Below are positions 1-64,000 of a stretch of DNA of 64,000 nt, in pieces. Both the position numbers and the translations under genes were made by a program. Below the pieces are notes generated by a model. It was not told where the DNA came from. It was given only the letters and a program-made list of their open reading frames with translations, and did no database searches. Numbering within the stretch: position 1 is the first letter of the stretch; each line of letters begins with the position of its first letter. The DNA is from Anolis carolinensis (taxonomy: Eukaryota), in contig NC_085845.1 in assembly GCF_035594765.1 (NCBI RefSeq), forward strand, positions 169,462,897 to 169,526,896, in the 5' to 3' direction.

Positions 1-3000
1 TTTGTCAGAGAATATTGTCCCCTCTTTTGCTGTGGTTATGCCTTCGTGTTGAGGCATGCGTGAAAGAGCATCTGCCAAGACATTCTGCTTCCCTTGAAAA
101 AACTTTAATTGGAAATCGAATCTGCTGAAGTATTGCGCCCATCTAATTTGTTTGGGAGATAATTTTCTAGGAGATTTTAAATACTGGAGGTTCTTATGGT
201 CAGACCAAATTTCAAATGGGATTCCGCTTCCTTCGAGGAAGTGTCGCCAGCATTCTAAGGCTTTTAATATGGCTAATGCCTCTTTTTCCCATATTGGCCA
301 ACTTTTTTCAGTTTCGCTGAACTTCCGGGACAAATATCCACAGGGTTTTAAGTTCCCATTTTGATCTTTTTGCAATAGTACTGCCCCGTATGCACAGTCT
401 GAGGCATCGCAATGGATTATGAAAGGGCTCCTGATATCGGGGTGTTTTAGGATGGGTCCTTCTGTGAAGCATTCTTTTAGGGTTTCGAATGCCTTTTGGC
501 ATTCTGGCGTCCAACTTAGTCTGGCGCCAGGAGCTTTTACTTTTGCTGTCTCCCCTTTCCCTTTTGTTTTTAAAAGTTCAGTAAGGGGTGCGGTTATTTG
601 CGCGAAGCCTTTTATGAAGGGTCTGTAAAAATTTGCAAACCCCAGGAATGATTGCAATTGCCTCCTTGTTTGAGGCACTCCCCATTCTTTCACATCTGAT
701 ACTTTAGCTGGATCCATAGCTAGCCCTTCTGGAGATATCCGATACCCCAGAAAGTCAATTTGAGTTTTATTAAATTCACATTTGGACAGTTTTGCGTACA
801 GCTTTGCTTCCCTTAGTCTCTGCAAAACTTCCCGGACCAATTTTACGTGCTTTTCCTTATCTTCACTCACGATCAAGATATCATCAAGGAATATGAATAC
901 CCCTCTGTACAACAATGGGTGTAGTATTTCATTTATAAGCTGCATAAAGCAACCGCCTCCATTTTTTAAACCGAAAGGCAAAATTTTATATTCAAAATGG
1001 CCGAATGCGCAGGAAAATGCAGTTTTCCAAGTATCCTCCGGTTTTATTCTTAATTTATGATACGCTTCAATTAAATCCAGTTTAGTAAATATGCTCCCTT
1101 TCTTCAATACGGTAATTAAATCCTTTACTAAGGGCATAGGGTATTTATTGTCCTTAGTAATTGCGTTTAAATTTCGATAATCAATGCACAATCGTAGGGA
1201 GTTGTCTTTCTTTCTCCTAAATAATACTGGGGCCCCGAGAGGAGAGTTGGATGGCTTAATGAAGCCTCGCGCCAGGTTTTTATCAATATATTTCCTCAAT
1301 TCCTCCTTCTCCTGCACAGACATGGGATACACTTTTGGTTTTGGTAAGTTTGCTCCTGGGGTTATTTCAATTTCTACTTCTATATTCCTTTTGGGAGGCA
1401 ATTTACTGGCCTCTTTCTGATTGAAAACATCCACAAAGTCTCTGTATTCAGGTGGCAATAGCTGTGGGTTTATCTCACCTGCTTCATCTTCCTCGTCCTC
1501 CTCTTCTGCAATTTTGCTTATCTCCCATTGCGTCTGCTGTTCTTTGAATGCTAGGCTCTTTCCTCTCCAATCTACTTCAGGATTTGCCTGTTCGAGCCAT
1601 GGTATCCCTAATATTACGTGGTATGTGGCAATAGGGGCTATTACAAAGGATATTCTTCCTTCCCATTTGCCTATTTTACATGGGACCCCCCGTATTTCCT
1701 TTGTAGATACTTCCCCAGCAGCGACTGATCCATCTAGCTGCGAAAATGCAATTGGGGAGTCAAGCGCCATCTGCTGGCATTTCAGCGCTCCTGCTAATTC
1801 CGGAGTTATAATATTTCTAGAACAACCACAATCCACAAATGCCTTGCAGGTGGCCCGATTCTCTAGCCCCGAGAGGCAGATTGGCACTACTATCATGCGT
1901 TTGTCCCGACTCACCAATTTTTCTGAAGATTCTGGGGCCTGCACCTCCTCTTCCGCGCGCCTCCCGGTTGCTGGCTTGGGCTTTGGGGGTTTTGGCGGCT
2001 CCCCCTTCCGGGCCCAGCATTCTGCTGCTCGATGGCCCGTCTTCCCACATACAAAGCATCCCGGTTTAGGTTTGTTGTCGTCTCCTCTGGAGGGAATCCC
2101 CGGCCTCCCTCCGGGTCTTTCCTGCTTCCTCGTTTCTCCTCGACCTCTCGCCACCGGTCTTTGCTGGCCGCTGCTGCTCCTGAAGCGCTTTACTTGGGCC
2201 AGGGTGGATTCGACGCGCCCCGCTAGTTGAATCCATCCCTGGAGCGTTTCGGGGTCATCTCTGTGCGCTGCCCAGCTGAAAATCTCGGGGCGTAGTCCCT
2301 CTTTAAATAACTCCACTTTGGTCACTTCAGACCACTCTGGTACCCTTTCCGCGAGGTGGAGGAATTCCTCTGCGTACTCGGGCACTGTTTTGTCCCTCTG
2401 CTTTATTCCTTTCAGCTGGTCTCGAGCCCTCAATTGCTCTAGCCGGTCTCTGAACCGGTTTTCCAGTGCGGCGAGGAAGCGGGGCACTGACCTCAGGCAT
2501 GGGTCGTGTCTGGCATGGAGTTGCACGTACCAGCTGGCTGCTCCTCGCTTTAGTGTGTTGCCGATGGCTCGAACCCTGCTTGCTTCGGAGGGGAATGTGT
2601 GTGCATTGTCTTCCATGTATCCTCTGATGCTAATTAGAAAAAAGTTCAGTTCATCTGATTCCCCTCCGTATTCCAGTTTGAGATCTTCCCTTCTTGGCAT
2701 CCATTCTGCGGCCCGTTGATGCTGTCTGGGAGGCATGGGGAAGGGTTGCATCAGGTTTCCTCGGGCGGCTCCTTGGAACACGCCGCGCCCCACTCCGGTG
2801 GTCATTCTGCGCGGCTCCCGAAAGTCTGCCGCCGCTGTCGGCCCTTCCGCCCATCCGCATACTGGCCTCGCTGTAGCCCCCTCATCTCGCCTTTCCTCGT
2901 CGTACGGCACTTCCTCCTCCTCTTCCTGGATCCCCCGCTCCTCTCCGCCTTCGTCTGCAAATCCACTGGACCCGATCCCTGGCCCCAGTGGCCTTTCCAC

Positions 3001-3543
3001 CCCGACGCCCATTCGGGGGGTTGGGAGCTCTGTTGGAGATGGCGGCCTCAGAGTTCCCAGAGCTCGCTGGCGCTCCACTTCGCGCGCCATTCTGTCTCGG
3101 AACTCCAGCTCCTGCCAGTATTCCTCATCTCCCTCGTCCCTTGCCGCCACGGGACTCTGCGTTGACGCTCGCTGGCCCCTCTGGCTCCAATCTCCTTCTT
3201 TACTTGGCTCTCTCTCGGCGCCATATCGGATGGGCTCCTTTTGGAGATTCTCTTCCAATAGTGGCACCAACCTCCCCACGGTTTCCGACAGCCTGGATAA
3301 ATTTGTTTCCAGGATGGATAACCGCAGGGCCACGGTCTCCGGCATACTTCCTCCAGATCCCCAACTGGTTTCTGCAGCCGCAGAGACGCCTCTTCCTCCC
3401 CTGGGAATCCTCTGGGTCACGCCGTTCGGCCTGGGGTACCCCGTAGAGGAAGCTATGGCTTGCAGCGTCTCTTCTCTCTTCGGCCGGGCCCCTTGCAAAG
3501 GCCTCCCTGCCCCATTTGGGCTTTGATCTCCTTCTTCACTCAT
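1..3543 (-). CDS. Ty3/gypsy (Tf1/sushi-like) gag-pol polyprotein, single ORF, 3' part (integrase) outside window
   Basis: ATG at 3543 (MSEEGDQSPNG...). One frame carries a PEG10/sushi-like capsid region (..FLISIRGYMEDNAHTFPSEASRVRAIGNTL..KVELFKEGLRPEI), CCHC knuckle CFVCGKTGHRAAEC (from 2058), protease FVDCGCSRNI (~1839), RT VFIFLDDILI (from 900) and RNase H HCDASDCAYGAVL..WEKEALAI..DHKNL..NVLADALSR. Absent from the ORF track, consistent with no stop before position 1. Confidence 0.93.
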   Translation of the reverse strand, partial: MSEEGDQSPNGAGRPLQGARPKREETLQAIASSTGYPRPNGVTQRIPRGGRGVSAAAETSWGSGGSMPETVALRLSILETNLSRLSETVGRLVPLLEENLQKEPIRYGAEREPSKEGDWSQRGQRASTQSPVAARDEGDEEYWQELEFRDRMAREVERQRALGTLRPPSPTELPTPRMGVGVERPLGPGIGSSGFADEGGEERGIQEEEEEVPYDEERRDEGATARPVCGWAEGPTAAADFREPRRMTTGVGRGVFQGAARGNLMQPFPMPPRQHQRAAEWMPRREDLKLEYGGESDELNFFLISIRGYMEDNAHTFPSEASRVRAIGNTLKRGAASWYVQLHARHDPCLRSVPRFLAALENRFRDRLEQLRARDQLKGIKQRDKTVPEYAEEFLHLAERVPEWSEVTKVELFKEGLRPEIFSWAAHRDDPETLQGWIQLAGRVESTLAQVKRFRSSSGQQRPVARGRGETRKQERPGGRPGIPSRGDDNKPKPGCFVCGKTGHRAAECWARKGEPPKPPKPKPATGRRAEEEVQAPESSEKLVSRDKRMIVVPICLSGLENRATCKAFVDCGCSRNIITPELAGALKCQQMALDSPIAFSQLDGSVAAGEVSTKEIRGVPCKIGKWEGRISFVIAPIATYHVILGIPWLEQANPEVDWRGKSLAFKEQQTQWEISKIAEEEDEEDEAGEINPQLLPPEYRDFVDVFNQKEASKLPPKRNIEVEIEITPGANLPKPKVYPMSVQEKEELRKYIDKNLARGFIKPSNSPLGAPVLFRRKKDNSLRLCIDYRNLNAITKDNKYPMPLVKDLITVLKKGSIFTKLDLIEAYHKLRIKPEDTWKTAFSCAFGHFEYKILPFGLKNGGGCFMQLINEILHPLLYRGVFIFLDDILIVSEDKEKHVKLVREVLQRLREAKLYAKLSKCEFNKTQIDFLGYRISPEGLAMDPAKVSDVKEWGVPQTRRQLQSFLGFANFYRPFIKGFAQITAPLTELLKTKGKGETAKVKAPGARLSWTPECQKAFETLKECFTEGPILKHPDIRSPFIIHCDASDCAYGAVLLQKDQNGNLKPCGYLSRKFSETEKSWPIWEKEALAILKALECWRHFLEGSGIPFEIWSDHKNLQYLKSPRKLSPKQIRWAQYFSRFDFQLKFFQGKQNVLADALSRMPQHEGITTAKEGTIFSDK

Positions 3544-3583
3544 TATCACTTCACTGCGAATTCCGCAGGAGGGTGAGAACTGG

Positions 3584-3594
3584 ATTCTCGACTT
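3584..3594 (-). promoter_or_regulatory. Primer-binding site complementary to LTR positions 3700-3690 (self-priming type)
   Basis: Minus-strand AAGTCGAGAAT, 3 nt inside the LTR boundary, is the exact reverse complement of minus-strand ATTCTCGACTT at 3700-3690. Confidence 0.8.
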
Positions 3595-3597
3595 AAA

Positions 3598-3959
3598 TGT
3601 CAGGCTCACTTCAAAGGACCAGTCTGAACGCAGATCAAAGATAGCTGCTCTCAAATCCAATCTTTATTGAAGAATACATGACTTTGGAAAAGTCGAGAAT
3701 GACCTAATGTTTACATACATCTAATTTTATCACTTCTGATGCAACGTAATACCACACGCAAATATCGTCATCAAATCCCACCCCCTGGATCACATTACTA
3801 CCATTCCCACACACTACATCAATTATAATTGTTTATACTTTCAACCCTGAGTTCCCAGGCCCATTTTATCTTCTCCCGCCAGGTGCTTGCAGGATTGTTT
3901 ATGTTATGAAGTCAGATTCAGGGCTTGGAAATTCAGCCCTGGGATCTGGCTCCATGACA
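3598..3959 (-). repeat. 5' LTR (362 bp)
   Basis: Termini TGTCATGG (3959) ... GCCTGACA (3598) on minus; TATA-like GATAAAA ~3731-3725; AATAAA 3668-3663. The second LTR is outside the window. Confidence 0.8.
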
Positions 3960-4056
3960 AATATTGTTATGCTAAGACCAATTTTAGCTACGGACTTGTC
4001 AATCACTTTGCTGAACCATATATAGTTGATTCCATCACAGCACAAGGAAGACTTGC

Positions 4057-6154
4057 CTTCACAGTTCTTTCCACGGCCTATTATGCACATCAAGGGTATT
4101 GACAATCGCTCAGTGAAGTTCTCAGCTTTTTGTCCCAGTGCCTCCCTTATTGTCTGGAACCCACTCACTATTACAACAGGTTTCCATTCAGCCTGAAGTG
4201 ATAAGACTGGTCCGTATCTTTCCACCAGCTGTGGCAAAAAAAAGAAAGAAAGAAAGAAAGAAAAACGGGAGAGGGGAGGAAATCAATTTAAAATACAGAA
4301 GAAAAACACAGAGAAGCCCAAACTATGTAACCAGTATATATTGTAAAAGCCAAAAGATTGAATGTATTTCATGCTTATAATCCTTTTTCAAAGATAGTTT
4401 CAATATAAATTTAAAGAAAAGAAAGAGAAAAGACAGAGATTTCCAAGAATGCCGTCTGCCTTTTCTAAAGCTAGCTTCCCCTATTGAATCACATATTTTC
4501 CTATCCATACCAGTGAAGTCGTCGCTATTTATCTTTCCCTCTCATTAACTGGTACTCTACAAAAAGAAGAAACAAAAGGGAAAGCAGTAGAGAAAGACAG
4601 GTGAACTCATTCTGGATGACAACAATATCCAGAAACTCTGCAATGATATTAAGAACCTATAAATGATAGAATAATTAAAGCCTCGTTGGGTAACACCCCC
4701 TCTTTCTGAGTCCAGTTAGTTTAGATAGTCATATTTATTTGTCCTAAATCCATCCCAGCAATTAAAGGCAACCCAACAACATTTGGAAAGCTGCATGGTT
4801 CCCATTTCTAATTCAGCTTATGTTGGGATTTTTATATCACCCGAATAGCTGAATATTACACCACATTCTAAATATGCCACCTGGTGTCCATTTTGGCCCA
4901 GATCTCAAGCTTTCAATAAAAAAAGGAGTATGTCTCTAACTCTCAAAGATATGGAAGAAATGTGGCCACTCTGCAATCAATTTTGTGGATTAGGGGCAGA
5001 TTCTCAAACTGTTAATTCTTTTTCTGGGAAAGATGAAAAGTCATTTAATTCAGGCTTGGGCAGTATGCACATCCATGATATAATTTACTCTTACCACAAT
5101 CTTGTTCAAACCCAAGATGGTCCTCTGGTTTCAAAACAAAAGCACTTCTTTTAAAATGCCCGAAGGCTTTGTTATTATTTTTTGAAAAATCACTTCAGTG
5201 TTTCTTAGAAATGCTGCATTTTGAAATGTGTTCCCTGGTTTTGGATAGAGATGGAATTAGGAGTTGGAGAATCTTGCTGCCCAGTAAATGGGCACTGGAA
5301 ATATTGGGCCAGGAATCACTCTGTAGCTACGTAACTATGGGGATTAGACACTTATAATTTCCAATGTGTTTTTTGTGGACTAATTCTACACATATGTGTG
5401 TTGGGAGTATAGTATGGATATCTGAACTGTTTATTCACACTCACATGTCCTATTAGGTTACATGTACATAAGAAAGAATACAATTTATCTTACAGTGTAA
5501 ACCAGTGGGAGAAGCAAAAGATAGAAAGGTCCTCAGAAAGCATTCATGTCAAGGAGCAATATAGATACAGTGTTAAGGTGAAGGTGGAACACATCTGCCC
5601 TATTGGATTGGCACTCCAATATATATCTCAAGGAATATATTTAAAGTTTTCAAGGGGATTGCTGTGTTAAGTATTTTGCAAGAAAAACAAGAAGCCCCAT
5701 ATCTATTTTATTATTATTATTGAGACTGGGTGACCATCTGTCAAGGGTGTTTTGGTTGTGCTTTGGCTGCATAAAGACAGAAGGGGGCTGGACTAGATGG
5801 CCCAAGGGGTCTCTTCCAACTCATTATTATTATTTTTAGAGTCTTACTTATCCAACATAAATGGGCCAGCAGAACATTGGATAAACAAAAATGTTGGATA
5901 ATAAGGAGGGATTAAGGAAAAGCCTATTAAATGTCAAATTACATTATGACTTTACAAATTAAGCACCAAAACATCATGTTTTACAACAAGTCTACCACTT
6001 GTTTAGGATCATGGCTGCACTTGTGTTATTGTTGGCCATGTTGGCCCGCTGCGTGTTGCTGTCTAGAGAAACAGCTGAGGATCCGGGTGGGAGGCAGACT
6101 GCGTTGGATAATACAGAACGTTGGATGAGCAAAGGTTGGATAAGCAAGACTCTA

Positions 6155-6206
<52 letters not shown>

Positions 6207-7337
6207 GAGGCTGGTGGCAATCTGTCAGAGGCATTGGCTGCATAAAGGCAGAAGGGGTTGGACTAGATGACCCATGTGGTCTCTTCCAACTTTATTATTA
6301 TAGTTATTCTTGTTATTGTTGTTTTTGCTGAGATTGGATGGCCATCTGTTGGGGATGCTTTTATTGTGCTTTCCCCGCATGAAGGCAGAATGAAGGGGGT
6401 TGGACCAGATGGCCTTTAGAGGTCCCTTCCAACTCAAGAATTCTATGAAAGGAGTCTTAGTCGACCATGAACCGAACATGAGCCAACAATGTGATGCTGC
6501 AGCTGAAACGGCCAGTACTGTTCTAGGCTGCATCAACAGGAAAAGCCTGAGAGAAGACAAAAGGGGACTGATATGAAACTTTACCTCAGCTGTTTTTTTA
6601 ATTGCTTTTAATGAATTTTAATGCACCTATTTATTTTAACTTACCTGTATTATGCAATATTTAGTATTGTCTTTTGCTTAACATTTTAATGGTTTTTTGT
6701 TTATATAGTCATTGAATGTTTGCCTGTTACTATTTTGGAAGCTGCCCTGAGTCCCCATGGGGAGATAGGGCGGGGTACAAATAAATTGTTATTATTATTA
6801 TGAATTACTAAAGAGTATACTTTTCCTGTAACATCCTCATCACATTGCTGTGGTTGGTCTAGTCTTTTCTATATAATCTTCAAAGGTATGAACATTCCTA
6901 GATCCTGGATCAGGTTAAGACTGTCATATTCCATAAAATGCAATGCCCTCAGTGCTGGTTCCAAATAACACAGGTTATGCTTCATTTATGAGGTTGAAAT
7001 AGTAGAAGTACAATTATTATTTTATTTTATAGAAATGTTACCTGAGCTATTTTAGACATAGTAATTTCTTGCTTGGAAAACTGGGTACGCCAATACTTAC
7101 ACGTAGAATGCTGTTGTGTGGATTTTTTCTTTCAATCTCTAGCAAGTTCCCAATGAAAGGCAGAGGGGTAGGTCCTGGAGGATAGCGACGACATCTCTTC
7201 CTCCTCTTCATAGAATCCAACAGCAGGGCAAGAGCAAGCAGACTGACAGAAATGAACAACATTGTGAGGTTGTTCCAACAAACCTGGCTCCACAGCCAAG
7301 AGAAAGACGTTGGGATCGTGACCACCGAAGTCCACAT
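4057..7337 (-). CDS. CYP2D: Cytochrome P450 2D-family gene A, partial: exon 1 (7337-7101), exon 2 (4228-4057); remaining exons left of window
   Basis: Exon 1: MWTSVV...[34 protein letters not shown] (anchor, basic stretch, PPGP hinge), GTAAGT donor. Exon 2: LVERYGPVLSLQAEWKPVVIVSGFQTIREAL, 172 nt as recalled for CYP2D6 exon 2, GC donor. Confidence 0.88.
5837..6155. mobile_element. Tc1/mariner(pogo)-type MITE, decayed
   Basis: TIRs TAGAGTCTTACTTATCCAAC / GTTGGATAAGCAAGACTCTA; same family as 29832-30154. Confidence 0.75.
6156..6205. repeat. (ATT)n microsatellite
   Basis: Direct inspection. Confidence 0.95.
6330..6545 (+). mobile_element. CR1 LINE fragments (3' end ..CCCTTCCAACTC..ATTCTATG plus ORF2 piece)
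   Basis: Similar to the CR1 3' ends at 20033 and 47691; related tail copies at ~5724-5822 and ~6206-6291. Confidence 0.65.
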
Positions 7338-7446
7338 CTTTCCTTATCAATCCTTATGGGGCAGATTGCACTTGTCCCACCCTTTACTACGCTTTCATAC
7401 TCTTCCCTTATCTCTTATGCTCAAAGTTCTTGGTGCAGTGGCCCTC

Positions 7447-7454
7447 TATTTATA
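7447..7454 (-). promoter_or_regulatory. TATA box of CYP2D gene A
   Basis: TATAAATA on minus strand, 110 bp upstream of the ATG. Confidence 0.55.
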
Positions 7455-8097
7455 GGATGGCTCAACAGAGGTGCTTTAACAATGCAACTAATGAATGATT
7501 ATATGAGGACAACACGCAATTATGAGATTTCAACACAATCTGGGTAAGCTAACTTTGCCAGTGCATAAGTCTCATTTACTGCTTATCCATCAGTATGCCT
7601 CAGATGAGGAAGTTAGTAGAAGGAGTACAGTTTAAACTGCTAGTATATTTTTGGAGGAGGGTGGGTGGAATAAAAATATTATATCCCTTTAAACAGTTGT
7701 GGAATATTCTCATGATGTTTTGCTTATCAGAGTACATCTAAGGCTTTCCTCTTAGCCCTGTTTCCTTAGAGGGGTCACCTGTCATAATGGTTCAATCAAG
7801 CAGCAGCATAATAGTTAATCATATCTAACCCACCTCCAACCTATTCCTGCAAAGATGGGGTATGGATGTGTATGTGAGCAAAAGTATTTCCAGCATTATT
7901 ACCTTTTGACAGGAGAACGTAGAGAGATTATTTTCTCCAAGACTTAAAATTTTAATCTCTGCCCTCCAGGCTTCTATAGAAATTGTGGCTAATTGATAGC
8001 CTATGATTGGTTCAATTAATAACATGAAGGGTTTAGGGTTCAGGAAATTTTACATCACGGAAACTTCCAGCTTGTGGATATTAGTCTAACATAATTA

Positions 8098-8343
8098 GCC
8101 TGGTGGCATAGTGGCAGGACTGATGACTTGAAGGCTGTGTTGCTGACCTGAAGGTTGCCAGTTCAAATTCAACCTGGGGAGAGCGAGGATGAGCTCCCTC
8201 TATCAGCTCCAGTTCCATGTAGGGACATGAGAGAAGACTCCCACAAGGATGGTAAAACATTAAAAGACAAGCTTGCAGATGGCCAATTCTCTCACACCAG
8301 AAGTGACCTGCAGTTTCTCAAGTCGCTCCTGACACACAAAAAA
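8098..8343 (+). mobile_element. tRNA-derived SINE (Anolis SINE2-like, Vingi-type tail)
   Basis: B-box-like GTTCAAATTC; 3' end CTCAAGTCGCTCCTGACAC + A tail; paralog at 18824-19055. Confidence 0.7.
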
Positions 8344-8517
8344 GCCAGTGAACAATTTAATAAGCAGGTAAATAACATATTATTTCCAGGGTGTATCCTA
8401 GGAGTCATTGTTTAAGGAAAATAGCCATTAAAAGATTAAGGGAAGTATTCAATGCCAACACTAATTGATTCTGTATCAGTCAAACTAGTTAGGACTCATG
8501 GTCACAAGATTCTAGAC

Positions 8518-9301
8518 CAGCTTTTCTCAACCTGAGGGGTCACAAGGGGGTGTCAGAGGGGTCACCAAAGACCATCAGAAAGCACACATTAATTCACAGG
8601 GCTGTCCGTAGGTAGGTGAACTACAACTCCCCTAAATTACACTACTGTCAATTTCTCCCAAATCCCTCCAGTATATTGGTCATGGGGGTTCTGTGTGGGA
8701 AGATTGGCCCAATTTTATCATTAGTGGAGTTCAATGAGCTCTTTAAATGTAGGTGAACTATAAATCCTAGCAACTACAACTTCCAAATGTCAAGGTCTAT
8801 TTTCTCCAAACCCCACCAGTGTTCAAATTTGGGCATATTGAGTATTCGAGCCAAATTTGGTCCAGATACATCATTGTTTGAGTCCATAGTGCTCTCGGGA
8901 TATAGGTGAACTACAACTTCAAAATCAAAGTTCAGTGCCCACCAAACTCTTCCAGTATTTTCTATTGATCATGGGATTTCTGTGTGCCAAGTTTGGCTCA
9001 ATTCTATCGTTGGTAGAGTTCCGAATGCTCTTTGATTGTAGGTGAAGTATAAATCTCAGCAACTACAACTCCCAAATGACAAAATCAATCCCCCCACCCC
9101 ACCAGTATTCAAATTTGTCATATCGGGTATTTGTTCCAAATTTGATTCAGTGAATGAAAATACATCCTGCATATCAGATATTTACATTATGATTCATAAT
9201 AGTAGCAAAATTACAGTTATGAAGTAGCAACGAAAGTAATTGTATGGTTGGGGGTCACCACAGCATGAGGAACTATATTAAAGGAAGGTTGAGAACCACT
9301 G
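8518..9301 (+). mobile_element. Non-autonomous SPIN (hAT) element with internal ~140-bp tandem repeats
   Basis: TIRs CAGCTTTTCTCAACCT / AGGTTGAGAACCACTG; perfect 8-bp TSD TTCTAGAC (8510-8517, 9302-9309); 3' ~130 bp matches the SPIN/URR1 terminus as recalled. Confidence 0.85.
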
Positions 9302-12300
9302 TTCTAGACTCACACATTGGATATACTCATCTTTCTCCTGGGCATCTGTAGGAGGCAGAAGCAAAAACCTTTTGCTAATAATTTATTTAGTGCTATTTAT
9401 TAATTATGCATGTATGGATCTGTCTATGTTTTTATATCTTTATTCTGTAAATCTGGGCACAAGCAATAGATTGGTGTTGCAATTTAGCCAAAATAACTCC
9501 ATAAGGAAGAAACCAAAGTGATGTGAAGAAAAGGGAGAAAACCGGTGGTTTTATGTACTAATTGTGCTGCTGAGAAATCCGTACCCACAAGCACTTCAAA
9601 ATCACAATATTTATGAGGAGAAATTATCTGAGATTACATCAATTCCATGATACGTTTTCATCACTATTCCACAGTTTTACTACTGCTCGTTAAATAAAAC
9701 ATGTTCTATTTTGCTATCTTGCTGTATTGTTGTCAGGGATTCCCATGGGGATTTCCATTCACATTCCTCAGCCCCTGGTTCCCAGAGTCCCCTCATTTCC
9801 ACCAAGTGGGGAACTGGGGTGTACCATGGTTTGGCATTTGTGTGGCTATTCAGAGCACTAGAGGTCTGCCCAAGGCATTCTGTCACTGGGAGAAATACGG
9901 TAAGTATTTGTTGGTAAACTTTCAGGGTGAGTGAGAATAAATTGAGGCACCCACCATAAATTCAAGTGTTGGCCATTTTCTTTCTTTGGATACTTCCTAC
10001 TCTCCCTATGTTCAATTGTTTGATTTCGTTTGGTTTTACATTATCATGATGTCTGTTAGCCACCAGCCAATGCACATTCAATAGTTTGGCAACTTTTGCT
10101 TTGTTTTATGCTTTGTTAATTCAGACACTCTTCTCCACATCCCTATAGTCAGTATCCTATCTGATGTGGGTGGACTTGGGCAAGTTATCTACTTCCTAAA
10201 AGCAGGATGCCCATTTAGGACCTTGGAGTAACATCCTTAATGATCAGCCCAGCTGCAGATTTTTCAAATATAAACATATCCCAACTTTCGTTTACCTATT
10301 TGGTATTTATATGGTTACAAGGCTAAACCTCAATGTTAATTTATTTTGAAACTTCTAATGTGCATATGCTCCTGTCAGAGCCTTTATGATTGACCAATGG
10401 TGCTGCAAATCATGTAGTTTTGTCTACATGCACTATATGTACACACTCTTGTTTCCATTGCTGCTGTTGTAGTTGCAAAATTCTGGTATGGTCTTGGACT
10501 AGGAAGTGATCCATGGGAGTGACACCATGAGTTATCACACTGGATGTCAACAATCCTAGTGCCACCCCTTGGGCACACACCAACCTCACTTGGCAGATGC
10601 AACCTCACACAGGAGTTCACACTGTAATGGGCATCTTATCCCAGCATGGCTACTAGTTCTTCCAACAAGTAGGCTGAAACAGGGATTGATTGGTAGGTAG
10701 GATAACTCATAAGGTGAATCTATGTCAGCATTTCAAGTTAAGATGTAACTAACGCAGAGCTTATTGCAACAAAGGGGGCTTTGTCCTCTGTGCTCGTCCC
10801 CCCTCCCAAACTTCTTCCCTCATACCATTGCCTTTAAGCATATATAGTCTTTTTTTGGTGATATGATTGTGATATCAGTTCAGTTAAAATGTATATCTGG
10901 TTAAGGACAGGCACTGTTGAACCATGGAAAATGAATTTGAAGACATAAGTATTTTTCTATTGTTGGCATCAGAACTTGAAGGAATTTTTCACCAGAAGAA
11001 TGGGTAATGAACGCCGTGTTTATCATGCACTCCATCCAGTAGATCCCTTCCCTTTTCTATTTTACTTTCTCCACAAAAGTGATTAGAATTATCCAAAAAA
11101 TTGACAGCAGACAGCAAACTGAGCTGTCTGCTGTTTCACATTTAACATCAGATGTATTGAACATTTGATGTATGAAATATGTTGGTTACATGGGATCTAA
11201 AAAGTGGGTTCCATGCATTCATGGAAGATTGAAATCTAGAAACAGTTGCTTTCCATGCTGATGAAAAATGACTAAATGGGGCCCGTGTGTTCACATGCAT
11301 TATCCCTCAGCCATTGCAGTGTTCTGCATAATAAATAAATTGACCTTATTACTAAACAATTGTTTGAGGGGGTTGTAGCCTAAATATCCATTGATGGTGG
11401 ACAAAACAGGAAAGGACGATCCTTCCTTCTTCTGCTGTGCACTTGAGGAAAATGCACCCTACCCATCACAGAGGCTATAGTTGGGTGAAGAATATTTTTA
11501 TTGCATCCATAAAAGCTGTTTCTGCATAGACATGACTCTCATTAAGACTGTCTTCATAACTTGATAGGCAACTTGAAGGCCCAGATCCAGGGGAGAGAAG
11601 GGATCATACACTTTCCACATCTTCACATTTTATTACTCTTCCCAATTCTCCTCACTTGTAATTAAATTAAAAATAAACAAGGACAAATGCAGGGATCACA
11701 ATAGCCATTATGGTTGATTTGACCCTCAGAGAAAAAGAGAGAGCTTACACAGAAACCCTTGACGTCACAAGATATAAACACCTTCTTCCAGATGTTTAAT
11801 TGTTAAGAAACAATCGCTGTCACTTCTTCCAAAAGCCTTGTAAGGTAACAAATTATCCTATCTACATTTTACTGTTTCTTTAACTCTGACACATTCCCCA
11901 CTTCCCCATATAAACATCTGTAAAAATGGTGTGTGTATTAGCACTGCATGTGCAAGTGTTATGAAATCAGGGTGTTTTGTACAGTCTATGGCATCTTGGA
12001 ATAGAAGAAATATGGTAACTCTATCAGTGTTTTATTGAAAGAAGCATAAAAGAATTATCACATTATCTTTTATCTGGGTAAGCTTTAAAAGGTGGCTACA
12101 AATCTATTTAAAATAATCTGGCCAGCATACATATTACTGTAAACTGTAAAATGGATTAAAGAAGTTCAAGAAGATTTCTTAAATACATTCTATGGCAACA
12201 TCCTGAAACAATGCTCACAGTAAGCTCTGTGCTGATTAAAATCAACTCTCCTGTTCAATTAGAGGAGTGTAAGGCTTCTCTCACAGCTATGTCATGTTCC

Positions 12301-12460
12301 TTCTGTTGCTACATTTCTTTTGTTACACTTTGGCATCACTCACTCCTCCTGACCTAGGTGATATGACAAATGAGGACAATATCCATCTTTGTTTCAATAT
12401 GAAGTTGGATAATGAATGCTATTTTCCATGCAGCGTAAATATGGAATTCCCCAGAATACT

Positions 12461-12462
<2 letters not shown>

Positions 12463-12520
<58 letters not shown>
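12463..12520. repeat. (CAT)n microsatellite
   Basis: Direct inspection. Confidence 0.95.
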
Positions 12521-12521
<1 letters not shown>

Positions 12522-13074
12522 GTGTACCATTTGCATATTATACAAACTGAGGAACTGGAAGGAAGGAAATTTAACCCAAATTAGCAAATTCCTTTCAAAA
12601 TAAGGTGCAGGGGCTCCATAGGCTTTGTTTTGCTCTAATTCTTATCCAGTGAGAAAGAAAAACAGCAGCTTGGTGAGTGTTGGAAAAGAATGGAAACCAT
12701 GCTGGAGTGGGGACAGAGTAATGAAATTGAAGGCAGCTCTCCTTTCACTAGAGACAAGTTGGACAAAATAGGTGGAGGGTCGAGAACTGCCAACATCCTT
12801 TCTTTGAATGATGGCCCTGATTTTTCCAGTTGAAGGAGAAAATAAGTGAAGCCTTTTAAAAATTTGATAGTGGATGTCAGGATATTGTTTCCCTCAATAT
12901 ATTTTTATTCAGAGCAAGAAAATCCAAAGAAAATTCAAAACATTTTCACCATTTTGTTTCCTGTACTTGTACTTCCTCTAGCAGAGGATTGTTGCTTTGT
13001 TGCGGTGCTAGAACTTGAGCACCTCAATAATGCCACAAGCGAAACCATGAAGGGACACTCAAGATGGGAAGGCC

Positions 13075-14422
13075 ATGTTTAAAATCTTGAAAGAGGATGT
13101 TGTCAAGGTGATGCATGCCATATGCCAGCAAATATGGAAAACACAAGAATGGCCATCAGATTGGAGAAATTCAACTTATATCCCTATATCAAAAAAGGTG
13201 TTGGGAAACACTGAAGAATGCTCAAACTTTTGTGCAGTGGCAGTTATTTCACATGCCAGTAAGATCATGCTCAAGATCCTACACGGCAGATTCCAGCAAT
13301 ACATGGAGCAAGAGTTGCCAGATGTACAGTCTAGGTTTAGAAAATGCAGAGGAATGAGAGACCAAATTGCCAATATCTGCTGGATAATGGAGGAAACCAG
13401 GGAGTTTCAGAAATACATATATTTCTGTTTTATTTACTATTCTAAAGCTTTTGACTGTATGGATCATAATAAATTGTGGCAAGTTCTTGGTGGTATGGGG
13501 ATACCAAGTCACCTTGTCTGTCTCCTGAGGAATCTGTATAACAACCAAGTAGCAACAGTAAGAACAAACCACAGAACAACAGACTGGTTGAAGATTGGGA
13601 AAGGAGTACGGCAGGGCTGTATACTCTCACCTTACCTATTCAACTGATATGCAAAACACATCAGGCAACATGCGCGGCTTGATGTCTCCAAGGCTGGAGT
13701 TAAAATTGCTGAAGGAAACATTAACAACCTTAGATATGCAGATGATACCACTTTGATGGCTGAAAGCAAGGAGGGGTTGAGGAGCCTTATATCCAAGGTG
13801 AAAGAAAAAAGTGCCAAAGCTGGGTTGCAGTTAAACATAAAAAAACAGAATTATAGCAATTAGACTGATTGATAATTGGAAAATAGAGGGAGAAGATGTT
13901 TACTTCTTGGGAGGAGAGCAATGACCAACCTCGCTAAAATAGTGAAGAGTAGAGACATCACACTGCAACGAAGATCCTCATAATTAAAGTAATGGCATTC
14001 CCTGTAGTAATCTATGTATGCGAGAGCTGGACCATAAGGAAGGCTGAGCAAAGGAAGATAAACGCTTTTGAACTGTGGTGTTGGAGGAAAATTCTGAGAG
14101 TGCCTTGGACTGCAAGAAGATCCAACCAGTCCATCCTCCAGGAAATAATGCCCAACTGCTCAAGGATATTAGAGGCAAAGATGAAGTACTTTGACCACAT
14201 AATGAGAAGACAGGAAAGCTCGGAGAAGATAATGATGTTGGGGAAAATGGAAGGAAAAAGGAAGAGGGGCCGACCAAGGGCAAGATGGATGGATGTTATT
14301 CTTGAAGTGAGTGGCTTGAGCTTGAAGGAGCTGGGGGTGGCCACGACTGACAGGGAGCTCTGGCGTGGGCTTTTCCATAGGTCACGAAGAGTCGGAAGAG
14401 ACTGAACGAATAAACAACAAAA
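13075..14422 (+). mobile_element. BovB (RTE clade) LINE, 5'-truncated, disrupted RT
   Basis: ORF pieces FKILKEDVVKVMHAICQQIWKTQEWP..GVRQGCILSPYLFN, YADD at ~13735, CESWTIRKAE..ELWCWRKILRVPWTARRSNQSIL; 3' tail CTGAACGAATAAACAACAA; stops, frameshifts and an internal deletion near 13900. Confidence 0.92.
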
Positions 14423-14449
14423 CATGTACCTCTCAGCTTATTTCAGATA

Positions 14450-14628
14450 TTATCTAGGAATGGCACACATCTGGAATGGCACTGGATTGACAGTTATGGC
14501 ATATACTCTTTCATCTGTAGGTCTGGGAGAGTTTTTGGGGCTGCACAAGGTGAAATGTTGCAATATGCTAGTGAAGAAGATGAAGAGCTCAGCTTTTGCC
14601 AATTGTTCTCCTGGGCAGGCATGGCGAC
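14450..14628 (-). CDS. CYP2D: CYP2D gene B exon 9 (heme Cys)
   Basis: [34 protein letters not shown]. Confidence 0.92.
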
Positions 14629-17600
14629 CTATGGAAAGAAGAAGGGAAATGTTTTGTGCAGGAGAAAACAAGTGAGAATACCACTGAATGCATGTCTCTT
14701 GTTCTATTAGTTCTCACCTAAGAAATATATAGAAATACAGCCTGGTGTGGTGGTTTTCATCAAGGGCTACTTTAGCCTTATGGTTACCTTCAAAGGGCCC
14801 TTGGATCCATGGATGGAAAATCCATTGATACAGAGTGTCAAATATAATTTTTTTCACACAGTGATCCATGCCCTTTCATTTTTCATCCAGTTTGGGTCCC
14901 CAGATGTTACTGAATGACAACTAAAATCATTTCAGATTATCTGCCATGTGAATTAAATTAAATCTCCACAATCCTGACTAAATAGAATAAACGGCAGCCT
15001 TCTAGATCATGCTGTATCACAAATCACATCAGCTCTAGTCATGATGTCTAATGATGCCAGGAGGGCCACATTAAATGACAGATTCAGCCTGAAGGCCTTG
15101 AATTTGATACATGTGGTCTAGGACACTGGGAAACCAGGGTTCAAATCCCCTCTGGGCCATGGGGACCCACTGAGTGACTTTGAGCAGGTCACATTCACTC
15201 AGCCTCAGAGGAAGACAAGGCCAACCACCCTGAACAAATTCTGCCAGCTTACTAGAACCCCGTGATCAATCTGTCATAAGGTAGAAATGATTTGAAGGCA
15301 TACAACGCAACAGGGACTACAGAGCTTCTTTCAGAAGAGTGAAAATACAAATTAGAATTAAACTCATATTATTTTCATCCTGTGCTAAGCTTGTTAAGTA
15401 CAGGTCATTGCTGGATTGAGTTCAGACTCAGATCAGAGAATCTTAGAAGTGGAAGAAAATGTCAGGACCACACTGGTAATACTGGCAGAATGCAATTCAA
15501 TTGTGTACTTTTTATATGAGGATGCTTGCATCTACATTATGCTTTCTTTTCTCAAGAAAACGGATTTTGACAAATATTATTCTTGATTTTCTACATTTTA
15601 CAAAATTGACAACTGATGCTTTTAAGGTATCTTCATCCTTCTTTTAAATTTACCTATAGAAAAAGGCAGGAAGGCCTCTCGCTTGACAAGCTGCCCATTT
15701 GCATCCAGAAAGTTCTCTGGGTAAAATTCATGTGGTTTCTCCCACACAGTTTCATCCTTCAGCACAGAAGACAAATTAGTGAAGACAATGGTATCCTAAT
15801 ATGAGACAGAAACAAAGATGTTTACAATTCTGTGGTTACATTGATGTTACCTGACACTTCCTTTATCACTATTTAACATGATGACAATAATAAATAATAA
15901 TATGCAGAGCTTTAATAAAAAGATTGTTTGGTTTTCTGTACACCAGAGAGCTTATGGAGATACTTGTGGTCATCTTGGTCAGCAATCAGTGAAGTGAGTA
16001 AAGGCATCATTTTGATGAGAGGATGTTAGAGAGTCTTGCATAGTAAGCTGGCATCTGATTTATATCACTAGGGCATGGCACTTTCTCTGAACCAGTCCAA
16101 CTGCTCATATGGACTTATCAGATGGCTTTCATCTGTTTCTGTGCACTTCAAAGACAATTCAAACACGGACTCCCACAGAGCCTGTCAAAAGACATAGGAC
16201 TACTTTTGGTTGTTGCTTGTCTCTGCAGTGTGGGAGGATTTCAAGCTGGGTACAAAATGACTCCAGTCCATTGCATGCATGTAGAAATGCCTAAAAATTG
16301 GTATCTGCCTGCGGGATAGGATGTGGTTGATTTCTCTGTTAAACTGGATTTTATGACGTGCTCCTCCATAATACGTCTGTGCATTCGTGGTTTAAAGACA
16401 TTGAAAAAAGTGTTTAAAAAATGTTCTGGTCTCTTCTAGAGCAGTGGTTGCCAACCTTTTTTTGACCAGGGACTACTTTAGCAGGGACCACTTGACCAGG
16501 GACTACATTCCAACTTTAGTACCAAAAGGGTTATGAATCAGTTTTTGGTCAGCTTTAGATTCGGTTTGGCTATTTGGACTGCTGATTCAGAAAATTGGAT
16601 TGGATAGACCACATCAGCTCTAGTTTCTGATACAGAACATATGCCATTCAGTAGCCGCCACCTGTTCGCCCACAGAAAACCATATTTAATAATATAAGGC
16701 TGATGTGGTAGTAGTAATCTTTCGGTGGTAGTCAGTGTCTCCCCTCCTGACATCCCCGTTGCCTTGGCACTATAAGAGAGTTTGGCAAGACCATTTGCTC
16801 TCGTTGCTGCAAGGTTTCGAGGCAATGAAGTAGTAATGGTGAGACCACAGACCATATTTTCATTCTTGTGGACCACTGGTGGTCCACGGATCACAGGTTG
16901 GGAACCACTGCTCTAGAGACAGGCCACCATATTCAAAGGAGTGGTAAGTGGAGAAAAAATTCCATTGAAATGAGTATTAAAAGTGGAGGAATTCAAAGGA
17001 GGAAAGATCATGGCAAAAGGAGCTAAAACTGTGCTGGTCTACTCAAGAGAAGGAATTCAAAGTGAAGAGGGGAAGATCCCATTGAGAGAAATGCTTTATA
17101 ACTGTGACATGGGAGGAGACATTGCTAGCCTGTGTGGTGGGAAATTCAGAGGATGATTGAGCTAGAAATGGGAGGAGGCGATCCTGTGTGATGGTGGAGA
17201 GTAAATTCCCCATCTTCTTTAAACATCATGCAAATAAGACAATTTCACCCGCTTTCATCCCCAAATGGGATGAAGCCCTGTGTCGTGGTTTACTCCAGTT
17301 TCTTGGGGAAAATTCAGAGTAAGCCAAGACTTTCGTTGATATGGCTCAAGCTGCTAAACACAGCCTTGGCCCATATTATTCTGAATGAGCTTGGTGGGTC
17401 ATGCAGCTGCAAAAGAGTTGATTTTTTTCTTCTACAAGCTGAACGTATCCAGTTCTTTAAAGCCACTCCCCATAGGGCATGGCTTCCAAATATTTCACCA
17501 ACTTGATTGTTTCCTAGACATGTTCCAGCTTGTGAATATAATACTATCCCTGCAGTGTTCAGAACTAGACACAATATTCCAGACCGAGGTAGACGATTAC

Positions 17601-20600
17601 TTCCCTCAGTCCAACACTTTATTGCTGAAGATGCAGCCAACAATCACATTGATATTGCTGGCTGCCACATCACACTGCTGACTCATGTTGAACTTGTGGT
17701 CAAATGTGAACTAACAGCCTAAGTCAGCCCCTAACTTTTCCCCCTCAGGTTGTTAGGAATTTTTGGAGATGAAGTCCAAAACACCTGGAGGGCCCAAGTT
17801 TGCCCATGCCTGAGATAACTCCAAGGACAGAGGAGACTTTGCTTCAAGTATAAAAACCAAGAAAGAAAAAACACAGAAATTGATTAAGCAAAGACTATCT
17901 TCATAGCAATCTAACATCCCTCTTTAGGGATTTTTAACCAGGAGTTTGATAGAATTTGGAATTTAAACCTTTTCATTATTTATAAAAGTCTTTGTTGACT
18001 ATCGCTATATAAGAATCAACTCTGTACCCTGTGAGGCCAGTGCACCATTTAAAAAGATAGCTTGCGAGGGCAGAAAAATTGTAATCAATCTTTTTGCAAT
18101 TGATGCATAAAATAGCATATATTCCAAGAAGACTTCGAGCCAGTTTTCAAAATATAGTATGCCAGTGAATCTATTGATTCTGGTTCTGGCTTATTTAGAG
18201 TATCAAGCTGTGACACATGACCAATCAAATTCTGATTTAATAAATATTTGTTGCATAAAATAGATATATTTGGGACTGTACCTTAGGTATGATGAACTTG
18301 CCAATTTCAGTATCTTTTTGTGCCACATAAGGAATCGTATATGGTGCAATATCCGCCCAACGCTGGATTTCATAGATAACAGCAGTAGTATAAGGCATAT
18401 TTGGCTGGTCCTCCATTGTGGGTGATTTTGTTCTGCCGATCACTGCATCGATTTCATCCTGGACTTTTTCTGCAAATGTTAATTAATTTAAAACAATTAC
18501 ACTGTGATCCTATTCTCCATGAGATGGGTTCAAGGCCTATAGAACATACTAGATCTCACATTTGAGAGAAATATGTAGGATTTCACTATTAATATGTAGC
18601 AAATCTTTCCCATCCTTCCTCCAATAAGTATCTTAGTATGGTATTCTTAGTCATATTTGTCACCAAAGACGTAAACACTTCGGGCAGCAGTAAATGCGTA
18701 AGTGCTGGAAAATAATTTTCCCCCAAACATCCACTGATTGCTCCTAGTTATTTCAGTAAAGTGGAATAGGAGGTGGGACAGTAAGGACTGTCCCTTGCCT
18801 CAAACGTCATTTAGTCTACAAAAGGAGCCCCCGGTGGCACAATGGGTTGGAGCCTTGTGCCGGCAGGACTACTGACTGAAAGGTTGGCAGTTTGAATCCA
18901 GGGAGCGGGGTGAGCTCCCGTTTGTCAGCTCCAGCGCCTCATGCGGGGACATGAGAGAAGCCTCTCACAGGATGGTAAAGCATCCAGATGTCCTATGGGC
19001 AATGTCCTTGCAGATGGCCAATTACAGTTTCTCAAGTCACTCCTGACATGAAAAATGTCTAAAAAAGCTATTGTCTTACAATGTAAACTAAATGAAGTTT
19101 AAGAGCCCAACATATTCTCTGAAATGTCATGACTGTTCCCAGTCACTCCGCTCAGCTGGATCCAATGAAACTGGAAATTTTTATTTATTTATTTTTTTAC
19201 AATATTTATATTCTGCCCTTCTCACCCCAAAGGGGACTCAGGGCAAATCACAATGTACATATACATGGCAAACATTCAATGCCATTAGATATACAACATA
19301 CAGACAGAGACACATAGGCTATTTAACATTTTCCAGCTTCCGGCTTCATGAGGGTATGCTCGATTCCGGCCACAGGGGAGCTGCTGCTTCATTATCCACT
19401 GTGACTCTGAGTCCTTGATGGAGTACTTCCTCATTCTTCCACACCCACGATGCTGGATGTTTTAATGGTGACGTAAATTAGTTAAATTAGCCTCCCCGCA
19501 TAAGCGATCCTTAAATTTTCTTTTGGGTTGCTTAGGTAAACAATGAGCTAGGCTATTTAATGGTTGGGCACTCAATCCGACCTGGGCTGGTTTCGAACTC
19601 ATGAGCTCTCGGTCAGTAGTGATTTATTGCAGCTGGCTACTAACCAGCCGCACCACAGCCCAGCCCTGGATTTATATGGGTTCATAATTAATTAACTAAA
19701 CCTGTTGGTGCCATTGTCCATGGAATGCTGCCATAAGGACACCACGAGAAAGCATAAAGTCAGAAACCACTGGATAATAAAAAAGAAAAAAGTTTTTTTA
19801 AAAAAATTCAAGAAAATGTCTGGACAAAGAAAACATGGGTTGAACATATTCCAGTAATATTCAATATTGTTTGAGGCATTTATCTTGGTCAGAGGGGAAA
19901 TTCTGTAACAGCCTATTTAGAAAGGAAAGATTTTAAATTAGGCTCGATAACAAAGCTTATAAAATTTGTAGTCTAACTACAGCTAAACTATTTATTTATG
20001 TATTTATTGAGACGTATACTCTGATGTTCATTATAGAATCATAGAATCATAGAATAGTAGAGTTGGAAGAGACCACATGGGCCATCCAGTCCAACCCCCT
20101 GCTAAGAAGCAGGAAATCGCATTCAAAGCACCCCCGACAGATGGCCATCCAGCCTCTGCTTAAAAGCCTCCAAAGAAGGAGCCTCCACCACGGCCCCGGG
20201 GAGAGAGTTCCACTGTCGAACAGCCCTCACAGTGAGGAAGTTCTTCCTGATGTTCAGGTGGAATCTCCTTTCCTGTAGTTTGAAGCCATTGTTCCGTGTC
20301 CTAGTCTGCAGGGCAGCAGAAAACAAGCTTGCTCCCTCCTCCCTATGACTTCCCTTCACGTATTTGTACATGGCTATCATGTCTCCTCTCAGCCTTCTCT
20401 TCTGCAGGCTAAACATGCCCAGCTCTTTAAGCCGCTCCTCATAGGGCTTGTTCTCCAGACCCTTAAATAAGACCCTTAAATAAGGTCCATAAATTATGCA
20501 AATAAGGTCCTTATTGCACGTGGGGGGCAAACTGGCATTGAAGCAGGTCCATCATCTTTGGTTTTGACCCCCATTGCGTGCCACTGTACACATTTTTATT

Positions 20601-23600
20601 TAATATTTTACAGTAATATTTGCTGTTTCCTCAAATTAACAATCGCTGAAAGTGCAAAATTGACATTATTTTCAAAATTAAAAAATTACAGAGAAGGTGA
20701 AGTTATGAGGGATTGCAGAAGAATTATTATGTGAGCACAAATCAGTCCAATTGCCCAAATGGAGAGAGGTGTTATACTTGCAAGTATGTTTCTGGCATCA
20801 GAGATAGCATAACTACATTGGAATAATGGCTTCGTGTGATAAAGTCCTAATTCCCTTCATGAAAAAGGTAAAGGTTTTCCCCTGACATTAAGTCCAGTTG
20901 TGTCCAACTCGGGGGGGGGGGGGGTTGATGCTCATCTCCATTTCTAAGTCGAAGAGCTGGCATTGTCCAAGGTCATGTGGCCGGCATGACTGCATGGAGC
21001 ACCGTTACCTTCCCACAACACCTATTGATGTACTCACATTTGCATGTTTTCGAACTGCTAGGTTGGCAGCAGCTGGGGCTAACAGTGGGAGCTCACCCCG
21101 CTCCCCAAATTCGAACCTGCAACCTTTCGGTCCGCAAGTTCAGCAGCTCAGCGCTTTAATCCGCTGCACCACCAGGGGCTCCTCCCTTCATGAACTTCTT
21201 TTTTTATCAATTAATTTTTATTGCTTTTCAAGTGCTATTTACAACGAAAGCTAGGAAAACAATGCAGTGGAGAATAAAGTTGAGTGAGTGAAAGCTAGTA
21301 ATAAAGCATATAAGATTAAGTAAGAAACAAGATTTAACAAAAATGGAAAAAATAAATAAATAAAAAAAACAGGTCCTATTGACCTCTTGAGAAGTTTTGT
21401 GATTCACATCTTCAATGTCCATTTTAATGTCCAGTTGAATTTTCCTGATTGTTTATCTGTCATATCTCTGAAAGATCAATAATGAATGTGTTTCCACTCT
21501 TTTGAATAAAGTCTCTGAAGCTTGACCAGTCCGTTTTCTTTTTTGCGTCTCTTAACTTCTGTGTTAAAATTTCCATTTTTATCAGATCTAATAGTTTTTA
21601 AATCCATTCATTCATGGAGGGTATCTTGTTTTGTTTCCAAACTTTAGCTAGTACTATCCTAGTTGCTGTGCCCATTAGGAAGAGCATATTATCCTGATTT
21701 TTGTTCAGTTCCCTTCATGAACTTCTGATTTAATTCACTTATATACCTTTTCTAGCCATAGCATCCATCCTATTCTTATGCCATAACAGCCAAATTACTC
21801 AAAAGCAGAGAAAATTTATTCTGGTGGTGGTCATTTCATTAGACCACACTGATAGATAATGCTACTTCAGACATGAAACTTGAAATCACCTGCACCAAAA
21901 TAGTAAAATCATCACCACCAAAATAATTTTTAAAATGCTCTGATATAAAGTTCCATGGATGGAAACCTCAAAGTTTCCAAGAAGGTCACATAGACAAAGT
22001 GAATGCCTTGGTAGTCTACTAGAGCCTACATTTTCCTCAGTGACGTTTACTTACTCTGGATGTCAGGATGAAGGATCATGCAGAGAAGTCCCCAGCGCAT
22101 GGTGGCCGCTGTGGTTTCAACGCCAACCCCAAGCATCTCACACAGAAGAACAACCAGGTTTGGTTCATTGAAGCTGCTCTCAGGATTCCCTTTAGCCTAG
22201 AGGAAATTAAACAAATCAGCAAAGTGTGTTTAAATGGCACGTGTGTTTATTTGTGCGATAATGCTGCATGTTACTTGTCATTACAAAATGCACTGGGGCA
22301 AAGAAAAGGCACTGGGAAAACAAAAACTATTATTTTTTGTATTGAAACATTACAATGAGTACATAAGCAGACCTTAGAAGCATTTGTTTGAAGACTAACA
22401 CATTTACATTGAACTGAGACATGTTATCATTAGCCATTTAATTAATAATTACACATTGTGGTATATGCAGAGCTTAGAAAAAGAATCATTTTAGAAGTTC
22501 AGTTGCTGTGTGTTTTTCAGGCTATGGGGTCATGTTCCAGTAGCATTCTCTCCTGACATTTCACCTGCATCTGTGGCTGGCATCTTCAGAGGTCTGCTAG
22601 AGGTGAGGCAAACGGAGTTTTAGTAGTTATTATTTTAATGGAACAGCGCCATCTAGTAGCAGAGATGCTACTTGTGTGGAAAACATTATATTTTAATAAT
22701 TCTAACAAGTTGAATAATATTTTGTGTGACTTTAGCTTTTTTTGGGGGGGGGAGCAATTTGGGATGGCTTAAGTGGATCACTTTTTTTAAAATCATGAAA
22801 ATTACTAAAACATTACTCAACCTGTTGTAATTATTGTTGTTAGAATGATTTAAAATAATGCTTTGTACACAAGTAGCATCTTCGCTACTAGATGGCACTG
22901 TTCTATTAAAACAATAGGTAAAGGTAAAGGTTTCCCCTGACGTTAAGTCCAGTCATGTCTGACTCTGGGGGTTGGTGCTCATCTCCATTTTTAAGCCGAA
23001 GATCTGGCATTGTCCATAGACACCTCTAAGGTCATGTAGCCGGCATGACTGCATGGAGCGCCGTTACCTTCCCGCTGGAGCAGTACCTATTGATCTACTC
23101 ACATTTGCATGTTTTTGAACTGCTAGATTGGCAGGAGCTGGGGCTAATAGCGGCTTGAACCTGGGATCTTTCGGTCAGCAGCTCAGTGCTTTAACACACT
23201 TTGCCACTGGGGCTCCTTTCAAAGGGTAGCATTATATAAAAATGACTGTTTTGCGCTGTACTGAATTTCAGCTTACTTTGATGGGATACAGCAAGCTGAC
23301 ATCACTATCAGCTGATTGAATAAATACCTTGGTGAGATTTATTCTGGAACATTGGCTTCTTTGTCAGGCTCTGCCTAGTGGCCTGGATCTCCCTACCCAT
23401 GACCGCTCTACATTGCTCTATTTCAGTACTATGGTCAACCTCCGCTGGAAGTCAACGGGAGGACTGAGAGGGATACTCTCAGGTTTTAAAAAGTGTGATT
23501 TTATTAACAATTATTCCACTTTCATGTGGGCTGCATCCCAATCTACTGTGAAAGTGGAGGGACTGCTGTTTGTTCCTTTAAACCTGACACAGTGGATGTT

Positions 23601-35680: not shown

Positions 35681-37456
35681 CAAATTTTAGTTTCTTGTTT
35701 TTAACTGAGCTTTCAAAAGAGGGTGTCCTAGAATCAAAGGGGTCACACTGCAGGAATTTTAAGGTCAGGGAAATTGTAATATAAAGCACCTGTAAGAAGA
35801 GATTGCTGTCATTGTAGTTAGTATGCAGGCAGTCACATGATGCAGAAATACTGTATCCCCTACTTACAAAAATTACCTGAAAATGACAGGAAGGGGAAAG
35901 GGAAAGCCCTCGGCCATGTCTATTCCTAAGTACCTTAGGAGTGCTGAACAGAATGAAGACATTACATTAAAATGTGAGTTGATTTCCTGGATGAGAATCA
36001 AGAAGATGGGAAGATAATGCTGGTCAGCTGGTTGAGATATAAAGGAGTGGAACAGAAGGGAATATTACTCACTCTCGAGTCTTCCTGATCACTGTTGACA
36101 GATGTTCACTTTGCTGACTATTTCACCAAACACTATAAAGCAGGTACTTCAATGAAAAACGTTCTGCTGACATATGTATAGAACAGGCAAGATTGATGGC
36201 TACAGTGGCAGGGAGGTTGTAAAAATGTCAGGCAGTGTTTATTTATTTATTTATTGAAGATATTTTTATCCGGCCTGCAAGAGTTGTGCCTGCAAGCCAG
36301 CCAAATAACTGTACTTATCCCTTGCCTGGGGCACTTCTTTCTCAATGAAGATTGTTTTTGAAGGTGTTGCCTTGTAAAAAAAGATGATGATGAGTCCTGT
36401 CTCATTCCCTTCTTGGCAATGCCTCTGATGATATTTGCTGCTTCCTTTATCCCCTGTGACCCAAACATTCAGTATTCAGTAACAGCGAACAGGGTGTTGC
36501 TGTTTTAATGTTTTTGTTATACAGACTTTCCAACCTTTGTTTAAAACTGCTGTGATTTGTTTACAGGATGCATGTTGCTTTTGCAATCATTTAATCTCTG
36601 AGATCTACTTGAACTCCTTCACTTATGCCATTCCACATTTTTCTCAGAATGACTATATATCACCCTCTCAGTATATTGCACTGTTTTAAGAGCTGGTTGA
36701 ACCAATACTTATCTGGAGAGCTGCTTTATTAAACAGGATTGTTTCAATCCATGAGCAGCAAGTTCCCAAAGTATGTCTTAGAAGCAAGTCTTGGTAGAAA
36801 GCGACTCTTTCTCCTTTTGTCATAACCCACCAGCACAAATTCAGCACCCTAGACAGTTCCCATGACTCCCTTGCTTTATAGTTAAAACCTGTTAGCAAAG
36901 CTTAATTGATCTCAATAGGAAATAAAGCCCTTTAGAATGTTTTAAACTGAACCACAATCGAGCCAATATTTGTTGAAATTCAATCACTATTTGGCACTGA
37001 AATGTTCATTTCACTGTCCTACTTTGGAAATAGAAAATTTGCTGACATTGATGACAACTAAATTTGTTCTTACCAGTCTTATCTCCTTTTATGTAACTAT
37101 TTAAGAACATAATGAATATTCTATCATGCTTCCTCTGATCACAAGACAGCCTTTACTTGTAACTTTTCAGGGAACTTAAAATCAGAGGGAAATGAGATTT
37201 TGCACATGCATAAAACCCCACATCAGATCATAGAAATGTGAACATCCATTTTTGAGTTCAGTTAATAAATTGTTCCTCTTGACTTCTGATATAACATCTT
37301 AACTGTTATGTTCTTGAAGTGAGGAGAAACTCTTTTAACAAAGATAGCTGATGGGAAAGTCCTTTCTCCACTGATTCAGAGTATATTTGAAGACCATTTG
37401 CTTATCTGGGAAGCATGTAGCAAGTCTGAGATGTCAGTAGCTTCCTTCAGCACTTT

Positions 37457-37555
37457 AAGAAAAACAGACACTGCTGTGAGATTATTCCATCAAAATGAGA
37501 CTTGAATCCACAGCCAAGAGGTAGAGTAAGGGATCACAGATGATGGCATAAACAT
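37457..37555 (-). pseudogene. Relic 5' half of exon 1 of a third CYP2D copy
   Basis: [32 protein letters not shown] aligns to exon 1 of genes A and B; in-frame TGA at 37492-37490; similarity ends before the PPGP hinge; upstream flank resembles the gene A promoter. Confidence 0.8.
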
Positions 37556-38224
37556 CTTCCCTCTCCTAATTCCTGTTCTTATGACGAAATGTTCAAGACC
37601 TTTACTGAAATTTTGGATACTCCCTTCTCTTTCATTCTCTGTTTTAGCTCACTGTTCAGTGTAACCCTCTATTAATATGGTTACCTGAATAGGTGTGCCA
37701 GTATTTTTGACCACAAAACTATGAAACAGTTGCAAAAGTACTTTAATTAAACGAAGTTATAGGATTAGCTAGATAAATACAGAGCACATTGTATATGTTT
37801 AAACTTTATTTACCGCTACTCCACCTATATGTATCAGATAAGATAGGTAGCAACAAGGTCCAAAGTTGAATTTAGGCAAAGCTAAAGCTGACAGAGAATT
37901 CTATGGAGGGGGTAATAATATGCCTGTTGCAGATGAGTCACTGGAAGGTCAAACTAGACATTTAACACATTACAAAAGTCACCTTGCTGCATATTTTACA
38001 TCTAATGCAAAATTTTCCCTCTCTGAAGATGCACATCCTTGCTTCATTGCAACCCTAAATGTAAATGATCAGAGCACCCAGGTTTAGAAGGAATTTTACA
38101 TTATAACACTATTTTGCAATATGCTTTGTGGCAATGGAAGAGGTTCACAGAGGTATAAAAGATCTGGAGACACCTTTTGAGAGGAGAGGGTGGGTTTTGT
38201 TCCAGGTTGGAAAGAAATGGGACT

Positions 38225-38651
38225 GGTGCATGCACCCAAGTTACAAATAAGATAGGTTCTGTAAGTTTGTTCTTAAGTTGAATTTGTATGTAAGTTGGGA
38301 ACAAGTACAAGTGTATCTCCAGACAAAAATACATGTGTGTTTTTTTTAAGCTTTCGATAGTGCAGAGAAGGGTTAACAACCCCATGGCATTGGTTTTGCT
38401 GTCTGCACCCCTGTTCAGAAGACTTCACCTCACTTTCTGTCCCTGTGATAAATGGATTTCTTAAATTGGTTTGTTGTAGAAACAAGGACTGGTGATAAAG
38501 CTTCAGTTGAGACATCTTTTCCCCATGATAACTCTTTCAAGAGTGAATTTCCCTTCAGAGGTGGAGATTTCTCCCACTTCCTGTTGTCTCACCCCTGTTT
38601 GTAACTAGGAGTCATTTGTAAGGCTGATGTTTGTATCTCTGAGGCTGCCTG
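38225..38651. mobile_element. Tigger/pogo-like non-autonomous DNA transposon, decayed
   Basis: Right end ..TTGTATCTCTGAGGCTGCCTG-TA; left end degenerate CCCAAGTTACAAA. Confidence 0.55.
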
Positions 38652-41454
38652 TACTTCCAAAGTGGAAATATTGTCAATTGATCTTTCCTGGCAGACTATA
38701 CATATTATAACACTAGTCCACATCCCAGTCTCATGAACATATTTAAGCTAAGCATCAGAAAGAAGCAGAAACGAGTATTCCTTCCTGACATTTTGCCTCC
38801 CTGTTCCCTTTACTGTCTTTTTGCTTCTGTGTGTGCAGTTTTCACCAACAAGAGGATTCTCGTATCTATAATATCAGATTGAATCTATATTAAAAAGCAG
38901 TTACAACAGAGCAGAAACTTGTGTTCTCCTCCTTGTGGCAATGCTGAAGGAAGAGATAGGAGGGGTGGGGTTTATAAATGTTTATAAATGTTCATCCTGA
39001 TAAGAACATAAGATATTTCCAGTTGCATCAGAGCCAAAGCATTCTGATTCCCAAAGCAACCTATCAGATGCTTATGAAAAGCTTAAAAATGGGATATGAG
39101 GGCATTAACCCTCCTGCTGCCTCTATTTCCCTTCAATTGGTAACACTAGTAGGAATGAGGAACAATTTTGAGTGCTTTCTTTATGAATTTCTCCTTGAAA
39201 TTGCATGTTTTGCTCTACTTGAGACACAGGTGTTTGTGATGCTTGTGGCACTTTTTAAGATAAGAACCATCAATCCCTTAAAAACACATGCATGCATATT
39301 TCATTGACTCAAAGAGTCTTCTTTAATTGGGCTTAACAGAGAATGCACTGTAAAATATTGTCCTATCTTTTGTTATGAGAGGCATATTGAAAGAGAACAA
39401 TGCTGTATGTATGTATGTATGTATGTATTCTTCCAAATGCTCATGTGCTTTAGAAACATCTTCTCAAGTAAAAGTTAAAACACCTTGGGAGAGCACCCCA
39501 TTATTAATGCTCTCCTATTTAAGATCGGAAGAATATTTCTGAAAATGGTAACCAGTGAGGCTAGGTCAATGCCTATTAGATTAAATAAACTATCCTGCCA
39601 TGCTAACATGTCATGTTGAAATGAATTTATATAATTATTTTCAAAAGGTATTATTTTTCATAAAATAAAATATATATTTACAACACTGAAAATTCAACTT
39701 TTCTTTTCCACATCATTTTTGAAGTAACTGTTTTTGAAAATATATGCAGAGGAAATATGTGCTTTTCTTTCTTTGTGCAGTGTGTGCGTTGATGATAAAA
39801 AAAGTGATTTTATTGGCCAGAAAAAACTATCATGTTAAATTAAAACACAGTGCAGTGTAGAATAAAATATGCCCCAATAGAAATAGATAACAATATTGTA
39901 GAGCCATATTTAAGTGCTGTCCAATTTAGGTGTGAACTAATCAATATAGTTTTTATGCCTACCACTGATGTATAAAAGCTATGAATCTGAAAGTCTATTA
40001 AGACAGGCTACAATTTGGGGGAGATGAGTTAGGTTTTAACTCTGGCTCCCGCACACCCCAAAAATGAATTATTTCAACTTCAGTCCCTCTCCTCCACGTC
40101 CCAACTGGTTGAACAACATTATTTTCTTATTCTCCTGCCTCTTTTAATAAAGGTAATCCACATACAATTAAACTTAATTCCCCTAATTTGTTCAATACTC
40201 TAACAAGGTGTGCTCTCACCCTTAGGAATAAACATTGGGTAGTCTTTTTGCACCTCTATGCCTCCTTCTCTTCTTCACTGATATCTCCTGAATGCTTAGC
40301 ACAGTAACAAAATTCCACCAGAACAGGTTCGTAATATGAGACTTTTAGGGTGCGACCCTACCTGTACATACATTGCAAGAATTAAATCCTACCCATTCAC
40401 TTCCTGTTGGAGCAATCACAGACTATGAGCAAGTGAGGGGGAGCACTAAAATGCCCTATAATGCAATGAAATGGTATTTAATGGTAACTTCCTGCAGTGG
40501 TTAACTTTGAGGCACAAAGAAATATTGAACCTTAGAAATTTGAGGTATCTAGTACACTGTTTTTTCTGGAAAGTAGACTGCTGTGCACTCTGGTTTCCAT
40601 GGGTTTAAGCTTTGAAAAGCATTCAGAAAATTAAACTGGTCCAAAATGCTGCAGCTCAAAAGAGATACTCAAAGAAGGGACTGCCCAGGGCGGGATATTT
40701 AGGAAGTGTTGATTCTTCAGGTAATCTGGTCCCATGATGGTAGGAGCTTCAAAAGTCAAAACCAACATTTTATTATAAAACAGACCCCCCCCCCCGCTAA
40801 TAATGTATTTTATTTTTAAAAATTAGTATTTCATCATGTTTTCTAGTTGTTTGAATTTTTGTTAACAGAGAGTCTACTGTATTGCAAAATAGCTGATGTT
40901 TCTGGATTCTTTTCAAAAGCAAACCTACTTTCTTGCATAGATCCTAATTCTTACCCCTTTTGCCACATTTTTTGTGTGGCCGCAGGAGGACATGGGGATC
41001 TGACAGAGCATAGAAATTGCTATAAGTTAATAATTCAGCCTCTTCAGTTTTTGTACATAATAAGAACTTGTTAATTAAATTAATAAGAACTTGTTAATTA
41101 AATAATTAAACTCTGCTGGGCACAAACCAAATGTGAAGTAAATAGGACCAAAAGTACTTTGTGTGTTGAAAATACAAAAACCATACTAGGATGCATCTCG
41201 GTTACCTTTAATAATCACCTGTCTCACCTGCACAGATAATACTATGTAACACAATTTTTGTTTCTGGATTATAATGTCATTTCCTAATTAAATCTACCAT
41301 ATAAACACAGAAAAAGTGTATTAAACTGCAAAAACTTTGTTTTTTCAGAACATCCTGCAGCACATTTTTCTATAGGTTTTCAATGAATTATCTCCTAGAG
41401 TTTCAACCAATTCAACATAGTTTGTGGCAGCCACAAAAACAAAGTTTCTGAAGT

Positions 41455-41620
41455 ATAACAACTGGTAGCCAGATTGTGTTCATTTTCCTGGTTTCCTCCT
41501 TTATGTTGAAATTGTCCACATGCTTGTGGATTTCAATGGCTTCTTTGTGTAGTCTGACATGGTCGTTGTTAGAGTGGTCCAGCATTTCTGCGTTCTCAAA
41601 TAATATTCTGTGTCCAGAAC
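41455..41620 (-). mobile_element. Penelope-like element fragment (GIY-YIG endonuclease C-terminus)
   Basis: GHRILFENAEMLDHSNNDHVRLHKEAIEIHKHVDNFN; same peptide at 63450-63620. Confidence 0.8.
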
Positions 41621-41769
41621 ATCTCAAATAATAGTCTGGTCTTCCAGGCTTTGAACTTCAACTCCCAGAATCCCTGCTCATTGGTCAAAGCAGTTGAGGC
41701 TTCTGGGAGTTGAAGTCCAAAATACTGTTTTAGAGGCACGCTTAGAAGCGAAGTCAGAAGATGTACTCT

Positions 41770-45114
<3,345 letters not shown>

Positions 45115-47690
45115 GATAAACTTACCGTGTGGAACCATAGTTCTGTTTTCTCGTGCAAATAAAGTCCTATATATTGAACTGTTAAGCATTATAATCAATA
45201 TATTTCATTATCTGTATTTGTTGGTCCTTGCGGGGGAGTGATTGTACTGAGTAGAAAAAAAAATGGATTTTTAACTTAGAATACAAGTAATCCTAACAAT
45301 AATAACAATGAATTTTTATGGGTACCTTTTCCAGCTGAATGCTCTTTTTCTAGGAAGAAACATGCCAAATATTACTGACAATACTGCCTTGAAAGTACTT
45401 AAACATGGGTCTAATCAATAGGCTATCTAAGAACCACATTCAAAATTGCAAAGAGTTTTTCTTGCTTATTTGAAAGTCTATTCAGAAAATATGGAAAATG
45501 TTGCTGAATGTATATTACAAAATCAATATAAGTGAAAGAGAACAAAATTCCAAAGGAAAACTTGTTTTCTTCTCTTTCTCCCTTTCCAGATTCCCAGCAT
45601 TTATACTTTCTTGTTAAATCTTTAGTTTCAGTAATTTAAGCAGTTGCAGCAGTGTAGGTGCCCCTGGCCTCTGAAGACTAGGCACTCAGGCCAGTAAAGT
45701 TGAAAATGTGCCTAAGAACAACAAGGCAACTTACATTACTGCAAAGTATGACATTACTTACTTTATGGCAAAGAGATAGTGCCACTTGACCACTTGTTTT
45801 TCCATCTTCACAAAGAGAAATGTAGAGTTGGGAAGAAACTTCGCTGTCATAATCCAACATTCTGATTGATATTGGATGCAATTTCACTGTCTTTGTGATG
45901 ACAAACCAGCCTCAATACAATCTCCACCAGAGGATACACCACCTCTCAGAACAATATTTTCTGCTGCTTAAAAACCTTTTGCTAGGTTTCTCCTCATGTT
46001 TAGCCAAGCTTGGCTTCTCTGTAGTTATTCCTTTTGAAGAAACGGAGTAACTACTCCATGTTGTGTTGTCAAATAGCTGTTGTGCTATTTCAAGACTGAT
46101 GTCATGTTTAATCTTTTTCAGGTTAAACATAGTCAGCTCTTTCAGTTTTTCTCAGAACTTGTTTTTCAGTGCCCTTTTACTATGACTCCCCCCCCAAACA
46201 TGACATGAAACAGTAATAATGTTGACAAAAACTTTTCCAGTAGGTGAGGACAGGTCAGCTTCTTGGCTTAAATGCTGTCACAATCCAATCCTGCCCCCTG
46301 TCACTCATTCATTTGTGCTGTGTCCCTTTCCCAGAAACATGGGAATATTACTGGAACATAAAACAATCTAAGGAAACATGCACATCTTGATATATCATTA
46401 TTTATTTGCAGTCAAAACCATTTGTCATACTCTTTAAAACACAGCCTTTAGCACACCTGCAGAAGACATACGATGCAGCATATAATCGTTGCTTAATCAA
46501 CAAACAAACATATATGCATACCCGTGTATACTGGTCATCCTCATTTAGACATGCAGAGAACATTCACTAGTGTGGAGATCCAGCAGCTCTAAAATACCTT
46601 CATTACAATCTAGAGCAGGACCTGACTAAGCATTGATGTCAGAATATTTTATCTGTCTTGTAGTCCAACACTGCAACACTGTAAAGAAAAAAGAAAGGGT
46701 ATTCATCATACAGACAGTGTTTTGTTGATGTTCAGTTGCTGAGAAAAGTACTAGTTTTTCACTCTACAAGTCCAGAAATGCATGATAAAATAAGATGTTG
46801 TAAACCTTGCATGTTGCTTTCTCTAAAAAATAAGTTATCTCTGACTTTGGCAAGTGCAGCAGACTTTTGTTGGTTTCCTGCAGAAACAATTACCAAGTCA
46901 TTGTAAAGGGCTTGGCAATTCATTGTGTATAAAGCTATAATCTTTAGAAATTACACAAAAAGAGAAGACAAAAAGGTATAAAATATGTAAAATGACTTGG
47001 CAGGTGTTTCTTTTATTCCTTCTACAGAACCAGATATAGACAACAGCATAGAAATTCAGAAAATGAAGGTAACAATAAGGTAGGGATTGTCAACTAGGAA
47101 GAGTTGACAGATAAAAATTATTTTGAATCTGCAGCATCTGATGTTCTTTAAAGTAAAATTGAGCAAAATATATACCAGGATAATGAACTGGTAGATATCT
47201 GGTAATTTGGAGTACACTGCTTAAAAATCGATGGTGAAAATCCTTTTCTGATTAGTTAACAGTAGCAACAACAAAACATTTATCTACTTCCAAATTAGAT
47301 TGCTAAAAAGAACAGCTGGAAGGGAGGTAGGAAGAAAATTTTGTGTGAAAAAATTTGGAGCTTAATCCCTAGAATTCATCATTCTTGGCCCTAACACGGT
47401 CTCAAAAGCTTTCCCAATAAACGTTGATGTGTCTTAGCCTTAGGTGCCTTTTGCACCTGGCTTTAGTTGATGATGTTAGTATTCTATTTTGGCATTTTCA
47501 GTATATCCCACAAGCATAAAGGCTGTCTGCCTCTGTTTTATATAGGATGAGAATCATACACCCCATTTATATAGTTTGATAATCATGCAGCCCTCAAGAT
47601 TACAGCTAGTATCCCTTAGCTGTGTTCCCCAGGGCCGCTGGGTTCTGTAATCCAACATCATTTGGGGAGCACATGATTCCCATGATTATC

Positions 47691-48045
47691 ATAGAATCAT
47701 AGAATAGTAGAGTTGGAAGAGACCTCATGGGCCATCCAGTCCAACCCCCTGCCAAGAAGCAGGAAATCGCATTCAAAGCACCCCCGACAGATGGCCATCC
47801 AGCCTCTGCTTAAAAGCCTCCAAGGAAGGAGCCTCCACCACAGCCCGGGGGAGAGAGTTCCACTGTCGAACAGCCCTCACAGTGAGGAAGTTCTTCCTGA
47901 TGTTCAGGTGGAATCTCCTTTCCTGTAGTTTGAAGCCATTGTTCCATGTCCTAGTCTGCAGGGCAGCAGAAAACAAGCTCGCTCCCTCCTCCCTATGACT
48001 TCCCTTCACGTATTTGTACATAGCTATCATGTCTCCTCTCAGCCT
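47691..48045 (-). mobile_element. Young CR1 LINE 3' fragment
   Basis: Near-identical to 20033-20400; (ATTCTATG)n tail. Confidence 0.93.
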
Positions 48046-48239
48046 CCTATCATGTTCAAGGACCCAGGAGAATCTAAAAGAGAAAAAGGCTATTACTAAA
48101 AAATCAATTTGGGGCAGTTTTAAGGCATCCTGTGACACCCCCTTCTACAAGCATGGCAGTTCTGCTATACAGCCCAATAGTATCTTCAAAATATATCAAG
48201 ACTTTTTAAAAACCCTGGACTTTTACTTAGTTATACCTA

Positions 48240-50171
48240 TTAATCGTCGTCATCGTCGTCCTCTGGCACAAAGATGTCATGTTCTTCAAGCAAAGCTGCA
48301 AAACTTTTGCTGATCTGTGTCCCAACGTAGAGGAAGGGAATTACAATCGCAAACACACGGAGGAGGCCAAAGGGCATCTACAGAGATTGGCGGAGATTAA
48401 AAAATTGTTAATTTCATTCAAAATGCAAGTTCTGAAGAAAGATAGCTATCAATGACTTTCTATGGAACTGCCAGAATATCTACATCTAAATATAAGGTTT
48501 AACGAAACACTATCATTATCTGAAGAGATATCTTCTCCAAAACTTAGCACAATTCAGTTGATGGACATTTAATGCTGTATCCCAGGAATATTTAAACAAG
48601 AAAAGAAGCTGGGATGATTTCTCATACTGAAGAGTCCACCAAAAACAATTGTTTCCAGTACAGAGCACAAGTTTCTAGCAATATTATACTTGCAGTGTAA
48701 TGGTTTTAACTGAACATGCTGCAGCACTAAGCTTCAAAGGTCACCAACATGTAAACTATCCTAAGACACAAAGAGAAATTTAATAATGGTACTTCTGTAT
48801 TAATAAGACCCCCACCCTTGTCCTTCAAATAACCCATTAAATGATTTCAAAAGCATTAGTCTATTGTGTTGTTGACAGCTTTCATGGCCAGAATTGCTGG
48901 GTTGCTGTGAGTTTTCTGGGCTGTATGGCCATGTTCCAGAAGCATTCTCTCCTGACATTTTGCTCCCATCTATGGCAAACATTCTCAGAGGTTGTGAGGT
49001 CTGTTGGAAAATAGGCAAGTGGGGTTTATGTATCTGTGGAAGGTCCAGGGTGGGAGAAAGAACACTTGCCTGTTGGAGGCAAGTGTGAATGTTTCAATTA
49101 ATCTCTTTGATTAGCATTAAAAAGCCTTGCAGCTTCAAGGCCTGGCTCTTTCCTGCCTGAGGGGCCTATGTTGTGAGGTGTTAGCTGGCCCTGATGGTTT
49201 CATGTCTGAAATTCCCCTGTTTTCAGAGAAGCCATTGAAATCCACAAGCACATGGACAATTTAGACAGAAAAGAGGAAACCATGAAAATGAACAAAAACT
49301 AGCTGCTAGTACAGTATTTTAAAAATTCTAAAATCAGGACAGTAAATAAAGAACAACACTCTGAAAACGGGAATTCCAGACATGAAACTATCAGGGCCAG
49401 CTAACACCTCCCAACAAAGGATTCCCCCAGGAAGGAATCAGCCAGGTCTTGAAACTGCAAGGCTTTTCAATTAATCAAGGTGATTAATTGCAGCATTCAC
49501 ACTTGCCTCCAACAGACATGTTCGTTCTTCCACCCTGGGCCTTCCTTTGATATATAAGCCTCAATTCCCTAGTTTCCAACAGACCTCCCAATCTCGGCGG
49601 ATGCCCGCCATAGATGTGGTAGAAACCTCAGGAGAGAATGCTTCTGGAACATGGCCATACAGCCCGGAAAACCCACAGCAACCCAGTGATTCCGGCCACG
49701 AAAGCCTTTGACAACACATTAGGCTATTGTAACAAAAACTGCCCTCTTGTCTTCTAGATATTTGGACTTCAACTCCCAGAAGGCTCAGCTGCCTTGATCA
49801 TGGATTGTAGTTCAAATCCAAAATACTTGAGAGTCTGGAGGAAACTGCAGTAGTGTTAACTGCTTAAATTTTCCAGCGCATAGAGCGTCACAACGTGGGA
49901 CATCATTGGCTGCCGCAACCAGCCAATCGGCATGGAGCATGACACCTCATCCTGCTTAACGATTGGTTGGCTCCTTCCGCACCCCAGCTTCTCCTTTCCG
50001 GCCCATGGTTCCCCTTCACACACTCACTTTGACGGGCTTTGGCAAGATGGCGCCACTCGGAGTGGCGGTTACGCTCCGTGAGGGCATAATGCGCGCTGGG
50101 GACCCTCTCGGGTTCGCGAGGGGCGCCGCCGTCGCCCAGGACCCAGCCGCAGCCCACAGGCGCCCAGCCAT
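48240..50171 (-). CDS. SMDT1: Essential MCU regulator (EMRE), 93 aa: join(50171-50028, 48377-48240)
   Basis: MAGRLW..SRSVTATPSGAILPKPVK / MPFGLLRVFAIVIPFLYVGTQISKSFAALLEEHDIFVPEDDDDDD*; single TM and acidic tail; GT donor 3 nt after the stop suggests a 3'UTR intron. Confidence 0.95.
48865..49718. mobile_element. Penelope-like element with inverted pLTR arms in SMDT1 intron 1
   Basis: Arms ~48865-49222 and ~49366-49718 are reverse complements, flanking REAIEIHKHMDN..EETMKMNK endonuclease tail. Confidence 0.85.
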
Positions 50172-50249
50172 CTTTTCCGAAGAGGTCCTCCCCGCGACGC
50201 CGGCTACTATAGCGACACGCCCGGCCGGCCTGTCACAGCGATGGGCGGT

Positions 50250-50296
50250 GCTTCCTGAAATCTCGCGAGACTTGCCAATGCAAGCTATTTCCAATT
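50250..50296 (-). promoter_or_regulatory. SMDT1 CpG-island promoter motifs
   Basis: Perfect TCTCGCGAGA (BANP/ZBTB33-type palindrome) at 50261-50270, ETS-like CTTCCTG at 50251, CCAAT at ~50275 and 50291. Confidence 0.6.
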
Positions 50297-50874
50297 GGAG
50301 ACGAGGAGGCGAGAGTGAGGTAGTTGAGGCTTAACCACAGAGATAAAAAGATATAGACAACCCTCTCTGGAGTGGTAGTTTCGTGGTTCTCAATATGAAA
50401 GTCTTACATTTTAGGGTAGAAATCCAAGATTTAAACATAATGATCATTAAAGACGATAAAAAAGTTCATGATTTCTTTTTTGCGTGATTAACTATTTTCA
50501 AGAAATGTCCTGTCAACTTCCAGTGAAGACACCACTCAATCTGCAGAGGCAGGAGTCCACAACAGCCCTGCAGTGTAGTCCACACAGGATGCATCTACAT
50601 TAGAATTAATGCAGTTTGACCTCACTTTAACTAGGGGTCAATGCGTTGGGATACTGGGATTTGTTGTTTGGTGTAGCAGGCTAAGGGCCTTGTAAAACTT
50701 CAACTCCCACAATTCCACAGAATTGAAGTGAAAGTACTGTCAAAGAGCATTAATTCTGCAAGGTAGATACAACCCAAGATAGTTTTAAAAAGGAATTATA
50801 TGCATTCAAGGCTGATAATATAAAAGGGATCATATGCATTCAAGATAGTTTTTAAAGGGGATTATAGGCATTCT

Positions 50875-51226
50875 GTTTACCTAGCAGTTTGAAAACAGCA
50901 ATGTGAGTAGATAAATAGGTATCGCTTCGGCGGTGGGGTGGTCGTGGTAAAAAGTGCCCCTGAAAAACATGCTGGCAATTCGATCAGGAAGGCGTCCATG
51001 GACAACAGGCTCCTTGGTGTGGAAAATGGAACAATAGCACCTCCCCGTGGCTGAATCGAGCACAGACTCCAGATGCCGGAGTTGAAAAAAAGTGGGAAGC
51101 CATGCCTCTATCTATGTACTGCCTGCCTATGTTGTTAATTGTGTAACGGCAATGAATGTTTGCTATGTATGTATCTGTAATCTATTCTGATTCCCCCCGA
51201 GGAGACAGAACGGAATATAAATAAAG
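50875..51226 (+). mobile_element. SINE (Sauria-like body, L2-like tail), decayed
   Basis: CTAGCAGTTTGAAAACA..GTGAGTAGATAAATAGGTA body; CGGAATATAAATAAA tail. Confidence 0.55.
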
Positions 51227-51230
51227 TATA

Positions 51231-51855
51231 TTATTTTACTGACACGAAAACACAGTATGACACAACAAACGAGATATATATGCTGGATTTCGTATCACAA
51301 AATCACAAGTCAAACACTTCCCAAGCGTTTACAACTGTGATGTATTTTCGGATGATGCGCGCAGATCCAAGTGAGGTAGCCTTTTTCAGTTGACAGATCG
51401 TGATTTTGTCAATGTTTATTGTTTTCAAATGCTGGCTGAGATCTTTTGGCATGGCACGCAGTGTGCTGATTACCACTGAGACCACCTGTACTGGTTTATG
51501 CCAGAGCCTTGGCAGTTTGATTTTGAGGTCCTGGTGGCTGAATTTTTCCTGTTGTTTTTTGTCATTTCGACTGTCACCTGGTATGGCAACATCAATAATC
51601 CAAACTTTTTTCTTTTTGACAACTGTGAGATCTGGTGTATTGTGTTCCAAAACTTTGTCAATCTGGATTCGAAATTCCCACAATATTTTTGCGTGTTCAT
51701 TTTCCACTACCTTTGCTGGTTTGTGATCCCACCAGTTCTTTACTACTGGCAGGTGGTACTTGTGACATAAGTTCCAATGAATCATTTGGGCCACATAGTT
51801 GTGCCTCTGTTTGTAGTCTGTCTGTGCAATTTTCTTGCAGCAGCTGAGGATATGA
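51231..51855 (-). mobile_element. R4/Dong-clade non-LTR retrotransposon 3' fragment (restriction-like endonuclease)
   Basis: HILSCCKKIAQTDYKQRHNYVAQMIHW..ILWEFRIQIDK..NTPDLTVV..IIDVAIPGD (CCHC remnant, RH, PD..D); ends in a TAA-rich tract. Confidence 0.85.
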
Positions 51856-52902
51856 GGCTCGAGTCCTTTGGAAGTAGACTATTATAAAGGAAAGCTGTAC
51901 AGAGCAATATAGTTTTGAAGAGACTGTTAAAGACTATAAGTTAAAGATACAAACGGAAACATTTTAAAGTTTTAACCTGACAAGAAATGTACCTGTATAT
52001 TTAAATACCTGAAGTTGTGAGTAAAACAAACATGCTATTTTAAAGAAGTCTACTTGAATTTTTGTCTGCTGAAAGCATCAAATAGAAACAAGATATTTAC
52101 ATGCCAATGATATTCCATCACCCAATAAACTAAAGGAACACTCCTGAAACTCTGGTCCCCAATAAGCTATGATCCTAACAGGTCATAATCTAATAGTCCA
52201 AAATGTGGAGTGCAGACTTCCTTCATGACAACCACCTGCAATGGTGAATCCCAAAACAACTCTGTTGGCGGTCTATACCAACAATCCTGTTCTAGCGGTT
52301 TCCTTTGTACCAAGAGGAGGTCTTTTGTAAAGCCACTAGGTCTTGTGGGAAGACTTAGAAAATTATGTCTCAAAGTAATAATTTATTACCCAAAGTACAT
52401 TGTGTAACACCAGGGTTGGCTCAAAATATATGTGTATATGTGTTTTGGGGCATCGAATTGTGCCATGTGTAAGCCGCCTCGAGTCCCCTTTGGGGTGAGA
52501 AAGGCAAGGTATAAATAGGGTAAATCAATAAAAAATAACATATTTCTACTGAGAAAAATACTCTAAGTTGTTGTGAGAAATGCAACTAAAGTCACAGACC
52601 CCAACCACACTGACCATTGTTCCATTTCAAACTGGCATTGAACGTGCTTTCGCTGTGCAAGTGATTACACAGGAAATCCTGGAACCAGATTGAGGGCCAG
52701 ATGATAACAAGACACACCATTGTGTAATCTGATGTGCATTAAGGATTTCATTTTGCACACTTTGCTAGTTTTGAATTGCAGCAAAATGATCAATGTTGGG
52801 GGGGGGGGCACATAACAGGGAAGCTGAGTGTGTTGTGTTCATGCATCTGCTAAATGATGGCCTAATTCCCAATAATTAAAAAAATCCAAATATTATGACT
52901 AT

Positions 52903-53617
52903 GGCTGGATCTACACTGCCATATAATCCAGTTACTGAAACTGCTTTGAACTGCATTATATGAGTCTACCCTATCATATAATTCAGTTCAAAGCAGATGA
53001 TGTGGATTCAGAAACTGTTTTATATGGCAGTGTAGATGGTGCCTTAGATCTCTTGATGAATAACAGCATCGAATACAGGTCACTAGAGTACAAGAATAAT
53101 TATTACACCACATAAACTGCTTTTAAACATGACCTGGCCACTTTTTGAAAGCAGAATGCTGCACTTGACAGGGCTCGGAGGCTCCTTCTACACTATCACA
53201 AAATCCAGATTATCAAAGCAGATAATCCACATCTGCTTTGAACTGGATTATATGAGTCTACACTGCCTATACAGTTCAAAACAGAATATCTGGATTCAGA
53301 AACTGAATTACTGTATATAGCAGTGTAGATGGGGCCTTAGATCCCTTGCTGAATAATAGCATGGAATACAGGTCACTAGGGTACAAGAATGATTACTCTG
53401 CATAAACTCCTTTAAAATATGAATTGGCAACTTTGTGAAAAAAGAATGCTGCATGTGACAGGGCTTGGAGGACCTTTCTACACTGCCACACAATCCAGAT
53501 TATCAAATCAGATAATCCACATTATTTGCTTTGAACTGGATTATATGAGTCTACACTGTCATATAATTCATTTCAAAGCATATAATCTGGATTTTATATG
53601 GCAGTGTAGAAGGGGCC
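52903..53617. repeat. ~293-bp tandem duplication containing CTACACTGCCATATAATCCAG-type MITE units
   Basis: GCCTTAGATC..GAATACAGGTCACTAG.. recurs at 53041 and 53334. Confidence 0.8.
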
Positions 53618-55959
53618 AGAGTTTCATGCAACACACTCAGAAATAAGTGTAAAATCAAATCACATAAAAATAGTTTATTCAATTGTTGGATATGAACTAC
53701 AAATAACTATAAAATAATATTACAATTCATATTTTTGGTACAAAACACAGCTCAAGCAAACATCTTTTAAAAATAATAAAAAAAGACATGCAATATAAAT
53801 GTGCTGTTCATTACTAGAGTGTAAAGCACCACAAAGATACAGGGTTTATTGTATGACATGATATGTTAGATAGGGATGGCATTATTCCGAAAAACTGGAG
53901 AAACATCTGCCTGTGGAATTAAATGTGCTTACAGTGTAATTCACTCTGTGTTCACATCATCAGCCATTCACACAAGTGCTGACAATGCTGCCTTGTTTCA
54001 TGCCAGATTGATTTTATCGGAGTAAAAACAGCAGTTCTTTCTCTCGACTAATATAATTATTCCACTAGGATGTGATAAAATGACTGTGTCATGTAAGGGT
54101 GTGTGTGTGTGTGTGTGGAATAGCTGCTTTTATTGAAATAGAAATGAAATAATAATTGTAATTGGCAATAAACTAAGAATAGTACAATAAGTTATTCCTT
54201 CTGATTTCATACTAAATACTAGACACTAGAGGGGTATATGACTAGATTAATTTTGGACTCTGGATTGGTGGACTCACCAAGCAGTTTTATTCAACTGGCT
54301 TAAGTTTGGAGTGCCCTGATAGGATTCAGTTTTTAATACAAGATATGATTCATAACTTTCTGAAATCAGCAAACTGGAAATTAACTTCTCAACATTTAAT
54401 GAAAATGCTCAAAAACACTAAGCCCTTTCAAATTTCAAACAAATATGTGGCAGGAGTTGCTACATATCTTTAATTAAAAAAACAAAAAACAAATAGCATT
54501 GGAGAAAATTCACTAAAGAATTCTCTTTATGAAGGGAATAAGTCCAAAGTTTGTTCAAGAGCAGCTTTCAGGGATTGGGTGTTTCGAAACAAAGAGGAGC
54601 TAAGATTTTTGGCCCACTGTTGTTATGAAAATATAGAAGCCCTAATTAAGAAACCTGAGATATTTCAGAAGGGTAGAACACACCTTTTTCAGTGAAAGGG
54701 GTGAACATATTTGCAGTAGGGAAGGATACACTATCTATTGTGGCACTTTATTTTTGCCTTTTGTTTTGGTCAGTTTGTATAAAAATGATACATCCTACAA
54801 AGATATCCCTGTAACATGGAAACTACAGTGAATGCAAAACACTTCAATACATTTTAAAAAAGATTTCTGCACAATTGGCACCAAAGTTATGCAAAGGGGT
54901 GGATGATGGATTGATGTGGATCCATTTTTCAAACAATAATCCAATGCTACATTTTTCCAGGTTTTTTACATTACAAAATCTCTTTTAATTATTTTTTCCT
55001 GACAGAACTACCAACTACTGAACAGTGGAAAATTTCTGCAGTGTATTATTTCCACATAAGCAATGCCATCACCCTGATAGAATGTTTAATTGAGATTGGA
55101 AGATGGAACTGTTAATTCCAAAATAATCCCTGCTTTTCTTCATCGGTGATGTTTTTTTACACAGAGAATATGAGGGAAACACACTGAATACCTGCAGAAT
55201 TTGACTGTGTATGTATACACAGTCAAATTCATCCACTTTGGAGGAGACTTGCTTTCGCTCAGACATGTCTCAAAATGATCTGATCCCCTTCCTGGTTTGG
55301 GATTAATCTGAACCTGAAGCACACCCTTGGTAAATAATAGTTTCATTGACTCAACAATAAAATATAGTTGAAGGTTAGTTATGTGCAAAACCTTGAAACA
55401 GAAACTGTATCCAAAGGTCAAGAAAGTAGCATTATGCTAGTATGTGTACTTGAACAAAAAGAATGATTATTTCTGTAGAGATCATTTGCAGTGTAAATCC
55501 AGCTGGAGTTAACTTTGAAGGCACATAACAAGCACAGAAAGGAAGTTAGCCTTAACCTGACTTTTCAACATTGAATTTTTAATACCCTGGCCTTTCAATG
55601 TCAAAAGAACCATTCTCAAATGTTATTCTGAAATGTAGTGTCCTTTAACTTCAATGCATTTATGTAGATAATGTAAAGAATCCTTACCAGAGGAAACACG
55701 TCTACACTGCCTTATATCCCAGGATTGATCCTGGATTATCTGCTTTGAATTGGATTATATGAGGCACCTTTCACACAGCTGAATAAAATCCCACATTATC
55801 TGCTTTGAACTGGAATCTATGGCAGTGTGGACTCAGATAACCCAGTCCAAAGCAGTTATTGTGAGATTTTTCTGCCTTGATATTCTGGGTTATATGGCTG
55901 TGTGGAAGGGCGCTGAATCTACATGGCCAGATAATCTGGGATAAGCAGATAAATTGGGA

Positions 55960-56300
55960 TTTATTTATTTATGTATTGTGTCAGAAGCGAGTCGAGGGTA
56001 CAGTTGTAATGTATTTAAAAATGCAAACACTTTTTAAAAAAAAACAACACAAAAAACTTGGCATTATACTAAATTTGACCAGTAGCTGGCCACTTGGAGT
56101 GTCTCTAGTGTTGCTATAAGAAGGTCCTCCATTGTCCATGTGGCAGGGTTTAGACTGGTCAGTGGTTTGATCTTCTCCACACTCGCATGTCGTGGACTCC
56201 TCTTTGTGGCCCTATTTCTTAAGGTTGGCTCTGCATCTCGTGGTGCCAGAGTGCAGTCTTCCAAGTCGACATCAAATGCATGTCAGCTGCCAAAGAACAG
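55960..56300 (-). mobile_element. Vingi (Ingi-related) LINE 3' fragment
   Basis: C-terminal ..TCECGEDQTT..LNPATWTMEDLLIATLETLQVASYWS..; 3' end CTCGACTCGCTTCTGACAC + (TAAA)n. Confidence 0.7.
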
Positions 56301-57427
56301 CTGCTTTATTTGGAATCAGATCCTGGGATATAGGACAGATCCAGCCCTAGACCACCCTTAGGAGACAGTTGCATTGAGAGTGATGCTGGGAAACTGAGTA
56401 AATAAATCAGGGTGGGGATCATATAGCTTTCCAGGTGTTGCTGGATAGCAATTCCAAGCATTGTCACAGCTATCTGGGGCTACTGTGAATTACAGTCAAC
56501 ACTATCTAAAGAGCCACATGATTTCTACCCTTGGATTAAAGTGTTGTACATTATTACAATATTACAATGAAGACTAGCTGCCTCTAGTTACTTCCTTCAC
56601 ATATTATTCAGATTATTTTGTTTCTCTTGGAGTTTAATCTTCAAATACTGACTCTAAATGTACAAAAATGCATACCTGGGTTGTGGATGTGGGACATTTC
56701 CTGACACATTATTTTGTAAGGGATACTTCAATGAGATGGCTGGATATTTTCTGGTTCAAATTTGATTGGACTATAAAGTCATTAAAGAGTAGGCTACTGT
56801 TCTCCCACCTTTATCTCCATCTGTGATATGGATATAATAAAGCCAGCCTACCTCATCAGGCTGTTGTAACTAACCTTCATATACACAAACTATTCTGAAT
56901 ATTTAAATGGTGTCATATAAATACTATTATCATTCTTGTGAGTGAATATATTTACCATGCTGCACAATTCACAGCATAGTCTTCTCAACAATAAATCTTA
57001 AAGTAACTGCAATATATAGATATTGTAGGATACAAGAAAAAAGATGGTGATACACAGATCCCTCTCATGTATCAAGAAGCTGCAATTTCAAAATAGAGAA
57101 CCACAGCACTATTTTGAGTCTCAGTCAATGTCTGAAAAAAATATGATAGCCTATTGAAAATACACCTTCTACTTGGGTAGACTATGCATGATTCTTTGGG
57201 ATGTTGTGGCTATTTTATGATTCCCAAGAAATACTACATTGGGGGCATGGCTAACCCACAATATACTTTTAACTGCAATTAAATATTCCAGAGATAAATA
57301 TGAATTCTTTGGCAACTGTGTTGTTTGGAAGAACAATCCATAAGGGCAGCAAAACTGCTGGAAAAATGAACCTGATATCCATTTTTTCCTAAAAAATAAA
57401 AAACCACTTCAAAAGTAGATGCTTTTC

Positions 57428-58219
57428 TTACCACCTTTCTCCTCTCTTTGGACTATCCAGCCATTCCTTTCTCACCTCTGCAATCTCCTGACCATACCAA
57501 TCATGCAATTTTGAGAAACATGTTGTCTCGGGAGACACAGGACTTTCTTGCCCAGGAGAGGCAAGGCCAGAAGCGATGCCTCCACTCACGTTGCTGCCTG
57601 TGGGTTTGCGACGCGGAGGCAAAGGAGGAGGTTTTAAATGTTCCAAAGAGACAACGTCTGTAAAAGTGCAGCCACTATCCCACGTGGAAGACCCATTCTC
57701 TAAGATGACAGGGTGCTCCTTGACTGGTACCATGGCCGGATTGGAGAGATGTCTCTTGCGCACAGAGGTGGCTTTCTTGGGTAATTTGTGGCAGGTGACT
57801 AAACTCTTCCGGGCCTCCTCCAGTTGTTTTTCGAGTTCCTTAACTACTAGCCTCATGTAATCAAAGCTGGCTCGAGACAGTGCCTTCACCCAAGCCTCCA
57901 TAGCCGCTTGGCAGTCAGCAACCAACACATAAGCCTTGCCCCCAGCGCCATCAAAACAGATGGCGAAGGCAAACTCCTCAGCAGCCTCACACAGCTCCAC
58001 AGTGCAACCCTCGAGCACAATGAGACCCAGCGGCTCACGGCTCTCCCGGTCTTCAAAATAGAATAGCAAGTTGCCCTTCAGGATGAACCAGCGGCGATGG
58101 TAAGAAGTGGTGTGGTGATGGTGATGGTGTCGCTCCACACGTTTGCACAGAAAGCCAGTATGGTCTACTGGAGAGTTACATGTGGCATAATGTGCCACGC
58201 TACGTTCATTCAGCTTCAT
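57428..58219 (-). CDS. PHETA2: Sesquipedalian-2 / PH domain endocytic trafficking adaptor 2 (FAM109B), single coding exon, 263 aa
   Basis: MKLNERSVAHYA start, PH domain (RRWFILKGNLLFYFE..LEGCTVEL..AWVKALSRASF), coiled coil, PPPLPPRR, F&H motif CFSKLHDWYGQEI. PHETA2 rather than PHETA1 by adjacency to SMDT1/NDUFA6. Confidence 0.93.
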   Translation of the reverse strand: MKLNERSVAHYATCNSPVDHTGFLCKRVERHHHHHHTTSYHRRWFILKGNLLFYFEDRESREPLGLIVLEGCTVELCEAAEEFAFAICFDGAGGKAYVLVADCQAAMEAWVKALSRASFDYMRLVVKELEKQLEEARKSLVTCHKLPKKATSVRKRHLSNPAMVPVKEHPVILENGSSTWDSGCTFTDVVSLEHLKPPPLPPRRKPTGSNVSGGIASGLASPGQESPVSPETTCFSKLHDWYGQEIAEVRKEWLDSPKRGERW

Positions 58220-59103
58220 CTTCTAATATTATTTTGCAAAGTGAAATGAGAGGAAATGTACAGACCTGCTCCTGGAGGAGATTACTAATCCAGCTAGTAC
58301 TTCATATACACTAGAGCTGCTGAAACAGCAAACCTTTCACAGCACAGATATCAGGGGGGCTTTCCTTTCATGCACCAACTCATGGAGGAATAATCTTTCT
58401 TTCTTCTTTACTAGGCTATTGATGCATCACTGACATCAGAACAGGCTGGCAGATAAGTGTTTTCCTTTTCATCCCTATCACATGATGTTAGTGAACTGGC
58501 CAAACAGAAAATGACTTTCACGCCTAGAAACATCTGACAACGGCCCATATCTGAGTGTTTGCCTACTTCATTAAACTGTTCAGTCTTTTTTACTTATTTC
58601 TTATCATGATAAAACTGAGTCCAACTGAGTCAAGCCTTTGCAGATGTAAACATCCTTGTTTGTGTAGACATTGACTGTGTAGATAAGAAAGAGTGCAACA
58701 GTGATGTTGATTCTGTTGTTATCCAGCTATTTCCCAGTCTTGAAGATTTCAGTGACTTCATTTCTCTCTGCAACCAATGTTGGTCTGTGCAAAAATGTGG
58801 AGATTCAGCTGAAATAGATAATTGACATTTCCATTGTAAAATATGTTGAGAGAGAGAGAGAGAACGAGAACGCAAATGCAGGATAGAACCCACAAACTCA
58901 AGAACTTTCTGTATGCTTTTGTGGAAATTTGTTGTTTGGCTGCTGCAGTTTCAAGCTAACTTTGAATTGCATTAAATGGTCAAAATAGATAGGGCCCAAG
59001 ATGACCCTATCACAGGACTTTCTGAGGCTGAGAGGATGTAACTTGTCCAAGATCACCCAACGGGGTTCCTGTGGCTGGGTAAGGATTCAAACTCTGTTCT
59101 CTT

Positions 59104-59305
59104 GAGTCACCATGCTGGTTCCCACCTTTAGGTAGACCTAGGAGATAATACCTTGAAGAGAACCACCCCCATCCATAAGTCTAACAGACAAAACCAGCAT
59201 CCAGAGTCACCATGCTGGCTCCCACCTTTAGATAGAACTAGGAGATAATACCTTGGAGAGATCCCCCCCCCCCCCCCCCATACATCTAATCGTAGACAAA
59301 ACCAA
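59104..59305 (+). repeat. ~100-bp tandem duplication
   Basis: GAGTCACCATGCTGG..CCCACCTTTAG..CTAGGAGATAATACCTTG..AGACAAAACCA occurs twice. Confidence 0.85.
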
Positions 59306-59346
59306 GTTAAATAAACAGCAGTCTAGGTCAAAACCATCTAAGAGGA

Positions 59347-59606
59347 TTTCTCCAGAGGTTCTGAAAGCCAAGTATGGAAAAAGTGGCTTGTAGAGGAGGG
59401 TTTTTTTGTGATTGGCTTCATTTGAGAGGAAATTGTACTTGAAGGCACATCACAAGAACACACTTAGGGCATTACATGGCTCTTCCCCTTGTTGATTCAA
59501 AGTATCTTAAGAGTTTATGTACATTTGATGCCACTTTCACTACCAAGGCTCAATGCTATGAAATCTGGGGAGCTGTACTTTTTAGCCTTCTCTGTCAAGC
59601 TACAAC
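59347..59606 (+). repeat. Local ~260-bp duplication; empty-site copy of 60738-60921 + 62119-62194
   Basis: High identity across the junction; single ATTTGATG at 59523-59530. Confidence 0.9.
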
Positions 59607-59948
59607 AGCCTCTCCAACTAAGCCAAGAAAAGTTCAATATCTATCCTCCAATATCTATCCTCTAGACTGCACCACTATCTTATGACCCTGTTATTTGTGG
59701 TTTTTATTCTTATTTCTTTCTCACCCCGAGTTTTAACTTAGTGTTCATGTGGCCCGCCCTTGTTTTTATTGTTCCCCTGATTTTGCGTTGTAATGTATAT
59801 TATTATCTATTGTATTGTTCAATGTGTTATGATGTGTTGTTCTTTTATATTCTGTCATATTGTATTGTTCTGGGCATGGCCCCATGTAAGCCGCCCCAAG
59901 TCCCCGTTGGGGAGATGGTGGCGGGGTATAAATAAAGTTTTTTTTAAA

Positions 59949-59994
<46 letters not shown>
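59949..59994. repeat. (ATT)n microsatellite following an L2-like tail
   Basis: Direct inspection. Confidence 0.9.
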
Positions 59995-59997
<3 letters not shown>

Positions 59998-60921
59998 CAC
60001 AAACAGGAATATCTTCCTACACCTCTTTAGCAAGCAGAAAGCGAACTGGCAGCATCCCTTGGGAGGTTCTCCTGTATATAGAGCCCCAGGCAGCAGATAC
60101 TGTAGGGTGCAACATGAAGTTTGATCATTGGGCCCCTCAACTAGTTTGCTAAGGCCGAAATGCTTTTGAGAAAGAGCTTTTCAAAGTTTTTTCAAACTCA
60201 TGAGCTTGCCTAGGTTTCTTTAGGGCATCTGGAGCTGGGTCTACATTGCCATTTAGTGTAGTTTGGAACGGCATTATATGGTGTAGTGGAGACATGGTAA
60301 TGCAGTTAAACCATTATATGGATTTACACTGAATTATGAGACAGTGCAGATCCAGCTTGGGACAGAAGATGGTTTGGAAGTCAAGGCCGAGCCACCTATT
60401 TAAAAAAAACAGTTTTGAAAATGTTTAAATGTGAAGTAAGGAGTCTTACCTTGCTGAAATATTGGAGATCTAACGCTCAGGATTCAATCTGATCATCAGT
60501 TAGTTGTCTCCGCTTTCGTTTTGGTTGTCTCAGTAGTTTTTTCCCCCTCTCCTCTTCCTTTTCTCTCTGGCTATTATTGGTGTGGATGTTTATAGTGCAA
60601 AACCCGGAACATGGGACAGTCCCTGGAATAGCCAATGCAGGACCCTTTGGGGGTAGCTCTTCGGAGATCCAGGTTTTCCAGCAACCTCGCATCAGAGAAA
60701 GCAGATTTCTCTTTCCCTCCCTCCCTCCCTTCCCTCTTTTCTCCAGAGGTCCTGAAAGCCACGTATAGAAAAAAGTGGCTTGTAGGGGAGTTTTTTTTGT
60801 GATTGGCCTCTTTTGAGAGGAAATTATACTTGAAGGCACATCACAAGAACACACTTAAAGCATTACATGGTTCTTCCCCTTATTGATTCAAAGTATCTTA
60901 AGAGTTTATGTACATTTGATG

Positions 60922-62110
60922 CAGGGCCGGCCGGAGATATTTTTTAATGGGAAGCGGGGGTGCTGAAAAGCGCCCCCGCCACCCGCGCCCTGGCCCCGCC
61001 CAGCGTGCCCTGGCCCCGCCTCCCACGCTGCGTGGGAGGCGGGGCCAGGGCGATTAGTGAGGGGGGCGGGGCCACAGTTGGCCCCGCCCCCGCCCAGCGT
61101 GGCCATTTTGCCCTTAGTAACAAACTAAGGGCAAAAATGGCTTATCTGGCTGTGCGCATGCGCACAGCCAGATAAGCCATTTTTGCCCTTAGTTTGTTAC
61201 TAAGGGCAAAATGGCCTAGGTGTGCTGTGCGCACGCGCACAGCACACCTAGGCCATTCGGGCCTGACTTCCTGGTCGCGGCCGGCGACCGCCCGGGCGAT
61301 CGCCGGCCGCGACCAGGAAGTCAGGCCCGAATGGGCTATCTGCGCTGTGCGCACGGGCACAGCGCAGATAGCCCATTCGGGCCTGACTTCCTGGTCGCGG
61401 CCGGCGATCGCCCGGGCGGTCGCCGGCCGCGACCAGGAAGTCAGGCCCGAATGGCCTAGGTGTGCTGTGCGCGTGCGCACAGCACACCTAGGCCATTTTG
61501 CCCTTAGTAACAAACTAAGGGCAAAAATGGCTTCTCTGGCTGTGCGCATGCGCACAGCCAGAGAAGCCATTTTTGCCCTTAGTTTGTTACTAAGGGCAAA
61601 ATGGCCTAGGTGTGCTGTGCGCACGCGCACAGCACACCTAGGCCATTCGGGCCTGACTTCCTGGTCGCGGCCGGCGACCGCCCGGGCGATCGCCGGCCGC
61701 GACCAGGAACTTCCTGGTCGCGGCCGGCGATCGCCCGGGCGGTCGCCGGCCGCGACCAGGAAGTCAGGCCCGAATGGCCTAGCTGTGCTGTGCGCGTGCG
61801 CACAGCACAGCTAGGCCATTTTGCCCTTAGTAACAAACTAAGGGCAAAAATGGCTTCTCTGGCTGTGCGCATGCGCACAGCCAGAGAAGCCATTTTTGCC
61901 CTTAGTTTGTTACTAAGGGCAAAATGGCCTAGCTGTGCTGTGCGCACGCGCACAGCACAGCTAGGCCATTCGGGCCTGACTTCCTGGTCGCGGCCGGCGA
62001 CCGCCCGGGCGATCGCCGGCCGCGACCAGGAAGTCAGGCCCGAATGGCGCCCCTAGCAGCCAGCGCCCGAGGCGGCCGCGTCCGCGGCCGCCTAGTAACA
62101 ACCGGCCCTG
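60922..62110. mobile_element. Non-autonomous hAT-type DNA transposon (1189 bp) filled with a nested palindrome array
   Basis: TIR CAGGGCCGG / CCGGCCCTG; perfect 8-bp TSD ATTTGATG (60914-60921, 62111-62118); subterminal GCGCCC motifs; no coding capacity; very CpG-rich. Confidence 0.92.
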
Positions 62111-62301
62111 ATTTGATGCCACTTTCACTGCCAAGGCTCAATGCTATGAAATCTGGGGAGCTGTACTTTTTAGCCTTCTCTGTCAAGCTACAACTTCCAT
62201 GTTTCCATAGCATTCAGCCAGGATGGTTAAAGTGGGTGCAAACTGCATTCATTCTACAATGGGGATCTACCCTTATTTCCTTTGGTACTGATGTTTCAAC
62301 C

Positions 62302-62470
62302 CAAGCATGGGCAAACTTGGGCCCTCCGGGTGTTTTGGACTCCAACTCCCACCATTCCTAACAGCCTCAGCTTAAGCGGCTGAGGGGGAAAAGGAAAGGG
62401 CCTGAGGCTGTTAGGAATGGTGGGAGTTGGAGTCCAAAACACCCGGAGGGCCCAAATTTGTTCATGTCTG
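62302..62470. mobile_element. Palindromic hAT MITE (same family as 24687-24844)
   Basis: CAAGCATGGGCAAAC..GGGCCCAAATTTGTTCATGTCTG arms. Confidence 0.75.
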
Positions 62471-63177
62471 TTTTGTCTTATCTGGATTTGAAATAGTTGC
62501 AAAACAGCAACACAAAACCTCGTATTAAACAGTTCTTCTATTTAACAAAGGTTTGATTTCTCTTTATAGGACACATAACAATAGAACAACTCTCTGCAAC
62601 CGGAAAGGATTTTCTTCTCTTGCGAAAGGCCTGCTGTATGAAAATATAAACAAAGAAAATGCTGATTTAACACTTTGACTCATTATTTTCACTTACAGTC
62701 ACAAGAGGGCACCACTGTCCCATATGTACAACTGGAGTAAAAAAGGCTCTTCAATCACGAATCAAAGAGTACCAGTTTCCCCAAGTGTATCTAAGACAAT
62801 GGCAGTGAAATAAAAAGACTTTTGCTGACAGTAGAATCAGAACTTTCTAAGTTCTTACCAAACTCCCAACATGGTGTCGTGGGGGAAACGCTGGGCTAGG
62901 GAATTATATAGAAAAGCCTTTGAGATATTTTAGAAATAGAAACCCACTATCCTTGGTATTTGACAAGAATTAGTAATGGGTGAGTGAAAACAACTTTCAC
63001 ATTTTTGGGGCAAACATTATTTCATTGTGGCATACTGCATCAAGGTGGTTTGCAATAATAACTTGGTCTGCAAAAAACAAAATTGCGTCCTTGTTTCATT
63101 TTTCTTCTTCTCTAGGCCTTCACCTTCATTCATTCTTTATGGCTAAAGCAAATTTCCCATTGTAAACAAAGGGCATA

Positions 63178-64000
63178 TCTGGGTTGCTGTGAGTTTTCCA
63201 GGCTGTATGGCCATGTTCCAGAAGCATTCTCTCCTGACATTTTGGCAGGCATACTCAGAGGTTGTGAGGTGTTGGAAAATAGGAAAATGGGGTTTATATA
63301 TCTGTGGAATGTCCAGGGTGGAAAAAAGAAGTCTTGCCTGTTGGAGGCAAGTGGGAATGTTGCAATTGATCACCTTGATTAGCATTGAATGACCTTGCAG
63401 CTTCAAAGCTTAGCTGCTTCCTGCCTCGGGAAATCCTTTGTTGAGAGGATGAACCAACCTGGGCACAGCATATTATTTGAGAACACAGAAAGGCTAGACC
63501 ACGCTAACAACTACCATGTCAGACTATACAGAGAAGCCATTGAAATCTACAAGCATGTGGACAATTTCAACAGAAAGGCAAAAACCATGAAAATGAACAA
63601 AATCTGGCTGCCAGTATTTTAAAAACTCTAAAATCAGGACAGTAAATAAAGAACACCTCTCAGAAAACAAAGGAATTCCAGACATGAATCAATCAGGGCC
63701 AGCTAACACCTCCCAACAAAGGATTCCCTGAGGCAGGAAGCAGCCAAAGTTTGAAGCTGCAAGGCTATTCAATGCTAATCAAGGTGATTAACTGCAACAT
63801 TCACACTTGCTTCAAACACAAGAATCCTTTCTCCCACCCTGGACATTCCACAGATATATAAACCCCACTTAGTTTCCAACAAACCTCAAAACCTCTGAAG
63901 ATGCTTGCCATAGATGTGGGTGAAACATCAGGAGGGAATGCTCCTAGAACATGGCCATACTGCCCGGAAAACTCACAGCAACCCAGTGATTTCAGCCATG
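63178..64000. mobile_element. Penelope-like element with inverted pLTR arms (runs off right edge)
   Basis: Arm 63178-63447 is the reverse complement of ~63710-63986; the middle encodes NQPGHSILFENTERLDHANNYHVRLYREAIEIYKHVDNFNRK. Confidence 0.87.

Follow-up and report, generated by a model that had tools for sequence, protein, structure and literature searches.

How did an array of hairpins that runs alternately forward and backward come to stand in the middle of non-coding DNA, and have its arms been copied onto one another? The question is raised by the segment shown above, which lies in a window (the whole stretch of DNA analysed) of 64,000 nucleotides. An earlier note, made from the letters alone, had proposed that a rolling-hairpin-like or iterative template-switch process builds and homogenises the array, and that its variants record a left-to-right growth history.

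The array proved to fill the inside of a non-coding insertion of 1,189 bp at 60922-62110, the boundaries of which are as follows.

60914-60921: left 8-bp TSD, ATTTGATG; the 8-mer is single in the intact host-repeat paralog at 59347-59606
60922-60930, plus strand: left 9-bp TIR, CAGGGCCGG; family contigs with unlike flanks end exactly at 60922
62102-62110, minus strand: right 9-bp TIR, complementary to the left one
62111-62118: right 8-bp TSD, ATTTGATG, a direct copy of the left 8-mer

The insertion splits a host repeat, of which the paralog at 59347-59606 preserves the empty site at 94% identity over 261 bp. The two are copies, 94% identical, of a segment of about 260 bp that is duplicated locally (59347-59606 and 60738-62194), and the insertion stands in the second. 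With a TIR that starts YARNG and a TSD that conforms to NNTNNANN, the element has a combination of terminus and target that is entered for the Anolis orphan families hAT-N7 and N8 in Table 1 of PMC3014272; at 9 bp, the TIR is slightly shorter than the 10-25 bp given for hAT elements in PMC3942097. The CpG o/e is 0.92 in the element compared with 0.28 in the rest of the window, so this copy is young or freshly recopied, and CpG decay is absent among its repeats.

Coding capacity was judged from two open frames of the element, of 107 and 212 aa. A protein search with the former gave no match (5 candidates), and the sole HMMER match of the latter was an unrelated bacterial-type repeat protein (P0005), TPR-like by eye; neither frame searched gives the element a coding capacity at odds with a non-autonomous hAT. 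No further copies were found in the 64-kb window by blastn and a TIR search, and exact-pattern scans of metagenome contigs returned no match to the element. A hAT relic at 27036-28433, which we take to be Tip-like, holds a 5'-truncated transposase (PF05699) with one in-frame stop, and its right end reads CAGGCCTGTAGCCAGG on the minus strand; as an autonomous partner it was ruled out by its different end, CAGGCCTGTAG. Judged by its sequence, the element is likely a young hAT-type transposon copy of the non-autonomous kind, for which a transposase would be supplied from another locus; among such elements its iterated inverted-repeat interior is unusual. None of the titles and abstract openings listed in a literature search describes it, though Repbase or Dfam may already include it.

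In order to map the interior, modules were delimited at their common ATGG/CCAT joints, with the following result.

60931-61106: 5' subterminal GC-rich region, with three 20-bp repeats at 60974-61033 and the deepest family coverage
61007-61051 and 61062-61091: subterminal hairpins H1 and H2, within 60931-61106
61107-61136, 61137-61180 and 61181-61210: A+, B1 and A-; B1 is a perfect palindrome and a turning point
61211-61256 and 61257-61330: C1+ and D+; D has a C.A mismatch at 61288/61299
61331-61376: hairpin E, of the B/C family, a turning point with an AC loop and an uncorrected G.G mismatch at 61351/61356
61377-61646: D- C1- A+ B2 A- C1+, with B2 at 61527-61570 as turning point
61647-61773: truncated D+ fused to truncated D-, the 67 bp centred on the second E being missing
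61774-62043: C2- A+ B2 A- C2+ D+, with B2 at 61850-61893 as turning point
62044-62101: 3' subterminal region, with a small hairpin at 62070-62093

The array reads A+ B1 A- C1+ D+ E D- C1- A+ B2 A- C1+ D+ (deletion) D- C2- A+ B2 A- C2+ D+, and can be laid out as 5'-A B [A C D] E [D C A] B [A C D] (E lost) [D C A] B [A C D]-3'. Its repeat unit, A-C-D, is 150 bp long and occurs five times in alternating orientation, forward and backward, with spacers of 0-2 bp, turning at hairpins B and E. Equally, the array is a 476-bp core followed by two 390-bp increments, the second without the 67 bp around E, and it doubles as a direct repeat with a period of 390/323. Hairpin E, the deletion of its second copy, the TIRs and the TSD are additions to what the earlier note described, and B, C and E form one hairpin family.

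The longest perfect arm reaches 175 bp in the element, compared with 16 bp elsewhere in the window. The last B2 is flanked by perfect arms of 158 bp across which C2 is mirrored, and the C copies are in perfect mirror identity across B2 and E. This identity fails across the deletion junction (61709-61711), which is also the boundary between C1 and C2. The junction has a 1-nt microhomology and forms a near-perfect turn with one unpaired base, 61710; on the bottom strand, the native D continues for one base beyond its end on the top strand.

The letters and positions on which the idea of mirrored mutations had been built were found to be exact. B1 starts CTTATCTGG at 61141 and its variant B2 is found at 61531 and 61854, while C1 was confirmed at 61215, 61455 and 61605 and C2 at 61778 and 61928. 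Among the three B and five C copies, the sole substitutions are two mirror pairs: 61144 A>C with 61173 T>G from B1 to B2 (B1 coordinates), and 61220 G>C with 61247 C>G from C1 to C2. The six A copies are identical to one another, as are the intact D copies. If a second change is taken to fall in the same module, the probability that it hits the mirror base with the complementary letter is about 0.0075 per pair, so pairing does go beyond chance. Across B1, B2, C1, C2 and E, 6 of the 7 variable stem columns are mirrored. The wider statement that variants always occur on both arms was too strong, however, as one-arm mismatches persist in three modules: a G at 61356 of E, opposed to the G at 61351, the C.A mismatch kept in all five D copies, and unequal T/A runs kept in all six A copies.

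We then turn to the relatives of this copy. The element is a dispersed multi-copy family, present in 19 of the 24 runs listed, which come from 7 studies under one species label, and up to 91% of the sampled element words were present in one run. Contigs matching the element numbered 12,258, 3,131, 1,782 and 653 in four of the 19 runs, from 4 studies, and were compared over 60870-61390, which covers the left end and one module set. In run X15, 22 contigs with unlike flanks end exactly at 60922. Flank coverage is absent in run X1 and present in the three other runs, but as the host repeat has a local paralog, this coverage does not speak for or against the insertion in other animals. The sum of contig depths was not taken as a copy number. 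These family data are unphased, depth-weighted short contigs with a listing cut-off of 2%, at which "not listed" is weaker than "absent"; one full copy was examined, and the others are known from such contigs.

Over the compared region, the base of C2 on the D-side arm of C (61247 C>G) makes up 91.7, 87.4, 85.6 and 86.8% of depth, with the C1-type base at 8-14%, and its mirror on the A-side arm (61220 G>C) was not listed at 2% in any of the four runs. The usual family C is therefore likely a G.G-mismatched hairpin, C1-type on its A side and C2-type on its D side, a deduction which assumes that both arms come from the same modules and which was not seen as one molecule. C1 and C2 would then likely be opposite corrections of one mismatch, not successive mutations. 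Since B1, B2 and E all have the C2-type base at the column of the C pair, a two-step history is suggested, in which a one-arm change spread in the family and was later either matched (C1) or undone (C2). B2 was not listed at 2% in any of the four runs and is for that reason likely derived; a flipped C loop was likewise not listed at 2% in any of them. In run X1, word-share comparisons for B2, the A-side C2 arm and the deletion junction gave P values of 0.04-0.11, which do not confirm the three features there.

Mismatches are common in the family as well. In each of the four runs, 30-55% of depth comes from a variant of D in which one arm has changed to give another G.G mismatch (61284/61303), and in three of them the A loop has an additional C (61118) at 27-36%. 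A T>A change at the centre of H1 (61029), which may be a loop flip or a point change, reaches 2.6-9.6%. Ten of the 22 family substitution rows fall in hairpin stems. A mirror partner was listed for two of these ten, which make up one CpG pair (61026/61032), and for the other eight none was listed, so most family variation is one-arm; the row in E could not be oriented. Modules are lost or shortened at some family joints (61211 to 61260, 61149 to 61199 and 61161 to 61250) and subterminal hairpins duplicated at others (61052 back to 61012 and 61085 back to 60994), which means that module order varies. The family thus departs from the pairing of substitutions across arms that the earlier note expected of it, but agrees with its expectation that module order is not invariant. 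Homogenisation can be upheld as an episodic process, not as a general one.

Taken together, these findings support copying from arm to arm by template switching, as the family data suggest that C1 and C2 are opposite corrections. Our preferred reading, to which we give a probability of roughly 0.6, combines a hAT transposase acting in trans, fold-back mirroring at B and E, and a switch and return at C. The interior would have been built and locally corrected by fold-back template switching, either during replication or in gap repair. On the long scale, a nascent strand may turn at B or E, or the palindromic 390-bp block may be re-copied, so that the sequence flanking B or E on one side would reappear in mirror image on the other; when B serves as the turn, a point change within it, as in B2, would be mirrored too. 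On the short scale, C1 could result from a brief switch and return in which the A-side arm was copied onto the D side, and C2 from a separate event in which the D-side arm was copied onto the A side. The AC loop would be left unflipped, as expected of an intrastrand switch, and each corrected C could then have spread through mirroring on the long scale. Such correction is occasional, because the other mismatches persist and 8 of the 10 family stem variants are one-arm. A similar outcome is described for hairpins of RNA genes, where template switching either makes one arm agree with the other or brings back the original pair (PMC8794818); the matching-or-restoring pattern also appears in bioRxiv 10.1101/2023.04.19.537475, and inverted repeats are reported as homogenised near promoters in yeast (PMC13100816).

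It also speaks against this reading that mismatch repair in an extruded hairpin, or gene conversion, would leave the same trace, and that plain tandem duplication of the 390-bp block yields an identical order. These processes can be joined in an account without fold-back, in which the 390-bp block arose once, grew by tandem duplication through unequal exchange or post-excision gap repair, and acquired its mirrored changes from hairpin or cruciform mismatch repair together with gene conversion. The 390/323 period of the direct repeat is what such growth would give, a G.G mispair could be repaired either way to C1 or C2, and inter-element recombination is on record for the hobo elements of Anolis (PMC3014272). 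However, inverted copying is still needed for A-B-A, for D-E-D and for the C2 mirrored across the last B, and the three other mismatches of the same array were never repaired. We regard this account as possible but unlikely.

As single-stranded DNA, the whole element has a predicted fold of -797 kcal/mol, a value that brings up the possibility that the perfected arms and the deletion junction were partly produced when so strong a palindrome was amplified for the library, cloned or assembled. Neither B2 nor the A-side C2 arm was listed in any of the four runs, the junction lies outside the compared 60870-61390, and small inverted triplications are described as lost in E. coli plasmids (PMC13334657). 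On the other hand, all module types, E included, are covered in all four runs, where the C1-type D-side base does occur at its 8-14%, and the word share in one run reaches the 91% given above. The insertion has undamaged flanks, TIRs and TSD, and the mirrored changes by which B, C and E differ are old. Hence we give the artefact little credence.

The alternation of orientations had been likened to the flip and flop isomers of viral termini. A, C and D do alternate, but only as the inverted layout predicts, since asymmetric parts must alternate when units run forward and backward. One relative orientation is seen at 5 of 5 A-C and 5 of 5 C-D junctions (10 of 10). The turning hairpins, which are the fair analogues of flip and flop, are a perfectly symmetric B and an E of which only one copy is intact. 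In alternating AAV concatemers, flip and flop are described as mutually independent and random (PMC11575299). A left-to-right history could not be established either: the step from B1 to B2 fits it, but the D-side base of C2 is the family majority, so that an array copying itself from left to right would have to regain the family allele at C. In the opposite direction, it would have to do so at B (B1). Two sister blocks joined together are as likely an origin as directional growth.

The rolling-hairpin-like replicon was not supported, given hAT ends and an element without coding capacity, terminal hairpins or independent internal flips. In its specific form, this explanation would make the interior a concatemer of a rolling-hairpin or dumbbell extrachromosomal intermediate with ends at B and E, captured between hAT ends. 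Tandem GAGC boxes are the Rep-site motif, and there is no GAGC or GCTC in the element, which excludes such tandem boxes. No homologous protein was found for the 107-aa and 212-aa frames, the hairpins are internal, and the core motif had no match in an exact-pattern scan of viral contigs. The 150-bp unit is without an evident origin, and its modules never flip independently. Nevertheless, such an intermediate would be expected to give what the array shows, units joined alternately head to head and tail to tail at two turning hairpins that stay the same (PMC11575299; PMC10766183). We consider this capture very improbable. A related idea, that the family routinely adds 390-bp inverted dimers to its interior by way of hairpin-capped (dumbbell) intermediates with B and E as the caps, also seems doubtful to us. 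If it were true, a cut-and-paste element would carry a fold-back amplifying module dense in CpG-island-type motifs, and hundreds to thousands of cruciform-prone, promoter-like islands would be seeded in a vertebrate genome.

The motif content of the element stands out from its surroundings. The element has eight GCGCAYGCGC, compared with none in the rest of the window; the corresponding counts are 12 and 6 for GCCATTTT, 9 and 3 for CAGGAAGT, and 2 and 0 for SP1-like motifs. We take GCGCAYGCGC to be NRF1-like, GCCATTTT YY1-like and CAGGAAGT ETS-like, all resembling sites of CpG-island factors. This density of palindromic factor-like motifs would be in line with independent point mutations that were retained because selection favours a hairpin RNA or a structure that binds protein. 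Against such selection, the copy is too young on its CpG values and its repeats without CpG decay, mismatches persist at high frequency in the family, and none of 64 Rfam matches, all sub-threshold hairpin matches, reaches its gathering score. Selection of this kind is hardly credible as the source of the pairs.

The window itself is eukaryotic, with about 40% GC and LINE fragments. On the minus strand, 57428-58219 holds an uninterrupted 263-aa sesquipedalian-2 frame with a PH domain, and 2.7 kb separate its start codon from the element, which is upstream. The 90% cluster of this protein includes the sesquipedalian-2 proteins of Sceloporus undulatus and Anolis sagrei, so the host is likely an iguanian lizard, perhaps Anolis carolinensis to judge by its repeat families. 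At 1-3663 on the minus strand, a gag-pol frame that looks Gypsy-like by eye stays open for at least 1,221 aa and runs past the window start, and a tandem repeat with a period of 290 and 2.2 copies is found at 52941-53593. Inverted-repeat pairs at 62297-62475, 63339-63818 and 63179-63986, with arms of 74-110 bp that are 88-91% complementary, are likely unrelated small elements or opposed retroelement ends.

The mechanisms invoked here are themselves already known. The case for correction of hairpins by template switching has mostly been built on single loci or on reconstructed trees, often with repeats excluded. A young, many-copy vertebrate transposon with standing mismatches, two turning points and both corrected forms would be a natural experiment, and such a family could yield the rate, direction and tract length of germ-line arm-to-arm copying as well as reveal how small inverted triplications iterate. 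Palindromes with perfect arms of 150-175 bp can travel in a mobile element.

Among known systems, the closest by its ends is the group hAT-N6, N7 and N8_AC of PMC3014272. These families share with the element a YARNG terminus, GCCGG in the TIR, the lack of an ORF, high copy number and very young age, and for hAT-N7 and N8_AC of Anolis carolinensis also an 8-bp TSD fitting NNTNNANN. Their TIR is CAGAGSCGGYCC (12 bp), compared with CAGGGCCGG (9 bp) here; relative to the former, the element has G for A at position 4, and only 9 bp are complementary. In length, its 1,189 bp contrast with 810, 288 and 329 bp. The main text of PMC3014272 has no occurrence of "palindrom" or "hairpin". The element was set apart from the three families by the published table, and the supplement may hold a related consensus.

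In its short-scale changes, the element resembles the correction of quasi-palindromes (PMC8794818; bioRxiv 10.1101/2023.04.19.537475; PMC13100816), in which a hairpin is perfected in one step, matched or restored, with the loop unflipped, as here; C1 and C2 each lie one mirror base from the inferred family C, in unphased data. Unlike those cases, both outcomes of one mismatch likely occur in one mobile element with many sister copies, and the polymorphism data of bioRxiv 10.1101/2023.04.19.537475 are described as leaving out events that overlap repeats. In its layout, the array is like the small inverted triplications of PMC13334657 and those produced by ODIRA (PMC10766183), with forward-reverse-forward segments at short inverted repeats; the mean segments given in PMC13334657, 148/160/148 bp, are near the 150-bp unit, and ODIRA is described as yielding inverted triplications through hairpin-capped DNA (PMC10766183). 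The array differs in having five segments, not three, in reusing two turning hairpins with spacers of 0-2 bp, and in lying inside a transposon with no replication origin evident. Concatemers of AAV and parvoviruses (PMC11575299, PMC3187698), the latter known for rolling-hairpin replication (PMC3187698), also have alternating units separated by hairpins, a likeness that is not mechanism-specific. The element, by contrast, is bounded by TIR and TSD and is without a Rep/NS1 gene, terminal hairpins or tandem Rep boxes, and whereas the orientations of AAV ITRs are described as independent, its internal modules are fixed to their neighbours.

What the first reader, a model, noticed from the sequence alone, without database searches (positions are those of the whole stretch)
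60922..62110. hAT element whose interior is a recursive ('fractal') palindrome array
Seen: 61101-62047 consists entirely of five hairpin modules. A = CCATTTTGCCCTTAG-taacaaa-CTAAGGGCAAAAATGG; B = palindrome centred on TGCGCATGCGCA; C = CCTAGGTGTGCTGTGCGC-ac-GCGCACAGCACACCTAGG; D = 82-bp CCATTCGGG..CCCGAATGG; E = B/C-like. Order: A B A' C D E D' C' A B A' C D D' C' A B A' C D. Each module is self-complementary, and the order creates overlapping giant palindromes: 61101-61606 (centre E), 61388-61709 (perfect, centre second B), 61373-62047 (centre 61710) and 61709-62034 (perfect, centre third B). CCATT..AATGG modules alternate with GCTGTGCGC..GCGCACAGC modules, except where E was lost at 61710 (period 390 then 323 bp). 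Further hairpins sit in both subterminal regions (e.g. 61007-61051). Inference: this is neither a simple MITE foldback nor a head-to-tail satellite. It looks like the product of repeated hairpin-primed fold-back synthesis, carried by a still-mobile hAT shell that can form many alternative cruciforms.
Basis: partly seen in the sequence, partly recalled or inferred. Interest (0 to 1): 0.9.

Follow-up and report, generated by a model that had tools for sequence, protein, structure and literature searches.

The report
Mirror-built hairpin array in lizard transposon
A young 1.2-kb jumping element in an anole lizard is filled by one 195-letter piece mirrored back and forth into stacked hairpins that carry housekeeping-promoter motifs; it is real and unusual, but it is a variant of known repeat-carrying transposons.

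Summary
Observation confirmed. 60922-62110 is a non-autonomous hAT element: 9-bp terminal repeats, 8-bp target duplication. The empty site is seen in a local paralogue, in A. sagrei and in reads of other animals, so the insertion is young and polymorphic.

The 945-bp interior reduces to one 195-bp half-unit reflected about two mirror centres (B and E), plus one near-symmetric 67-bp deletion. It is a mirror-symmetric tandem array of hairpins, not a true fractal. All six substitutions outside loops are mirror-paired (two events), so arm-to-arm copying happened in the family's history. That fold-back synthesis, rather than ordinary tandem duplication, expanded the array is not shown.

The modules are abundant in four independent runs, so they are a family trait. 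Period number and the junction at 61710 were not spanned by any read.

The modules carry exact YY1, NRF1 and ETS consensus sites (p about 0.001, symmetry-preserving null, post hoc), with Sp1 boxes at the left end. No paper on this architecture was found; Repbase/Dfam could not be checked. The scan noted similar elements several times elsewhere in this genome. Verdict: new variant of a known kind.

The parts
60914..60921 (+). left target-site duplication ATTTGATG
   Evidence: single copy in empty alleles
60922..60930 (+). left terminal inverted repeat (9 bp, fits hAT YARNG)
60931..61100 (.). left subterminal region: GC-box repeats and three hairpins (60953-60978, 61007-61051, 61062-61091); four GGGCGGR Sp1 matches
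61103..61214 (.). A-B-A' block 1; A carries a YY1 consensus, B an NRF1 consensus; B variant 'AT' (61144/61173)
61215..61492 (.). C-D-E-D'-C' block, mirror centre E at 61353/61354; D carries ETS sites and 10-bp sub-palindromes at its centre
61354..61548 (+). 195-bp half-unit whose reflection about the B and E centres rebuilds the whole array
61493..61604 (.). A-B-A' block 2 (centre of perfect palindrome 61388-61709)
61605..61815 (.). C-D/D'-C' block with a 67-bp near-symmetric deletion of the E centre at 61709/61710; the C variant changes from GT to CT across this junction
61816..62047 (.). A-B-A' block 3, C (CT variant) and final D
62048..62101 (.). right subterminal region with hairpin 62070-62093 and a 9-nt stretch shared with the centre of module A
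62102..62110 (-). right terminal inverted repeat
62111..62118 (+). right target-site duplication
59347..59606 (+). local paralogue of the insertion site, without the element (single ATTTGATG at 59523-59530)

Best explanation
A young, polymorphic copy of an abundant non-autonomous hAT family, moved in trans by an unidentified hAT transposase (insertion shown; partner inferred). Its interior descends from a short two-hairpin unit, one X hairpin (A/D class) plus one Y hairpin (B/C/E class), which was duplicated, diverged and mirrored (homology shown for Y, weak for X). Template switching between hairpin arms copies changes to the mirror arm at both the module scale and the 320-bp scale (the pattern is shown; the enzymatic route is inferred). 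The most likely occasion is single-stranded synthesis during replication or gap repair after excision. Period number then changes by further mirror copying or plain tandem duplication (not distinguished). Hairpin tips are sometimes clipped and resealed, as at 61710 (inferred). The raw material looks like housekeeping-promoter sequence, so each insertion delivers a CpG-island-like patch (sequence shown; function not tested).
For: Target duplication, terminal repeats and empty alleles. The whole array equals a 195-bp half-unit under two mirrors, one deletion and six mirror-paired substitutions; rough chance of such pairing about 1e-14 if substitutions were independent. All differences among B, C and E in the outer arm are mirrored on the other arm. 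The C variant occupies both arms and both C and C' around the third B, which tandem duplication alone cannot produce. The deletion is symmetric to within 1 nt. Modules are abundant in four independent studies. Template switching that perfects inverted repeats: PMC5941160; fold-back inverted duplications at breaks: PMC11724301; gap repair with template switching in non-autonomous element formation: PMC3814204.
Against: The A bulge and the C, D and E centre asymmetries persist in every copy, so arm correction is infrequent. Both B and both C variants appear common across the family (contig level), so this copy may be a mosaic of subfamilies rather than a record of its own growth. No second full-length copy and no autonomous partner could be retrieved. 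No read spans the element.
Confidence: 0.65

Rival explanations
1. Selected mobile CpG island: the family kept and multiplied YY1, NRF1, ETS and Sp1 sites because bound host factors keep it unmethylated and open, which favours its transposition. The hairpins are the means of multiplying and repairing the motifs.
For: Of 28 published conserved promoter motifs (list in PMC1702496) the array holds only #1 NRF1, #10 YY1, #16 ETS2 and #22 (an NRF1 half-site). Three or more core motifs arise in 0.14-0.27% of symmetry-preserving shuffles, and four GC boxes in the left end in 15 of 2000. The 10 inner Y-arm columns holding the NRF1 half-site are invariant while 6 of 9 outer columns vary (Fisher p 0.003). 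CpG o/e 0.95 against 0.31 for the window.
Against: The test was post hoc, prompted by another note of the scan. NRF1 sites arise easily in GC-rich palindromes (4-12% of shuffles). Capture of a promoter fragment explains the motifs without selection. Inner-arm constancy could reflect more frequent conversion near loops. Youth explains CpG retention. No methylation, chromatin or binding data.
Confidence: 0.25
2. Ordinary MITE-borne satellite: a 390-bp unit that happened to consist of two palindromes was tandemly duplicated by slippage or unequal exchange; the higher-order palindromes are a geometric by-product with no continuing fold-back.
For: The array is formally a tandem repeat of period 390, then 323. 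Arrays riding inside MITEs are known (Xstir/Xmix, miDNA4). The switch of C variant at the junction could be an exchange between two family copies.
Against: It does not explain how the 390-bp unit became two nested palindromes, nor why every substitution is mirrored. It can account for the expansion step only.
Confidence: 0.3
3. Assembly or sequencing artefact: period number or the junction at 61710 was produced by fold-back chimeras or mis-assembly.
For: No contig spans the element. The junction region has little or no depth in two of four runs. Palindromes are hard to sequence.
Against: Up to 0.90 of sampled 31-mers of the 2.5-kb stretch occur in other animals. The target duplication is exact. 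The variants are structured and shared with the family. The source is a 207-Mb chromosome record, GCA_035594765.1, which I recall as a long-read assembly (not checked). A private insertion is expected to have private junctions.
Confidence: 0.07

Closest known systems
hAT-N6_AC, hAT-N7_AC, hAT-N8_AC (orphan non-autonomous hATs of Anolis carolinensis; PMC3014272)
   Same: Related terminal repeat (10 of 12 and 9 of 12 positions match CAGAGSCGGYCC); target site fits NNTNNANN of N7/N8; young, abundant, no known autonomous partner.
   Different: Position 4 of the terminus differs at both ends; lengths 810, 288 and 329 bp against 1189; the paper mentions no palindromes or hairpins. Sequence identity could not be tested.
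Xenopus MITEs with internal arrays or palindromes (Xmix/Xstir, miDNA4, Harbinger-N12A_XT, Kolobok-N2_XT, hAT-N16_XT)
   Same: Non-coding DNA transposon shell that carries internally repeated sequence, palindromic in two of them.
   Different: None is described, in what I could read, as a two-mirror array of several homologous hairpin modules with mirrored variants; different superfamilies or hosts.
Foldback elements (Galileo, FB, Tetris)
   Same: Extensive self-complementarity and internal repeats (Tetris; the rest from my own knowledge).
   Different: There the long inverted repeats are the termini; here the termini are 9 bp, the two ends are otherwise unlike, and the symmetry is internal.
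Quasi-palindrome correction by template switching (PMC5941160) and fold-back inverted duplication (PMC11724301)
   Same: Predicts mirrored substitutions and new inverted copies.
   Different: Described for single inverted repeats or break junctions in microbes, not for an iterated array inside a vertebrate transposon.
Parvovirus rolling-hairpin termini (own knowledge)
   Same: Asymmetric hairpin loops occur in both orientations (A, C, D).
   Different: Here this follows from the mirror array; no Rep gene, hairpins not terminal, no match in viral contigs.

Membership tests
hAT superfamily (non-autonomous) | 8-bp target-site duplication | tested here: met
   ATTTGATG on both sides; single in empty alleles
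hAT superfamily (non-autonomous) | short terminal inverted repeats beginning YARNG | tested here: met
   9-bp CAGGGCCGG; YARNG from PMC3014272. One base under the 10-25 bp range quoted in PMC3942097
hAT superfamily (non-autonomous) | no transposase of its own | tested here: met
   The three ORFs over the array are repeat read-throughs; the element is 1.2 kb and 80% array
hAT superfamily (non-autonomous) | an autonomous hAT with the same termini in the genome | not testable with these tools
   The only transposase remnant in the window has a different putative end; no genome-wide DNA search
hAT Tip group | transposase phylogeny | not testable with these tools
   No transposase; likeness of the terminus to MER45/Zaphod is recalled only, and no paper confirmed it
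hAT-N6/N7/N8_AC | terminal repeat CAGAGSCGGYCC | tested here: not met
   10/12 and 9/12 matches; G at position 4
hAT-N6/N7/N8_AC | target consensus | tested here: inconclusive
   Fits NNTNNANN (N7, N8), not NTTRYAAN (N6); one site only
hAT-N6/N7/N8_AC | length and identity to the family consensus | not testable with these tools
   Lengths differ; consensus sequences not available
Foldback elements | long terminal inverted repeats forming the two ends | tested here: not met
   Ends pair over 9 bp only
Transposon-borne tandem array (Xstir/miDNA4 type) | tandem array between transposon termini | tested here: met
   Period 390/323, about 2.5 periods
Transposon-borne tandem array (Xstir/miDNA4 type) | copy-number variation among copies and free arrays | not testable with these tools
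   No second full-length copy retrieved
Known structured RNA (miRNA, snoRNA) | Rfam gathering score | tested here: not met
   All matches far below gathering; generic hairpin scores

The most novel reading that the evidence does not exclude
An active vertebrate transposon family whose interior is a self-symmetrising array of housekeeping transcription-factor sites: mirror copying multiplies and repairs YY1, NRF1 and ETS motifs, bound host factors keep copies unmethylated and mobile, and each new insertion seeds a polymorphic CpG-island promoter (here 2.7 kb upstream of the PHETA2 start codon).
Probability: 0.2. Interest if true: 0.8.

Novelty: new variant of a known kind. Interest (0 to 1): 0.5.

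Why it matters
Long perfect palindromes are normally unstable in chromosomes, yet this family carries overlapping 320-bp spacerless ones in many young copies. The copies offer a natural series for measuring arm-to-arm template switching and palindrome-centre loss in a vertebrate germline. If the promoter motifs are functional, the family would be a source of new, polymorphic CpG islands and a case of a transposon using host housekeeping factors to avoid silencing. If they are not, it is a striking but neutral repeat.

Tried and rejected
Other copies in the window: none. Pattern searches: module A absent from metagenome contigs; Y core absent from viral contigs; its 56 metagenome hits share at most about 30 bp with the element and are unrelated short palindromes. 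Rfam: nothing at gathering. Coding potential: ORFs over the array are repeat read-throughs. The bacterial promoter scan is uninformative here. The hAT transposase remnant near 27.0-28.4 kb was considered as the partner and set aside: truncated, interrupted by a stop, different putative terminus; its relatives carry no organism or context and were not pursued. Ten literature searches found no description of this architecture; the original promoter-motif paper was not held. Family-level variants were not used as proof of mirrored change, because short contigs cannot be assigned to one arm of a palindrome. Depth was not turned into a copy number.

Full report
Host and setting. The gene at 57428-58219 (minus strand) is a PH-domain protein whose cluster holds sesquipedalian-2 (PHETA2) of Anolis sagrei and Sceloporus. 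The window matches record CM069371.1 (207 Mb) of GCA_035594765.1 exactly over 55000-64000. That this is the long-read green anole assembly is recalled, not shown by a tool. The element lies 2.7 kb upstream of the PHETA2 start codon. Whether that is intron 1 or upstream of the promoter is not known; it is the only CpG-island-like stretch within 8 kb upstream, and A. sagrei has none within 10 kb.

Observation. Two palindromes are perfect (322 and 326 bp, no spacer), two larger ones have 8 and 9 mismatched positions, and 87% of the element lies in perfect hairpins. The longest arm is 177 bp against 16 bp elsewhere in the window. Corrections: A has a one-base bulge in all six copies, and the loss at 61710 is 67 bp.

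The shell. The ends are 9-bp inverted repeats flanked by an 8-bp duplication. The empty site is seen three ways. A local 260-bp paralogue at 59347-59606 has one copy of the target. The A. sagrei orthologue has one copy. A 954-bp contig of run X19 joins 60913 to 62111 with no other difference and includes non-paralogous flanks; contigs of X1, X2 and X5 end or begin at those same points, which is what an empty allele gives. No listed contig runs from flank into element, but most rows were not shown. The insertion is therefore young and probably rare. The closest published families are the orphan hAT-N6/N7/N8_AC, with related but not identical termini and other lengths; that paper never mentions palindromes.

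The interior. One 195-bp half-unit (61354-61548), reflected alternately about the B and E centres, reproduces 61103-62047 except for the E loop, one 67-bp deletion and six substitutions. About 130 non-redundant letters build 945 bp. The overlapping giant palindromes are the consequence of two mirrors per 390-bp period, so 'fractal' overstates it. The nesting is still real at several scales: 6-10-bp palindromes inside B and D, 36-82-bp modules, and blocks of 112 and 278 bp. B, C and E are homologous, and A and D share their outer ends, which points to an older two-hairpin unit.

Evidence for arm-to-arm copying. The six substitutions are two events. One is mirrored in both arms of the first B. 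The other is present in both arms of C and in both C and C' around the third B. All differences among B, C and E in the outer arms are also mirrored. Tandem duplication cannot move a change between mirror positions; template switching can (PMC5941160). Fold-back synthesis makes inverted duplications at breaks (PMC11724301), and gap repair after excision gives a transposon interior repeated exposure to such switching (PMC3814204). The deletion at 61710 is symmetric to within one base, as clipping and resealing of a hairpin tip would give; by chance this is roughly 3 placements in 67 (my estimate). Limits: the bulge in A was never corrected, and both variants of B and C seem common in the family, so this copy may be a mosaic joined at 61710, where the C variant changes. 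Mirror copying is needed somewhere in the family's history either way; fold-back as the means of expansion is not shown.

Real or artefact. Twenty runs from eight studies hold the stretch, up to 0.90 of sampled words, including a 27-Mb run at 0.64. Summed contig depth over the modules is far above the flanks in all four laid runs, by two to three orders of magnitude in X1, X2 and X5 and about one in X19. The tool warns this is no copy number, so I take it only as showing an abundant family. Short contigs cannot confirm the number of periods, and the junction at 61710 is thinly covered or uncovered in two runs, so it may be private to this copy.

Promoter motifs. This reading came from another note of the scan (s1-579601); I tested it. 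Of 28 published conserved promoter motifs, the array holds NRF1 (11 matches), YY1 (6), ETS2 (9) and an NRF1 half-site; the left end holds four Sp1 boxes. The rest of the window has no NRF1 match. In shuffles that keep the hairpin architecture, three or more core motifs appear in 0.14-0.27% of cases. The NRF1-bearing inner arm is invariant among B, C and E left arms while the outer arm varies (p 0.003), though E's right arm has a change that breaks its site. This suggests promoter-derived raw material or selection. It is a post hoc test and no function was measured.

Comparison with what is known. It works like a non-autonomous hAT carrying an internal array, a known kind (Xstir/Xmix, miDNA4, and Xenopus MITEs with palindromic interiors). 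It meets the testable hAT criteria. It fails the foldback criterion and is not a proven member of hAT-N6/7/8_AC. I found no paper on a two-mirror array of promoter-motif hairpins, but Repbase and Dfam could not be searched. The scan noted similar elements of 571-1659 bp at other places in this genome; I could not see their sequences, so family identity is unverified and they are not independent support.

Verdict. Real, young, family-level and structurally striking; the mechanism is partly shown. New variant of a known kind, interest 0.5, rising to about 0.8 if the motif array proves functional.

Noticed in passing
window 59347-59606: About 94% identical local duplicate of the insertion-site flanks (60738-60913 plus 62111-62194), 1.4 kb away, without the element; A. 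sagrei has the segment once.
   Followed up: yes
window about 26980-28430: 5'-truncated hAT transposase remnant with a stop near 27588 and a Dimer_Tnp_hAT domain; its putative right end differs from this element's terminus.
   Followed up: partly
L001 about 5680-5900 (A. sagrei): An unrelated insertion of about 220 bp, bounded by a short direct repeat, sits a few bases from the same target site; it resembles the repeat at window 63179-63270.
   Followed up: no
window 60972-61055: The left GC-box segment draws about ten times more contig depth than the array in three of four runs, suggesting it is shared with a larger set of elements lacking this array.
   Followed up: no
run X5 on window 60888-62063: Relative to the neighbouring repeat at 62316-62483, the element is several-fold more represented in X5 than in X1 or X2; library type is not on record, so GC bias and an enrichment protocol cannot be told apart.
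   Followed up: no
window 61118 and 61133: Other family copies carry an extra base in the loop of A (about a quarter of depth in X1 and X5) or lack the bulged base (a few per cent).
   Followed up: no
window 62092-62100 and 61115-61123: The centre of module A and the sequence just inside the right terminus share a 9-nt stretch; possible subterminal origin of A or a transposase-binding motif.
   Followed up: partly
window 62112-62242 and 62297-62475: Two older inverted-repeat elements lie directly right of the insertion; the second is very abundant in all runs.
   Followed up: no
Ga0208297 contigs (L003 and others): One metagenome assembly holds about 40 dispersed copies of a short palindromic repeat whose 20-bp core equals the Y-module core; no further similarity, taken as coincidence.
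   Followed up: partly
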